Positions 1-64,000 of a DNA stretch of 64,000 bases are shown here, piece after piece. Below the pieces are notes generated by a model that saw nothing but the letters and a program-made list of their open reading frames with translations, searched no databases and was not told where the DNA came from. This DNA is from an uncultured delta proteobacterium (GTDB lineage: Bacteria > Myxococcota_A > Polyangia > Fen-1088), in contig CAVTRY010000015.1 in NCBI GenBank assembly GCA_963737265.1, positions 64,001-128,000 of the forward strand. Reading direction: 5' to 3'. The position numbers and the translations under genes were made by a program. Each line of letters begins with the position of its first letter. Within the stretch, counting starts at the first letter, position 1.

Positions 1-156
1 GGCTCCGGGGATCTCGTTGTTCATCTCAAGCTGGTGGTTCCCAAATCCCTGTCGGCCGAACAGGAACAGGCGCTGCGTGTCTTTGCCAGCGCGGGCGGCG
101 ACCAGATCGAGCCGCCCGGCGAGCGCAGCAGCTTCTGGCGCAAGAAGCGCAAGTAA
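1..156 (+). CDS. dnaJ: Molecular chaperone DnaJ, C-terminal end (partial, runs off window start)
   Basis: Frame 1 reads GSGDLVVHLKLVVPKSLSAEQEQALRVFASAGGDQIEPPGERSSFWRKKRK*, the typical DnaJ C-terminal GDL..V.VP..LS.EQ..L motif; not in the ORF track because it has no start. Confidence 0.8.
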   Translation, partial: GSGDLVVHLKLVVPKSLSAEQEQALRVFASAGGDQIEPPGERSSFWRKKRK

Positions 157-240
157 ATCGTCGCTATTTCTTCTTTGCGTTATTCGTTGGCGTAGCGCTC
201 GTGGCGGGGCTCGTCGGCTTTTTCCCGTCGGGCTTCGTGA
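84..240. repeat. 157-bp direct repeat, left copy (dnaJ 3' end plus copy of slt 3' end)
   Basis: Ungapped match to 10667-10823 with 7 mismatches by manual alignment. Confidence 0.95.
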
Positions 241-310
241 ATCAGCCCGCGCGATCCGCGCACGAGCTGGATATGGACTTTAGGTGCCGCATGGCCTTTA
301 ACGCCGCCCG

Positions 311-625
311 ATGGCAACCCCCTCGGCTCAAGCGACCCTGCTGTCGCGGGAAACGGTTTCGCGGGTGTCGGGCGAGAAGGTGCGGGCCATTCGCTGGGGC
401 TTTCCCGATTCGCGCGGAATGCTGTCGCCTCTCTCGGGCCAGCGCGTGCTGTTTGGTCGTGGTGACGATTGCCACGTGAACCTGCCCGGCAAGGAGATTT
501 CGCGCCACCACGCCGAGATCCGCCGGGCTGCTCGCCGTCAACACGCCGTGGCCGACGTCCACCCGTCGACCTGGACGTCCACCTGGACCATGGAAAATCG
601 TCGCAGCGGCCCGGCGCTTGGTTGA
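311..625 (+). pseudogene. Truncated FHA-domain protein (N-terminus of a probable FHA sigma-54 regulator)
   Basis: LFGRGDDCHVNLPGKEISRHHAEIRR is the FHA GR..C...L....SR.HA motif; the domain breaks off at ~530. Confidence 0.7.
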
Positions 626-760
626 CTGGCTCCCTGCTCCGGCTTGAGTAACCGATGAAACCTGCCGATTCTCGCGATCCGCGGCGCCAACCGGTTATTC
701 GCGCGCCGGTCGGCGCCGCCGTCAGGAAGGGCACGGGACCTGCAAAGGAGAACGGGCGAG

Positions 761-1646
761 ATGCGAAACTTAAAGATTAGCTTTTGGGTGGTCCTCCTCG
801 GAATCTCGGCGGCCGACTTCGCGCGGGCCGATGAATCGCTGTCCGCCCCCGGCCAGGTCACTCAGGATGGTGGCGCAACGCCGGTTGGCCCCGATGCGGG
901 CGTCGATCGACCGCGTGACCTCGCGCCCGGCGATACCGCCTCGGCGCCCGGCGATACCGCCTCGGCCCCCGCCGATGCCGGGCTCGCAGATCCGGGCGAC
1001 GTGGTTGTCCACCCGGACGCCGGACTGGACACGGAAATTCCGCCCGAGCAGCTGGCCAAGCCCATCGTCGCGGGAGGTCCCGCCGAGCGGGCGCAGGACG
1101 TGCCGGTCATAGCGGCGCGGGCGGCGACGGTTTCGTCGGCCGGCTTGCCCCTGCTTGGCGTGATGGTCGACATCGGCGTGCCGGACGGGCTCATGGCCTC
1201 GCTGGTGGCGCGCCCGTGGCGCTGGATGCGCGTCTCGGCGGGCGGCGGCACCAACAGCATCAGCAATGGCTGGCGCGCCGGCATAAGCCTGCTGCCCTTT
1301 GCCGCCGGTCCCTCGGCCAGCCTCGAATACGGCCGCTATCAGGACGGCGATGCCAACGCCTTGGCCAAGAAATTCGTTGGCGGCAATTTCAACGGCAGCC
1401 CGGCTCTCGACCGGGTCGGCTATGAGTTCATGAACGCGCACCTCGGCCTGGATTTCGGTTCGCGCAACGTCGTCTTCTTCCTTCACGGCGGTGTGACCAT
1501 GCTGCGTGGCCGAGATCCACAACCTCAATGCCGCGATTGCCGGGGCGGGCGGCACGGCCCCGACCGAGGTGGTGGTGCGCCAGGATCCGAATTTCAAGGC
1601 CGTGGGGCCGTCGTTCAAGTTGGGTTTGCTTTGTTACATCTGGTGA
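761..1646 (+). CDS. Secreted/outer-membrane beta-barrel-like protein (frameshift ~1510)
   Basis: Signal peptide, Pro/Ala linker with an APGDTAS x2 21-bp repeat, amphipathic strands; alternate frame continues IHNLNAAIAG...PSFKLGLLCYIW* with a terminal aromatic residue. Confidence 0.6.
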
Positions 1647-1655
1647 GGTCAGGCG

Positions 1656-2189
1656 ATGAAACTGCGACTGCTCTGTAATCTTGTGCTGCTGGCCGCGTCC
1701 TTTGGCGCGTGCACGCCGTCGTTCGACGCGGATTTGCCCGGGGTCGAGATCACTCAGCGCGGAGTGAAGGTGCCGGCCGCGCCCGCGTCGCCGTCCGGTG
1801 GCGAGGTCGCGGTGTCGGGGAGGTTCACGCTGTCGTCGTCCGATGCCGCCTGGACCAAGCACATGAATCGCTCGGTTCAGGTCCACAGGCTGATCATCGC
1901 CCCGGGCGGGGCTCTGCCCAGCCTCGACTTCATCGCGTCCGCTCACGTGACCGTCGCCCCCAGCTCGAGCCCGGGAAACGCAACCACGATCTTGGACTAC
2001 GAGCACACCGCCGATGCACCGGTTGCTTCAGTCATCCAGGTCGACATGCCCGCCCCCATCGACATCACTACCGCCTGGACTGCCGACGCGACGGTCGTCG
2101 AGCTCGACGTCGCCGGACAACTGCCCGTCGAGGACTGGACCATCGATGTGACGCTCGAGCTGTCGGGCAAGATTGCGTACAAATACTGA
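1656..2189 (+). CDS. Hypothetical lipoprotein
   Basis: Lipobox-like LAASFGAC; GAGG RBS; directly follows the upstream gene. Confidence 0.7.
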   Translation: MKLRLLCNLVLLAASFGACTPSFDADLPGVEITQRGVKVPAAPASPSGGEVAVSGRFTLSSSDAAWTKHMNRSVQVHRLIIAPGGALPSLDFIASAHVTVAPSSSPGNATTILDYEHTADAPVASVIQVDMPAPIDITTAWTADATVVELDVAGQLPVEDWTIDVTLELSGKIAYKY

Positions 2190-2412
2190 AGAACTGTCCA
2201 AAAATTGGACAGTTCTTCAGCAGCCGAGCCAAGGGCTCGGCCGCAGGTGGGGTGAAGTCCGCGAATTTACTTCGCGGACGAGGGGAGGGCAGCGGCCCTC
2301 CCTTCAAAAATCTTCAAGACGGGTCCATTTATGGACACGTCTTGACCCCTAACACGTTCGGCCCGACTACCGAACAGGGGGCGCGGCTGTCGGCCGGCGA
2401 CTGTCCAGCCGC
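2186..2412. other. Array of seven consecutive stem-loops (structured RNA, REP/MITE-like element or operator array)
   Basis: Stems: 2186-2201/2205-2220 (16 bp perfect); 2223-30/2234-41; 2257-65/2271-79; 2283-90/2295-2302; 2314-28/2331-45 (1 mismatch); 2346-61/2370-80 (bulged); 2383-89/2406-12. Confidence 0.75.
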
Positions 2413-2611
2413 ACCCTGGAAATGGCGGCCATGGTGGTGGGCCTGGCGGCGACGGCCTCGCCAATCCTCGGTCGGCGGTAAGCGACCGGCACAGGCGCTC
2501 GAAGTCGGCGCCGCGGCACGCGGTCCGCGTTTGCCCATCGTGCGTAGCGGTCGGGATTTGTACAAGCGGGCTTCAACAACGGCCCTGTCCTGGGTTAGTC
2601 TGCTTTGGCCC

Positions 2612-4153
2612 ATGTCTGATGACGAATCTCTAACGCTGTCCCGGTCAAAGTCATCGAGAATTTCTGCCCGGTTTGTTGGTGCGACCACAAAACGCACGCG
2701 CAACGGAGACCTTCGGTGGGTTGCTCAGGCTACCATCAACGGGGCTCACCTCGTATTTGGGACCTGGGCCACCGCCAAAGAGGCGGCCATCGCCTTTGAT
2801 CGGGCAGTGCTCTACTACCGAGGGCCAGAAGCGCCACGCAATTTCCCTGAACGGCGGGACTTGCTTCCCGCCGACGCCAAGCAACTACTGGAAGAAGCCC
2901 ATCGCGCCGCCAAGAAGAGACTGGAGATCCCCTACGACGGCGTCAGTAGAGCCAACGGGGAGCACTGGATCGCCAAACTGCGCGTGGATGGCCTGCCGAG
3001 GTTGCTGGGAACCTGGCCAACCGCGGAAGCCGCGGCCATCGCGTACGATCGAGCAGTCCTGACCTACTACGGCAAGACGGCTCGGCGGAACTTTCCCGAG
3101 CGGCGGCTCAAGCCCGCAGATATCGAGCAATTGCAGGCCGAGGCTCAGCAAGCGAGGGGAGTGCGCGCCAAGAGTGGGTATCTCGGTGTCTCCCCTACGC
3201 GGAGTGGGCCGAACAAGTCCTGGAAGGCTACCATTCGAATCGAGGGTAAGTACGAGCGGCTGGGTATTTGGGCTAGCGCCAAGGAAGCGGCCGAGGCCTA
3301 CGATCGAGCCGTGCTCGCGGTTCGCGGGAAAAAGGCTGCTCGGAACTTTCCCGAACGACGATTGCACCCAACCGACGCCGCGCAACTGCGGGCAGAAGCT
3401 CATCATTTGAACAGGTCTCGTATGAGCAGCCAACACTATGGTGTTGGCCTTACGATGGGTGGCTGGAAGGCGATGATCGGAAGTCACTTCCTCGGAAATT
3501 GGCAGAGCGAGGAAAAGGCAGCCGAGGCATGTGACCGAGCCATGCTGTTCTTAGGTGTCCCCACGGAGAAGCTGAACTTCCCGTCTCGTCCTCCTGTACC
3601 GGCCAGCCCATCGGATCTACGGCTGGAGGCTCGTCAAGACAGAAAGAGATGCAGCAATGCCTACACCAGTCACTATCTTGGCGTGTCCTACAACCCCGCC
3701 AATGGGGAGCGTTCATGGCAGGCGACGCTGTGGCGCGGTGGCAAGCAGCGGAACCTGGGCCATTGGAAAAGTGAAGCTGACGCGGCAAGGGTGCATGACC
3801 GAGCCGTCCGCTACTTCATGCCGGGAAAACTGCCTCTCAACTTTCCCGACGAAGACAATCCGCCAGCGAACGCGGCCACTCTTCGCGCCGAGGCCTTTCG
3901 CGAAGGCAGGGCTAGATACAGCTCCTCTTTTCGCGGGGTGCACTATGAAGAAGCAAATCGATGCTGGATAGCAACGATTACCCATCGCTATTCGCACATC
4001 TGGCTTGGGCGATTTGCCAACGAACACAAAGCTGCCCTTGCCTTCGATAAGAAGGCCATCGAGCTACGCGGTCCGGAAGCGCGTCTCAACTTCGACCCGC
4101 GGACAGGCAAGCGGATCTGGGGACAGCGAGTGCGCGAACTGAGGAGCCGCTGA
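2612..4153 (+). CDS. Six-AP2-domain DNA-binding protein (513 aa)
   Basis: Six units of [FY]xGV...W.A.I....LG.[WF].....AA.A[YF]DRA....G..A..NFP; NF codons at 2840, 3089, 3344, 3575, 3839, 4088. ATG 2612 is the likely start within ORF 1709..4153. Confidence 0.88.
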   Translation: MSDDESLTLSRSKSSRISARFVGATTKRTRNGDLRWVAQATINGAHLVFGTWATAKEAAIAFDRAVLYYRGPEAPRNFPERRDLLPADAKQLLEEAHRAAKKRLEIPYDGVSRANGEHWIAKLRVDGLPRLLGTWPTAEAAAIAYDRAVLTYYGKTARRNFPERRLKPADIEQLQAEAQQARGVRAKSGYLGVSPTRSGPNKSWKATIRIEGKYERLGIWASAKEAAEAYDRAVLAVRGKKAARNFPERRLHPTDAAQLRAEAHHLNRSRMSSQHYGVGLTMGGWKAMIGSHFLGNWQSEEKAAEACDRAMLFLGVPTEKLNFPSRPPVPASPSDLRLEARQDRKRCSNAYTSHYLGVSYNPANGERSWQATLWRGGKQRNLGHWKSEADAARVHDRAVRYFMPGKLPLNFPDEDNPPANAATLRAEAFREGRARYSSSFRGVHYEEANRCWIATITHRYSHIWLGRFANEHKAALAFDKKAIELRGPEARLNFDPRTGKRIWGQRVRELRSR

Positions 4154-4254
4154 GCATTCGGCTCATAGTTGCCGGCGGCTAAGCCCGCCGCTCCGGCGAA
4201 GAAAAAGAAGTGAACGCTCGCGGCCCAACAACTTCATCTGAAAGGACTTTACGC

Positions 4255-4632
4255 ATGAGTAATGGAACCGCCGCCTTTGTCATCGTTGCTGCAATCGGGT
4301 TCGCCTGCTCCCACCTGCAACAGAAGCCACCGACCGTCGCGCCACAGCAGGCGCCCGCTCCGAGACGGACTGCCGCGAGCACGTCCCCGACCACTGTGGC
4401 GAACGGCAGCTCTGCATCCGATCTCGATGCGTCGACATCAGGCCCGGTCTCCCCGAGTGCAGTACGGCGCGCATCCATTTCGATTTCAACCAAGCTGACA
4501 TCCACCCGGACGAGACAGCGAAACTCCAGCGCATGGGACGTTGTTTGAAGGCCGACCATGCGCTTCACGTTACTATTGAGGGCAACGCACACGAGCGGGA
4601 ACCGAGGACTGGAACCTCGCACTCGGCGACGT
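4255..4632 (+). pseudogene. Degraded OmpA/Pal-family peptidoglycan-binding lipoprotein
   Basis: Lipobox IGFAC; shifted frames read IHFDFNQADIHPDETAKLQRMGRCLKADHALHVTIEGNAHER/TEDWNLALGD (OmpA_C motif); multiple frameshifts and truncation. Confidence 0.75.
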
Positions 4633-5175
4633 GCCGAAGAGCCCGAGGATAATGACCAACCCGGTTGCGGCGCGGATAAGGCGCTCAGCAAGCAGCACCG
4701 GCCGAAGATCGGACTGAAAGCGGTCGTTGATAATTGCCTGGGTGTCAACACTGGCCGCTACCCCGAAAAGCAGAAGGGTCGAGGAAACGGTTAGCCAGGA
4801 ATGGGTTCTGCCAGAGTGACTTTCTGATTGCATGCTCGAAACGCGGCAGCAAGCGACGTGCCACGGTCAGAACATGGGTCGGAGTCGAGATCGCCAGCCT
4901 TCACACCGAGGCAATTCGCCACGCGTGGCAAGTTGTCACGTGGCGACCGGCGAGATTCCGAGTTTTCGCGGTCGTTTCCATGCGGAGAGGGTGGCATACG
5001 CCTTGCTGACTGGGGTGCTCATGCGTTCGAGATTCGATTGCCCGCCAGTCATCGGATTGGGGGCGTCTCGAACGCCGGAATCAACTGCCCTCGAACTTCC
5101 CCATCCATCGCGGCCTCTTTTTCGCGTCGGCATCTTTCCACGTCGGGCACATCATCCGGGTAGGATGGCCGGGCC

Positions 5176-6687
5176 ATGAAACTCGCGGCCAAGCTAACCG
5201 CCTTCATCCTGGCCGCCATGCTTTTGGTTTTCGCCGTGCGCGGCTATCAGGCCGCGCGCCGGCAGATGGTGAACGCCGAGACCAGGGCGCGTGAGAACTC
5301 GCTCTTGCTTGGACGCGCGTTGCGCCCGGCCCTGGCCGAAATTTGGAGCCAGGAGGGGCCGGCGTTGGCCTTGGAAATGCTCTCCTATGCGGCGGATCGC
5401 GTGCGCCGAACCCAACAGCTCGATTTGCGTTTCGTGCGCACCTCCTCTGGCAAGGGGACCGGGGTACAGCCGCTTGTGCGCCCAGAGCAGCTGGCAGGTC
5501 TCGATGTGGACGACGAGCGGGTTTTTGTCGAGAAAGTGGCCGGGAATGAGACCCTGCTCACCTACTTGCCCGTGGTCGTTGGCAATCAGCAAGTGGGCGC
5601 GCTGGAGGTTTCTGGCCCGCTCACCGAGCGTGACAACGAGTTTCGGGCCGAGATCATGCAAATCTTGGGGCGCACTGCACTGGCGGCACTGGCTGCCTTC
5701 ATTGCTGTTGGGGTTGCTGGTATCTTCTTCGTGGGGCGCCCCATGCGATTGCTCGTGGCCAAGGCGAGACGGATAGGTGCCGGGGATCTTTCCCAGCCTC
5801 TTGAGCTCAAGCAAAGAGACGAGGTCGGCGAGCTTGCGGCCGAAATCAATCAGATGTGCGAGCGGCTGGCGGCGGCCCAGGCGCGGGTCGAAGAGGAAAC
5901 CAACCAACGAATAGCGACGGCCGAGCAGCTTCGCCACGCCGATCGGTTGACCACGGTTGGTAAGTTGGCTTCGGGTGTGGCGCACGAGCTGGGCACGCCT
6001 CTCAACGTGGTTTCCGGCCGCGCCAAGATGATCACGCGCGGCCAGGTCACGGGCGCCGAGCTGGTCGAAAGCGCACAAGCCATTGTCGACCAAGCCGACC
6101 GCATGACCAACATCATCAAGCAACTGCTGGGATTCGCCCGACGACGCCAACCCCAACGTCGGAAAGAGAGCCTTCGGGGCGTGGTGGATCGTACCCTGGC
6201 GCTGCTCCACCCGATGGCGCAAAAGTCGGATCTATTGCTTTCAAAACCAATCACAGCCGAACCAGAACCCTTCGCAGAGATCGACGTTGGTCTCATCGAG
6301 CAAGCCCTGACCAACCTGGTCGTCAACGCCATTCAGGCCATGCCCAAAGGCGGCGTCCTCACCATTCACTCCTGCGAAGAGGTTGTCTCGCCGCCCGTGG
6401 GCGTGCCCGCCACCGCAGGCGGGTATGCTTGCCTACATGTCGAGGACACTGGCGGCGGCATGACCAGCGAGCAGCTTCGCCATGCCTTCGAGCCCTTCTT
6501 CACTACCAAAGAAGTGGGCAGCGGGACTGGCCTCGGACTTTCGGTCGCCCACGGTATCGTTCGCGATCACGGCGGCTGGATCGCCGCGACCAGCGCGGTA
6601 GACAAGGGAAGCCGCTTCTCGATGTATCTGCCCTCGATTCACAAACCGGAAACACCTAATGAACAAGTCGATTCTGATCGTGGATGA
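5176..6687 (+). CDS. Membrane sensor histidine kinase (HAMP-HisKA-HATPase)
   Basis: Two TM segments, HAMP, H-box VAHELGTPLN, N-box NLVVNAIQA, FEPFFTTK, GTGLGL. Confidence 0.95.
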   Translation: MKLAAKLTAFILAAMLLVFAVRGYQAARRQMVNAETRARENSLLLGRALRPALAEIWSQEGPALALEMLSYAADRVRRTQQLDLRFVRTSSGKGTGVQPLVRPEQLAGLDVDDERVFVEKVAGNETLLTYLPVVVGNQQVGALEVSGPLTERDNEFRAEIMQILGRTALAALAAFIAVGVAGIFFVGRPMRLLVAKARRIGAGDLSQPLELKQRDEVGELAAEINQMCERLAAAQARVEEETNQRIATAEQLRHADRLTTVGKLASGVAHELGTPLNVVSGRAKMITRGQVTGAELVESAQAIVDQADRMTNIIKQLLGFARRRQPQRRKESLRGVVDRTLALLHPMAQKSDLLLSKPITAEPEPFAEIDVGLIEQALTNLVVNAIQAMPKGGVLTIHSCEEVVSPPVGVPATAGGYACLHVEDTGGGMTSEQLRHAFEPFFTTKEVGSGTGLGLSVAHGIVRDHGGWIAATSAVDKGSRFSMYLPSIHKPETPNEQVDSDRG

Positions 6688-8021
6688 CGACGCGGCCCTG
6701 TGCCGGCTGGTCGTCGATGGCCTCGGTCGCGAGGGATTCGAGGTGCGCAGCGCGACCTCGCCCGAGGAGGCTCTGGCCGCCATGGCGAGCGGCGATTTCG
6801 ATGCGGCGTTGGTCGACATCAACATGCCCCAGATGAACGGATTGGACTTGAGTCGCCGCCTCTTGGATCAGCGGCCGGACTTGCCCATCGTCGTCATCAC
6901 GGCGTTCGGCTGCCTGGAGACGGCTATCGCCGCCATCCGCGCCGGGGCATACGATTTCGTCACCAAGCCATTCGAGATCGAACAGCTCGTGGTGGCAGCC
7001 GACCGCGCCTGCCAGACCCACAAGCTTCGCGAGGAGGTCCGCCGGTTGCGCGAGGTGGTGATGTCTCCGCCGCCGTTCGCCGACATCCTCGGCGAATCGG
7101 CCGAAATTCGCCGGCTGTGCCACGTCATCGACGCCGTCGCGCAAACGGATTCCACGGTGTTGGTGACGGGCGAAAGCGGCACGGGCAAAGAGCTCGTGGC
7201 CCGTGCCCTGCACGAACGCGGTCCGCGCAAGGCGGGGCCATTCGTGGCCATGAACTGCGCGGCCATGACCGACACGTTGCTCGAGAGCGAGCTCTTCGGC
7301 CATGCCCGTGGCGCTTTTACGGATGCCAAGGACACCCGCGTCGGTCTCTTCGTGAAGGCGGGCACGGGAACACTTTTCCTCGACGAGATCGGCGACATGC
7401 CCGCGGGCATGCAAGCCAAAATGCTGCGCGCCCTCGAAACGCGCATGGTGCGCCCGGTGGGCAGCGACAGCGAAGTTCCCTTTCGGGCCCGGATTGTCGC
7501 CGCCACCAACCGGGATCTGGAGAGCGAAGTCGAAGACGGGCATTTCAGGCAAGACCTATACTTTCGGGTCAACGTCATCCGCATCCCGGTCCCGTCTTTG
7601 CGTTCGCGCGGGGGTGACATCTTGATCCTGGCGCAAAACTTCGCGCTCAAGTTGGCCAAGCGTCTAGACAAGAAGGTAACCGGCATTTCTGTGCCTGCGG
7701 CGGAGCGGTTGCTCGCGTACCCATGGCCAGGCAACGTGCGCGAGCTTCAGAACGCCATCGAGCGCTCCGTGGCAATGACACGTTTTGAGGTGATCGTCGT
7801 CGAGGATTTGCCCGAGACCGTGCGCAGCTACCGACGATCGCCCCTGCTACCATCGGGCGAGGACACCTCCGACTTCTTGCCCATGCACGAGGTCGAAAAG
7901 CGCTACATCCTGCGGGTTCTCGATGCCAGTGGCTGGAAACAAGACTTCCGCCGCGCAGATCCTAGGTTTCGATCGCCGCACCATGTATCGCAAGCTAGAG
8001 CGTTTCGACAAAAGCAAGTAG
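6659..8021 (+). CDS. Sigma-54-dependent response regulator, NtrC family (frameshift ~7930)
   Basis: REC domain, [24 protein letters not shown]; Fis HTH GNKTSAAQILGFDRRTMYRKL in the shifted frame, stop at 8019-8021. Confidence 0.92.
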
Positions 8022-8429
8022 TCGCACTTTGGCAGTCCCTCTCGCAGGCCTCGCGCGATAATCTCGCCAGGGGCCGAATGTTCGCATGCTCCAGTGATGG
8101 CCTCGAACATGGCTCCTGCGATCAGTACAAGCTGCCAGCAGCCGTTTCCGTCCGACGCGCCACGGTGCCCGGCGCGCTGCATTGCGCTGGGTCCATCTCG
8201 TCGCGTGCGTCGGTCGGGCCTGCGTGGGCGATGAACAAGTGGTCGGCTTGGCGTAGACGGCGAGGTGTGCGAAGTCGCCCAGGCCGGCGATCTTGTTGCG
8301 AACAATCGGCGCCAACGGGTGAGGCGTGTCGCGCGTAGATCGCTCGCAGACCGGCCCATGCCTTTTGTTTCCGGTTTGGTCATGCTGCTTTCGCCTCCTG
8401 GCTAGTCGCCTGCGTGACAAAGCAACTGA

Positions 8430-9010
8430 ACGTCCAGCACAACGGCTTTTTGTTACGCATGTTCCAGCGCGCGCCAAATGTCATATGTGTGCCGCAAGCT
8501 CGTGGTCGAGCGGAAACTCTTGCGTCGCAAGCAGCGGCGTCAAAGCACCCGGAAGTGTGACTCTATCTGATTGACCCACGAGGCGTGTAGTGGAGGTGGA
8601 AGCGCCCGCCGTGGCGCTAGTTGAATTGCTACCAGCGCTCACCTTTTTTGGATGTTGAGACTGTCGAGCGTGCTGTGGGTATCACCTAATGGGTTATCGC
8701 GCGGCCACCGCGACCATGTGCCGTTCTATGTACCCCCTTCCGCGTAGGGCTGCATGCGGCAACGACCTCGCCGGTCTCCACGTTGACCGTCGACAGCAGC
8801 GACTGCGTGCCGTGACGGATGGATGTACTCGAACTTCTGGAGCGCCAGGCGCCCGGGGTAAGAAGGCCGGTCGGGGTGGGTGCCTGCGCTCAAGACCGCC
8901 TGCATGCCCGGCTTCTCGTCGAAGCTCACCACGATGCTGCCTGGTGGCGGCTGATCGAGGCAGCCGGGCCGCGCCCAAGCATGCGTTCTGCGCCAGCTCG
9001 GAAGGCGACG
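8430..9010 (-). mobile_element. IS630-family transposase remnant
   Basis: Fragments IVVSFDEKPGMQA, ERRHP, FEYIH, GRFHLHYTP and WVNQIE across several frames; heavily decayed; boundaries approximate. Confidence 0.8.
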
Positions 9011-9144
9011 AAGGTGCGGTAGCGGATGCAAAAGTGCATAGCGGTCGAATCGTCAGTGGCGTGGGACGATTGGGGCTGGGCGGCAATAGGTGGTTGCGGG
9101 ACAACATAGTGCTCGCCGAACCTCTCGCAGAGATCGGCGAGACA

Positions 9145-9696
9145 TCAGAAGGATCCGTGCAGAACCGTGCCCATGAAACCCGGGCTGGTGGCGGGAAGAA
9201 GCGTCAGCGACGACGCGGCTTTGTGATTTTGCCTATATGCCAAGTAGTAGAGGAACGCGCCGCCTGCCAGGCAGGCCGTGCCGACGCCATAGCCGACCCA
9301 GGCGAAGGTTACGTAGGTCGGTCGCGTAGACGCTTCACCCTGGTGAAATGTTGGTGAAGTCTGCAGATCGCTGGCCAAGCTGTTGGCTTTCAAATTCAGG
9401 AGTATGCCCGTGGTGATGCTGGCCACGCCCACGGCCGTGGCCACGATGGTCCCGGTGCGCATCCCGGAGCGAGACGTAGCAGGCGCTGCGGACATGGTTT
9501 GGCCAGCCTGTGTCGGTTGCGCAGGCGCCGCGGTCGTTGGCTGCGCGGAGGGCATCGCCGGGTTCGAAGTTTCCGCGGTTGCCTTCTGGGTTCCGAGCAC
9601 GAATAGCAGGGCAAGTGCAAGAAATCGCACGATGTAGCGAGGCACAGGTAGCGCCAGTGCGCGCGCTGGTCGGTTCGGCCAGCAGAATGAATGCAT
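9145..9696 (-). CDS. Hypothetical membrane protein (C-terminal module of myxobacterial TPR/PEGA-type proteins)
   Basis: Signal-like N-terminus and two hydrophobic segments; clearly similar to the C-terminal half of 28626..29438 (AVGVA.I.TG....KAN.L; YGVG.A....GA.LY; G.F end). Confidence 0.6.
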   Translation of the reverse strand: MHSFCWPNRPARALALPVPRYIVRFLALALLFVLGTQKATAETSNPAMPSAQPTTAAPAQPTQAGQTMSAAPATSRSGMRTGTIVATAVGVASITTGILLNLKANSLASDLQTSPTFHQGEASTRPTYVTFAWVGYGVGTACLAGGAFLYYLAYRQNHKAASSLTLLPATSPGFMGTVLHGSF

Positions 9697-10064
9697 GACA
9701 GCAGTTTCTCCTCAAAAACAGTCGGAAGGCAAGAAGTACCTTTCGTCTTTCGTACACCCAACCCTGCTGTGTGTGCAGACCTTTCGCACAAACACGTACG
9801 CAAGAGCGGCATGCCCAATATCATTGAGGTTTTGGCTGGCCAGGTGAGCTATGAGGGGTGATGCTTTGGCAATGCTTGACACCTCCCCGACCGCCTCACT
9901 GACGCGCTGCGCGTACGACCACCGTCTCTGGAATCAAGTCGTTGAAGATGCGCAGGACTTGGCCGAGTAATTGCCCATCGAAGGCCAACGGAAATCTCAG
10001 CGAGAAGGGCAGCGTAACTAGGGCCTGCCCGCCCTGCCCCTGCCCCACGCGGCTTCGCCGCGCC

Positions 10065-10436
10065 CGTCGCAAATTGTCGGATAGGCACTTCGGGCAGCAG
10101 GTGGTCGACCAGAGTCAGGGCGCCCGCGTTCATGCGTCTGCCGCCGCAGCTCGGACAGAATCCGCGACCTTTACAGGACCAAGCGACCGCATACCGCTCG
10201 TGGCAGGTCTTGCACAAAAGTTGTGCGAAGCCTCGCGCGAGGATTCCACGGCCTTGGAAGTCGTGTAGCTCGTCGGTGACGAAGCTGGGCAGCGTGCGGC
10301 CGTCGGACTTGTCGGTCCACTCTTGCTCGAAGGTCAGAAGGTGCTGCTGGAGCACCTGGAAAAGGGCAGTCTTTTCCGGCTCCCGGCGGGCATAGGTGTA
10401 ACCGGTCGCAGGTTTTGCGCATGCCGCTGCTTCCAC
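10065..10436 (-). mobile_element. IS91-family (rolling-circle) transposase, N-terminal zinc-binding fragment
   Basis: YARREPEKTALFQV...GILARGFA..CKTC...SCKGRGFCPSCGGRRM...LVDHLLPEVPIRQF; truncated before the HUH/Y2 catalytic domain. Confidence 0.88.
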
Positions 10437-10569
10437 GAAGGAGGATGTCGGTCAGCAGGTCGTGGAAGTTGCTTGCAGCCGGGGCCGGCTTCCACCCAGC
10501 GCGGGCGTCTCGGTGGATTTCTACTCGGCCGTCGTCAATCCGACCCTCCCCTCAACGGCAGCATCACGT

Positions 10570-10739
10570 CCGCCCGGCGTCGAAGACGGTTCGACCCTGC
10601 GGATGACCGGGCGGGGCGAGGCCGCGCCAGGCAACGGCCAGCCTGGCAACCTCTACGTCACTTAGCTGCCAGCGCGGGCGGCGACCAGATCGAGCCGCCC
10701 GGCGAGCGCAGCAGTTTCTGGCGCAAGAAGCGCAAGTAA
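10570..10739 (+). pseudogene. dnaJ: Internally deleted second dnaJ fragment
   Basis: PPGVEDGSTLRMTGRGEAAPGNGQPGNLYVT* (DnaJ C-domain motif) joined directly to a copy of the dnaJ last codons ASAGGDQIEPPGERSSFWRKKRK*. Confidence 0.8.
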
Positions 10740-10823
10740 ATCGCCGCTATTTCTTCTTCGCGTTCTTCGTCGGCGTAGCGCTCTTGGCGGGGCTCGTCGG
10801 CTTCTTCCCGTCGGGCTTCGTGA
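10667..10823. repeat. 157-bp direct repeat, right copy
   Basis: Matches 84-240 at a constant offset of 10583 bp. Confidence 0.95.
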
Positions 10824-13194
10824 GCGAGAAGTTGATGGTCGGCACCGGCTTGTCGAGTGCATAGAGCCAGGCATACGTGAGGTAGCTCGACAGCACGCGC
10901 TTGGTGTAGCCGCGGGTCTCGTCGAAGGGGATGGTTTCGATGAACTCGTCGAGCTCGACATCGCCGCGTTCGCGCAGCCAGCGATCCACGCCGCCCTCGC
11001 CGGCATTGTAGCCGCTGATCGCGAGCGGAACCGCACCCGCGTAGTGGTCGAGCAGGAAGGCCAGAAATCGCGAGCCGACCTCCAGGTTCTTTTCCGGGTT
11101 GAGCAGCGCCTCGCGCGTGACCGGCCACTTGGCGAAACGCTGGGCGGTTTTCGTCATCATCTGCGTCAGGCCGAGCGCGTTGGCGAAGGATTCGGCGCGC
11201 GGATAGAACGAGCTTTCTTCGCGCATGATCGCCCATTGCAAGGCCTCCGGGACCTTGTTGGCGTGGCTGTTCTTGGCCACCAGATCGGGGAATGCCTTGG
11301 GGTAGCCCAAGCGCCACTCGGCCTCGCGACGGCCGCCGTTGGGGTAGGAACGTCTGTAGGTCGTCAGCGTGTAACGAGGAATGGCATGGGATGCATTCCA
11401 CTGGCCGCTACGATCGAGCAGAATCGCGGTAATCCAATACACGTCTTCGCGTCCGCTCGAGATTGGGGCGTCGCCTTTGCCGGTCCCGACCCGCAGTCCA
11501 AGTCGGCCAAGCTCCCGGCGCGCCTCGGCGCCAAGCCCCATGCGCGCGAACTCCACGGCGCGCAAGAAGCCGGGCTCGCCGAAGATCGCCTGCTTGCCGA
11601 AGTCCCACGGCAACTTCTTGTCGCCATCGCCCATGTGCTTGCGCAATTCATGCAGCAGCGCCGTCCTCGCTTCGGGAAAGGTCTTGCGCATGCGTTCGAG
11701 CGCAAACAGCGTGTACACCGAGAGCGGATACTCGCGCACGGCGCGTTCGTAGGTTTCGCGCGCCTCCTTGCGCAGCTTCTTCTTCTCCAGCACGCGCGCC
11801 TTCCAATAAAGAGCACGGCCGTCGGCGTACCAGATGTCCTCGCGCGGATAGCGCCTCAAGATCTCGTCGAGCCAATGCAGGGTCTTGCCATCGTCGTGGG
11901 CGCGCCAGCTTGCCAGCGCCAGCCGCCACAGCGCTTCGGGCGCCATGTCGCCCTTGGGATAGACATCCGCCAGATCGCCGAGCAGCTTTTCGGCTTCGCC
12001 ATCCTTGCCGTTGTCGGTGTAGACCTCGGCGGCGCGCAGGCGGGCGTCGTCGGCCAGCCGGTGGTCGGAAAAGTCCTTCTCGATCTGGGCGTAGAGCGCG
12101 AGTGCCTTTTCCTTGTCGCCCGCGGACGCATACGAACGCGCGCTCTGGTAGAGCGAACGCACCACGAGGTCCGGGCTGCCGGCCGCGCGGCAGTCGGCGA
12201 TGGCCTGATCGAAGAGCGGGGCGGCGCGCGGTCGCTGGCGCTGTTTCCACACCGACTGGGCCAGGTGGAAGCGGAGCTTGCACTGGGTGATCTTGTCGAC
12301 GCCGGGCAGGGCGAGCGCGGCGGCGAAGGTGTTCTCGGCCTGCGTGTTTTGATTGCCGTCGAAGAAGATCATGCCGCGAGACAGAAGCTCGTCGACGGTG
12401 CGGCCGGCGATGGAATTGAGCTGGCTTGAGCTCGCGGTCTTGGCCATCTCTTCCAGCCGGTCGGCGGCGCGGGTGGCAAAGTTGTCGAGCGGGATCTCCG
12501 CCCACAGCTTGCGGTACGCCGCCGCTACTTCCTCCACCGGCCGTCCCAGCGCGGCCAGGGCTTCCGCCCTTTGAAACATGGCCTCGGCCCGGCGCGGCCC
12601 CTTGGGAAAGCGGGTGAGAAACGTGCTGACCTCGGTGTCGACTTCGGCCCAGCGTTTGGCGGCGACGAAGGCATCCACCTTGACCATCACCGCGTCCGCC
12701 TCGGGCACGCTTCCGGACGGCACGCGCGAAAGCCAGGTGAATGCGCCCTCGCTGTCACCGCGGCGCAGGCGGCAGCGGGCCGCATAGTAGGCGTGGTAGG
12801 GGGCGAGGAGCGGATAGCTCGACCACAGGTCTTCAAAGATGTCGCCGGCGGCTTGCCACGACGACTGGTTCATGAGAGCGAGCGCGAGCAGGAAGCGCAT
12901 GGGGTTGCGCTCCGTTGCCTGCTTGGATAGACCGGGCAGGATGCGACCCAGTGCCTGACTGGCCGACATGAAATCGCCGCTGCGGAAACGCTCGGCCGCC
13001 GCGTTGGCAGGACCGGAAGCGAAAAAGGGATCGAGCCACTTCTTGTCGAACGCAACCGGCACCGTTTTGGCCGCTGGAGTAGATTCGCCTGCGCTCGCCA
13101 CCTCGTTTTCCTCGGGATCCACGGCGTCGCCCGCGCGCGCCGAGGTTGGAATAAGCAGCGACGCCAACAAGGGAAGAAGCAGGGAAGGACGCAT
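10747..13194 (-). CDS. Soluble lytic murein transglycosylase with TPR superhelix (Slt-like)
   Basis: Signal peptide MRPSLLLPLLA, TPR repeats, SLT motifs AIMREESSF, ALGLTQMM, YNAGEG, ETRGYTKRV. Confidence 0.92.
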   Translation of the reverse strand: MRPSLLLPLLASLLIPTSARAGDAVDPEENEVASAGESTPAAKTVPVAFDKKWLDPFFASGPANAAAERFRSGDFMSASQALGRILPGLSKQATERNPMRFLLALALMNQSSWQAAGDIFEDLWSSYPLLAPYHAYYAARCRLRRGDSEGAFTWLSRVPSGSVPEADAVMVKVDAFVAAKRWAEVDTEVSTFLTRFPKGPRRAEAMFQRAEALAALGRPVEEVAAAYRKLWAEIPLDNFATRAADRLEEMAKTASSSQLNSIAGRTVDELLSRGMIFFDGNQNTQAENTFAAALALPGVDKITQCKLRFHLAQSVWKQRQRPRAAPLFDQAIADCRAAGSPDLVVRSLYQSARSYASAGDKEKALALYAQIEKDFSDHRLADDARLRAAEVYTDNGKDGEAEKLLGDLADVYPKGDMAPEALWRLALASWRAHDDGKTLHWLDEILRRYPREDIWYADGRALYWKARVLEKKKLRKEARETYERAVREYPLSVYTLFALERMRKTFPEARTALLHELRKHMGDGDKKLPWDFGKQAIFGEPGFLRAVEFARMGLGAEARRELGRLGLRVGTGKGDAPISSGREDVYWITAILLDRSGQWNASHAIPRYTLTTYRRSYPNGGRREAEWRLGYPKAFPDLVAKNSHANKVPEALQWAIMREESSFYPRAESFANALGLTQMMTKTAQRFAKWPVTREALLNPEKNLEVGSRFLAFLLDHYAGAVPLAISGYNAGEGGVDRWLRERGDVELDEFIETIPFDETRGYTKRVLSSYLTYAWLYALDKPVPTINFSLTKPDGKKPTSPAKSATPTKNAKKK

Positions 13195-13439
13195 GGCTTG
13201 GGTCGAGAGTACGGAGCCCGCTCCGCCGCCGCAAGAAAGCGGGACATTCCTATTGGTCGCCGCGGCTGCCGGCAAAATCCGTGGGAAGGGAGCTCCGCCA
13301 GCGGAACCTAGAGACCGTCGTGGACGGTGATGCAGCGACGCGACGACCTATCGCCCTCCAATGCTGCGAAGATCGGATGTTCGCACTGGTCGGCGCGGTC
13401 CTCGACCGCCGGTCTGGACGACCTGGCTAAGCGGCGCGC

Positions 13440-15026
13440 TCAGTTGCAGGGCATGACGCGCGCCACGGTGATCGTGCTGAACGAGAAGGCGACGCCGGCC
13501 CAGGCCACGCTGCCGTCGGGGAAGGCCTTCCACGACTGCCACGGGTGGTCGGGCGCCGCGATCGTGAACTGCGAGCCGACCGTCGCGCCGGTAGTGGAAT
13601 CGTAGATCTGCGCGGCCTGGCCCGACCCCGAGCCCCAGGTCAGGAGCATCTTCCCGGTGCCGTACGAGACCAGGTGCGGGTTTTCGGTGTTCCCGGCCGT
13701 GACGACGGTCTGGTCGGACGGGCTCGTGCCGCTGAAGTGCTCAAGCTTGATCACCTTGCCCTGGCTCCACGCGGTCCAGTAACCGGTGTTGCCGGCCAGC
13801 ACGATGTCGCCGCCAAACAGCGTCCCATCGCACGTCCCGGTCGCCACCGTGTGGTAGCCGTTGGGCTGCGCGATCCGGCAGTTGTTGTCGGTCGCGCAGA
13901 CCATCACGAAGTGGCTGGTGCGCGGATCCCAGACCATCCGCGTCGTCCAGCTGTGGCTGCACCCGATCCCGAAGCTGTCGTGCCCGGTCAGCAGCGTCCC
14001 CGTCGGGCCGACCACCTCCATGCGATCGCCTTCGTGGATGTCGATCTTGCCCGCGCCGCCCGCGCACGAGCTGGTGCTGTTGGTGACGGTGATGGCGTCG
14101 CAGAAGTAGGCGGCGTAGTTGGTGCCGTCGGTGGCGAGGCGACCGTGGTGCTGGTACCACCAGACGAACTCCGTCGAGCCGTTGCTGCCGGAAGGACTGG
14201 CGTAGCCCGGATAGGTCGCGCTCGAGTTGGTCAGCTTCGTCGACCACTGCTCCTGACCCGCGCAGTCATAGCGGACCATATACGTGTCGTAGCAGCCGGG
14301 ACGGTCGGACGGCAGGCTGCAGAGGTTGTTCACGTCGCCGCAGTGTTGCGCGTCGACGGTGCTCTCACCGTCGCGCGTCAACACGACGACGCCGCCGTTG
14401 CCGTCGGCGGCCAGGTCCTGAAAGTCGTGGCCCGCGAACGTCCATGGCGTGCCGGTCAGCTGGTCGCTGCAGTTGAGCTCGCCGATATGCACCTGGCCCG
14501 CGGTGCTGCTGCCATAGTGCGAGTAGCCGCTCACCCACGAGATGCGCGAGCCACCGCCCGGCTCGGCTGCGATCGCCAGCGGCACGGCGTAGGTCTCGTC
14601 CGTCGAGTAGGCGACGGCGGCGCCGACGTTGACCGAGGTGACGAGCACCTGAGGCGACGAGCACGACCCCACCGTCGCGGCCGGGCAATTCCCCGGACAG
14701 TTGCCGACGGCGCCGCCTGCCCCACCCGTGGCCGTCGTCCCGCCCGTGGTCGTCGTCCCGCCCGTGGCCGTCGTCCCGCCGGTCCCGGTGCTGCCGACGG
14801 ATGCCTTGGTGCCGCCCGTCGCGATCGCGCCGCCGGTCCCCGTCGCGCCGCCCGACGCGGTCGCATCGCCGGTCCCTGTCGCGCCGCCCGACGCGGTCGT
14901 GCCGCCGGTTCCGGTCGTGCCAGACCCGCCGGTCCCGCCCGAGCCTTCCGACTTGGTGCAGGCGCCCGCAAGCACCAGGGTTCCTGCCAACAAAACGCCC
15001 CCGAGCCGGGTCCTTGATGAGGTCAT
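13440..15026 (-). CDS. Lipoprotein with Gly/Thr-rich linker and Cys-containing extracellular domain
   Basis: Lipobox LAGAC, (T/A)GGxx repeats, then a ~400-aa globular domain; GC-typical codon usage. Confidence 0.75.
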   Translation of the reverse strand: MTSSRTRLGGVLLAGTLVLAGACTKSEGSGGTGGSGTTGTGGTTASGGATGTGDATASGGATGTGGAIATGGTKASVGSTGTGGTTATGGTTTTGGTTATGGAGGAVGNCPGNCPAATVGSCSSPQVLVTSVNVGAAVAYSTDETYAVPLAIAAEPGGGSRISWVSGYSHYGSSTAGQVHIGELNCSDQLTGTPWTFAGHDFQDLAADGNGGVVVLTRDGESTVDAQHCGDVNNLCSLPSDRPGCYDTYMVRYDCAGQEQWSTKLTNSSATYPGYASPSGSNGSTEFVWWYQHHGRLATDGTNYAAYFCDAITVTNSTSSCAGGAGKIDIHEGDRMEVVGPTGTLLTGHDSFGIGCSHSWTTRMVWDPRTSHFVMVCATDNNCRIAQPNGYHTVATGTCDGTLFGGDIVLAGNTGYWTAWSQGKVIKLEHFSGTSPSDQTVVTAGNTENPHLVSYGTGKMLLTWGSGSGQAAQIYDSTTGATVGSQFTIAAPDHPWQSWKAFPDGSVAWAGVAFSFSTITVARVMPCN

Positions 15027-15325
15027 CGGTCGCTCCAGTGACTACGTCCCATCGCCCATGGATAGTCTTTTCAAGCGCCACTTTGCTTTCAATGTCTGAT
15101 AGGCAGCATTACGTCAACTACAGAAACCTACACACCAATCTCCCTTAAGCTATCCCTATACCCTGGTGCGCGCAATAAGCAATAAGTACAGGGTATCGGG
15201 CTGCCGCTCGCGTCCGCCAGTTCCTTTCCTACAGTACACAAGAGCCAGTACACAAGAGCATGCAGGCGCAGTTACGTTCCACTGCTCCCCGTTGGGGCCG
15301 TAGCGATTCACGTGCTCGTGTGGGG

Positions 15326-15543
<218 letters not shown>

Positions 15544-15576
15544 CATTGGGCTTGACACCCAGCCCACGCCGGGAAA

Positions 15577-16330
15577 ATGATGGGAAGGAGAGAGAAGAAC
15601 AGCTTGAGTTGCCTGCGACGTCATTGGGGACAGCTCGGGACTCCGGTCTTGGCAACCCTGGCTCTTGCGGCATCGACGACCACTTGCACGAGCGCCATCA
15701 GCGTACCCAGCGGCCGCGATGCCGGTGTGGTCGATACCTTGCGCTCCGAAACGCAGGATGCGTCGGTCGCGATCGACCTGCCGCCCGCTCCAGCCGACTC
15801 CGGCGAGGCATCGGAAGCAAAGCCAGCCACCCAATGCGCGAACCAGGTGGTGAATTCCGATCTCTTTCCCGTGCGGGGAACAGTCCGTGGGCCAAGGGTC
15901 GATGGTGAGATCTGCGACAATGGGCTGGGAACGTTCTTCCTTGGTCCGGGTGACAACGATCCCACGGGAAATGGCGACCTCGCGCCCTACGAGCAGGACT
16001 ACTTCACGACGACGACCGTTCCGCCGGGCTCCAATGGCTCTGGAATCTATGGCTTTCTGCTTCACACGCCAGCAGACGCGCTTTCCGCCGACCTGTGGGG
16101 TTGGACGGGGGCGAGCGTTCCTAATGTGGGCACCTATGATTCCGCGATCAACTGCGGTCGGCTTGACTTCGACGTGACCTTGCCCGCTCCATCTGGCGTC
16201 GTCTGCAAGACTCTCTATGCACCCTGCGATCCCGGCTGCGGTCCCGGTGGGGGTGAGGATATGCCTATGTGCATGCCCGAGCATCCCATGCTGTGGTACG
16301 AGGCGAGGTCCACGGCAACATGTGGGACAC
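15577..16330 (+). pseudogene. Secreted Cys-containing hypothetical protein, 3'-truncated
   Basis: Signal-like N-terminus; collides at ~16330 with the truncated phosphoesterase on the opposite strand. Confidence 0.45.
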
Positions 16331-16936
16331 CTCGTCGAAGCCAGTGGGGCTCCAGGCGTAGACCAGTTGTGGCAGCGTACCTGCCGCCGCCATGGTCAGG
16401 AAATCCGCGGCCTGATAGAAATGGTTGGCCTCCGCGGTCGGGTGCAGCTCTCTGTAGAACTTGGTTGGATAGCCGTCTTGGGCCGGAAACGCAGCCCAGC
16501 TGATTCCTGCTCGCTCGGCGTGAAGGAAAATACTCGGGAGGTCCCAGGTCGGACCGCCGGTGCCAAACGGAGGATTCTTCAGCGTAGGCATCTGACCGCC
16601 CGCGGCCAACATGTGACCGGAGGTTGAATTAGAGCCCGCGCCGAAGTGATGATCGCAAAACGTGAAGGTCTTGGCCAACCACGAGTAGTATGGAATAACG
16701 GCGTCGCTATCCAGCGACAAGCTCACGGCCGGGTAATCGCCCATCTTGAAGTGAACCCAAGCGTTGCGGTCGTGAGGCTGGTCGAAATCTGGCGGCGCTG
16801 CCAGGAGCGAACCGTGCTTCTGAATCTCCGCCCCCCACGCCGCAAGCGTGGGAAAGTAGAAATCGGGGGTTTTGTTCTCCTGAAGGAACACGATCACGCG
16901 AAGGGCTGTCCCAGGCGCAGGCTTGGGTTTGGTCAT
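16330..16936 (-). pseudogene. Phosphoesterase (acid phosphatase/phospholipase C family), 3'-truncated
   Basis: VIVFLQENKTPDFYF, IPYYSWLAKTFTFCDHHF, AAAGTLPQLVY..P..FDE then abrupt loss of similarity. Confidence 0.75.
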
Positions 16937-17396
16937 GAGTTCGCGCACTCGCTGATCGTCGCCTCGACGAATGCTATCGAGAGCGACGATGCGAAATACC
17001 TATCGACGGAGCGGCAGATCCAGCAGCTTGCATCTCAGCGCGACGCACTCGTCCAGCGGATGAAGGATGTGCTCGATGGTTCTAACAGCTGGCACCGCGG
17101 GCAGCTTATCGGGGAAGGCCGCGAACTTCTCGCGGCGGCACTGGTTTTGGCCAGTTCATAGCAACACCACCGACGCAAAGCCTGAGCAAGGGCCAGAGTA
17201 ACACCTGGCCCTTTCGTTTTTGGGTGACTGCAGAACCACTTCCTCAAGCCACTCACTGAATCGGGGCGGCGACGATCCCGACCGCGTCCACAGTCAAGGC
17301 CGCTCAGCACGGAATCGTGCTGGCCCTGTGACCACGAACCCCCTTCATCGCATGATTCACTTCTATCGGACGTCTGTACCGGACGGGAAGCCGTGC

Positions 17397-17530
17397 CTAC
17401 CTGAGAAGCGCAAATTAGTTGTTGTAGTGATCGGTCCACGACACCTTGCCGCGTTTCTTGTCCTCGACAGGCGGAAATGCATTTGCTACCGCCGCCACGA
17501 AGGTGGAGTTCTTGGTCAACATCACCCTGC
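17397..17530 (-). pseudogene. 3' fragment of a membrane spermidine-synthase-like protein
   Basis: Reads MLTKNSTF...VSWTDHYNN*FALLR*, resembling the family's terminal WTDDYSNL motif, with an in-frame stop. Confidence 0.5.
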
Positions 17531-17536
17531 GGGTTC

Positions 17537-19283
17537 CTAACGCCGCGCCAGCCGGCGCTGTTCGAGCAATTCCTCGATCTCGCTCGTCGAGCCCTTCGCC
17601 AGTGCCGCCGCTGCCAGCGCTTCGGCGTCGGCCAAGGTCACCGCGCGAATTGCGTTCTTGACCTCGAGCATCTCGCCGGCCGCCACGCTGAACTGGCGTA
17701 GCCCGAGCCCCAGCAGCAGCTCGGTGTACGCCGGATCGCCAGCCATTTCGCCACAAATCGTCAGCGGTCGGTCGGCGTCGCGCGCGGCATCGGCCACGAA
17801 GCGGATGACCCGTAGCACGGCCGGGTGCAGCGGTTGGTAGTAGTCGCCGAGGCTGTCGTTTTCTCTGTCCGCGGCAAGCACGTACTGCACGAGATCGTTC
17901 GTGCCCAGGCTGAAGAAGTCGAGCTCCTTGGCCAGCACCGCGGTCAACACCGCTGCCGATGGGACCTCGATCATGGCACCCAGCGGAACATTGGGATTGA
18001 AAGCCTTACCCTCGGCGCCAAGCTCGGCCATTGCCTGGGCGAGCACAGCGCGTGTCGCCCGCACCTCTTCGATCCCGCCCACGACTGGCAGTAGCACCGA
18101 CACCGGGTGCTCGGCGCTGACGCGCAAGAATGCGCGCAGCTGGCCCTTCAGCACGTCGGGATGCTTCAGCAGCAGGCGAATCCCGCGCCGCGCGAGCGAC
18201 GGGTTGCGCGCTGGCGGCAGTGGGAAATAGGAGAGCTGCTTGTCGCCGCCCACGTCGAGCAGGCGCAGCACGATCTTGCGCGGATGGATGCGCTCGGCGG
18301 CACGCTTCAAAAGCTGGTACTGCTCGTCTTCGCTGGGAAACGCACTGCGGATCGAGAACGCGAACTCCGTGCGATAGAGCCCGATCCCGTCGGCACGATA
18401 CAGGCAGGCCGCCTCGGTGTCAGAGACCTTGCTGGCGTTCGCGAGCAGGGGCACGGCGGTGCCGTCGAGCGTGACCGAAGGCAAATCGATGCCCTTCTGT
18501 AGTCCCGCGCGGTAACCGGACAGCTCGGACTCGAGTCTCTCGTACTCGCCGCGCACCGACTCGTCCGGGTTGACGAAGACGACGCCGGACACGCCGTCGA
18601 CGATCAAATGGTCGCCGGTTCTTATCTGGAGCGGAGCCTCGTGGATGCCGGACACCGCGGGGATGCGCGACGAGCGCGCGAGGATCGACGTGTGGGAAAA
18701 TTTGCCACCCCGATCCGTCACCAGCGCGCGCACACGACTGAGCTCGAAGCGCGCGGTCGCCGACGGCAGCAATTCGTCGGCCACCAGGACGGACCCCTCC
18801 GGGATGTTCGAGCACGCTCGATCCGTCATCCTTGGCCAGCGCCGCGAGAATGCGCCGACCGATGTCGCGAATGTCCGCCGAGCGTTCGCGCAGGTGGGGG
18901 TCCGACACCTGATCGAAGGCGCGGACGAACTTCTCGATCACGTCGGCCACGGCGGCCTCGACGTTGACCCGATTCTGCTGGACCGCGCTCACGACCTGTC
19001 TGTGTAGACTGTGATCGCGCACGACTAGCGCTTGCGCCGCGAAGATATCGCCCTCGCTCGTCCCGATGCGCAGAGCCACGTCCTCCCCCAGCGCGATCAG
19101 CTCGTTCTCCGCCGCCGCGAGCGCCACGTCGAAGCGCGCGAGCTCCGCGTCGATTTCGGCTGCGTCCACGCTCCGCCGCGCAACCAGCGTCTCGTCGACC
19201 GACGACAGCACGTAAGCCGCGCCGTGCGCGATGCCCGAGGAGACGGACATGCCTCGAATCATCGAGCTCTGCGAAGCTGCCAT
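17537..19283 (-). CDS. ptsI: Phosphoenolpyruvate-protein phosphotransferase, PTS enzyme I (frameshift ~18826)
   Basis: [33 protein letters not shown] (phospho-His), [31 protein letters not shown]. Confidence 0.92.
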
Positions 19284-19357
19284 CGATGGTAGTTTCACAC
19301 GCGCGCTCGAAGGTCTGCAAGGAGCAACTTTTTCGGCCGCGATCCGAGAACCAGTGC

Positions 19358-20452
<1,095 letters not shown>

Positions 20453-20582
20453 GGCGGCTGGTCCCAAGGCTCGGCTTGCCACGAATCCGCTGTCGCCCGT
20501 CCGCCGATGGGGCTTTGCAAAGCGCGTTTGGTGTGGCATTGCTCTTGGCTCTGGTAAGCAGGAACGAACACGGAAGGGCGCC

Positions 20583-20924
20583 ATGGGCGAATTCACATTT
20601 CAGGGACAGGGAACGCTTTCACGTATCGACACCTTTACGTCGAAGGCCGGAAAAACGATTCTGACCCTCATTTTCGAGACACAAGGGCAGTATCCCCAGC
20701 TTGTGCCCATCAAGGTGTTCGGGAGGCTGGCCGAGCAGGCCGCAAGCTGGAAGCCTGGAACGGTGCTGTCGGTGAGCGGCCGACTGGGCGGTCGCGACTG
20801 GCAGGGCAAGGTCTACGGCGACAACGTGGCCAACACCATCGAGGTCGTCAGCGAAGGCGCCAAGGGCGGCGATGGCCCGCCCGACGACGACTCCGTCCGC
20901 AACACCGACGATATTCCGTTCTAG
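20583..20924 (+). CDS. DUF3127-like OB-fold protein with SSB-type acidic tail
   Basis: ETQGQYPQLVPIKVFG...LGGRDWQGKVY; C-terminus DDIPF. Confidence 0.75.
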   Translation: MGEFTFQGQGTLSRIDTFTSKAGKTILTLIFETQGQYPQLVPIKVFGRLAEQAASWKPGTVLSVSGRLGGRDWQGKVYGDNVANTIEVVSEGAKGGDGPPDDDSVRNTDDIPF

Positions 20925-20969
20925 AGCACAGAACAGGTTGACGGACCCTCAACCCGTTCTGTGCTCTAG
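20921..20969. terminator. Long hairpin between convergent genes (bidirectional terminator or REP-like)
   Basis: CTAGAGCACAGAACaGGTTGA...TCAACCcGTTCTGTGCTCTAG; each CTAG end supplies the stop codon of one flanking gene. Confidence 0.65.
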
Positions 20970-21964
20970 CGCGCGACCTGGACGAGAACCTTGCCCATCG
21001 GTCCCTCGTTAAGGCGGGAAAATGCGCCTTTGACGTCGGCGAACGGAAAGATCGAATCCACGACCGGACGCTGGTGGTCCGCATCGAGGCGGGCGACGAT
21101 CTGTTTCCAGGTGGCCTGCGCTTCGTCTGACGAATAGGTTGACACGGCCACGCCACCCACGCGATTTCTGCGGAAGAACAGCGTCGCGGTGTTGAATTCC
21201 GGCACCACGCCGCCGCTGCGGCCCACCACGCTGATGCGCCCGCCGTCACCGAGCATGGCCACGACATGGTTGAAGAGCGCGCCGCCGACGTTGTCGACGA
21301 CGAGATCCACGCGCTTGGGCGCGATGGCTGACAGTACGAGCTTGCGCAAGCCTTCTTCGGCTGGGTCGAAGACAAAATCGGCGCCGAGCTTTCTTAGCCG
21401 TGCGCCCTTCTGCGTGCTGCGTGACAGGCCGACGACGATGAGCCCCATCGACTTCCCGAGCAGCACCGCCGCGCAGCCGACACCGCCGGAGGCTCCAGTG
21501 ATGAGTAGAACGGAGCCCGCGGGTGGCGGGGCAGGGGGCGAGCGCCACTGGGTGAGCGCCTGCCATGCGGTCAGATAGACCAAGGGGGCGCCGGCGGATT
21601 CTTCGAGCGACCAGCCGGCAGGAACGGGAATGATGTGGGAAGCGTCGACGGCTGTCTTTTCCGCCAGCGTCCCCCAGGCATCGACACCGGTGTCGCCGCG
21701 AAGAATCCCGACGCTATCGCCGAGCTTGACGTGCGCTACGCGCGCGCCCAGGGCAACCACCGTTCCCACCCCGTCGCGGCCGAGGACGTGCGGCAATTGG
21801 GGCTTGGCGGGATACTGCGCCTGCGCGAGAAAAGCGTCGGCTGGGTTGAGCGCAGCGTAGATTGTCTCAATCACAACTTGGCCTGGACCTGGCTGCGGAT
21901 CGGGAACATTGCCCAGGCGCAGGTTTTCCACACCACTGTATGAGTCCATCAACCATGCACGCAT
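20966..21964 (-). CDS. NADPH:quinone oxidoreductase (MDR family)
   Basis: ALNPAD, PHVLGRDGVG, LITGASGGVG, MGKVLV. Confidence 0.9.
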   Translation of the reverse strand: MRAWLMDSYSGVENLRLGNVPDPQPGPGQVVIETIYAALNPADAFLAQAQYPAKPQLPHVLGRDGVGTVVALGARVAHVKLGDSVGILRGDTGVDAWGTLAEKTAVDASHIIPVPAGWSLEESAGAPLVYLTAWQALTQWRSPPAPPPAGSVLLITGASGGVGCAAVLLGKSMGLIVVGLSRSTQKGARLRKLGADFVFDPAEEGLRKLVLSAIAPKRVDLVVDNVGGALFNHVVAMLGDGGRISVVGRSGGVVPEFNTATLFFRRNRVGGVAVSTYSSDEAQATWKQIVARLDADHQRPVVDSIFPFADVKGAFSRLNEGPMGKVLVQVAR

Positions 21965-22053
21965 TGGGTCTTTCCTTGGCGGACGACGAGTCAGCGAAGG
22001 CAGTCTAGCTCGGACATGAGCGGCGCGCCGGCAATGCGGCTAGAATCGACCGC

Positions 22054-23514
22054 ATGATCGATTCACTGCCTGAGACTGTCGACGGCGTGCCCAACATTTC
22101 GGGCAGCGAAGAGGTCGTCCGGGCGATCATGCGGCGGCCAGTCGTGCCGCAACACCTTGCCGGTGGCATCGACTTTGGCCGCATTCGCGCCGGGTTCGCT
22201 TGCGCGCTTCACATGCACCAGCCCCTGATTCCCGCGGGTGGCCCCGATTTTCGAACCTCGCGCATCATCGGCAACCTCCAGCACATGATGGACAACCCGC
22301 ACGATGGCGACAACCACAACGCCGCGGTCTTTCACTGGTGCTACAAGCGCATGGGCGAATTCATCCCTGCGCTGGTGCGCGAAGGGAAGCAGCCGCGCAT
22401 CATGCTTGAGTATTCGGGCACGCTCTTGCATGGCCTGCGCGACATGGGGCTTTCCGACGTGTTCGACGCGCTTTTGCCGCTGGCGCAAAACCCCGACTAC
22501 GCCCGCTGCGTGGAATGGCTGGGAGCGCCGTGGGGGCATGCGGTGGCGCCGTCGACGCCGGTACAGGACTTTCGGCTGCACGTCGAGGCCTTCCAGCATC
22601 ACTTCGCTGCCATCTTCGGCTTCGCAGCCCTGGCGCGCCTGCGTGGTTTTTCTCCGTCGGAGATGGCGCTGCCCAACCAGCCTGACGTGGCCTATGGGTT
22701 CGTGAAGACGCTGCGCGATTGCGGCTACCGTTGGGTGCTGGTGCAAGAACACACCGTCGAACGGGTGGAGGACGGCGGCGCGCTTCGGGAAAAGCATGTC
22801 CCACATCGTTTGGTCGTGCGAAACAGCGACGGTGAAAGCGCGTCCATTGTTGCCATCATCAAGACCCAGGGAAGCGACACCAAGCTGGTGGCGCAAATGC
22901 AGCCGTACTACGAAGCCAAGTCGGGCGGGTCGACCGAGCTTGCCGGCAAGCGCATTCCCCGCCTGGTGACTCAAATCGCCGACGGAGAAAACGGCGGCGT
23001 GATGATGAATGAATTTCCGTCCAAATTCATGGAGGTCATGCGCGAGGCTAGCGGCTCCGAGGTGCCACCGGTGGGCGTCAGCGAGTACCTGGATTACCTG
23101 GAATCCCTGGGCATCGCCGAGGTGGACTTTCCGGCGATCCAGCCGCTCTTTCACCATCGCCTGTGGCAGCGCTATCAGGCTGGCTCGGGCCCGGAGAAAC
23201 TTGCCGGTGTCATTGCCGAGCTGAAGGGCGAGGACGCGCGCTTTCACGTCGACGGCGGCTCGTGGACCAACAACATTTCCTGGGTCCACGGCTACGACGA
23301 AGTCTTGCAACCCATGGAGCGCGCCAGCGCCCTCTTTTCCCAAAAGCTCCTGAACAAGGTTCCGCCCAGCGATGCCCGCTGCCGCAACGCCCTCTTTCAC
23401 CTACTGGCCGCCGAAACCTCGTGCTATCGCTACTGGGGCAAGGGCATCTGGACCGACTACGGACGCGAGCTCGCCGGGCGGGCCATGGCAGTCATCGGCG
23501 CGACGGAGCGATGA
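22054..23514 (+). CDS. Glycoside hydrolase family 57 protein
   Basis: LHMHQP, GFSPSEM nucleophile region, DGENG, ETSCYRYWG. Confidence 0.85.
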   Translation: MIDSLPETVDGVPNISGSEEVVRAIMRRPVVPQHLAGGIDFGRIRAGFACALHMHQPLIPAGGPDFRTSRIIGNLQHMMDNPHDGDNHNAAVFHWCYKRMGEFIPALVREGKQPRIMLEYSGTLLHGLRDMGLSDVFDALLPLAQNPDYARCVEWLGAPWGHAVAPSTPVQDFRLHVEAFQHHFAAIFGFAALARLRGFSPSEMALPNQPDVAYGFVKTLRDCGYRWVLVQEHTVERVEDGGALREKHVPHRLVVRNSDGESASIVAIIKTQGSDTKLVAQMQPYYEAKSGGSTELAGKRIPRLVTQIADGENGGVMMNEFPSKFMEVMREASGSEVPPVGVSEYLDYLESLGIAEVDFPAIQPLFHHRLWQRYQAGSGPEKLAGVIAELKGEDARFHVDGGSWTNNISWVHGYDEVLQPMERASALFSQKLLNKVPPSDARCRNALFHLLAAETSCYRYWGKGIWTDYGRELAGRAMAVIGATER

Positions 23515-23906
23515 TGGGCGTGTCGATGCGCCGAATCCGTGCGAGCCTAGCAAGACCGGCTGAAGTTCATTCCGCGGATCTCCATCAACTCGACTGGCAT
23601 CCTGCTTCATCTTGATTGAAGTGCCCGCTCCACCGCACCTATTTCACCTCGATTCGACTACGGGGGCGTGTGCCGGACATCATTGCTCGCAAGTTCAGGA
23701 TCTGGGTTGACTTGGTCGAGTACCTCAGGAACTCCTCATCCGCTTGTCAATCGAGGAGGGCCTACGGGCAGCGGGGCTCAAATACAGGGTCCAGATCGAG
23801 CCCGCAGCCTAGATGCGCGGCTGGGCAGGGGATAGCCCGACCCGGGCAATCCAGTACCCTGAAAATTCGATGGATAGAGACGAATTTTCAAGGTAACGTG
23901 TTCGTC

Positions 23907-25064
23907 ATGATTCGCCGCCTAAGGCACGTCCGTGAGGTCGCTGGCTTGCTCGAGCGACAGCCTGTGGTGGCCATCCTGGGCCCACGTCAGGTAGGTAAAA
24001 CCACCTTGGCAAAGCAGGTGTTCTCTGCCCGCAAGGGCTCGAAGGCATGGTTCGATCTCGAGGACCCTCGCACCGCAGCTCGATTCGCCGCGCCGATGCT
24101 CACACTCGAACCCTTGCGTGGCCTCGTCGTCCTCGACGAGATCCAGCACGCCCCCGAAGTTTTTCGCAGCTTGCGTGTTCTTGTGGATCGCCCCGGCATT
24201 CCCTGCCGATTCCTCGTGCTCGGCAGCGCCTCGCCGGCGCTCCTCCGACAAAGTGCCGAGTCGCTGACCGGCCGGATCACTTATCACGACCTGACCGGAT
24301 TCTCGTTGGACGAGACCGGACCCGACCACCTCGATCGGCTTTGGCTGCGCGGCGGCTTCCCTCGCGCATTCTTGGCGACGACCGAAGCTGCCAGCTTTGA
24401 ATGGCGCCGCGACTTCGTGGGGAACTTTCTTGAACGCGACCTGCCGCAGATCGGCATCGGCGTGCCTGCGCCCGTCCTGCGGCGATTCTGGACCATGCTT
24501 GCCCACTATCACGGCCAGACTTGGAACAGCTCCGAGCTCGCGCGTGCGTTCGGCGTAGGCGACACGACCGTCCGCCGCTATCTCGATCACATGACCGCAG
24601 CCTTCATGGTCCGGTCGCTTGCGCCGTGGCACGAAAATCTGGGCAAGCGACAGGTCAAGGCACCCAAAGTCTACATCGCTGACAGCGGTCTTCTGCACCA
24701 GTTGCTCGACATCCGTGACCTAGAGCAACTACAGACACATCCCAAGGTCGGCGCCTCATGGGAAGGGTTTGCCTTGCAGCAGACCATCCGCAAACTTGGC
24801 GCTCATCCCGACGAGTGCTTCTTCTGGGGCACCCACGGCGGCGCCGAGCTCGATCTCCTTGTCGTTCGGGGCAAGCAGCGCTTGGGCTTCGAAATCAAAC
24901 GCACCGACACCCCGCAGCTCACGCCCTCGATGAGGCACGCCTTGCACGACCTGAAGCTTGATCGACTCTGGGTCGTGCATGCTGGCCGCGACGAGTTTTC
25001 CCTGCACGAGCGAACAACGGCGATTGGCCTCGAGAAGCTTGTGGCGCGACGAAGCCTGGGTTAG
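23907..25064 (+). CDS. AAA+ ATP-binding protein (AAA_14 plus DUF4143)
   Basis: GPRQVGKTT, VLDEIQ, LGSAS, RGGFP, KAPKVYIADSG, ELDL...FEIK; upstream inverted repeat TGAAAATTCG...CGAATTTTCA at 23860-23890. Confidence 0.9.
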   Translation: MIRRLRHVREVAGLLERQPVVAILGPRQVGKTTLAKQVFSARKGSKAWFDLEDPRTAARFAAPMLTLEPLRGLVVLDEIQHAPEVFRSLRVLVDRPGIPCRFLVLGSASPALLRQSAESLTGRITYHDLTGFSLDETGPDHLDRLWLRGGFPRAFLATTEAASFEWRRDFVGNFLERDLPQIGIGVPAPVLRRFWTMLAHYHGQTWNSSELARAFGVGDTTVRRYLDHMTAAFMVRSLAPWHENLGKRQVKAPKVYIADSGLLHQLLDIRDLEQLQTHPKVGASWEGFALQQTIRKLGAHPDECFFWGTHGGAELDLLVVRGKQRLGFEIKRTDTPQLTPSMRHALHDLKLDRLWVVHAGRDEFSLHERTTAIGLEKLVARRSLG

Positions 25065-25117
25065 GTTTCGAGAGCGGCCCACGGCCCATCCGAAGAGATC
25101 GTCTCGGGCGCAGAAGA

Positions 25118-25744
25118 TTAGTCGGAGCATGCCGAGTCGCTTCTCAATACCAGATCGAGGTTCTTCAAAAGGGCATTGACCTGACGGTGAAGGGGCGTCT
25201 CAGAAAAGACGACGATCATGTCATGGCTGCGCGCCTTGGTTCGAAAGACGGTTAGTACCGGCAGCCTGAAGTTCATCCGTCCAGCTTTCGCTATAGCAGC
25301 GCGCGCCTCGACCAGGTCCTGGCATTCCCGAAAATGAATGACGAGCAGGCCAAGGTGCAACGCTCCTTCGGGCGTTTGCGTTTGCAGAAGTCCTTCGTCG
25401 ACACGGTCCGCTCGAGAGAATGCAGACGTCCTAAAATCTCGCCCTAGCCAGGCAAGTCGCTCCTTGCGTCCGGCGCCGTCGACCATGACGTGCCAACTGC
25501 CGAAAGGAACCGAGGACAGCGATTCATGAATCGCCACCAGTGAACCGCGGAGGCTTTCGGGCGCATTCTCAACGATGCCCGGAAGGTGAGATTGCACTCG
25601 ACCACCGTCGGGTTCTGTTTCGGCCACCTTGCGCGCACGAGCAGTGGGCGCGCTCGCCTCGCCTTTGTCCTTTGTCGGTGCATGGCTTCGCGAACATGCA
25701 CCGACAAGGAGTAGGATCAGGGACGCACTGACCGAGATAGTCAT
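25118..25744 (-). CDS. Hypothetical lipoprotein, candidate immunity protein
   Basis: Lipobox LLVGAC; ATG overlaps the upstream stop (ATGA at 25744-25741). Confidence 0.6.
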   Translation of the reverse strand: MTISVSASLILLLVGACSRSHAPTKDKGEASAPTARARKVAETEPDGGRVQSHLPGIVENAPESLRGSLVAIHESLSSVPFGSWHVMVDGAGRKERLAWLGRDFRTSAFSRADRVDEGLLQTQTPEGALHLGLLVIHFRECQDLVEARAAIAKAGRMNFRLPVLTVFRTKARSHDMIVVFSETPLHRQVNALLKNLDLVLRSDSACSD

Positions 25745-26364
25745 GGATTCGAGCGAAGCATCACCGGCGGAAGCCTCGCAGGCAGATAGGTAATCGACAT
25801 GCATCCCGATCGACCAACGTCCTCCAGTTGAAGGGCAAAGGACTTCTTCGTGCTGCCTGCCAAGGCGACGACGAACTCATTGAATGCCACGAAGCCAGAT
25901 GGGCCCCCGCAGATTTCGATACAGCCGGCTGTCGCATACAACTGAGTTCTGGGATCGTCCGGGCCATCATGAATTAGGTAGTTCCCGTGAACTTGCCAAG
26001 CCCCATCCTCGCGCGACGGAAAGCTGTGAACCTTGTAGCCAGGGATCCAGCGCCGAATAACGTACCTGTCATACTGGCTGATTCCAACCATGTGTGGCTC
26101 TGGGTTGGCAACAGTCCGGTGAACGCCAAAACGGAGGACCTCGAACGCTCGCCGAACCTCCAGATTCGATTGACCCCAGCCAACGACAGTCAACGCGTAG
26201 GTTGGAATGACGTAGACCTTCCCATCGGAATTTGGGTAGGACCACGTGAAGGCGCTTCCGATCGGATTGGATTCAACACAGTGAGACGAATTGGCCGCAG
26301 ACTCATCTGGCGTTCCCTTTCCTGGGGAATTGTTGCCTAGCAGGAGGCTGATGTCAATCCCCAA
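25741..26364 (-). CDS. Hypothetical protein with L,D-transpeptidase-like His/Cys motif
   Basis: YLIHDGP-x8-ATAGCIEI resembles the YkuD/Tlde1 H...(S/T)xGC catalytic motif; visibly lower GC. Confidence 0.5.
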   Translation of the reverse strand: MGIDISLLLGNNSPGKGTPDESAANSSHCVESNPIGSAFTWSYPNSDGKVYVIPTYALTVVGWGQSNLEVRRAFEVLRFGVHRTVANPEPHMVGISQYDRYVIRRWIPGYKVHSFPSREDGAWQVHGNYLIHDGPDDPRTQLYATAGCIEICGGPSGFVAFNEFVVALAGSTKKSFALQLEDVGRSGCMSITYLPARLPPVMLRSNP

Positions 26365-26656
26365 CTACTTCCCAACTACTTCGGCGGATTCTTACTTTTC
26401 GGCGGATTCTTACTTCGTGCAGGGTTTAGGACACGCTGGCAGGCACGTTCGAGGTGTGGAGCCCCTCATGGCGTGCCCGAGCTACTGCTGGGCGCTGCCG
26501 ATGGTTTTCGCGAAGAGCGGCGCCGTCGATGTCTCTCGGCGCGAATGGACAGCACGGAAGTCGCGTCCGAGCTTCGTCATCTCTCATTTTGCGGCAAGAC
26601 TCGGTTTCCACAAAGGCGAATGATTTCCACACCTGAATGTGGCTGAGGCGAGCTCC

Positions 26657-28610
26657 TCAGAACGTTCCATACGGACTGAGAAAGAGTTTGTCGACATAGC
26701 CACCCCAACTATCGGAGTCGCAATAGATGGCAGCGCTTGCGGAACTAGGCCCAGACCCCGCCGAAGTCAGGTAGGATGTCCATCCAAGCGCCGTGTAACC
26801 CGCCATTGGGCCAATATCGTACCAGTAGCCCACATCCTCGTTCCCGGGTACACAGTTGGCGCCCTTATAGTATTTTACCGAGCAATGGCCATAGCCGCTG
26901 TTGGGAAGGGGGTAGAAGGAGGCGCCGAACTGGTAGCCCACGTTCGATCCCACCGGAATGCATTGGTAGGGGGACAAGTAAAAATCCGGGCCCCCGGCAG
27001 ATCCTGAACCGGAGCATCCGTCAGCATCTAAGTTGATATTCCAAGTTGCGTTACCCACGGCGGTGCCCATGTTCCAATCAGATGCGTCGTCGAATCCAGG
27101 ATTGTTGAGGATGTTGCTCGGGCTCTTAACGGGACAACCACAAGTGTGATTGGTGCATGTCGAGGAAGTGGGCGGGCAGTTCGAGTTTTGCAAGCACTGC
27201 ACGCAGGTACCGCTGGAGCACCAATTCCCTGGCGCGCCGATCGATTGGCAGCTCGAGTCCTGAACTGCGTTCTTCGCGCTGCCTGGTTGACAGGTCCCCG
27301 CCGAACACGACCCCGCATTGTGGCAGGGCGTCGCAGTGCAGGTCACAGGCGTGTAGGTGCATTGGCCGGTACTCGTATTGCACGTGCCCGCGCCGGAGTA
27401 GCACGCCGGGGGATTGTTGCAGGACACAGGCGTGTATGCGCATTTGCCGGTGCTCGCGTTGCAGGTTCCCGTGCCTGTGAAGCACATCGGGGGATTGTTG
27501 CAGGACACAGGCGTGTAGGTGCATTGGCCGGTGCCCGTGTTGCACGTGCCAGGGGCGCTATGGCAGGCATCAGGAGGATTGGTGCAGGTCACTGCTGTCC
27601 CCGCGGCACATGTACCCGCTTGGCAAGACTTGGGGCTGCACGCGTCAGTGCTGCAGCTCGTTCCGTCAAGCACGGGCGCACAGACTCCGGTTGCCGACGA
27701 GCATGTGTTGCACCCAGAGCACGGGCTCCCCGTGTTTTGCCACACACCGTTGGCGTCGCAGGTCTGGGGTTGAGTGCCGTTGCATTTCTGGGTCGTCGGC
27801 GTGCAGGCGGAGCAGGTGCCGCCGTTGCAAACCAACGGGCAGACCGCACCCAAGTTCTGCCACTGACCGGTCTTGTCGCAGGTCTGCGGCTGGAGCTGCT
27901 TGCATTGGTTGTATCCTGGAACGCACACGCCACAGGCCCCACCGCTGCAGACCGTCGTACATGGTAGCCCGACGCTTTGCCAGATCCCATTCGCATCGCA
28001 CTTCTTTGGCTGAAGGCCGTCGCATTTTGCGGAATCGGGCGTGCACCCGAGGTCTTGCGGTCCTGCGGTCGGATCGCTCGCAGCATCGGCCAAAGGCAAG
28101 GGTGCATCGGCGGCACCATCCAGGACAGCATCGCGTGCGCCCCCGCTGCCGCCTCCAACCGTGCTGCCGCCAGCGCCAATCCCACCGGACACGGTTCCAC
28201 CAGTGACCGCAATCGTGCCCCCAGCGCTGGCGTTCCCGCTGTCTTCGTTGCCGTTGCCGCCAGCGCCGCCGCTGCTTGCGACATCGATGTCGCCGCCTTT
28301 CGATGACGATCCATCGGTGCCGATCGCGCCGCCGCTAGCCAAGCCTGGGCCATCGATGCTAGCCGAGCCTGGGCCATCGATGGCTCTCCCGCCCGATTCA
28401 CCAGACCGCGGGACTGCAGTTGTTTTTGTCCTTGCAGCAAAATAGCGGCCCAGGGAGGCCGTTTGTGGCCGGGAGACACTGGTACCCGGAAGCGCAATTG
28501 TCGTTGGTTTTGCAAGGCGCGTTTGCGCTGGGTGGCGTGGCGCCACCAGAGAAACAACTGGCCAGGGTGACCAGGGAAAGGCAACAGAAACACCTCGAAA
28601 CCGCCGCCAT
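26657..28610 (-). CDS. Large Cys-rich repeat lipoprotein (frameshift ~28410)
   Basis: N-terminus MAAVSRCFCCLSLVTLASC in one frame, then a Gly linker, three ~40-aa C.P....C...QP..CD..G.WQ repeats and three 27-aa CNxxTGxCxYTPVxC repeats. Confidence 0.75.
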
Positions 28611-28625
28611 GGGGTAGGTTTGCAT

Positions 28626-29438
28626 CTAGAATCTCCCTTTCAAAAACACAGATGCCCCGTCCTGGGCCACGGCGGGCAGAAGAGCAACCTTCGACGATTG
28701 CTCGCCTGGCCAGCCGACCATGTAGAGAACTGCGCCGGTTGCGATTGCGGCGGCGCCCACTCCGTAGCTGACCAATCCCCACGTCTTCAGGGACGATCGC
28801 TCGTTTTCGCGGCTTAGGCTGTAGTCCCGCGTCGAAAGGCCGTTTGCCTTCACAGCCAATCCAACGCCGGTACCAATCGCTGCGACGCCAACGGCAGCGA
28901 GAACGATTCCGGTCACGCGCAGGCTCTTGCCTCGGCTGCCATCCGCTGGCGCTGGTGCTGGCGTGCTCGTAATCCCTGGGATCGCTGGTTCAGGGGCCGG
29001 GGACGGTGTGTCGGTCTGGGCGACGGGAACCGGGGGCGCGGGCGCAACCGGGGGCGGCGTTGTCTTGGCCAGCAGATGTTCGCACTCGGCAATCTGCCGC
29101 TCGGTCTCGGTCCGATCGCTTTCCGAAAGGTCCTTGGCCTTGCGGAGAAATTCACGAAATCTGCTGGCCGCTTGCGCCAAACGATTTTTCTGCTGGTAGC
29201 AACGAGCCTGATTGTAGACGTAGTTGATGTCGTCCGTCTGGACGTACAGGTCGGTTAACACATCCGCGCCTTTCTGGAAGTCCCCCATGGCGCAGGCCTT
29301 CTTGGCCGCCTTCTCCTGGGCGCGGCTTTGGGCATAGGCTTCTCCGCGAATGCAGAACCCACCAAGACGACCATGAAGAAGCCAATGAATGGAACCGATG
29401 CAAGGCGTCTCATATTGGCGCTGACAATACCTCGCCAT
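28626..29438 (-). CDS. TPR-containing membrane protein (PEGA-family-like); possible frameshift ~29340
   Basis: TPR-like YNQARCYQQ, Pro-rich linker, two C-terminal hydrophobic segments, ends KGRF. Confidence 0.7.
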   Translation of the reverse strand: MARYCQRQYETPCIGSIHWLLHGRLGGFCIRGEAYAQSRAQEKAAKKACAMGDFQKGADVLTDLYVQTDDINYVYNQARCYQQKNRLAQAASRFREFLRKAKDLSESDRTETERQIAECEHLLAKTTPPPVAPAPPVPVAQTDTPSPAPEPAIPGITSTPAPAPADGSRGKSLRVTGIVLAAVGVAAIGTGVGLAVKANGLSTRDYSLSRENERSSLKTWGLVSYGVGAAAIATGAVLYMVGWPGEQSSKVALLPAVAQDGASVFLKGRF

Positions 29439-29810
29439 GGTTTTCTACGCACGTAAAAAGGGGTGTCGGCGACGGATCGCGAGCTGGTGAGCCGTCCCCA
29501 TCCCAAGATCGTATCCGTTCAGACTCGTTCAGACACGCCGAGCAGACAGCCAGCGCAACGGCGCGGGAGGGTTGGCCTGGAATTGCGATAGCCCATGCTA
29601 CGACGCGTCCATGCGCACACTTGCCCGATCGCGAAAGGATGAGAGATTGAAGCACTTTCAGACGGCACTGACATTATGTCTAATGCGGTTGAATTTCCCG
29701 ACACCCACGAAGGCCGCTATGGCGAGGTTCTGACGACTTTGCCGCTGACGCACTTGACCGCAAGAAATCCAAACAGATTACGTCCCCAGACGGGGGCTAA
29801 GGAAACGTAC

Positions 29811-31713
29811 ATGAACAACAGGAGTCGTTCCGTCCTTTTCTACAGCTTCGCAGGTCCCGTGCTGTTGACCGCGGTGCTAGCGTCCGGGTGTTACGGGTCG
29901 GGTGCCACCGCCTATTCCGGGGGACCGACCGATACCGGCGGTGCTGGGGCCTCGACCGGTGCAAGCGGCGGAAACGCATCTGCCTCGGGCGGGGCCACGA
30001 CAAGCGCAGGCGGCAACTCGACGAGCTCGGGCGGGATCTCGATGGGCGTGGGCGGGGGCGCGGCCGCCTCGGGCGGGGCCACGACGAGCGCAGGCGGGGC
30101 CACCGGCGCGGGCGGGGGCACCACGACGACGGCCTCGGGTGGGACCACGGGCGCGGGCGGGGCCAGCGTGCGCTCGGGTGGAAGCACGACCGTCTCGGGT
30201 GGGACCACGACCGCCCTCGGCGGGGCCACGGCGAGCTCGGGCGGCTCCACGACAGTTTCGGGCGGGACCACCGGCGGCTCGGGCGGTGCGGCGGCGGGCG
30301 GGGCCACGGGAACGGTGTCGGGATGGGGCACGCCAGTGACCGGCGGGCCTTCGGGTACCGGGACCGCGGCCAACGTGACCGTGAACCCCGGCAGCACCGT
30401 CGGCACCATCGGCAACGACTTTGCCGGGTTCAGCTACGAAAAGTCGCACATCACGAATGGCTCGCTCACCGGCAACAACGCCAGCCTCGTTGCTCTTTAC
30501 AAGCTTCTCGGTTCGCCCGTGATGCGGCTCGCGGCCAATGACGTCAATGTCTGCCATTGGGTTGGCACAGGGACGGCGCCTGCGCAGCCAACCGGGCAGC
30601 CATTTACGCATAATATTAACACGGGGCACGTCGATCAACTGTGCGGCTTCCTGGCCGCGACGGGAACCAAGATTGTCTATGGCGTCAACTACGCTCTGGG
30701 CGACCCGGTTGCCTCTGCGGCCGAGGCGGCCTATGTCATGGGCAAGTGCCCGTTCGAGCATCCACTCGTTCGAGATCGGCAACGAAATGGATTTCCGGGG
30801 GAGCTGGTCCTCCCAAACCACGACGTACGAGACATTCGCGGGCGACCTTCTCGCCGCGCCGGGCTCTTTGTTGGCGGGTGCGGGTGCCAGCGGTGGAGGA
30901 GCAACATTCAACACTCAATTTGCCGCCTCCGAGAAGGCGAAGTGGGGCAGCAAGTACGTCCTTCTGACGCAGCACTACTACGTGGCCGGATACAACTCGA
31001 CCGGCGCGACAGTGGCCAACCTCCAGTCCGTACACTCTGACTTCACCACCATCTGTTCGATGATGAATACCTCGGTCAAGAACAACGGCATTGCGGATGG
31101 CTACCGCCTGGGGGAAATCAACACCTTCTCTGGCCACGGCTTGTCGGGCGTAAGCGATACGCTCATCGCGGGTCTCTGGGCGATCGACATCATGTTCACG
31201 GTTGCCAAGAATGGCGGAGCCGGGGTCAACTTCCACAACGGTGAGACCGGAATGGATGGAACCAGGCCCTTCTACTATTCGGCGATCAAAGAGACCAATG
31301 GCGTCGTGGTGGAGGTCGAGCCGGAATACTACGGTATGCTCCTCTTCACCCAAGCCGGCACGGGCTCGATGGTCGCCACGACGGTCACCACGAGCGCCCA
31401 GTTCTTTACCGCGTATGCCATCAAGGCAAACGGATTCACCAGCGTGGTGCTCGACAACAAGAACGCCTCGAGCGGCGTCACCGCCACGGTCGATCTGGGA
31501 GCCCCGGTGACTAGCGCGAGCGCCATATATCTGCAGGCCACGCCGGCCAACTCGCTAACCGAACCGGCAACGGGCGTTACGCTTTCGGGCGCTCAGATCA
31601 CACCGGCGGGCGCGTGGAATCGGAAGCCACCTTACATTCAGACCACATCGGGCAACACCGTCACAGTATACGTTCCCCCAGCCAGCGCCGCGCTCGTCCG
31701 CGTCCTGCCGTAG
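29811..31713 (+). CDS. GH79-like glycoside hydrolase lipoprotein (frameshift ~30750)
   Basis: Lipobox LASGC, Gly/Thr linker, GFSYEK, FEIGNE (acid/base), RLGEINT (nucleophile), GVSDT...LW.ID, GVNFH, PEYYG. Confidence 0.8.
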
Positions 31714-31883
31714 GACAGGAGCACGCATCGACTCGATGCGATGTTCGCACGGGACGCAAATCTCGAAGTGCCCACTCGTCCGTTTTTGACGCCGACCGTG
31801 TAAATTCGGTATAGAACCGCCAGACGTTCGAGCGATGGAATGAGTGGCGCCGCGGGAGCTTCCGCCGAAAGGACAGTCTCATC

Positions 31884-33473
31884 ATGTTTCGAACTTCATT
31901 GGCCATCCTGATCGCCGGTTCAGGCTTCCTCTTGGTGTCGCCCGCCTCCGCACAATCCCACGACCAGGTTCCCCCTGTGGCTGCCCTGCAACCAGCCCAG
32001 GAGACGACTCCGCCTATCGACTTGTCAGCCAGACTGGAGCTCCCTCCGGCCCCCGTCAATCCATGGTTCGTTCGTCCTCCGTTCGTCCTTACCGCCGGCG
32101 CTTCGTCCGACTGGAAATTGACCATCTACGGATTCGCCGAGGCCGACGGGATGTGGGACTCCACCCGGAGCTTCAACGACGGATTGAACAACGGCGTCAT
32201 TGCGCACTCCTTGACGCAGGCCTATGAAAACCCGCGCCTCCAAACCACTATCCGAAACAGCCGCCTTGGATTCAAAGCACAGGCTCCAGCCGTCCAGCGC
32301 ATTCGCACCGCGGGTCTGCTCGAGCTCGACTTGTTCGGCAATCAGCCGAGCATCAATAGCGGCGGAGGATCGCCCGGGGTGGCCTCTGGCGCCGGCGCCA
32401 CGACCGAGGCCGCGTATTTCAACAATGCAGCCCTCCGGGTTCGGCACGCCTATGTGAAGATCGAGGACGACATCGTCGACGTCTTAGTGGGGCAGACGTA
32501 CTATTTGCTGGGGTGGCAGAACTACTTCTTCGGCGCCTCGTGCGGTTTCCTCGGACTTCCCAATGAATTATTCAATCGAACCGTGCAGCTTCGCCTGAGC
32601 CACACCTTCGAGTCGAGGCCAGTCAGCTTGGAAATCGCGGCCGGGGCGTTCCGCCCGGGTCAGCGCGATTCCGCGGTGCCGGATGCCCAAGGCGGGCTCC
32701 GCCTCGCCATCAACCGCTGGAAGGGGATCACGACCCCGGGCAGCGGAGGAACCGATGCGCTGCCCGCCGCCCTCGGTGTGTCGGGGATGGTCCGCCAGTT
32801 CAAGGTCGACCCGCACGCACCGCTGCCGGCGCCGCCCATACCGCTCATCGGGTGGGCACTCGCATTCAACCTGCTCATTCCGGTCATCCCGGCAAAGGAC
32901 GGCACGGATCGGGGAAACGCGCTAACGCTGACGGGGGAGTTCGTGACTGGTACCGGTAATGCCGACCAATACACCGGGATGACCGCGGGCGCGACCATGC
33001 CCAATGTGTATCCTCTACCCCCCGATACCAATATCACCTATGCGGGAGTGGCGAGGCCCCAGGACACCAACGGCGCAGCACCTCTCATGGGCCTCCCTTA
33101 CACGCCCAATGTGGACCCGGGACTCGTGGCGTTCGATGGATTTGAGACTCTTCACACCATCAATTGGCAGACATTCATTGTGGGCATCCAGTACTACCTG
33201 CCTCCGAGGGGGCGCGTCTTCGTCACCGGGAACTACAGTCAGGGAAAGTCCAGCAACATCGCGAGCCTCTTTCATCCCATTTCGCCACGGCAGCCGTGGG
33301 TCAATCCCTTGGGGGTATTCCAGTCTTCGCGCTACTACGACGGAAACATCTTTTTCGACCTGACGCCCGCTGTTCGGACGGGCCTTTCCTATCAATATGT
33401 CGAGCAGAAACTGGTCGACGACACGACCGTTCACAACAATCGTTTCGAGCTGACCTTTCTCTATTTTCTCTAG
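31884..33473 (+). CDS. Outer-membrane porin-like protein (DcaP-like)
   Basis: Signal peptide, IYGFAEAD, RNSRLGF, LRVRHAY, LVGQT, terminal aromatic strand. Confidence 0.7.
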   Translation: MFRTSLAILIAGSGFLLVSPASAQSHDQVPPVAALQPAQETTPPIDLSARLELPPAPVNPWFVRPPFVLTAGASSDWKLTIYGFAEADGMWDSTRSFNDGLNNGVIAHSLTQAYENPRLQTTIRNSRLGFKAQAPAVQRIRTAGLLELDLFGNQPSINSGGGSPGVASGAGATTEAAYFNNAALRVRHAYVKIEDDIVDVLVGQTYYLLGWQNYFFGASCGFLGLPNELFNRTVQLRLSHTFESRPVSLEIAAGAFRPGQRDSAVPDAQGGLRLAINRWKGITTPGSGGTDALPAALGVSGMVRQFKVDPHAPLPAPPIPLIGWALAFNLLIPVIPAKDGTDRGNALTLTGEFVTGTGNADQYTGMTAGATMPNVYPLPPDTNITYAGVARPQDTNGAAPLMGLPYTPNVDPGLVAFDGFETLHTINWQTFIVGIQYYLPPRGRVFVTGNYSQGKSSNIASLFHPISPRQPWVNPLGVFQSSRYYDGNIFFDLTPAVRTGLSYQYVEQKLVDDTTVHNNRFELTFLYFL

Positions 33474-33502
33474 CCGCCCCGGTTGCTCCGAGAGGCCGAA
33501 TC

Positions 33503-33919
33503 ATGCAAGCACATACGAACCATCTACGATCCTCAGTCATTCTTGGCGTCGCGGCATTGCTCGCGACCGCCTCCGGCTTGTCGTGCTACGAGCGCCCCAA
33601 CTCGTTTCAACCCATCACCGCCGGCGCCAAACCGTGGAATCCCCCCGCGGGTTGGGATCCCGAGCCGGCCTGCGCGACCGGGTATTACGTCACCATCGAC
33701 ACTTGCGAAGGCTGCAAAGCTCTCTCGTACGCTCTTTGTACCGGGACCGCCTTTACCCAGTGCGTGTGCGGAGGTCCCTTTTGGCCCGGCGCGACTTGCC
33801 CACAAACGTTTGTCTGCGCTACCGACGATTTTCCGCCGTTCAACTGGGTCGAGTTCACGGACTACGCCGGCCCCGGCTGGGCCGGCCTCAGCCAGCTCGG
33901 GGACGCGGGCAGCCCTTGA
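33503..33919 (+). CDS. Small Cys-rich lipoprotein
   Basis: Signal ending SGLSC, multiple cysteines. Confidence 0.6.
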   Translation: MQAHTNHLRSSVILGVAALLATASGLSCYERPNSFQPITAGAKPWNPPAGWDPEPACATGYYVTIDTCEGCKALSYALCTGTAFTQCVCGGPFWPGATCPQTFVCATDDFPPFNWVEFTDYAGPGWAGLSQLGDAGSP

Positions 33920-33970
33920 GCAGTGGCTCCGAGATTCTGCGCGTGCGGGCGAAGCCTGCGCCATGAGGTG

Positions 33971-34441
33971 CTAGTTATTCTGCGCGCCCTCTTGGATCCA
34001 ATTGTAAATGAGCTGCTGTTGATCCGCGGAAAGCGCGTTTCCAGAGAATTTTGAGACTCCCTGGGTCAACATCGTCTGAATATCCGCCGGCATTTGGTTC
34101 CCGCACTTTTGCGGTGGCTGCGAGAGGACCTTCAAGTACATGATGCTAGCTTCCGGCTGGCCTGGAACCACCCGCGTTCCATTCCCCGCGCAAACAGCCC
34201 CCATGCATGGCGTGCCGACGAGGCTCCAGTACGCGAATACCTGCGAGCTCATGTCGAGGGCGCTGAATTTTATCCCCACGTAGTTGTAGTGGCAGTAGTC
34301 GTTGCTGCAGGTCGGCTTGATGATCTCGGCGTAGACCTTGGTGAACGAGTTAGGGGACGCCGGTGCGTTCGCGCCACATCCAAGGCCGAGAGCCGCGGAG
34401 GCCGAGATTGCGAACAACGTTCCTAGAACCGTGTGTCTCAT
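33971..34441 (-). CDS. Lipoprotein with cytochrome-c-like domain (CX4CH)
   Basis: Lipobox LGLGC; FTKVY..I..TCSNDYCH, VVPGQPEAS, QMP, LS..QQ.LIYNWIQEGA. Confidence 0.65.
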   Translation of the reverse strand: MRHTVLGTLFAISASAALGLGCGANAPASPNSFTKVYAEIIKPTCSNDYCHYNYVGIKFSALDMSSQVFAYWSLVGTPCMGAVCAGNGTRVVPGQPEASIMYLKVLSQPPQKCGNQMPADIQTMLTQGVSKFSGNALSADQQQLIYNWIQEGAQNN

Positions 34442-34680
34442 CGATTTCTCCACTAGTCCATGTCGCCGGGGGAGCTTCAACGGCTCTCCTCCTGGGGAAC
34501 CGCGATTATAGTCTATTGCTGGCGCCCGGGGGCAACACTGTCAAACAGATTTCTGCACAAATCGGAGGCGCCCGCCCCTGACGCGGTAGTCGAATCGTCG
34601 CGACTAGAACTGGTGGAAGTTGCGCACGGGTCTTAAGGAGATCGCATCTACGACCGATAAAGTAGGACAGAAAAAGTGCC

Positions 34681-35646
34681 ATGAGTGTCGCGCCGCAACA
34701 AGCAGCCCGATCGTGCATCATTACCGTCGGTGGCGGTAAGGGTGGCGTGGGCAAGAGTATCGTCGCGCTCAACCTCGCCGCCGCGCTGGCGCAAGACGGT
34801 CATCGTGTGGTGATCGCCGATATGGATCTCGGCGCCGCCAACCAGCATCTGCTGCTCGGTCTGCTCAACCCGGCCAAGGGACTTCAGGACCTGCTCGACA
34901 AGTCGGTGAAGGAAGCCAGGAACTGCTTAACCGAGACCCGAGTGCCCAACCTTCGGTTGCTGGCCGGTACGAGTGGCGTGCTGGGTGCCGCCAACATCAC
35001 CCATGCCCAGAAGGTTCGATTGCTGCGCAAGCTGCGCTCCCTGGAGGCGGACATCGTCGTCGTCGATGTCGGTGCGGGCGTCGGATACAACGCGCTCGAT
35101 TTCTTCGATCTCGGCGTGCGCAAGGTGCTCGTGACCACGCCCCAGGTCACCGCCCTTCACGATGCCTACGCGTTTCTCAAGAGCGCGGTGCTGCGCCTGC
35201 TACGGCACAACGTGGAGGAAGCCGTCGATGCAGCCCTGCTCGAGCCGGCCACGCTGAGCACGAGCAATGAAAAGGTGGTGCAGATCTTGGCCAACCTACG
35301 CGAGACGCGTCCGCTATTGGCCGACAAGGTGTTCGCCAAGATTGAAGGCTTTGGTGCGTGCATGGTCGGCAACCAGGTCTTCAAGGACGCGCATGCCGGC
35401 GTCTTCGGGGCGGTGTCGCATACCATGCACGACTACCTTGGGCTGAACGTTCCCATCCTTGGGTGGCTGCGCACATCGACCGTGATTCATGAATCCGTCA
35501 ACCGCCGGCGGCCACTGGCGCTTGACCCGGGCACCAAGGACAACACAGCCTTTCGCAGCCTGGCCCGGGCACTGCTTGCGACCCTACCAGCCGATGGCAT
35601 CGTCGAAGAGGTGGCCATCGACGAGCCATCTGCGTCCTGCGGCTAG
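34681..35646 (+). CDS. MinD/FlhG-family P-loop ATPase
   Basis: GGGKGGVGKS, DMDLGAAN, VDVGAG. Confidence 0.85.
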   Translation: MSVAPQQAARSCIITVGGGKGGVGKSIVALNLAAALAQDGHRVVIADMDLGAANQHLLLGLLNPAKGLQDLLDKSVKEARNCLTETRVPNLRLLAGTSGVLGAANITHAQKVRLLRKLRSLEADIVVVDVGAGVGYNALDFFDLGVRKVLVTTPQVTALHDAYAFLKSAVLRLLRHNVEEAVDAALLEPATLSTSNEKVVQILANLRETRPLLADKVFAKIEGFGACMVGNQVFKDAHAGVFGAVSHTMHDYLGLNVPILGWLRTSTVIHESVNRRRPLALDPGTKDNTAFRSLARALLATLPADGIVEEVAIDEPSASCG

Positions 35647-35651
35647 TCTAG

Positions 35652-37277
35652 CTAGGAGCCTGTCGCGGAGCGACTGCTGCGGCCAGGCTGGACGGCGGAA
35701 ATGAACTTGATGCTCCGGTTTTCCTCTTCGGCGCGGCGAAGCAGCCACTCGGTCTCGAACAGCACCAGTGGCCGGCCTTCAACGTCGATGACACAGCTCT
35801 GCCGGCCGGGCAGCTCCAGCTTGTCGAAATCGAGGCCGGTGCCTTCGATCCAGCGAGCAAAGCGATAGGGCAGGCGGTCGAGGCCGATGGGCACGCGGTA
35901 CTCCGACATCAAGCGGTGCTCGATGACTTCGAATTGCAGCACGCCCACGGCGCCCAGGATCGGATCGCGCTCCATGCGCTGGCGGTCGAAGAAAAGTTGC
36001 ACGGCGCCTTCCTCGGAAAGCTGATCGAGACCTTTCTTGAGCTGCTTGCGCTTCAAGGGATCGTCGAGGCGCACGCGCACGAAATGCTCGGGCGAAAAAC
36101 GCGGGATGCCCTCGAATTCCACCGGCTCGCCCTCGCACAGACTGTCGCCGATACGCAGGATGCCGGGATCCCACAGGCCCACGATGTCGCCCGAATAGGC
36201 TTCGTCCACCACGGTGCGCGTCTGGGCCATGAACTGCACCGAGCGTGTGAGTGATAGCGTCTTGCCGGTGCGCACGTGCTTGACGTCCATGCCGCGGGCG
36301 AAGCGGCCCGAGCAGATGCGCACGAAGGCGATGCGGTCGCGGTGCTGCGGATCCATGTTGGCTTGGATCTTGAATACGAAGCCGGAGAAGCTCGGGTAAT
36401 CGGGTTCGAGGGATCCGGTCGAGGTCAATCGCATGCGCGGTGGCGGCGCCAGCTCGACGAAGCGATCGAGCAGCGGATCGAGCCCGCAGTTGGTCATGGC
36501 GCTGCCGAAAAAGACCGGCGTCATATGGCCGGCGAGGAATCGTTCCTCGTTGAACGCCGTGCCCGCGGTTTCCAGCAACTCGAGCTCGTCGCGCACCTTC
36601 GCTATTTCGTTCGCACCGACGGCCCCCTGCAGCTCGGGGTCGTCCCAACCGGTCCTGTGCATGCCCACGCGGCGCGCGCGCGAGCCGCCCTCGAAGAGCA
36701 ACACGGATTTGCCCCAGCGATCGTAGACGGCCGCAAACGTCGGCCCCGATCCGATGGGCCAGTTGGCCGGGCTGCACGGAATGCCCAGCACGCGTTCGAT
36801 CTCGTCGAGCAATTCGAACGGTTCTTTTCCGCTGCGGTCCATCTTGTTGACGAAGGTCACGATGGGAATTCCGCGCATGCGGCAGACTTGGAACAGCTTG
36901 ATGGTCTGCGGCTCCACGCCCTTGACACAATCGATGAGCATGATGGCGGTGTCGGCGGCAGACAGCGTCCGGTAGGTGTCCTCGGAAAAATCGTTGTGGC
37001 CAGGGGTGTCGAGCAAATTCATATGCCGGCCGGCGTAGTCGAACTGAAGCACGCTGCTCGACACTGAGATGCCGCGCTGGCGTTCGATGTCCATCCAGTC
37101 GCTGGTCGTTTGGCGACCGTCGCCCTTGGTCCGCACGGCTCCGGCCACGTGCAGCGCGCCGCCATAGAGGAGCAGTTTTTCCGTCAGCGTGGTCTTGCCT
37201 GCGTCAGGGTGGGAGATGATGGCGAAGGTCCGCCGGTTCGCGACCTCCGCGCGCAATCGTTTGAGCTGCTCGTCCAT
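35652..37277 (-). CDS. prfC: Peptide chain release factor 3
   Basis: RRTFAIISHPDAGKTTLTEK, DTPGH.DFSEDTYR, FKIQANMDP.HRDR. Confidence 0.98.
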   Translation of the reverse strand: MDEQLKRLRAEVANRRTFAIISHPDAGKTTLTEKLLLYGGALHVAGAVRTKGDGRQTTSDWMDIERQRGISVSSSVLQFDYAGRHMNLLDTPGHNDFSEDTYRTLSAADTAIMLIDCVKGVEPQTIKLFQVCRMRGIPIVTFVNKMDRSGKEPFELLDEIERVLGIPCSPANWPIGSGPTFAAVYDRWGKSVLLFEGGSRARRVGMHRTGWDDPELQGAVGANEIAKVRDELELLETAGTAFNEERFLAGHMTPVFFGSAMTNCGLDPLLDRFVELAPPPRMRLTSTGSLEPDYPSFSGFVFKIQANMDPQHRDRIAFVRICSGRFARGMDVKHVRTGKTLSLTRSVQFMAQTRTVVDEAYSGDIVGLWDPGILRIGDSLCEGEPVEFEGIPRFSPEHFVRVRLDDPLKRKQLKKGLDQLSEEGAVQLFFDRQRMERDPILGAVGVLQFEVIEHRLMSEYRVPIGLDRLPYRFARWIEGTGLDFDKLELPGRQSCVIDVEGRPLVLFETEWLLRRAEEENRSIKFISAVQPGRSSRSATGS

Positions 37278-37353
37278 CGATGGAGCTGCGTAAGGTAGCA
37301 GGTGCGTCCGCGTTTCGGGCGCGATTTATTACCGCGCGGGGCCTAAGTGCGGC

Positions 37354-38406
37354 TTAGTAGCCTTGGCCATCCGGCGCGGGCTTCACCTTGCCGCGGTGGA
37401 TTTTGAACAGAAATACGAAATACAAGAGCGCGATGGGAAAGCCCAAGAACCACCACTTGGCGCCCGTGCGCAGCCCGTGTGGACTGACGGCGGCGTTGTA
37501 CGCGGTCAGGCTCCAGGCGGGATCGAGGCTGGATTTGAGCATGACCGGAAACACACACGCTGCGGTGGCGGCAAGCAGGCCGACGATGAAAGCGGCGCTG
37601 CCCACGAAGGCGAGCAAGTAGCGGCGGCGCGACTGGCCCCAAAAAACGGTGGCAAGCCCCAACATGAAAATCAGCGTACCGATCCAGGCCAGGGGCGCGC
37701 TTGGCAGATTCTTGTAGATGTCAGGATTGACGTGCGCTGTGGCGATGGTGGCCAGTCCGCCAACGACCGCGGTCAACACCCACAGCGGCAGGGCGACCTT
37801 GCGCGCGCGCTCGTGCACGGAGCCCTCGGTCTTCCACGCCAGGAACAAAGCGCCGTGGCTGGCGATGGTCACGAGAACGAACACGCCCATGAGGACTGTG
37901 TACCAGTCCAAGATTCCCACCGGGTTTTGCGTTCCGAAATGGGTGAAGAGCGGAATGTTGAAATACCCCGAATCGTCGACGGGCACGCCGCGGACCACGT
38001 TGCCGAGAGCGGCGCCGAGCAGCACGGGCATGAGCACGCTGGCAAAGGTGAACACGAAGTCCCAGAAACCTCGCCACATCCGATCGGCGACGTGGCTGCG
38101 GAATTCGATGGAGATGCAGCGCAGGATAAGCGTCCACACCACCATGAACATGGCCAGGTAGAAGCCGGAAAACCCCGAGGCCAGCACCTTGGGAAAGGCG
38201 AGAAAAAGGCTCCCGCCGCCGGCCAGCAGCCAAACCTCATTGCCATCCCAATAAGGACCGATGGCGCCCAGGACTTGGCGGCGCTCGGTATCAGTGCGCG
38301 CGACGAAGTGATGCAAGATGCCCGCGCCGAAATCGAAACCGTCCGCCACGGCGTAGAGGGCGATCATCACGCTCACGAGCCAAAACCAAAGCATTTCCAT
38401 GGTCAT
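37354..38406 (-). CDS. cydB: Cytochrome bd ubiquinol oxidase subunit II
   Basis: DGFDFGAG, IGPYWDGNEVWL, EFR. Confidence 0.97.
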   Translation of the reverse strand: MTMEMLWFWLVSVMIALYAVADGFDFGAGILHHFVARTDTERRQVLGAIGPYWDGNEVWLLAGGGSLFLAFPKVLASGFSGFYLAMFMVVWTLILRCISIEFRSHVADRMWRGFWDFVFTFASVLMPVLLGAALGNVVRGVPVDDSGYFNIPLFTHFGTQNPVGILDWYTVLMGVFVLVTIASHGALFLAWKTEGSVHERARKVALPLWVLTAVVGGLATIATAHVNPDIYKNLPSAPLAWIGTLIFMLGLATVFWGQSRRRYLLAFVGSAAFIVGLLAATAACVFPVMLKSSLDPAWSLTAYNAAVSPHGLRTGAKWWFLGFPIALLYFVFLFKIHRGKVKPAPDGQGY

Positions 38407-38409
38407 CTC

Positions 38410-39750
38410 CTAGTGTGACGCCGGCGTGCCGTGGGGAGCCGGACCATGGGCGATTTCGCGCATGATGAGGAAGAGAAATAGAAACCCGAGAATGACGAAA
38501 AGGCCGGCAAAACCCAGCGCGGTGAAGACGGTCTCGCCACTATGCACAAGGTGGCTCGTTCCCTCGCGCGTGCGCACAAGCCCGTAAAGCAACCAGGGCT
38601 GCCGGCCGAGCTCCGCCGTCATCCAGCCCGCCGTGGTGGCGATGTATGGGAAGGGAAAGGCCAGCATCAGGATCCAAAGCAGCCAGCGTGACTTGATCAA
38701 GGCGCCGCGCCAGAGCTGCAAAGCGGCCAGGGCCATGATCGCGATGAAGATGGTTCCGAGCCCTGCCATGATGTGAAAGCTGTAGTAGAGCAGCTCGATG
38801 TTCGGCGGCCACTGTTCGGGTGGGAACTCGCTAAGCCCCTTCACGTTGCTTTCGAACGATCCGTAGGCGATGAAGCTGAGAATGCCAGGCATGCGCACGG
38901 GGTTGTCCAGGCGCTGGTGTTGCACGTCCGGCTGCCCGATGAAATTGATCTCGGCCCAGTTGCCGCTGTTCCAGCGACCTTCCATCGCCGCCAGAGCCGC
39001 GGGCTGATGCGCGGCCACCATTTTGCCCTGCCTGTCCCCGGTGGGGAAGGCCACGAGCAGGCTGGCAAGTAGCCCGACGATGATGCCGGTGCGAAGGAAG
39101 ATACTCGCCTGCGCCCGGTGCTCGTCGCGCAGGGTGTAGTAGGCGCCCACCGCGCACACCACGAACGAGGCGGTCACCACGGCGGCGATCATGTTGTGCG
39201 CGTATTCGACAAGCGCCCAGGGATTGAGTAAAAATGCGCCCAGGCTTGCGATCTGAAAGGTGCCGTCGCGAGCGATGCTGTGACCTGCGGGGTGCTGCAT
39301 GAACGCGTTGGTGACGATGATGAAGTAGCCGCTCAGCCACGAGCCCAAGAACAGCGCCCACGCGGCGAGGTCGTGGATCTTGCGGCCGACCTTCTCTTCG
39401 CCCCACAGCAGGAGGCCGAGGAAGCTCGATTCCAGGAAGAAGGCGAACAGGCCCTCCATCGCCAGGGTCTGGCCGATCACGCCGCCCGCCCGCTGGCTGA
39501 ATTGCGCCCAGTTGGTTCCGAACTGGAATTCCATGGGAATGCCGGTGACGACGCCGACCGCGAAGTTGATGCCGAAGATTCGGATCCAGAAGCGCGCGGC
39601 GTCCTGGTACTTCTCGCCGCCGGCACGACGAGCGAGCATCTTGAACAACACGATGAACAGCGCCAGCCCCATGGTGAGCTGGGGGAAGAGATAGTGGTAG
39701 GTGGCGGTGAAGCCAAACTGGAGGCGGTGCCAGAACACGGGATCGCTCAT
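38410..39750 (-). CDS. cydA: Cytochrome bd ubiquinol oxidase subunit I (short Q-loop)
   Basis: RLQF...HYLF, EFQFGTNW, NAFMQHP, ELGRQPW. Confidence 0.97.
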   Translation of the reverse strand: MSDPVFWHRLQFGFTATYHYLFPQLTMGLALFIVLFKMLARRAGGEKYQDAARFWIRIFGINFAVGVVTGIPMEFQFGTNWAQFSQRAGGVIGQTLAMEGLFAFFLESSFLGLLLWGEEKVGRKIHDLAAWALFLGSWLSGYFIIVTNAFMQHPAGHSIARDGTFQIASLGAFLLNPWALVEYAHNMIAAVVTASFVVCAVGAYYTLRDEHRAQASIFLRTGIIVGLLASLLVAFPTGDRQGKMVAAHQPAALAAMEGRWNSGNWAEINFIGQPDVQHQRLDNPVRMPGILSFIAYGSFESNVKGLSEFPPEQWPPNIELLYYSFHIMAGLGTIFIAIMALAALQLWRGALIKSRWLLWILMLAFPFPYIATTAGWMTAELGRQPWLLYGLVRTREGTSHLVHSGETVFTALGFAGLFVILGFLFLFLIMREIAHGPAPHGTPASH

Positions 39751-39792
39751 GAGATGTCTCCTTACCGCGGATTTTGCTCGCTGGGCTTACAA

Positions 39793-41160
39793 TCATGCAA
39801 TGGGCGCAGGCGGCACGCGCGCGCTTACCAACCAACCGTCAACCCACTTGTCCGCTTCCTTGCGCAACGTGACCTCGCGGATGGACGGGCCGACAATACC
39901 CACGTCGTGAAGAATATGTCGAAGATACTCGATGGTGTGGCTGTAACGGCCGTGAGGATTCAGCCGGTAGCCGCCAGGCGCATCCGCAGGCTCCGCGCGT
40001 TCCACGGTGAAGATTAGCGCGCCATCGGGCAGAAGTGCCTTGGCGGCGGCGGCGGCGAAATCGGCGAGATCGCCAAAGTACACGAGCGTGTCGGCCGACG
40101 CGATGAGGTCGCTAGATCGCGGGTGCTGGCGCAGGAACGCGGTCAGCTCTTCGAGCACCAGGGCATCGTAAACCTTGCGCTCGCGCGCCAATTCGAGCAT
40201 GGCCGGCGAGAGATCCACGCCAATGAGGAAGCGGGCGGCCGGGCGCAAGAGGGGGCCGCACAAGCCAGTGCCGCAGCCGGCATCGAGCACGGCTAGCCGC
40301 GCGTCGGGATCGCCGAAGACCTGGGTGACCGCTTCGGCGACGAGCGCGGGTGCGCGGTATTCCAATCGCGCCAAGGACTCGTCGAAGCAGGAAGCGAAAC
40401 CGTCGAATTCGCTGCGCAGGTACTCATCCGAAGCGCGCTCGGGAACACCGTTTCCCGAGCAAGCGGCGGACATGTGGCGGGCTCGCGGGTCGTTCGGAAA
40501 CAGCGCCAGCCAACGGCGATAGATCTCGGTGGCTTCCTCGATACGTCCGGTGGCGTACAACACAGCGCCGAGGTAGCGGTACGAATCGGGCGATTGTGGC
40601 GCCAACCGCGCCGCCTCGCGATGCGCCTCCAGGGCTTCTTCCACGCGGTTCAGCCCGCTCAGGGCATTGCCGAGGTTCTGCCAGGCCCCCGCATGATCCG
40701 GTTTAAGCGCGATGACTTCGCGGAACGTCGCGACCGCGCCTTCCAGATCCCCCCGTTCCCGGCGCACGGTGCCGAGGTTGTTGAGGGCGTTCGCATCCTT
40801 GGGGCGCAACTCCAGGGCACGCCGGTAATCCACTTCAGCCTCGTCGAGGCGGCGCAGATGCTTGAGCACATTGCCCCGGTTATTTAACGCGTCTGCGTGG
40901 TCAGGTATCAGCTCCAGCGCCCGTCCGATGAGCTCCAGAGCCTTTTCGTTGTGGCCTAACTGATGCTCGGCCACGCCGAGGAAGTGCAGAGCATCTGCCT
41001 GGTCAGGCGAAACGGCCAAGATTGAACGGTAGATTTTTGCCGCGTCCTCGGTTCGGCCCGCCTGGTGCTTGTGGATTGCCGCGGCCAATTCGTCGCGCAC
41101 CGACATGCGGCGGGCGTGACGGCTCCTTTTCTTCTTGCCGCGTCTCGCTTTGAACGACAT
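39793..41160 (-). CDS. TPR protein with C-terminal SAM methyltransferase
   Basis: TPR repeats followed by LDAGCGTGLCG, ADTLVYFGDL, GRYSH; start could be MSVRD at ~41106. Confidence 0.9.
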   Translation of the reverse strand: MSFKARRGKKKRSRHARRMSVRDELAAAIHKHQAGRTEDAAKIYRSILAVSPDQADALHFLGVAEHQLGHNEKALELIGRALELIPDHADALNNRGNVLKHLRRLDEAEVDYRRALELRPKDANALNNLGTVRRERGDLEGAVATFREVIALKPDHAGAWQNLGNALSGLNRVEEALEAHREAARLAPQSPDSYRYLGAVLYATGRIEEATEIYRRWLALFPNDPRARHMSAACSGNGVPERASDEYLRSEFDGFASCFDESLARLEYRAPALVAEAVTQVFGDPDARLAVLDAGCGTGLCGPLLRPAARFLIGVDLSPAMLELARERKVYDALVLEELTAFLRQHPRSSDLIASADTLVYFGDLADFAAAAAKALLPDGALIFTVERAEPADAPGGYRLNPHGRYSHTIEYLRHILHDVGIVGPSIREVTLRKEADKWVDGWLVSARVPPAPIA

Positions 41161-41435
41161 CCGGGACTCCGAGGTGGAAAGATCGCAGCGTGGGGCAGAG
41201 GCGTCAACCCCGGTTCCCCTGCTCGGACGCCAGCGCCTTCAGTCGAGCGCACGAGAGTTACCAGGTGGTAGATGTAGTTATATGTATATAAAGGTAATAT
41301 TATTCATCACTTGTGGTCAAGAATTCTATTCACAGGAAAAAGCAAATAACTACAAAGTGATAGAATTTTGCCACGCCGTTTTATGGCTGATAGCATCTTG
41401 GGAAAAAGGGCGCTGGAAAGGACGATTTCTCCCGG

Positions 41436-42227
41436 ATGGCTACACACATCAACTCGCCGAGACAACCGCGGTCGCAGATCCCCGGGCGAGGCGCGACCGC
41501 GCCATCGGGCGAACGATCGGAACGTCCGGAACGTCCGGAACGTCCAGTCGAAGAGCTGCGGCTTGAGCACGGACTGTCCACCTATCTTCCGCCGGGAAAA
41601 ATGCTGGGGCTGCAGTTGACCGAAAACCGATACACCATCATCTCGGTACGGCGTGGACAGGATGCCTATCGAGTGCGCGTGCATCGGATGTTCGCTAGCG
41701 CGGAGCCCCGGCTCGTGCGCGCGTTGGCACGGTTCGTAGTGCACAACGACCAGCGCGCATCATCGCAGCTCGGCGAATTTATCGAACGCAACCAACATCT
41801 AATCAAACAGCAGCCCAAGCGGCGGCAGCCAATGGTTCTGCGCCCGCGCGGCCGCGTGCACGACCTCGCTGCTATCTTCGACCGGCTTAACCGATGCCAT
41901 TTTGACGGCAAGCACGATGCACGGATTACCTGGGGATCGGCGCCAAGGCGCGCCCAGCAGCGGTCAATCAAGGTGGGGAGCTTTTCCGTGGAAGACCGCC
42001 TGATCCGCATTCATCCCGCACTGGATCAGGACCTGGTTCCTCGCTTTTTCGTGGAGTGGATCGTTTTTCACGAAATGCTGCACGGCAAGCATGCGATCCG
42101 CCGGGTGCGCGGGCGACGCAGTTTCCACCCCGCCGAATTTTCGCATGAGGAGCGGCAATTTCCCGATTACGGGCGTGCCCGCCTGTGGGAGCGGGACAAT
42201 ATGGACTGCCTGCTCGGGGGCAGCTGA
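41436..42227 (+). CDS. SprT/YgjP-like zinc metalloprotease
   Basis: FDRLN...F, ITWG, IRIHPALD, FHEMLH; start uncertain. Confidence 0.8.
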   Translation: MATHINSPRQPRSQIPGRGATAPSGERSERPERPERPVEELRLEHGLSTYLPPGKMLGLQLTENRYTIISVRRGQDAYRVRVHRMFASAEPRLVRALARFVVHNDQRASSQLGEFIERNQHLIKQQPKRRQPMVLRPRGRVHDLAAIFDRLNRCHFDGKHDARITWGSAPRRAQQRSIKVGSFSVEDRLIRIHPALDQDLVPRFFVEWIVFHEMLHGKHAIRRVRGRRSFHPAEFSHEERQFPDYGRARLWERDNMDCLLGGS

Positions 42228-42271
42228 AGAACTGTCCAAAGTTGGATAGCTATTCATGGACACGTCTTGAC
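42224..42271. repeat. Collapsed copy of the 2186-2346 palindromic element
   Basis: CTGAAGAACTGTCCAAA equals 2186-2202 and ATGGACACGTCTTGAC equals 2331-2346. Confidence 0.85.
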
Positions 42272-42397
42272 ATCTTGGCAAGGCGTGCGGTCGATCTGCG
42301 CCAGGAAAGCGCGGAGCCCGCGTCGCACGGGTGGTTTCTCCACAAGGCAAGGGGCTTTCTTCATGGAACGATTGATGCTAGTTCCCTGACGAGGAAG

Positions 42398-42892
42398 ATG
42401 AAGACGGCCAAACTCGCCACGCTTTGGGTGCTGCTCGTGACCGCGGGCCTCGGCTGTGCGCACGGGCGTTACTTGCCCGGCACGACCATCGTCGCGACCG
42501 ACACCAACCGGGAAATCCTCAATACCATCGAAGAATACCGCACGAAGCTCATGGAGAGGGACGTCGACGGTCTTCTCCTTCTGGCATCCGAAAGGTATTT
42601 CGAAGACGGCGGCACGCCCCAGGCCAACGACGACTATGGGCTAGCCGGTCTCGCTGCCATCTTGCGCGGACGGTTGCAGCGCGTGGAATCCATCCGCTAC
42701 GAGATCCAGTACAAGAGCGTCAGGTTGAGCAGCGACGGCCGTGCGGAGGTCGAGGCCTTTCTCACCGGCGCATTCGAATTGCAGGGCGAGACCGGCGAAC
42801 GCTATCGGCGCATCAGCGACTTCCACCGCTTTTTGCTCGAGCGCTCGACGGGCGGCGGGTCGGCGAAGTGGAAGTTCCTTTCCGGCATGTAA
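42398..42892 (+). CDS. NTF2-like (DUF4440-type) lipoprotein
   Basis: Lipobox AGLGC; RDVDGLL.LASERY.ED; ends WKFLSGM. Confidence 0.7.
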   Translation: MKTAKLATLWVLLVTAGLGCAHGRYLPGTTIVATDTNREILNTIEEYRTKLMERDVDGLLLLASERYFEDGGTPQANDDYGLAGLAAILRGRLQRVESIRYEIQYKSVRLSSDGRAEVEAFLTGAFELQGETGERYRRISDFHRFLLERSTGGGSAKWKFLSGM

Positions 42893-42910
42893 AAGGTCGG
42901 GCTCGGGCGG

Positions 42911-44053
42911 TCACAGCTCGAAGACCAGCAGGCGCGTTTCGATGGGGCCGTTGAAAAGGCGGTGCGAGATCGTCGCTCGACGTTTTAGTATTTTGGAGAA
43001 GGCTGGATTTCCGGAGAGGCACACCGCGCGCCAGCCGGCCATGCGTTCGAACGAACGCGCCATGGTGGCATAGAGGCGTTCGACGTCGGAGCCCGATGCC
43101 GGGGCTTCCAGCCGCTCGCCGTAGGGCGGGTTGGTGCACAGGGTTCCGGCCGGCGCCTGCGCGGTCAAGCCGGCAACGTCGGCAACCTCGAACGTGATAT
43201 CGGACAGAACACCCGCGGCTTCGGCATTTCTTCGCGCCGCCGCAACGGCATCTTTGTCGATGTCGCGCGCGCGGATGGGGCAGGGTGCGGCCGCGAGGAT
43301 CTTCTCGCGCGCGCCTTTGCGGAGGCTCTCCCATATCTTGCGCTGGTCGCTCGTCGCCCAGCGCTCAAAGCCGAAGCGCCGCTGCAGTCCGGGCGCGATT
43401 CCGCGCGCCACCATGGCGTGCTCGATGGCCAGCGTGCCCGAGCCGGCCATGGGGTCGATAAATGGCCTATCGGTCGCGACGCCGCCGAGGCTGAGCACGG
43501 CCGCGCCAAGCGATTCCTTGAGTGGGGCGTCGACCATGGCCACGCGGTAGCCCCGGCGATGCAGCGGCTCGCCCGCTAGGTCGACGAACAGGCGCGCCTC
43601 GCTGCCGCGAACGTGCAGCACGACGGAAACGTCGGGATCGCGCGGGTTCACGTCGGGGCGCCGGCCACTGCGATCGCGAAGCATGTCGACGATGGCGTCC
43701 TTCACTTTGAGCGCGGAAAAGCCCGAGTGCCGCAGGTTGGGGTTGTCCTGTGTCGTCGCGCTCACCGCGATGGTCAGGCCCCGACCGACGAAATCGGTCC
43801 AGTCGATCGCGTGCGCGCCCGCGTAGAGCGCGTCGGCATCGCGTGCCTCGAAGGCGCCAACCTCCAGCAGCACGCGCATGGCAACGCGAGAATGGAGGCA
43901 CACCTTCATGCCGTCCATCAGGGTGCCGGCGAAGGAAACCCCACCTGTGGCACCCGAGGGCCCGTGAATCCGAAGAGCCACTAGCTCGCGCCGAAGCCCG
44001 CCCTCGGTCCCCTTGGCACACGTCACGAAAAAATTGCAATTGGAGGCGTTCAA
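42911..44053 (-). CDS. THUMP-domain RNA methyltransferase (RlmL-like)
   Basis: FVTCAKG.E, KVKDAIVD, LHRRGYR, APLKE, DPMAGSGT, TNPPYGERL; start uncertain. Confidence 0.9.
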   Translation of the reverse strand: MNASNCNFFVTCAKGTEGGLRRELVALRIHGPSGATGGVSFAGTLMDGMKVCLHSRVAMRVLLEVGAFEARDADALYAGAHAIDWTDFVGRGLTIAVSATTQDNPNLRHSGFSALKVKDAIVDMLRDRSGRRPDVNPRDPDVSVVLHVRGSEARLFVDLAGEPLHRRGYRVAMVDAPLKESLGAAVLSLGGVATDRPFIDPMAGSGTLAIEHAMVARGIAPGLQRRFGFERWATSDQRKIWESLRKGAREKILAAAPCPIRARDIDKDAVAAARRNAEAAGVLSDITFEVADVAGLTAQAPAGTLCTNPPYGERLEAPASGSDVERLYATMARSFERMAGWRAVCLSGNPAFSKILKRRATISHRLFNGPIETRLLVFEL

Positions 44054-44194
44054 ATGGAGCTGTCCCGGCCCGCTCGGCGCCCACACCATGCGATGCAAAG
44101 CTGGGCCAAGCAAGCGCAATCCGCCGTGATAAGGTCGGCCGGTTGTTTGTCGTTCCTTTGTCACGACCACGAATCCAGAAATCTAGGAGGAACC

Positions 44195-44963
44195 ATGAAG
44201 ACTGCGCGAGCCTCGAAGCAACACCACCTCCGGGGATGGATCCCGGACTACCCCGATCAACGCGATTTTCTCTACGCCGATCTGCGCCGGGCGGTGGCGC
44301 CGCCGCCCCCGTCCGTCGATCTTCGAGCCGAGATGTCCCCAGTTGAAGATCAGGGCCAACTCGGAAGCTGCACCGCCAACGCGCTGGCTGGCGCGCTGGA
44401 GTTCCTGGAAATCAAGAACGGACAGCCGTACGTCGATCTCAGCCGTCTGTTCATCTACTACGACGAGCGCGTGATCGAACACACCGTCGCCACCGATTCG
44501 GGTGCCATGATTCGCGACGGGGTCAAGACCCTGGCGGCGCAGGGCGTGTGCTCGGAGAAGAAGTGGCCGTACGTCATTTCGACCTTCACCAAAAAGCCCA
44601 CCCCGGCGTGCTACGCCGAGGCCAAGAAGCACATGATTCGTACCTATCACCGCATTCTGACCCTCGACGAAATGCGCGGATGTCTGGCCGACGGTTTCCC
44701 TTTTGTCTTCGGTTTCACCGTCTACGAAAGCTTCGAAATCCGCGGCCGTGGCAAAAACCGGCGTAGTCAATATGCCGAAGCCGCGCGAAAAGACGCTGGG
44801 TGGACACGCGGTGTGCGCGGTTGGTTACGACGACAAGACCAAGCGCGTGCTCGTGCGCAACTCCTGGGGAACCTCGTGGGGAATGCAGGGCTATTTCACC
44901 ATACCCTACGACTACGTCGCGGATCGCAACCTGTCCGACGATTTCTGGACGATCCGCGCATAG
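44195..44963 (+). CDS. C1 (papain-like) cysteine peptidase (frameshift ~44737)
   Basis: AGGAGG RBS; DQGQLGSCTANA, GGHAV..VGY, RNSWG..WG..GYF. Confidence 0.9.
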
Positions 44964-45049
44964 GCCGCGCATTCGCCTCAATCCACTCCCTTCCAAGAAA
45001 CGGGCTCGGGCTCGGGAACCGCGCGCGACCGGTATGTGCGGCATCGACG

Positions 45050-45915
45050 AGGTCCGGGGCGTCGTGACGGGCATTACGACCAATCTTGGGACGACGGCCC
45101 TTCAGTCGTTGGTTTATGACTACGATGCCAACCTGAACGTGAAGAGTCGAACTGATTCCGTGGCGGGCGTGCTCGAGCAGTTCCACTACGACTCCCTCGA
45201 TCGGATTCACGACTGGCAAGAGGTGGGCTCCTATGGCTGGGGTGTGACCCATAGCCACGACGACATCGGAAACCTGACCGGGCGATCGTTGCTGGGCGGC
45301 AAGGGGGAAACCGAGGCGCTCACGTTCGAGCACAGCGGCGTAAACGCTGGGCCGCACGCCGTGACGACGTCGGCCTGGGGAACCTACGGCTACGATGGGA
45401 AAGGCAATCAGACGTCGTCGCCCGAGGGGACGATTGCGTACACGTATTTCAACTTGCCGAAGAGCATCGTTGGCACGGACACGTCCACCTTCAAGTACGA
45501 CGCGTCAGGCGCCAGGGTTCTGAAGTCGGCCGGCGCTACCGGAACGACGATCTACGCCGGGGGGACGTACGAACGCCGAACCGTCGCGGGCTCCAAGACC
45601 CATGTGTTCTATTTGAACACATCCGGGCGACAGATTGGGCAGATCCTGCGCAAGGAAAGCGACCAGAGCGAGACCGTCCTCTACATCCACAGCGATTCGC
45701 TCGGCTCGTCCGAGGTGGTTACGGACGCCAACGGACAAGTGGTTGGGGAGCGCCGGAAGTACGATCCCTTCGGTGCGCCCACGGACATCACCCTGCCCAA
45801 GGCATTCCCCGGTGGCAGCCTGATGAGTACCGACGTTCACATCGGCTTCACCGGGCACGAGGAAGATTCGGAAACTGGGCTGATCAACATGCGCGGGAGA
45901 ATCTACAACCCTCTG
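45050..45915 (+). pseudogene. Rhs core fragment
   Basis: YDYDANLNV..R, F.YDSLDR, YIHSDSLGS, YDPFG, GFTGHEED.ETGLINMRGRIYNP; truncated at both ends. Confidence 0.88.
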
Positions 45916-45971
45916 TCTTTCGGGCAAGCGGACCCGATTTTTTACCGGAAGCCGCTGAACGTTTTTCGGGA

Positions 45972-46286
45972 GTGTCATTCTCTCGCAAGAGCGAGCGCGG
46001 CAGCGTTGCCACGATGGGACGTTATCGGGGCCAACCAATTCCGTACGCCGCCGCCGAACTCATTGGCCCCGAGAGCAGCACGGATCTTCAGGTTCCAGAT
46101 GCTCCCTTTTTTGCAGCCATCGAAAGAGTCGCACCTGACTGTTCGGCCGCTGGAGCTACGCTGATGCTCTTTCACATGGACGTGGCATTCCGCGAGCAAT
46201 GCAACATTGAGCTGAGCCATGAGTTCGTGTCGGCTTTGGCTCAACTTGGAATCGGGATTACCATGTCTTGTTTTGAGGTGGCCTGA
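45972..46286 (+). CDS. Small hypothetical protein, possible orphan immunity protein
   Basis: C-terminal QCNIELSHEFVSALAQLGIGITMSCF; located inside the Rhs locus. Confidence 0.4.
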   Translation: MSFSRKSERGSVATMGRYRGQPIPYAAAELIGPESSTDLQVPDAPFFAAIERVAPDCSAAGATLMLFHMDVAFREQCNIELSHEFVSALAQLGIGITMSCFEVA

Positions 46287-46362
46287 TTGAGAGCCCTGTT
46301 CGTCTGAAAAAAAGAGATGTCAAGGACCCAACAATTCATCCCGCCCAGATTCCGGTCTGAGC

Positions 46363-46689
46363 ATGAGCATGAAGTTTGATGGGGTCGCAAGCGCGATATT
46401 TGACCGAGCGTGCCCCGTACATGCCGGCGCGGGGGTGGTGCCGCGGGTGGGTAACCCCCAGTGGCGCGACGCCGGCAACTTCAATTGCGGATTCATTGGA
46501 ACCGCTCTTGGATACAGTCCGCAGATCTTACACTTCATGGCTGGAGCGCTGCAGATAGCTATGGGACATTCTGAGTTTCCTTGGGGCATGCCTGGCGAAC
46601 CTTTTTCACCGGGCAGCGATGGCCCTGTTGACTACTTCTGGATCGAACAAGGCATTGCGCTTGGCAATGCAGCTCGCGCAATGCCATGA
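46363..46689 (+). pseudogene. Ntox44-like (polymorphic toxin 44) RNase tip remnant
   Basis: DAGNFNCGFIGTALG....L...AGALQ...DGPVDYFWIEQGI matches the GNFNYG..G.A.G...AG.AQ / D..D...I..GI pattern. Confidence 0.7.
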
Positions 46690-47108
46690 AAGCATCGGTT
46701 TCCTTTCTTGGAGGGCTTGGGATGTGTCTTGTGGGGACAATCTTTGGCAGTTGTCGTCAGGGGCTGCTCTGCAATTCTACGGTTACGTCAGAAGTTCCCT
46801 CACCGAACGGTGCGTTCATTGCGGCCACGGTAGTCGAGTCATGTGGTGGCGCAGCTGGTAGTATTGGTACTTTGGTGGAGGTCAGGACGAGGGAAGGTTT
46901 CTGGGCACCATGGAATTGGAGCGTATTCAGGCTTGGGTGTGTGGGAACGCCAAGACTCCGATGGCGGCACAACCATCTTGCCATTGGGCTCACCAGAGCG
47001 CTGGCCGAGTGCGTCGTGCGAAGGGACTATGAGTGGAACGGAATCCCGGTGACCTACGACGACCTAGGCGGTGAGCCTGCCCCATCCTTACCACCGTTTG
47101 GCCTTTAG
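46686..47108 (+). CDS. Candidate immunity membrane/lipoprotein
   Basis: ATGA overlap with the toxin tip; hydrophobic N-terminus; SPNG.F.A......CGGA motif. Confidence 0.5.
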   Translation: MKASVSFLGGLGMCLVGTIFGSCRQGLLCNSTVTSEVPSPNGAFIAATVVESCGGAAGSIGTLVEVRTREGFWAPWNWSVFRLGCVGTPRLRWRHNHLAIGLTRALAECVVRRDYEWNGIPVTYDDLGGEPAPSLPPFGL

Positions 47109-48232
47109 TGGGGAGCAATAGCCATGGTTACATCGGTCTCTGCGCAGACAGATCCCGTTCCGAGGGTAGTGTCCCAGATCCCCTTCCGAGGGTCATTCGG
47201 TCCCACAGCGGTCCGGAGAGTCGTTTCTGCATTTTGTTTTCCACCTGGCAACGGCATTTGCTTCAGCTCCGATTCGGCCCCCGGCGGCAGGCTGATTCTG
47301 GTTGACGGAGACCGCGCGCGGTGATCAGGCCGCGGTGGCCGCTTTGGGCTCGCTGGCGCCGGTGGCCTGGCTGGCCGCCGTGGCCACGGCTGCCGCAACC
47401 CCGACAACCTCATGCAGATCCTGTATTTCTCATGCTGCCACTGACCCTCGACGGAAGCTCACCCGAAAGCGTGATGGGCGCGAAAACTCCAGAAGCAATA
47501 CGGTCGGCACCTGTCCGGTTCGGTCTCTACCTTCTGGGGAGACGGACGACAAGTCCTCTTCCCATTGCGAAAAGTCCGTGCACACCCGTTCAAGATGGGC
47601 TGGCTAAAGAAACCTGACTTTGTGCCCAAAATCTTTGGAGAGCCCGGTGCACTCGAAAGTCTGAGCGAGTAAGGTTCAACGCTCCCGGGTACACGCGCAC
47701 ATAGTCGACGACCACGGACCACTACACCAGACCCCGAGTCTCTCCCACGTCGAGAATCCACAGGTCCGACTCCATGTGGCCTCGCTCGGCCCAGCGCTTT
47801 CTCAGCCGGTCGACAGGTTCCCGAATCGGTTCGCTGCTGAGGTTGAAAGTGCCCCAGTGCATGGCCACGAAACGACGAGCGCCTAGCATCTCATATGCGT
47901 CGACCGCCTCTACAGGATCCATGTGCTGGGCCTGCATGAACCAGCGAGGCGAATACGCGCCGATAGGAAGGATGGCGATATCGATGCTCGGAAACCGGGA
48001 TCGGACGGCCTGAAAAACCGCGGCTTGCAGGGCACTGTCGCCAGCGAAGTAGACGGTCACGCCGTCCGCCTGAAAGACCAACCCGCCCCAAAGGGTGCGA
48101 TTCCGGCTCGATAGGTTGCGCATCCCCCAGTGGTGGGCGGGGGTCAAGGTCATGCGAAGCCCTTGTCGATCAACGCTTTGCCACCAGTCAAGCTCGGTTG
48201 CTGGGCGGGGCAGGTGGCGGCCCATCTGCAAG

Positions 48233-49661
48233 CATAGGCATTAACCCAAAAACTTGCGATTTCTCCAAGAACGCCCGCATATGCTCGGGATGGACAACAT
48301 AGCGAAGGACAGCACCACGGGCGACTGGCCAATGATTGCGGCGCAGCTTCCATCCGGATGGGAGGATCTGGCGGTCGAGATGGGCGTGGTCTACACGAAG
48401 TTTCCGGCGCACATGGGCACGAAGGTGACCGAGGCGGCACATTTGCTGCAGCCGATTCTGTACCAGGTGGCGACGAACTCGTCGCTGGCCGTGACGGTGG
48501 CGATGGCGGCGGCGGCCGGGGTGATCAAGATGTCGGCAGTCGGGCTGCACAAGCGAATGAGAACCATTGGTCCCTACCTGGCGCGACTGGTGACGCTGAT
48601 GACGGATGCCGAGGCTTCGTTCGCAGCGGAGCGATGGGCGGGCTACGACGTGGTGATCGTGGACGGCTCTTCGGTGTCGCGGCCAGGAGCCGAGGGCACC
48701 ACGGCTCGCGTTCACTATGCGCTGCGCTTGAGCACGTTGCGGCCTGTGCAAATCGAGGTCACGGATGACAAGGGCGGCGAGACGTTCAGAAACTTCGATG
48801 CCGAGGCGGGACAACTGTGGATGGGCGACCGCGGCTACTCGAACCCGCCTGGCATAGCGGCGATCATGGCGGCGGATGCCGACGTACTGGTCCGATACAA
48901 CCGTGGCTCGCTTCCTCTGTACGGCATGAACGGGCAGCTACTCGACGTTCAGCGAATGCTGGCTCGCCTCAAGCATCCGGGGGTTGCACGCGAATGGTAC
49001 GCAGAGGTCCATCCGCAGGGTGGCAAGGCGATCGCTGGCCGGCTGTGCGCGTTGCTCTTGCCGCCCGACAAAGCAGAGGAGGCTCGGCAGCGCGCGCGAC
49101 GGGAACAAGGTCCGTCTGTGACTGAGGAAACCCTTGCGGCCGCGCAGTACGTGGTGGTGTTCACGACCGTACCGAGGTCGCGGCTGACCGCCGCCCTGGT
49201 CATGGAACTATACGGCCTCCGCTGGCAAATCGAGCTTCACATCAAGCGGGACAAATCCATCGCAGGGCTCGAACCGACTGCCCAACTTTCGCAACGACAC
49301 TGTCTATTCCTGGATTTGCGCCAAGATGCTGCTTACCCAGATCGCCCGCAAACTTGCTACACCCAACGTGGCTATTCCCCCCTGTGGAGAACTCGACTGG
49401 TTCGGCATCCGACGAGCCGCAGAAAGGCGTCAGGGCCGGACTCAGGCGATCAAAGCACCGGGTCGTAGCCGAGCCATGGCGTCTCATGACCGTCCTCTGG
49501 CAAACCGTATGCGCGGCGCTCACGCCGATCAGCGCCAGTCGGTTTCCCGATTTCTTGCAGGCATTCCTTGACCACCTTCAACTCCAAGTCCCGCGCAAGC
49601 GTCTACGCAGCGCCGTTAAGTTCCAGCAACATCTTGCGGAGGAATTGGGTTAATGCCTATG
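48233..49661 (+). mobile_element. IS4-family insertion sequence, 1429 bp
   Basis: Perfect 17-bp terminal IRs CATAGGCATTAACCCAA (48233-49) / TTGGGTTAATGCCTATG (49645-61); 11-bp TSD CCATCTGCAAG at 48222-32 and 49662-72. Confidence 0.95.
48281..49653 (+). CDS. IS4-family DDE transposase (frameshift ~49270)
   Basis: IVDGS, GDRGY, Y.LRWQIEL..KR.K (YREK); stop lies in the right IR; start uncertain. Confidence 0.9.
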
Positions 49662-50154
49662 CCATCTGCAAGGGCGCAACGATCTCTGGCTCGCCTTTGA
49701 GCTTGGCCAAACTGGGAAGGTCGAGGTGATCGAAGTGATCGTGAGAGAGAGCCACCAGGTCGATGAGAGGCAGTTGCTCAGGCGAAAGCCCGGGCGGCAC
49801 GTGGCGCCAGAGGGTTCCAGCCGGATGGCCGAACACCGGGTCGGTCAGAATCCAGCGGCCGCCCATGCGCAAGAGAAACGTGCAATGCCCTATCCAAGTC
49901 AGATGGGGCGCCTGGGGCGCCAGCGCGGCTGCTTGGTCGAGTCGGCACGGAGGCCTCCAGGATTTTCGCCGCCGAAAGAGATCGGCGAGGGCGGTCGCGC
50001 TCTGGCGCAACTCATCCGGCAATCGGCTCATGACCGCCCAGCGCAGGACTGCCAGTCCGCCCTTGTCGGGAGTTGTACCGTCCAGGTTCACGAATCGCCC
50101 ATCGACGGCCGGGGACCGGGTGCTCGCCGTGACGTCCGCCATGACCGCCGAAGC

Positions 50155-53100
50155 CTACTCCAGTCCAGGCGCCAGGACACGGCTGATGGCATCGGGATTG
50201 ACGATCCCCCTCTCGCTCATCCAGGCCCTTGCCGCGTTCGGGTCCAGATCGGCTGGCCCGCCTGCTAGATGCCGCCCGCCGGCGACGCGGGCGGCATGTG
50301 CCAGCAGCCAGAGGTTGTTCTGCTGCAACTCCCTCACGGCCGCGACCAGGCTAGGCTTGACGGCATGGGCGCGACCCTCCACCTCGGCCAGGCCGCTCGC
50401 GGTCACGAGCGCCAGTGCGACAGCCCACCTATCGGGCTGTCGCTGCATGCGTGCGATGAGCTGACGGGTTGCCTTGAGGTATCTTGGCCTCTCCTTGCCA
50501 CTCGACTGTTGCGCGGCGGCCAGGGCCGCGCGTGCTCGCAGATGGAGAGCCGCGATGCGCGTGTGTTGGATATGGAATACGCCCGAGCGACGCAGCTCGG
50601 CCCACCGGGCCCCTATCAAGTCGTACGCCGCGGGGCCATGGCCCAGGTACAGCTCCGTCTGAACCATCGCGATCAGGTTGTACCAATGTTGGACGTGGAA
50701 GCCTTGACGAGACCATCGCTCGATGGCCTGGTCGGTCTCGATCCTGGACCGAACAGGATCGTTCCGCATCAGCCAGACGAAGTTGGCGAGGCCGGTGCGG
50801 AAGTTGGTCGCGGCGTAGAGCGATCCGCGGTCGGTCGCCTGTCGCAGCCCGATGGAGATGAGTTGCTGGAAGGAGACGAGATCGCCCAGGTAGTACAGAT
50901 CCTCCATGAGGAACTGCCGGACGGTATCGAGTTCCCAGACCGCGCCGGCGCACTTCTGGGTGAACACCTTTTCCGCCACCTCCAGCTGTTCGCGGCTGCG
51001 CCCAAAATCGCCAACCAGGTGGGCGATCACCCCGGCCATCAGCAAGGTCACGCCGCGGGCGTAGGGATCGCCCAGCTTCTCAGCGATGCTCGATGCCTCA
51101 GCCAGCAGGCGATGGGCGCGCGCCAAGCCTGCCTGACCACGGCCCACGCACCACGCGGCCTCACCCGCCAGGCCCCGACTCACGCGAGGCAAGTCCTCCG
51201 CCTGCAACGCCAACAGTAGGCTGAGGGCTTGGAAGTACGCTCCCTTGATGGGATCAATGAGTCCGATGCCAGAAGACAGGGACCAGCAGAGGTCGATGCG
51301 TGCAGCCGTTTCCGCAGCCGGTGGTGCCGACGCCCCCGATCGACAGCGCAAGCCCCGCCAGCGCAGGCGCGCCCGCACCCACGCGAGGTTCGGCAAGGGG
51401 TGCCTGGGCATCTTCATGTGGGCCGCTGCCAGGGCGGTGCGCGCTACATCCATCCCCTTGTCGAAGTGACCGCTGCGCAAGAGCTCGCCGCTGGCCTTGC
51501 GGTGCAGCTCCAGCGACAAGGCTGCGTCGGCGCCCTGCGCGGCGGCAGCCAAGTACTGTTGCGCCGCCGCGAAGCCACGACCCGCGCAAGCCAGCGCATT
51601 GGCCAATTGGACCAGCAGATTCCCTCTTTGCTTGACGTCCCAGGTGCCGACCTTGAGTGCCATCTCAAAATGCTCGGCCGCGCGGTCAAAGGCCAACGCC
51701 TTCATCGCACGTTCGCCAGTGGCCACCAAATGACTAGCCGCCTTGCTGTCGTGCCCTGCCTCCAACCACAGCTCAGCCACCTGCGCAGGATCGCCATCGG
51801 CTCGGAAAGCGAAGGCCAAGCGCTCGGCCAGAACGCGCCGCCTGCTTGGGTCGAGTCCGCTCGACAACCAGACCCGCAATTGCTCGTGGCACAGCTCGAT
51901 TCGTTCCCGCCCCAGATCCCCGCTGGCATGGAGCAGACGCTCACGCAGCAGTTCCGCAACCAGTCGACTGAAGATCCTGGGCTCGATCTCGCTGGCTGTC
52001 TGCACGACGAGTTCCGGCACCGGCGCGCCCACCGTGGCGACCAGATCGAGGACAATGCGTGCTTCCGTTCCCGCCCGCTCCACGCGATCACGCAGCAGAT
52101 CGCTCAGGTTCAGACGCGAGGTTTTCAGGTCATGCGCCAGGGCGTAGCGGGCCAGCTCCTTGACAAACAGGGCATTGCCCTGCGTTGTCTCAGCCAGCGG
52201 CTCAAGTTCCAGCGTAGCCTGGCGCTCAAGCGAGAAGACCGACTGCAGCAGGGCCAACGTGGCGTCCCGATCAAGAGGGGGAAGCTCAATCCGAATCTGG
52301 CGGACAGATGGATCCAGCCAATCCGCGCTCGCCCGCCCGGATCCACGACAGGTTCCGAGAAACAGCATCCGGGGCAGTCGGCTGTCGGCTAGCAAAGCGG
52401 AGAACATGGCCAGGCTGTCGGCATCGGCCCACTGCAGATCGTCGACGAAGATGACCATCGGGCTGGCGCCGGTGATCGCGGCCAGAGCCTCGCGCAGCCC
52501 ATCGAGCAGGCGGCTGCGCAGCTCGTGAGGGTCCGACGGGATCTCGACCGCACTTGCGACGGTGACTTCGGGTATCTGCTCCAGAGCTGGAAACAAGTGG
52601 CGCAGCAGCGGTGCGATTGCCGGAACCAGAACCGCGCGCGCGCCGGGGGACATTTGGCCCACCTGGTGGGCAAGTTGGTCGATGACACCGTCGAGGGCCT
52701 TGAAGGGCAGGAACTCGCGCTCGTGGCAACGAGACGCAACCACGGTGGCCCCCTGTTCTGTCGCCAACGCGTCGAGAAACTGTCGGCATAGCTCGGTCTT
52801 TCCGATGCCGGGCTCGCCGGTGACCAGCAGGGCGACTCGGTCTCCGCCAACCGCGTCCGAAAACGCCGAGCGCAAGGTCGCCGTCGGGCCAGATCGCCCG
52901 AACAGAGGGCTGGTCCCTGCCCGTGCTTGGCGCGCCCCCCACGCGGGGTCGCCCGGCGCGCCCAGGGCCTGCAGGATCGAGCTGGGATCGGGTCTCATGT
53001 CGGGTTCCCTCGCCAGCAGGATCTCGCACAGCTCGGCCAGCTCCGGCGGTACTTCCGGATCTCGCTGGCAAACGGGCACGGCAACTTCGTGCTGCTTCTT

Positions 53101-53871
53101 GTATAGAATCTCGAACGCATGGCCATCAAAGGGCAGCACCCCGGTCAGGGCCTCATACAAGATCACGCCAAAGCTGTACCAATCGGCCGCGGGCGTCGGC
53201 GGTTCGAACAAGGCCTGTTCTGGCGCCATGTAGGCGGGCGTGCCGGCTCCGAGAAACGTCGTCCGAGCCTCTCCCTCTGTCGCTAGGCCGAAGTCGAGAA
53301 TGACGACCCGACCCTCGGGTGTGACCAGTACGTTGGTCGGCTTGATGTCTCGGTGAACCTGGCCCGCGTTGTGGATGGCGGCCAGACCCTGGGCGAGTTG
53401 CGAGAACGTCTCACGCACGCAAGGCTCGTCGAGGGTACCGCGATCCTGGGGCGGTCTGTCCGGAACGGCCTGTCTGGGGCCTCGCATGGTTGCACCGTCT
53501 CGGTCGGGCCGACCAACCGACGGCACGTGCGCCGCACCCGCGATTCCACGCACGTGCGAAAGCAAATCCACGCCATGGACAAGCTCCATCGTGAAAAACC
53601 AACGCTCACCATCAGAAAAAAGATCCCCGAAACGCACGACGTTGGGATGGCGGATATTGGCCGCTGCACGGAACTCTTTCTTGAACCGGCGAAGAAGGTC
53701 GGGCTGCAGCCCGGGAAGCAGCTTGAGCGCTACGCGAAGGCCTAGCTCGCTGTCCTCCGCCTCGTAAACCACTCCCATGCTTCCTTGTCCGAGCAGACGA
53801 ACCAGGTGGAAACGCTCAGTCCCACGAAAACGGACCGCTCGGACTTCGCTAGGAACCTCACTTCGAAGCAT
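50155..53871 (-). CDS. Ser/Thr protein kinase with AAA ATPase and helical-repeat C-terminus
   Basis: GQGSMGVVY, VALK, HRDIKPTN, DFGLA, GTPAYMAPE; GEPGIGKT; VDDLQWAD. Confidence 0.93.
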   Translation of the reverse strand: MLRSEVPSEVRAVRFRGTERFHLVRLLGQGSMGVVYEAEDSELGLRVALKLLPGLQPDLLRRFKKEFRAAANIRHPNVVRFGDLFSDGERWFFTMELVHGVDLLSHVRGIAGAAHVPSVGRPDRDGATMRGPRQAVPDRPPQDRGTLDEPCVRETFSQLAQGLAAIHNAGQVHRDIKPTNVLVTPEGRVVILDFGLATEGEARTTFLGAGTPAYMAPEQALFEPPTPAADWYSFGVILYEALTGVLPFDGHAFEILYKKQHEVAVPVCQRDPEVPPELAELCEILLAREPDMRPDPSSILQALGAPGDPAWGARQARAGTSPLFGRSGPTATLRSAFSDAVGGDRVALLVTGEPGIGKTELCRQFLDALATEQGATVVASRCHEREFLPFKALDGVIDQLAHQVGQMSPGARAVLVPAIAPLLRHLFPALEQIPEVTVASAVEIPSDPHELRSRLLDGLREALAAITGASPMVIFVDDLQWADADSLAMFSALLADSRLPRMLFLGTCRGSGRASADWLDPSVRQIRIELPPLDRDATLALLQSVFSLERQATLELEPLAETTQGNALFVKELARYALAHDLKTSRLNLSDLLRDRVERAGTEARIVLDLVATVGAPVPELVVQTASEIEPRIFSRLVAELLRERLLHASGDLGRERIELCHEQLRVWLSSGLDPSRRRVLAERLAFAFRADGDPAQVAELWLEAGHDSKAASHLVATGERAMKALAFDRAAEHFEMALKVGTWDVKQRGNLLVQLANALACAGRGFAAAQQYLAAAAQGADAALSLELHRKASGELLRSGHFDKGMDVARTALAAAHMKMPRHPLPNLAWVRARLRWRGLRCRSGASAPPAAETAARIDLCWSLSSGIGLIDPIKGAYFQALSLLLALQAEDLPRVSRGLAGEAAWCVGRGQAGLARAHRLLAEASSIAEKLGDPYARGVTLLMAGVIAHLVGDFGRSREQLEVAEKVFTQKCAGAVWELDTVRQFLMEDLYYLGDLVSFQQLISIGLRQATDRGSLYAATNFRTGLANFVWLMRNDPVRSRIETDQAIERWSRQGFHVQHWYNLIAMVQTELYLGHGPAAYDLIGARWAELRRSGVFHIQHTRIAALHLRARAALAAAQQSSGKERPRYLKATRQLIARMQRQPDRWAVALALVTASGLAEVEGRAHAVKPSLVAAVRELQQNNLWLLAHAARVAGGRHLAGGPADLDPNAARAWMSERGIVNPDAISRVLAPGLE

Positions 53872-53937
53872 GGACTTCCTATGCCGGGTTGGGATCTCGC
53901 CGCTGGATCCAACTAGGGATCAATGCGCAGCTGTCGT

Positions 53938-54570
53938 TCACGTATCCGCAGCCGTGAGCCGCCCACGCAGCTCGAGCTGTTGGCCATTGATTAGATCGGC
54001 GGGTGAGGCGTAACACGGCAACTCAGGGGCCAGCGGAAAACCAGCCTTTCGGTAAGCCTCGGCCACCAGCTCCGAACAGAACCAGCGCTCGGGTTGCCTG
54101 AACGGCCGCCGCAAGCAAAAAATCACGGCAAGGGCAAACCGCACCAGACCAATCATGTCGTACGGGAGCGACAGTTGTTGGAATCCAAAGTCAATCGCCG
54201 TCTCGCGGGCCGGTTCGGATGCCGCCAGACCGCAGTAGAAGATGCCGTCCGGGTAGTGATCGAGCAGCCGCGATACAGGAGCCAGCCGCACCCCCTTGCC
54301 CACGGCCTCAAGACAGTAGACACGGTCGTGATAGCGATACAGGATTCCCGCGTGCGAGTACTCGCTGTGCGTGAAATTCCGGATGAGCCAGCTCAACAGA
54401 CCGCAGCCGCAAAACAAAAGCACGTCCCCGCTGCGCATCGAGGCGCGGATTCCTTTCGCCTGTCCCGCGAAGTGCTCAAGGGGCTTCTCACCCGCGCTCG
54501 CGATGAGCGCACGTGCCTGCTTCCCAGCCTCGCGTCGAAGCCTTCGACGTTCCCTGAGTCCACCTTGCAT
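53938..54570 (-). CDS. Permuted papain-like amidase (YiiX/YebB, NlpC/P60 superfamily)
   Basis: GDVLLF, YSHAGI, PYD, FCSELV..AY, SP.DL; start uncertain. Confidence 0.85.
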   Translation of the reverse strand: MQGGLRERRRLRREAGKQARALIASAGEKPLEHFAGQAKGIRASMRSGDVLLFCGCGLLSWLIRNFTHSEYSHAGILYRYHDRVYCLEAVGKGVRLAPVSRLLDHYPDGIFYCGLAASEPARETAIDFGFQQLSLPYDMIGLVRFALAVIFCLRRPFRQPERWFCSELVAEAYRKAGFPLAPELPCYASPADLINGQQLELRGRLTAADT

Positions 54571-54744
54571 GCGCGAAACCTACCGCTGTCCTGGCCCGGT
54601 GTGAAGCCCCTTCATTTTCCACCCGTGGTGTCCGGAAAGTTATCGCTGAACCCCGCGCCATGGACATCATGACGCGACAACAAGGCCGTTGGGCGCGGAG
54701 AGCCATTAGCGAATGGCGAAGAGTAGCGGCATGGTCAGGAACCG

Positions 54745-55020
54745 TCAGCCGGCGAGTAGCAGGCGCCGCGGCTCGGGTTTCGCGTCGGAGGTGTGGGCCG
54801 CGGTCAGAAGCCCGAGCGCGGCGTCGAAGTGGTGGCGCGTGATGGCGACGCCATCGTTCGCTTCGCCAGTGCCAACAGCGTCCTTGACGCAACACATGGC
54901 GGCTCGCTGGCAGAAATACGCGATGTCCGCGCCGGTCATGCCCTGGACCATCTGGCCTCGGATTCAGACTACCAGCACCGGTTTTGCAAAAATTTCTCTT
55001 GCAATTCTCTCGGTTTCGAT
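54745..55020 (-). pseudogene. C-terminal lid fragment of an AAA+ ATPase (Cdc48/FtsH-like)
   Basis: NRE...EI....VL...GMTGADIAYFCQRAA...ITRHHFDAAL; no Walker motifs remain. Confidence 0.65.
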
Positions 55021-55209
55021 CCACGAAGCCCTGCTGCCGGTCTGTCGGTCTATGAGAGTGGTTTGCTCTTCCTGAACGGCGGGGCCGCGGCACCGAAGGT
55101 CGGCGAAGCTGCCGACGATGGAAGAATCTATTCGGTGGTCGAGCCCTTGGAGAAGGGCATCGTCTTCTACGAGACGAACTAGCGAGGTGTCCCTCCACCC
55201 ACGCGCAGC

Positions 55210-56379
55210 CTAGCTAACAAAGGCGCGCGGTAACGCCAGGGCATACTCGATCGCGGGGGGAATCTTCTCGGGGGGAAGGCCGCGCCAGTAGACGTGCCAG
55301 TCGGGGAAGCGAACCAGACCGTCGCATTGTTTGGCGTACCAGGGGACGATGGGGTTGGTCGGGCGGGCGCGCCAGAAGAAGACGGGGAAGTCGCGCTCGA
55401 TCATCGACCAGAGCTCTCCGCCGATGCCTTCGCCTTGCGCCGGGCGCTCGACGGCGAACTTGCTCAAATAGGGCGCGACGTCGGTGTTGGCGAGCAGGGC
55501 GGCGCCGCGGTAGTTCTCTTCCAGGTAGACGTGCTCGGCCTGGGCCGCGACCAGGCCGCCGTCCTCCAAGGCGCCCGGCATGAGCGCGCGGCCGAAGGCA
55601 GATTCGAGCAGGTCGTTCAGGCGCTTGCGGTCGACCGCGCCGAGGCCGCCGAGCTTGTCGATGCGCGATCCCTTGCGAATGAGCGTGCCGGCGCCGTTCA
55701 CGGTGAAGAGCTCGCGCAGCAGATGCAGCGGGTTGGCCACGGCCACGCTCATGCGTTGGGGCACTTGATCGAGCAACGTCTTCACGTGGCGCAGGAGCGA
55801 AGCATGGCGGCGGGGCAGGTCGCTGGTGGCGAGCAAGCGCTCGTAGTCAGTGGTCAAGTTCACCAGCGAGATGCGCGGCGCCCCTTCGCGTTCGATGCCC
55901 GAGCTGGTGGAAAGAAAAATCACCTTGCGGGTTTCGAGGCTGGTGGCGAGCGAGCGCAGCAGGCGAAAGCGGTCGTCGATGGCCAGCTCCTTGGCGGCGT
56001 CGAGCGACACGATGGGAATAGTGTTTTCCTCCAGCGTCTGGCGCACGCTGGTTTGGATTTCTTGCGGCAGATCCGTTCCCGAACCAATGACCTTGGCGGG
56101 GACTTGGTCTTCGAGCAGCCATTCCAGGATGTGCTGCGACTGCTTGTCGGCGTCGCGCGCGTCGAGCAGACCGACCAGGACCACGGGGTAGAGGCCAAGC
56201 CCGGCCAGGATGCGCAGGTCGAAGTGAAAGGGATCGAGCGCGGCGCGGACGATTTGCGCGTCGGCCACGATGATGGCGAAGCTCTCCTTGCGCTGCGAGC
56301 GGAAGAGCTTGAGGTAGAGATCGACGTCGGCTTTCTGGCCGACGCTTTCGAGGAAGCGTTGGAGGATTTCGGGATCCAT
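55210..56379 (-). CDS. Amino-acid-kinase-like plus NAT (DUF619) protein, NAGS/K-type
   Basis: L..ELFT..GAGTLIRKG linker; YLSKFAV...AQGEGIG..LW; FWRAR..NPI..WY; translationally coupled to argE. Confidence 0.8.
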   Translation of the reverse strand: MDPEILQRFLESVGQKADVDLYLKLFRSQRKESFAIIVADAQIVRAALDPFHFDLRILAGLGLYPVVLVGLLDARDADKQSQHILEWLLEDQVPAKVIGSGTDLPQEIQTSVRQTLEENTIPIVSLDAAKELAIDDRFRLLRSLATSLETRKVIFLSTSSGIEREGAPRISLVNLTTDYERLLATSDLPRRHASLLRHVKTLLDQVPQRMSVAVANPLHLLRELFTVNGAGTLIRKGSRIDKLGGLGAVDRKRLNDLLESAFGRALMPGALEDGGLVAAQAEHVYLEENYRGAALLANTDVAPYLSKFAVERPAQGEGIGGELWSMIERDFPVFFWRARPTNPIVPWYAKQCDGLVRFPDWHVYWRGLPPEKIPPAIEYALALPRAFVS

Positions 56380-57488
56380 CAGGTCATTACCTGAAGAAAC
56401 ATTCGCACAGCATCCTCGAGCTCGTCGAGATCAACATATTCGTCCGCCTTGTGGGCCTGTTCGATGTGGCCGGGACCGAATACCACGGCGTCGATGCCGT
56501 TTTCCACGAACTGGCCGGCCTCGGTGCCGAAGGGAAGATCGACGGTGGTCTGCGCGCGTTCGCCCAGCAGCGAGACGAAAGGCGAAATGTCGCGGGTTTC
56601 AAAGGCAGGATTGAAGGCGATGGTCTCCCACTCGGTGGCCAGCGGCGCCGCCGCCCCGCGAACCACCTCTTCCGCGCGCGATAGAATCGCGCGGTGGTCG
56701 ACGCCGGGCGCGGGACGGATGGAAAAAGTCAGTGTGGCCCGCGCGGGAATGATGTTGAAGGCCATGCCGCCGTCGAGCGCGGCCACGTTCATGCAAAGCC
56801 CGCGCAAGCCCTCGGGACCGAGCTCGCGCAGTAGGCCTCCCAATTCGTCGAGGGCAACCGCCGCGCGCGCCAGAGCCGCGAGTGGATTGGGCACGCTGTC
56901 GGCAAGCGACGAATGTCCGCCGGGGGCGCTCGCGCTGATGCGTGCGGCGTTGACGCCGCGATGGCGGACGCCGACGTGGCAGCCGGTGGGCTCGCACACT
57001 ATGGCGCGCGCGAGCCCGCGGGTTCGCGCGCTGGCCAGGAAATCGCGGATGCACGCGCCGCCGAGCTCTTCGTCGCCCGAGAACAACACGGCGAGATTGG
57101 GCGGCGTCTGTCCTGCGGCTTTCCGCCGCGCGAGCGCCTCGATGATGGCCGCGATGGCGCCCTTGGTGTCGGCGCTGCCGAGACCGTGCAGCCGTCGGCC
57201 GCGTCGGACGAGCGTGAGCGGATCGGTGCTGTAGCCGGCGTTGACGGGCACGGTGTCGATGTGGGCGTTCAGGAGTAGGGCCGGCGCGTCGGTCGCGAAC
57301 CGCGCGAACGTGGACCAGTGTCCGGCCGCGGAAAATGTCTCGACCGAGCGGGCGCCGACGCGGGCCAGCTCGCGCGCAAGCTCTTCCGCCAGCGGGCGTT
57401 CGTTTCCGCTCGGGTTGCGCGTGTCGAAGGCAACCAGCTCGGCCAGACGTCGTTCAACGCGGTCGCTGTCGTGCATGCGCAATTGCAT
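56379..57488 (-). CDS. argE: Acetylornithine deacetylase (M20)
   Basis: NAHIDTVP, GLGSADTKG, GDEE, CEPT, FGTEA, GPG.IEQAH..DE; start may be 57476. Confidence 0.88.
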   Translation of the reverse strand: MQLRMHDSDRVERRLAELVAFDTRNPSGNERPLAEELARELARVGARSVETFSAAGHWSTFARFATDAPALLLNAHIDTVPVNAGYSTDPLTLVRRGRRLHGLGSADTKGAIAAIIEALARRKAAGQTPPNLAVLFSGDEELGGACIRDFLASARTRGLARAIVCEPTGCHVGVRHRGVNAARISASAPGGHSSLADSVPNPLAALARAAVALDELGGLLRELGPEGLRGLCMNVAALDGGMAFNIIPARATLTFSIRPAPGVDHRAILSRAEEVVRGAAAPLATEWETIAFNPAFETRDISPFVSLLGERAQTTVDLPFGTEAGQFVENGIDAVVFGPGHIEQAHKADEYVDLDELEDAVRMFLQVMT

Positions 57489-57767
57489 TTACCACGGTCT
57501 TGACCACGGTGGTCGCGCGGTTCATGCTTTTCCCTGGGCCTTCTGCACGGTTCGACACCCGGACGAAGTTTCTTTTCCCTACAAGCAAAAAATTGGGAGC
57601 CGCCTCCGACCGATGGAATGAGCACGCCCGCTAGAGTCGGGAAGCCCGATGCGGTCAATCAAGTGGTTCCCCCCTACCATGGTAGGGGTCAGGACTCATC
57701 CGAACGGCCGAGGCGGAAGGTCCGCTATTCATAGCGCGTGCTTCGCCCGCAACCCAGCCGCTGACAT

Positions 57768-58949
57768 CTAGAAGGCCGGTTGATAGAAGGCGGAGGCGGG
57801 GCGCGCGAAGAGGAAGCCCTGGAAGAGATCGCAGCCGAGCTCGCAAAGGACGTCGCGCTCGGCGACGGTTTCCACACCCTCGGCCACCAGAAGCATTTCC
57901 ATTTCGCGACACAGGGAGGTCACCGACGCGACCAGGCGGCGCTTGACCGCGCTGCCCTCGATGCCGCGCACGAGGTTCATGTCGAGCTTCACGATGTCGG
58001 GATCGAGGATGGCGAAGCTGGTGAGGCCTGCATAGCCCGCGCCGAGATCGTCGACGGCAATGCGGAAGCCGAACTGGCGCAGCTCCGCCACGCGCTCGCG
58101 CACCTCCTCCAGGCTGGACAGCGGCGCGCGTTCGGTGATTTCGAGCACCACCCGATCGGCCATGGCCATGAGGGGCGAGTCAGGATCGGTGAGCTCGGGA
58201 TCGAGCAAATCGTAGGGATGCAGGTTGACGAAGAGCAACCATTCCTGGTTCATAAGAATGCGCCGATGAGCGGCGAAGGCGCGTACCGCACGGCCCAGCT
58301 TGCGGGTGGCACCCAAACGCTCGGCCGCGTCGATCATGTCGGTTGGGTTGGGAAGCGTGGGCTCGGAGCTGCGCAGCAATGCCTCGTAGCCCAAGATGGA
58401 CTTCGCGGACAGCGAGACGATGGGCTGGAATGCCATGCCAAACGAAGCGAGCGCCCGCGCAAAGCTGGCCTCGAGCCCGGCTCGGTCCGAAGGCCCCGGG
58501 ATACCGCCAATGCTGAGTGCCTCGCGTTTGAGACGCGCCAAGCGGTAAAGCTGCGTGGCCTGAACAACCGTTTCGCGCAGTCCATTGAGCTCGAAGGGTT
58601 TGGTCAGATAGCGAAACACTCCGTATTCGATGGCCTCGGCCGCGCCTTCCCAAGACGGCTGCCCGGTGACGAGCAGGACGGGAAGATCGGCGTCGTACTC
58701 GCGGATCGCGCGCAAAAGCTCGAGCCCCGTCATACCCGGCATGTTGATGTCGCTGATCACCGCCGCGAATCCGCCCTGCTGGATCTCCGCCACGGCCTCC
58801 GCGCCGCTGGAACAGGCGATAACATCGAACGACTCTCCGAGCACGCGGGCGAGCAAGCCCAAAACGACGGGCTCGTCGTCCACCACCAAAATTGCCGTCC
58901 GCCGTCCCGCTTCCCCGAGTGCGCCGACCACATCGATTTTCTGACCCAT
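57768..58949 (-). CDS. Response regulator with EAL phosphodiesterase domain
   Basis: ILVVDDE..DINMP; FQPIV, YEALLR, EITE, DDLGAGY, KLD, AEGVET, QGFLFARP. Confidence 0.93.
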   Translation of the reverse strand: MGQKIDVVGALGEAGRRTAILVVDDEPVVLGLLARVLGESFDVIACSSGAEAVAEIQQGGFAAVISDINMPGMTGLELLRAIREYDADLPVLLVTGQPSWEGAAEAIEYGVFRYLTKPFELNGLRETVVQATQLYRLARLKREALSIGGIPGPSDRAGLEASFARALASFGMAFQPIVSLSAKSILGYEALLRSSEPTLPNPTDMIDAAERLGATRKLGRAVRAFAAHRRILMNQEWLLFVNLHPYDLLDPELTDPDSPLMAMADRVVLEITERAPLSSLEEVRERVAELRQFGFRIAVDDLGAGYAGLTSFAILDPDIVKLDMNLVRGIEGSAVKRRLVASVTSLCREMEMLLVAEGVETVAERDVLCELGCDLFQGFLFARPASAFYQPAF

Positions 58950-59134
58950 GCATTCACCCAGACAGGACCGCGCCCGTTTCTTTTCGATGGTTAAGTGTGT
59001 GCATGGATCGGCGACATCGCCAGCGGCAAGAGCGATGCGACTGCGCGTCACGCCCAATCGGTGACGCGGCCGCGAGTCGATTTTTTTGAGGGCTCGCAGT
59101 ACATCCGGGGATCGCGATGTGCCCAGCTTGGAAC

Positions 59135-59314
59135 CGACGAGGTGTGGCGATAGGCGCGCAGAAAAGATTCCTGCGCCAAATCCTCGGCCGTCGGGCCGGC
59201 GAAGCCCAGCAGTCCCAGGAAACGAAACACCGGGCGTTCGTGCCGCAGGACCAGAAGGCGAAAGGCATCGCGATTTCCCGCAAGCGTCTGGCGTATGAGG
59301 AAGGCGTCATCCAT
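59135..59314 (-). pseudogene. ECF sigma factor N-terminal fragment
   Basis: MDDAFLI...LAGNRDAFRLLVLRH...AEDLAQESFLRAY (region 2), then truncated. Confidence 0.75.
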
Positions 59315-59429
59315 CGCAGTCTGTCTTGTTATACCGGCCAGCACGCGAAAGGTTCCCCAAGCGGTCGCACAGGCGAGCAGTTCGGTTCTCGCCTTGCCCG
59401 TGCTAGGACTGGCCTGTCTGGGATTCCCC

Positions 59430-59912
59430 ATGCGCAAGATTCGAGTCTCCTCGGTGCTGCCGGTCTCGTATCGCAACGAGCTGGAGCGAATTGTGTTCTT
59501 CAACCAGGAGCAGAATCTGGTCGCCGCGCCGCTGGTCGATTCCGTTCACCGCTACGGCGTGCCGACGATTGTCGGCGAGAACGGCTGCCTGCGCTTCCGC
59601 GTGAGCGCCTTTGGCCGACTGCAGAGCCTCTACGCGTTCGACGACATGACCGCGCCGGCGCGACTCGTCGGCGTGGCCATGTTCGTCCGGGATGCGCCCC
59701 CGAGCATCGTCGTTCTCCACCTGGCGGCCCATGAAGACTACACCGCCCGCGGCAAATGGGCGCACGCATCGGTGGTGGTCCAACTCCTCGCCGCGATTCG
59801 CAGCGCCTGCCTGTGTACGCGCGGAATCGAGACTCTCACAGTCCTTTATCCGCACGAGATCAGGTTGCGACTACGGTCGACGGTTCCCGCGTCCGCTGCC
59901 GTCGGCGGATGA
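59430..59912 (+). CDS. Hypothetical protein (possibly GNAT-like)
   Basis: Clean ORF with typical codon usage; VVLHLAAHEDY..RG segment is only suggestive. Confidence 0.55.
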   Translation: MRKIRVSSVLPVSYRNELERIVFFNQEQNLVAAPLVDSVHRYGVPTIVGENGCLRFRVSAFGRLQSLYAFDDMTAPARLVGVAMFVRDAPPSIVVLHLAAHEDYTARGKWAHASVVVQLLAAIRSACLCTRGIETLTVLYPHEIRLRLRSTVPASAAVGG

Positions 59913-59930
59913 ACGAAACAGCAACTTTTC

Positions 59931-59970
59931 TTGACACGTGACAGATGTTCCGTACCATACGTATGTTCAG
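59931..59970 (+). promoter_or_regulatory. lexA promoter with overlapping putative LexA box
   Basis: -35 TTGACA (59931), -10 TACCAT (59953); CCATACGTATGTTCAG (59955-70) resembles the Myxococcus box CTRHAMRYBYGTTCAGS. Confidence 0.65.
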
Positions 59971-59991
59971 TAACTGAGCATAGGAGCAGGC

Positions 59992-60642
59992 ATGGGCCAG
60001 TTGACCATCGTGCGTGACGAAGAATCAGCCAGCGAGCTCACGGACAGGCAGCGTGAGGTGCTGGACTTCATCAGCGAATCCATCAAAATGAGTGGCTACC
60101 CGCCAACCCTGCGCGAGATCGGCAGCCATTTCGGCATTCGATCGACCAACGGGGTGAACGATCACCTGCGCGCGCTGGAAAAGAAGGGCTACCTGCATCG
60201 CGAGGACCTAAAGTCGCGCGCCCTGCGCCCGCTGTTCACCGAGGACAATGTGGTCGAGGTGCCGGTGCTTGGGCGGGTTGCGGCAGGGCAGCCCATGCTG
60301 GCCGTGCCCAACTACGAGGACACGGTCAAGATCGATCGTTTCTTCATCGGCCAGAACCGCGAGGTGTTTGCGCTGCGGGTGAAGGGCGAATCGATGATCG
60401 AGGCTGGCATCTTTGACGGCGACTATGTTTTCGTTCGCAAGCAGCTGAAGGCGGCGTCGGGCGAGGTGGTGGTGGCCATGATCGAGGACGAAGCCACGGT
60501 CAAGCGCTACTACCCGGAAGGCGACACCATCCGCTTTCAGCCCGCCAACGCCGCCATGAAACCCATCCTGGTGCGCAAGCGCGATTTCCGTAGTGTGGAT
60601 TTGCTAGGCGTCGTCATCGGCGTCTATCGCAAGCTCGGGTAG
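59992..60642 (+). CDS. lexA: SOS repressor LexA
   Basis: [24 protein letters not shown] cleavage site, GESM, ATVKR. Confidence 0.97.
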
Positions 60643-61370
60643 CGGGCGCGCCGAAATTTCGTCGCCGCCTGGCGTGCGCGATTCGCCCATGTGAAAGTGG
60701 CGATGGAAAACCGAGTGCCCGAGGTAGATGAGCGGCGTCAGGAGGACCGCCATGACCAGCTTGCCGACGTAGTTGTCGGCCGCGTTGGACAGAATGAACC
60801 CGAGCGGCCGGGTGCCGACCAGGAAGACGAAGCTCACCGACACGCTGTCGATGGCTTGCGAGACCACGGTCGATCCGGTCGAGCGCAACCATAGCAACTT
60901 GTGGCCAGTCAGCCGGCGCAGAACCTGGAAGATAGAAATGTCGAGCAGCTGACCAATGATGTAGGCAGTCAGGGAGGCAACATAAAGTCGGGACGAGGTC
61001 CCGAACGCGCCTCGAAAGACGGTGTCGGAGATAGGGGAATCGGCGACGGTCGGCAGGGCCAGCGCCAAGTTGATAACGGCCCACACGAAGACCGCCGCCA
61101 CCAGCCCAGCATAGGTCAGGCGGCGCGCCCCCTGCGTGCCGTAGAACTCGTTGACCACGTCGGTAAGGACGAAGGTCAGCGGAAACGGAATGATGCCTGC
61201 TGAAAAGCTGCGGCCAGCGAACACGAAGAACTTACCGCCGACAAAATCCCCGGCCACAAGGGCCGCGACGAAGAGGGCCGTGAGGAAGATGTAAACGCGT
61301 TGTTTTCGGTCCAAACCAACCTCGAAGTTGGCGTCGGGCTTCGGTTGATCCGGCGCCGTCGTCCCAACTC
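60604..61370 (-). CDS. Queuosine precursor transporter (YhhQ/VUT family)
   Basis: [39 protein letters not shown]; start approximate. Confidence 0.9.
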
Positions 61371-61402
61371 TGTCCCCAAATCGGGACAAACGCCAGCCGC
61401 TT

Positions 61403-64000
61403 TCAGGCGCCTTCGACGAGCGACCAGTATTCTTCCGAAAGCATGAACGCGACCAATTCGCACAGGGCGGGGGACGCGCGCAATTGTTCCTGCCGGCGTG
61501 CCAGCGTCGCTTCCTCGCCGGAGACTGGGCTATCCACCTTGAGCAGTCCCGCCAGCGCACGCAGGGCCGCAAGCGGCCGGCCGCACGCGAGGAGACCCAC
61601 GCGATCCGCGGTGTAGCGGCATCCGCGAATGTAGTTGTCGAGCTCGGGCGGATTGGCGAGTGCGCGGCTCGCGTTTTCGATGAGCTCGTCCTTGGCCTTG
61701 TCCAAGGGAATCAGCGCCGCAATCTCCGGCTTGCGCAGGCGTTCGGTCCACAGTGCCGTCGCTTGTTCGGCGGACTCCTCGTCGATTTCAAAGGGCGCAC
61801 CGGGCGCCCCTGCCACGCGAAGTACCGCGCGCAGCATGCCGCGCAGGTTGCGCTGGGACATGCGCAGCACCGCGAGCGTTCCGGCGCGCGCCTGTTCGAG
61901 GGCGCGCGCGGTGAAGAAGCGCAGGTCGGCGGCAGGCAAGGCCTCCGCCTGGCGCCCAATGCGTATGCACAGGGGTTGGGTCGCGGCGAAGGTCACGTCT
62001 GCGCCCTCGCCGTGGGCGACAAAGGGGATCGGCGGCACGGCCAACTTGGCTCGCAGATTCTCGCACAGGGCGATGGTTTCGGGCCGAAGCTCGGCGCCTG
62101 GCGCCGGTGCTACCGCCGGCTCGCCCACGTTGGCAAACGCAGGCGCGAGATCTTGCAGCACCTTGCGCAAGGGGCCGTGACAGAGCGGATGCACGGCGAT
62201 TCCTGGCGCGAAAGCCTGCGCACGAGGCGCCGTCTCTTCGCCGAGAGCCGCCAAGCGGCCGTCCGCACCGATGCCCGGATCGATGAAATGCGCCAGGCTG
62301 TACGCGGCCCGGGCCAGCGAGACCTGGCCTCGTCGGTCGAGGATGCGCGCTAGCACCATGGCCTGTCCGGCGTCGCCGGGATCGTTCAGCACCCCGCGCA
62401 GGGCAGCCCCGCGCAGCTCCAGCTCGAAGTCGGGAGGCGCGGACGCCAGGACGCACTTCATGGCGGCGTCGAGCGAGTGCAGCGCACCGCGATCGACTCT
62501 CGCGATGAGCTCGCCCAAACGAATCGCCGCGAGGTCCGGGCGCAGCGGGAATCCCAGGAGCGGCGATTCCAGGGCCGTCTTGGCCAGCGCCTCGTCGTTG
62601 CGCGCGAGCAGCGCGGCCATCGCCACCAGCAACCCCATGTCCTCCTGATCGACCTTGGGTACCGGCGCCGCGTGCACGAGATCCGCCCCGACGTCGGCCA
62701 GATTTGCCAGCTCGGCTTTGGCCCAGTGATAGGACACGAGACGCGCCAGCGTGGGGGCAGAGCTCGGATCGAGGTCGGACGCGCGCAAGTAAGCATCGTG
62801 CGCGCCTTCGGTATCGGCAAGTGTTGCGCGCAGAATCTCGCCCTTGCGAAAGAGTGCCTCCGCCTTCCTGGCAGGGTCGCCGAGAATGCGCGACAAGCGC
62901 TCGCACGTCGCCGCGGCTTCCTTGTGCAAGCCGAGGCGTTGATAGGTCGTGATGGTCAGTTCCAGGGTCGATGCCCGATCGGGATCGCTGGCCAGCGCAA
63001 GCTCCAGATTTTGCCGCGCGGCCGGCAGGTCGCCGAGCCCGAGATACACTTGCCCCAAGCGCTGGCGGGCGAGGGTGAGCCCCTCGACCGACTCCTTGGG
63101 TAGATGACGCATGGCTTCTTGCAGGTGGAGCGCTGCCTCGGCGAAATCGCCGCGCGCAAGCGCGAATCCCGCCAATGCCTCGCGCGCACCCTCGTTGTGC
63201 GGATCCAAGGCCACGGCTTCCCGATACGCGGCTTCCGCCTCGCTGTGATCCCCGAACATCTCGGCCAGCTCCGCCCGACGGGAGGCGAGTGTCTCGGCCG
63301 AGACGACGGCGGCGGCGCCCGGCACCGCTGCCAATCGGTTGTAGGTCGTGCGTGCCTTGTCCCATTCCTGCGAGCGGTAGGCCAATTCCCCCACCAACGC
63401 GAGCGCGCCCGCCGAATCTGGATTTAGGCCAAGAGCTTCCTCCAACTCGGCCTCGGCCTCGGCGATTTCCCCGCGCGCGACCAGCAAGCGCACATGCGCC
63501 ACGAGCCACGCCACACGCGAATCCGGCGAGCGGTCGAGCGCCGCGGCCGCGACCAACCTTTGCTCCGCGTTGTGCAGATCGCCCGCGCTTTCCGCCGCTT
63601 CCGCAAGCGCCACCTGCAAGCGTGCGCGGTAGAGATCGGGCAGGGTCGGCGCCTTGGCGAGCAAGTCCCGCCACGCGCGATTGCGTGCCGCCAGGTCATC
63701 GAGGCGACCGTAGGCGTCGAAGAGGGCCTTGGCCACGAGCAGGTTGTCGGGCACTTCGGCGCGTAGTTTTTCCAGAGCCGAGATGGCGACCTCCGTCGCC
63801 GTTTCGGTCTGCGATGCTAGATCTACCAGCCGGCGGGTTAGGCCGGACTGGTCTTCGTCCGCAGCGCGCAGGCGCTGGTGGCCCAAGCACGCGAGGGCGT
63901 CGGCCACATCCCCGGCTCTCTCGGCCAGATCCGCGCGCAGCGTGAGGACGTCTTCGTCGAGCTTGTCGCCGGCGATGGCTTGCAGCAACGACAGGGCCGG
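61403..64000 (-). CDS. Large TPR protein (partial, runs off window end)
   Basis: Many TPR repeats; C-terminal TADRVGLLACG and LVAFMLSEEY motifs typical of myxobacterial TPR proteins. Confidence 0.8.
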   Translation of the reverse strand, partial: PALSLLQAIAGDKLDEDVLTLRADLAERAGDVADALACLGHQRLRAADEDQSGLTRRLVDLASQTETATEVAISALEKLRAEVPDNLLVAKALFDAYGRLDDLAARNRAWRDLLAKAPTLPDLYRARLQVALAEAAESAGDLHNAEQRLVAAAALDRSPDSRVAWLVAHVRLLVARGEIAEAEAELEEALGLNPDSAGALALVGELAYRSQEWDKARTTYNRLAAVPGAAAVVSAETLASRRAELAEMFGDHSEAEAAYREAVALDPHNEGAREALAGFALARGDFAEAALHLQEAMRHLPKESVEGLTLARQRLGQVYLGLGDLPAARQNLELALASDPDRASTLELTITTYQRLGLHKEAAATCERLSRILGDPARKAEALFRKGEILRATLADTEGAHDAYLRASDLDPSSAPTLARLVSYHWAKAELANLADVGADLVHAAPVPKVDQEDMGLLVAMAALLARNDEALAKTALESPLLGFPLRPDLAAIRLGELIARVDRGALHSLDAAMKCVLASAPPDFELELRGAALRGVLNDPGDAGQAMVLARILDRRGQVSLARAAYSLAHFIDPGIGADGRLAALGEETAPRAQAFAPGIAVHPLCHGPLRKVLQDLAPAFANVGEPAVAPAPGAELRPETIALCENLRAKLAVPPIPFVAHGEGADVTFAATQPLCIRIGRQAEALPAADLRFFTARALEQARAGTLAVLRMSQRNLRGMLRAVLRVAGAPGAPFEIDEESAEQATALWTERLRKPEIAALIPLDKAKDELIENASRALANPPELDNYIRGCRYTADRVGLLACGRPLAALRALAGLLKVDSPVSGEEATLARRQEQLRASPALCELVAFMLSEEYWSLVEGA

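Follow-up and report, generated by a model that had tools for sequence, protein, structure and literature searches.

P0001, a protein encoded in the window (the whole 64,000-nucleotide stretch of DNA analysed here), consists of six AP2 units and their helical linkers and has no other domain. The AP2 domain is best known from plant and apicomplexan transcription factors, and the bacterial examples seen are mostly modules that direct homing nucleases and integrases to their targets. The architecture, fold, single-domain content, family, copy-number variation, distribution and pattern of variation of P0001 are established by the analysis, and we infer DNA binding, a groove-per-unit geometry, the length of the bound site and a role as a repressor or blocker. 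Judging by analogy with DNA-bound AP2 factors, the protein probably acts as an accessory, sequence-specific and non-catalytic binder of a long composite DNA site.

The gene for the six-AP2 array lies at 2612..4153 (+, stop codon included) inside an open frame running from 1709-4153 (+), and its ATG at 2612 gives a protein of 513 aa, as supported by the translation and by a Pfam AP2 score above the cut-off. According to the unit HMM, the units span residues 18-511 of 513, which leaves no space for a catalytic domain. In P0001, Pfam finds AP2 and no second family, no nuclease and no integrase; NCBIfam returns no family match for the protein, and PADLOC leaves P0001 itself unmatched. The sequence-only reading had described six AP2 domains that are joined by a conserved linker and form an array of their own, fused to neither nuclease nor integrase, and the Pfam results, the unit coverage and the HNH_3 and remnant searches reported below all agree with it.

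The units were delimited with the unit HMM and each was scored with a profile built from the remaining five (leave-one-out), with 200 shuffles per unit as a control that reached at most 11.1 bits. Unit 1 (aa 18-96; 2663..2899, +) combines an AP2 core with the linker LLPADAKQLLEEA and scores 74.9 bits (Pfam AP2 singly, E 0.016); in the AlphaFold2 model, its strands cover residues 24-52 and its helices 55-70 and 89-103. Unit 2 (aa 105-178; 2924..3145, +), with the linker LKPADIEQLQAEA, scores 79.0 bits (singly, E 0.18), and unit 3 (aa 187-263; 3170..3400, +), with the linker LHPTDAAQLRAEA, scores 95.1 bits (singly, E 0.0078). Unit 4 (aa 272-340; 3425..3631, +) has the shortest AP2 core, with a short beta2-beta3 turn, followed by the linker PVPASPSDLRLEA; it scores 40.0 bits against 4.3 or less for its shuffles, has no Pfam match singly, and is modelled with strands at 278-297 and a helix at 300-313. 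Unit 5 (aa 352-428; 3665..3895, +), with the linker NPPANAATLRAEA, scores 56.9 bits and likewise has no Pfam match singly. Lastly, unit 6 (aa 437-511; 3920..4144, +) is the terminal AP2 core, in which a C-terminal cap, NFDPRTGKRIWGQRVRELR, replaces the linker (Pfam AP2 singly, E 6.8e-6).

P0001 belongs to the AP2 superfamily, since PF00847 scores 37.3 bits on the whole protein against a cut-off of 33.3 (E 3.4e-9) and the model places a three-stranded antiparallel sheet on one helix in the units. The sequence-only reading had counted on six PF00847 hits; only two stretches pass on their own, and the single-unit E values given above mean that Pfam alone does not yield six. The six units are recovered by the leave-one-out comparison instead (40-95 bits each, E 3.7e-12 or better), and the observation of six tandem AP2 domains is confirmed. 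The NF[PD] anchors of P0001 stand at residues 77, 160, 245, 322, 410 and 493, and their spacings of 83, 85, 77, 88 and 83 aa match the periodicity of 77-88 aa that had been noticed, just as all five linker strings quoted at that time are present in the translation. Unit 6 ends in NFD and not in the NFP signature said to close each unit. Mean pairwise identity among the six units is 0.42 in the helix, 0.47 in the NFP block and 0.36 in the linker, against 0.22 in sheet columns 8-31, in keeping with the description of conserved helices and of strands that differ between units, a sheet-versus-helix contrast that is partly circular, as the sheet columns were picked after their variability had been seen.

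In the AlphaFold2 model (mean pLDDT 79.8), all six units have a beta-beta-beta-alpha fold and units 1-5 are each followed by a helix; the pTM of 0.33 means that the model does not predict how the six units are placed relative to one another. Compared with PDB sequences, the six-unit profile matches WRI1 (4.6e-23) and ERF1 (2.4e-12), and Foldseek with the P0001 model returns WRI1 at E 2.1e-7 and 1gcc at a TM of 0.82 and an rmsd of 1.4 A. In VIA-align, model residues 99-252, which hold units 2 and 3 and their linker, superpose on WRI1 with a Z of 12.7 (147 residues, rmsd 5.8 A); TEM1 follows at Z 10.3, and unit 6 aligns to 1gcc at Z 9.3 (rmsd 1.5 A, 60 of 63 residues, 37% identity). In the comparison with plant double-AP2 factors, the phmmer alignment is of low confidence across the linker, and the structural echo of an integrase arm-binding domain is weak (3ju0 at Z 3.4). 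According to the structure report, the two sheets of WRI1 (PDB 7wq5) insert into neighbouring major grooves, and its linker makes DNA contacts as well. As the module of two units plus linker superposes on DNA-bound WRI1, one module per major groove is a reasonable model.

In the mechanism proposed here, a conserved scaffold, made up of the AP2 helix, the NFP block and the helical linker, would hold the six AP2 domains, and P0001 would bind double-stranded DNA through the sheet, for which its basic character (pI 10.29), with the positive charge concentrated in the sheet part, speaks indirectly. Specifically, by analogy with WRI1, each three-stranded sheet would sit in one major groove and consecutive units would track consecutive grooves, so that adjacent units in adjacent grooves would set the whole protein on a long composite site, with a candidate length of very roughly 50-60 bp. 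Since the sheet residues change from unit to unit, each unit is proposed to contribute a separate sub-site. The earlier suggestion of unit-specific candidate recognition sheets on a conserved scaffold holds up in this respect, with an identity among units of 0.12 at the seven ERF1-equivalent base-contact columns and with an agreeing pattern among 15 orthologues, whose least conserved part is the sheet region. P0001 is related to arrays with a homing-type nuclease at the N-terminus, and its most likely role would be that of a nuclease-free descendant (or ancestor) of such targeting modules that binds specific DNA and blocks or regulates it; it could, for instance, repress certain genes or foreign DNA, in the manner of the phage CapR+AP2 “CasPR” silencers.

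P0001 is part of a compact-array family that is sizeable, uncharacterised and fast-evolving. The family is defined by at least 80% coverage by at least four AP2 units, a linker of the P-A-x(3,4)-L-R-x-E-A type and a U6-type terminal unit, and P0001 has six units, five linkers of the family type and a U6-type terminal unit. Compact nuclease-free arrays (compact meaning a unit coverage of at least 80%) make up 119 of the 202 proteins in hand, and their 4 to 9 units display the copy-number variation anticipated by the sequence-only reading; fused double arrays, e.g. P0068 and P0069, also occur. Among 97 distant compact arrays, 77 terminate in a U6-type unit and 43 in a U5-U6 pair, and a linker-like motif is present at 251 of the 455 junctions of compact arrays. 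The unit-profile search collected 636 clusters at E<=1e-30, green-algal proteins among them. Some relatives have 61-78% identity to P0001. The family is distributed sporadically: with the source genome counted in, a match is present in 3 of 41 relatives and in 4 of the 401 genomes that represent the phylum. The scan of genome contigs gave a single relative, in a Myxococcales MAG (41%), and the scan of metagenome contigs with generic AP2-helix patterns kept 80 loci, among which only L013 (71%) and L014 (40%) are close. The plasmid collection gave no match, the phage collection yielded only the HNH endonuclease of phage RB16, with 19% of the query covered, and the search for longer homologous proteins gave three matches, none of them a fused form of the compact-array family. 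The source DNA occurs in three sequencing runs, all of them soil metagenomes from one study, with no RNA run listed.

The source genome contains three copies, each in a different neighbourhood, one of which is decayed (cut by TAA stops and devoid of a working unit 6), and similarity between copies ends at the gene limits, even where two copies share 89% DNA identity. Genes for toxin-antitoxin, restriction or polymorphic-toxin systems are often found close to the copies, the neighbours including AbiEii, ParE, zeta toxins, a cut type I methylase, and CHAT, Tox-PAAR-like and RHS proteins, but in large soil genomes a gene commonly has toxin or defence genes beside it, which counts against reading them as a signal. 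The conserved neighbours that the sequence-only reading had thought worth seeking did not emerge across copies and relatives. A two-component system and a sigma-54 activator adjoin the window copy, in a genome that is bacterial, and pseudogene remnants and a frameshifted regulator are also found beside it. No flanking direct or inverted repeats marking a mobile element surround the gene, no sigma-70-like promoter appears in 2000-5300, and no Rfam family is matched in window positions 1-10000. The upstream DNA of the window copy is not conserved with that of relatives, so no shared operator is visible, and its first ~20 codons and 5' leader differ from those of the main group. The gene looks accessory and in a mobile context rather than a core regulator, an assignment that follows from its sporadic presence, multiple copies, shifting neighbourhoods and fast evolution.

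The same features could suit a disarmed remnant of a selfish element, namely the targeting part of a homing-type protein that has lost its nuclease and persists as a decaying or neutral passenger without host function, an explanation that we consider unlikely. Relatives in which a nuclease stands ahead of the array do exist: 7 of the 56 non-compact relatives scanned (P0174, P0200, P0185, P0198, P0144, P0063 and P0201) have an N-terminal nuclease, HNH_3 in six and GIY-YIG in one, before 3-7 AP2 units, and in P0200 and P0185 the linker is of the same kind as in P0001. The sequence-only reading would have been undone by homologues that routinely carry a nuclease, and this is not the rule, given the 119 nuclease-free proteins, but it is the case for those seven. 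The nuclease-fused forms are Lys-rich and thus come from other, lower-GC sources, which argues against the remnant, as does the lack of a nuclease relic beside the gene: tblastn of the relatives' nuclease N-termini over window positions 1-6000 gave nothing significant (best E 0.039 over 36 aa), and the HNH_3 profile had no match over the whole source genome, while control profiles matched. The homology blocks limited to the lone gene in unrelated contexts, the stop-interrupted copy and the pseudogene material next to the window copy are in line with decay; on the other side stand the compact, intact state of the 119 nuclease-free arrays and the terminal U5-U6 architecture kept in distant arrays. 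Whole-gene dN/dS is 0.34-0.51 between intact copies and reaches 0.59 at most once comparisons involving the decayed C18 copy are counted, values that are high for a bacterial gene and speak for the remnant, but they stay below 1, and the scaffold is strongly constrained (in six pairs of intact copies, 0.14-0.42 in the helix and 0.45-0.74 in the sheet region). The likely DNA-contact sheets evolve fastest, and the helices and linkers are conserved; a sheet region that is least conserved and has a dN/dS below 1 between intact copies fits relaxed constraint as well as changing specificity.

The composition of the sheets also bears on a second alternative, in which P0001 would coat the chromosome with low specificity, as a nucleoid-associated protein or xenogeneic silencer making many weak AP2-DNA contacts. 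The base-contact residues of ERF1, said to go back to Allen et al. 1998, are reportedly R150, R152, W154, E160, R162, R170 and W172. In the units of P0001, most of the positions of these canonical base-contact residues, Arg and Trp above all, have S, T, G or A instead, so that recognition would need another mode or be weak. Their absence favours a coating protein, and so do the strongly basic character of P0001 (pI 10.29, net charge +34, the sheet parts of the six units summing to +15 and their helices to 0) and the poor conservation of the sheet residues even among orthologues. However, nucleoid proteins are usually conserved core genes, at odds with the sporadic distribution described above; moreover, the conserved U5-U6 tail suggests ordered, non-equivalent modules, and the solved AP2-DNA complexes that are matched (WRI1, ERF1 and ERF96) are all sequence-specific, which together make a coating function improbable.

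It is more improbable still that the AP2 fold is reused here for something other than double-stranded DNA, as an RNA-binding or protein-scaffold array. AP2-like proteins of the Toxoplasma mitoribosome match at Z 5.0-5.9 and dsRNA-binding domains weakly, at a Z of about 3, and the mitoribosome paper describes the mitoribosomal AP2-like domains as scaffolds whose extensions make the rRNA contacts; nevertheless, DNA-bound AP2 factors match far better (Z 9.3-12.7), and the mitoribosomal proteins depend on long extensions that P0001, filled by its units, does not have. Least credible of all is an exported mimic of eukaryotic AP2 factors, delivered to algal, plant or protist cells with a logic like that of TAL effectors: green-algal multi-AP2 proteins are the top-scoring non-family matches of the unit profile, the Atlas clusters nearest to P0001 are from Chlorophyta and Myxococcota, the P0001 units share 39-49% identity with units from algae, polymorphic-toxin genes of the Tox-PAAR-like or RHS kind adjoin two relatives, and sporadic, fast-evolving genes are typical of effectors, but no secretion signal, carrier domain or delivery-system fusion was found in P0001, the AP2 units of nuclease-fused arrays are just as similar (39-43%), and the toxin-gene adjacency concerns those two contexts only and is not conserved. 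As algal and nuclease-array units are equally similar, the identities allow no inference on origin.

An accessory, sequence-specific DNA binder thus remains the preferred reading. A more ambitious form of it, which we put forward tentatively and hold to be rather unlikely as a whole, is that P0001 would represent a natural modular DNA-reading scaffold, with one AP2 sheet per groove and the register held by the frame of helix and linker; as nuclease-free kin of the targeting modules of homing endonucleases, such arrays would guard or silence unit-addressable sites of ~40-60 bp, and involvement in genetic conflicts would drive a rapid diversification of their recognition sheets. If this were true, they would form a third natural “beads-on-a-string” system of DNA reading, besides zinc-finger arrays and TAL effectors, in which units can be added, lost or swapped, as in the range of 4-9 units and the fused double arrays. 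Were each unit to read a separate sub-site, this family would provide a new natural scaffold for recognising long DNA sites, together with an example of nuclease-targeting modules turned regulators or silencers. In addition, the WRI1-like two-unit module and the likeness to green-algal proteins bear on the old question of how the plant AP2 factors originated, in either direction of descent.

Among known systems, WRI1 has in common with P0001 the AP2 fold and two AP2 domains with a helical linker of about 25-30 residues. The differences are that P0001 has six units instead of two, has nothing beyond the array and is bacterial and not plant, that its base-contact residues differ, and that its linker is modelled as a single helix, whereas the WRI1 report gives a V of two helices. 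The plant AP2 subfamily itself, whose members are nuclear proteins of plants that combine exactly two repeats with activation regions, was rejected as an assignment, P0001 having six repeats only and a bacterial genome. AtERF1 (PDB 1gcc) and P0001 share the framework G-V...W.A...LG.F/W...AA.AYD...NFP, but AtERF1 is a single domain with the Arg and Trp residues for the GCC box, which are mostly absent from the six units of P0001. Some homing-type HNH-AP2 and GIY-YIG-AP2 proteins resemble P0001 in their arrays of 3-7 AP2 units; identity with them was discarded, there being no nuclease in P0001 or nearby and no HNH_3 anywhere in the genome. A tyrosine integrase with an AP2-like arm-binding domain was discarded as well, as Pfam detects no integrase and the units fill residues 18-511.

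Stand-alone bacterial AP2 proteins that are neither integrases nor nucleases, with architectures like those of plants and alveolates, have been described, and a function as specific transcription factors is predicted for them (Iyer & Aravind 2012, as related in a secondary passage of PMC4117751). On the strength of that passage, the compact array is a variant within a known kind; the idea of an undescribed family fails as far as stand-alone bacterial AP2 proteins are concerned and may hold for the compact-array family, which is uncharacterised, and the first interpretation, a modular DNA-reading array of a possibly undescribed family, is partly supported. The literature search pairing AP2 domains with myxobacteria or Myxococc- found no paper. 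CasPR proteins, as presented in the preprint (bioRxiv 10.64898/2026.02.23.707548), are CapR + AP2 anti-CRISPR repressors of Bacillota prophages that bind a specific 30-bp site and silence transcription in genetic conflict. Like P0001, whose DNA binding is predicted, they are nuclease-free and built from domains otherwise found in homing endonucleases; unlike it, they are described there with one AP2 domain and a Cys-rich CapR, sometimes with an HTH, and in another host phylum. P0001 is not itself a CasPR, as its three cysteines in total and the lack of a long unassigned stretch leave no place for the Cys-rich CapR zinc domain. Finally, the green-algal proteins resemble P0001 in their many AP2 units (13 in Cymbomonas P0065, 12 each in Coccomyxa P0062 and Edaphochlamys P0075), but in multi-AP2 green-algal and ApiAP2 proteins the domains are scattered over 1,800-3,600 residues with long low-complexity spacers, cover 24-50% of the protein and are accompanied by chromatin domains (Tudor, RING, PHD), whereas at least 80% of P0001 consists of units, joined by a short conserved linker.

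The architecture, fold, and charge of P0001, the six-unit protein encoded at window 2612..4153 (+), together with a two-unit module like that of the plant double-AP2 factor WRI1, point to a predicted non-catalytic binder of double-stranded DNA, which would lie along several consecutive major grooves and present a recognition surface specific to each unit. The plus-strand open frame runs from window position 1709 to 4153, and the part of it for which relatives exist begins with the ATG at 2612, giving a product of 513 residues in which NF[PD] anchors recur at residues 77, 160, 245, 322, 410, and 493 (spacings 83, 85, 77, 88, and 83) and in whose translation all five linker strings that the sequence-only reading quotes can be found. 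At full length, P0001 matches Pfam AP2 with 37.3 bits (curated cut-off 33.3; E 3.4e-9) and no further family in Pfam or NCBIfam. That reading had also counted six AP2 domains, which Pfam alone does not demonstrate because scans of the single units, U1 to U6, are weak or empty (E 0.016, 0.18, 0.0078, none, none, and 6.8e-6); the count is upheld by a leave-one-out test, in which every unit scores 40-95 bits against the profile built from the other five, with a maximum of 11.1 bits in the shuffle control (200 shuffles per unit). Moreover, a search of PDB sequences with the six-unit profile (alignment A1) retrieves WRI1 (4.6e-23) and the single-AP2 plant factor ERF1 (2.4e-12). The protein is strongly basic (pI 10.29, net charge +34), with the positive charge located in the sheet part; lower odds are given to a non-specific coating protein.

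The AlphaFold2 model of P0001, made from alignment A2 of 19 relatives, contains six beta-beta-beta-alpha units, of which units 1 to 5 each lead into a linker helix; the individual domains are predicted well (mean pLDDT 79.8), whereas how they are placed relative to one another is not (pTM only 0.33). Foldseek matches the model to DNA-bound WRI1 (E 2.1e-7, TM 0.65 on the target), to ERF1 (TM 0.82, rmsd 1.4 A), and to TEM1, and a second structural aligner returns WRI1 (Z 12.7, 147 residues aligned, rmsd 5.8 A), TEM1 (Z 10.3), and the ERF1 structure 1gcc (Z 9.3, rmsd 1.5 A). Both AP2 domains of WRI1 align to model residues 99-252, namely units 2 and 3 and their linker. Less probable than the DNA binder proposed here are an RNA-binding protein and an exported protein that mimics AP2 factors of eukaryotes. 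In passages of the WRI1 paper, the two sheets occupy adjacent major grooves of the 14-bp AW-box, and the linker forms a V of two helices that is also in contact with the DNA.

Mean pairwise identity among the six units is 0.12 at the seven columns equivalent to the ERF1 base contacts, 0.22 over sheet columns 8-31, 0.36 in the linker, 0.42 in the AP2 helix, and 0.47 in the NFP block. The contact columns, mapped onto ERF1 via the match of the six-unit profile to PDB sequences, follow the list of base-reading residues reportedly given by Allen et al. 1998, and in P0001 they are mostly occupied by small or polar residues instead of the canonical Arg/Trp readers. Conservation across 15 six-unit orthologues is likewise lowest in the sheet columns. 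Nei-Gojobori estimates from five coding sequences give whole-gene dN/dS values of 0.34-0.59 over all ten pairs and 0.34-0.51 over the six pairs of intact copies, and the latter pairs yield 0.45-0.74 in the sheet region versus 0.14-0.42 in the helix, a contrast that is partly circular because the sheet columns were chosen after their variability was seen. Regional values below 1 are compatible with both relaxed constraint and shifting specificity; the further alternative that the gene is a neutral remnant is accorded lower odds.

A search for proteins of near length returned 61, query included, about 20 of them at 63-78% identity; where the database annotates the close relatives, Pfam lists AP2 alone, and the source names, where given, are 'hypothetical protein' or 'AP2 domain'. 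Among 1.84 billion cluster representatives, the unit profile matched 70,179 at E<=0.001, 9,055 at 1e-10, and 636 at 1e-30. Compact arrays, whose units cover at least 80% of the length, account for 119 of 202 retrieved proteins (117 without rounding) and contain four (54 proteins), five (33), six (27), seven (3), eight (1), or nine (1) units, some of the short ones possibly being fragments from short contigs. When units were typed with profiles of U1-U6, a U6-type unit came last in 77 of 97 distant compact arrays and U5-U6 formed the final pair in 43; a linker-like motif occupies 251 of 455 junctions of compact arrays, and the majority are Arg-rich (R/(R+K) above 0.7 in 80 of 117). In three metagenome proteins of eight to nine units (P0068, P0069, and P0024), the U6-type 'terminal' unit also occurs internally, and these look like two complete arrays joined head to tail. 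The longest matches are proteins of the green algae Cymbomonas, Coccomyxa, and Edaphochlamys, which differ in that their AP2 domains lie far apart and chromatin domains are present.

A nuclease scan covered 56 of the 58 non-compact proteins with extensions of at least 90 residues and found, N-terminal to three to seven AP2 units, HNH_3 in six and GIY-YIG in one, besides treble-clef zinc-finger repeats in two and eukaryotic chromatin domains in several. Given these counts and the linker of P0001 type in the HNH forms P0200 and P0185, nuclease-fused arrays are relatives, but a minority. HNH_3 had no match in the source genome, with control genomes positive in the same search, and no nuclease remnant was found beside the P0001 gene.

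The source genome (6.55 Mb, 25 contigs, completeness 99.5%, contamination 7.6%) carries three copies of the array gene: the six-unit window copy, a five-unit copy on contig C14 that lacks unit 1 (71% identical), and a copy on C18 (G000:C18:67095-68252, locus L012; 61% identical) that is cut by TAA stops, where four intact units (P0021) are followed by a stop and then by what is left of a decayed unit 6. Counting this genome, matches occur in 3 of 41 relatives; the others tested comprise 12 genomes of the same genus (one match), 12 from other genera of the family (one match), and 16 from other families of the class (none). In a sample of 401 genomes from the phylum, the unit profile matches 4, the source genome again counted. 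Among named records, only a Myxococcales MAG carries a relative, and the nearest bacterial cluster in the Atlas is mostly Myxococcota. Between copies, DNA similarity stops at the gene ends: those of genome G010 and locus L013 (89% DNA identity) have only the coding region and a leader of about 55 nt in common. This 5' leader is conserved at L013 6925-6980 and L010 9213-9268 within otherwise unrelated neighbourhoods, and the window copy lacks it, differing from the G010/L013 main group in the first ~20 codons and the upstream DNA. The neighbours are different at every locus, namely a histidine kinase and a sigma-54 activator (window), an AbiEii toxin (C14), a truncated type I methyltransferase and a zeta toxin (C18), a CHAT protease and a phosphoesterase (G010), a ParE toxin (Myxococcales MAG), a Tox-PAAR-like protein (L013), and an RHS/teneurin-type protein (L014).

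Around the window copy, a perfect hairpin (2186-2220; stem 16+16 nt, loop 3 nt) spans the stop codon of ORF 1656-2189 and looks like its terminator, without a T run after it. Positions 4175-4630 hold a decayed, frame-broken copy (81% nucleotide identity) of an OmpA/Pal-type lipoprotein gene that is intact on contig C23 (L122 3737-4309; Pfam OmpA 2.5e-17) and has a shorter 78% copy on C16. In the NtrC-type sigma-54 activator ORF (6659-8338), the Fis-type HTH tail GNKTSAAQILGFDRRTMYRKLERF is out of frame, with a break around 7925, and is encoded in a frame starting at 7851; the break reflects either a genuine frameshift or a mistake in the assembly. Lastly, contig C25 (L121 3039-5121) contains window pieces 4629-4951, 6146-6710, and 7902-8031 at 95-98% identity, of which 4751-4951, 6146-6710, and 7902-8031 abut directly, the intervening window stretches being absent, and 4629-4745 sits about 1.1 kb further on; they represent either a second copy that has degraded or, in this assembly with 7.6% contamination, a strain/contaminant mosaic.

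The sporadic, multi-copy, context-free, and fast-evolving nature of the P0001 gene and the existence of nuclease-fused relatives point to an accessory gene rather than a core regulator, with homing-type targeting modules as either its source or its descendants. According to a passage of PMC4117751, AP2 domains outside plants and Apicomplexa accompany homing endonucleases or integrases in most families, and Iyer & Aravind 2012 reported bacterial AP2 proteins that are not integrases and whose architectures are plant/alveolate-like, predicting them to be transcription factors. The array is real and deserves experiment, but it is less singular than first claimed, since stand-alone bacterial AP2 proteins were already reported. 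A full-text search, with Balaji 2005 and Iyer & Aravind 2012 outside its reach, found nothing that links AP2 domains to myxobacteria. That AP2 proteins without a nuclease can act as site-specific silencers in conflicts has a tested precedent in the CasPR phage family, described in passages of a preprint (bioRxiv 10.64898/2026.02.23.707548); its members, which combine one AP2 domain with CapR zinc domains, are not closely related to P0001.
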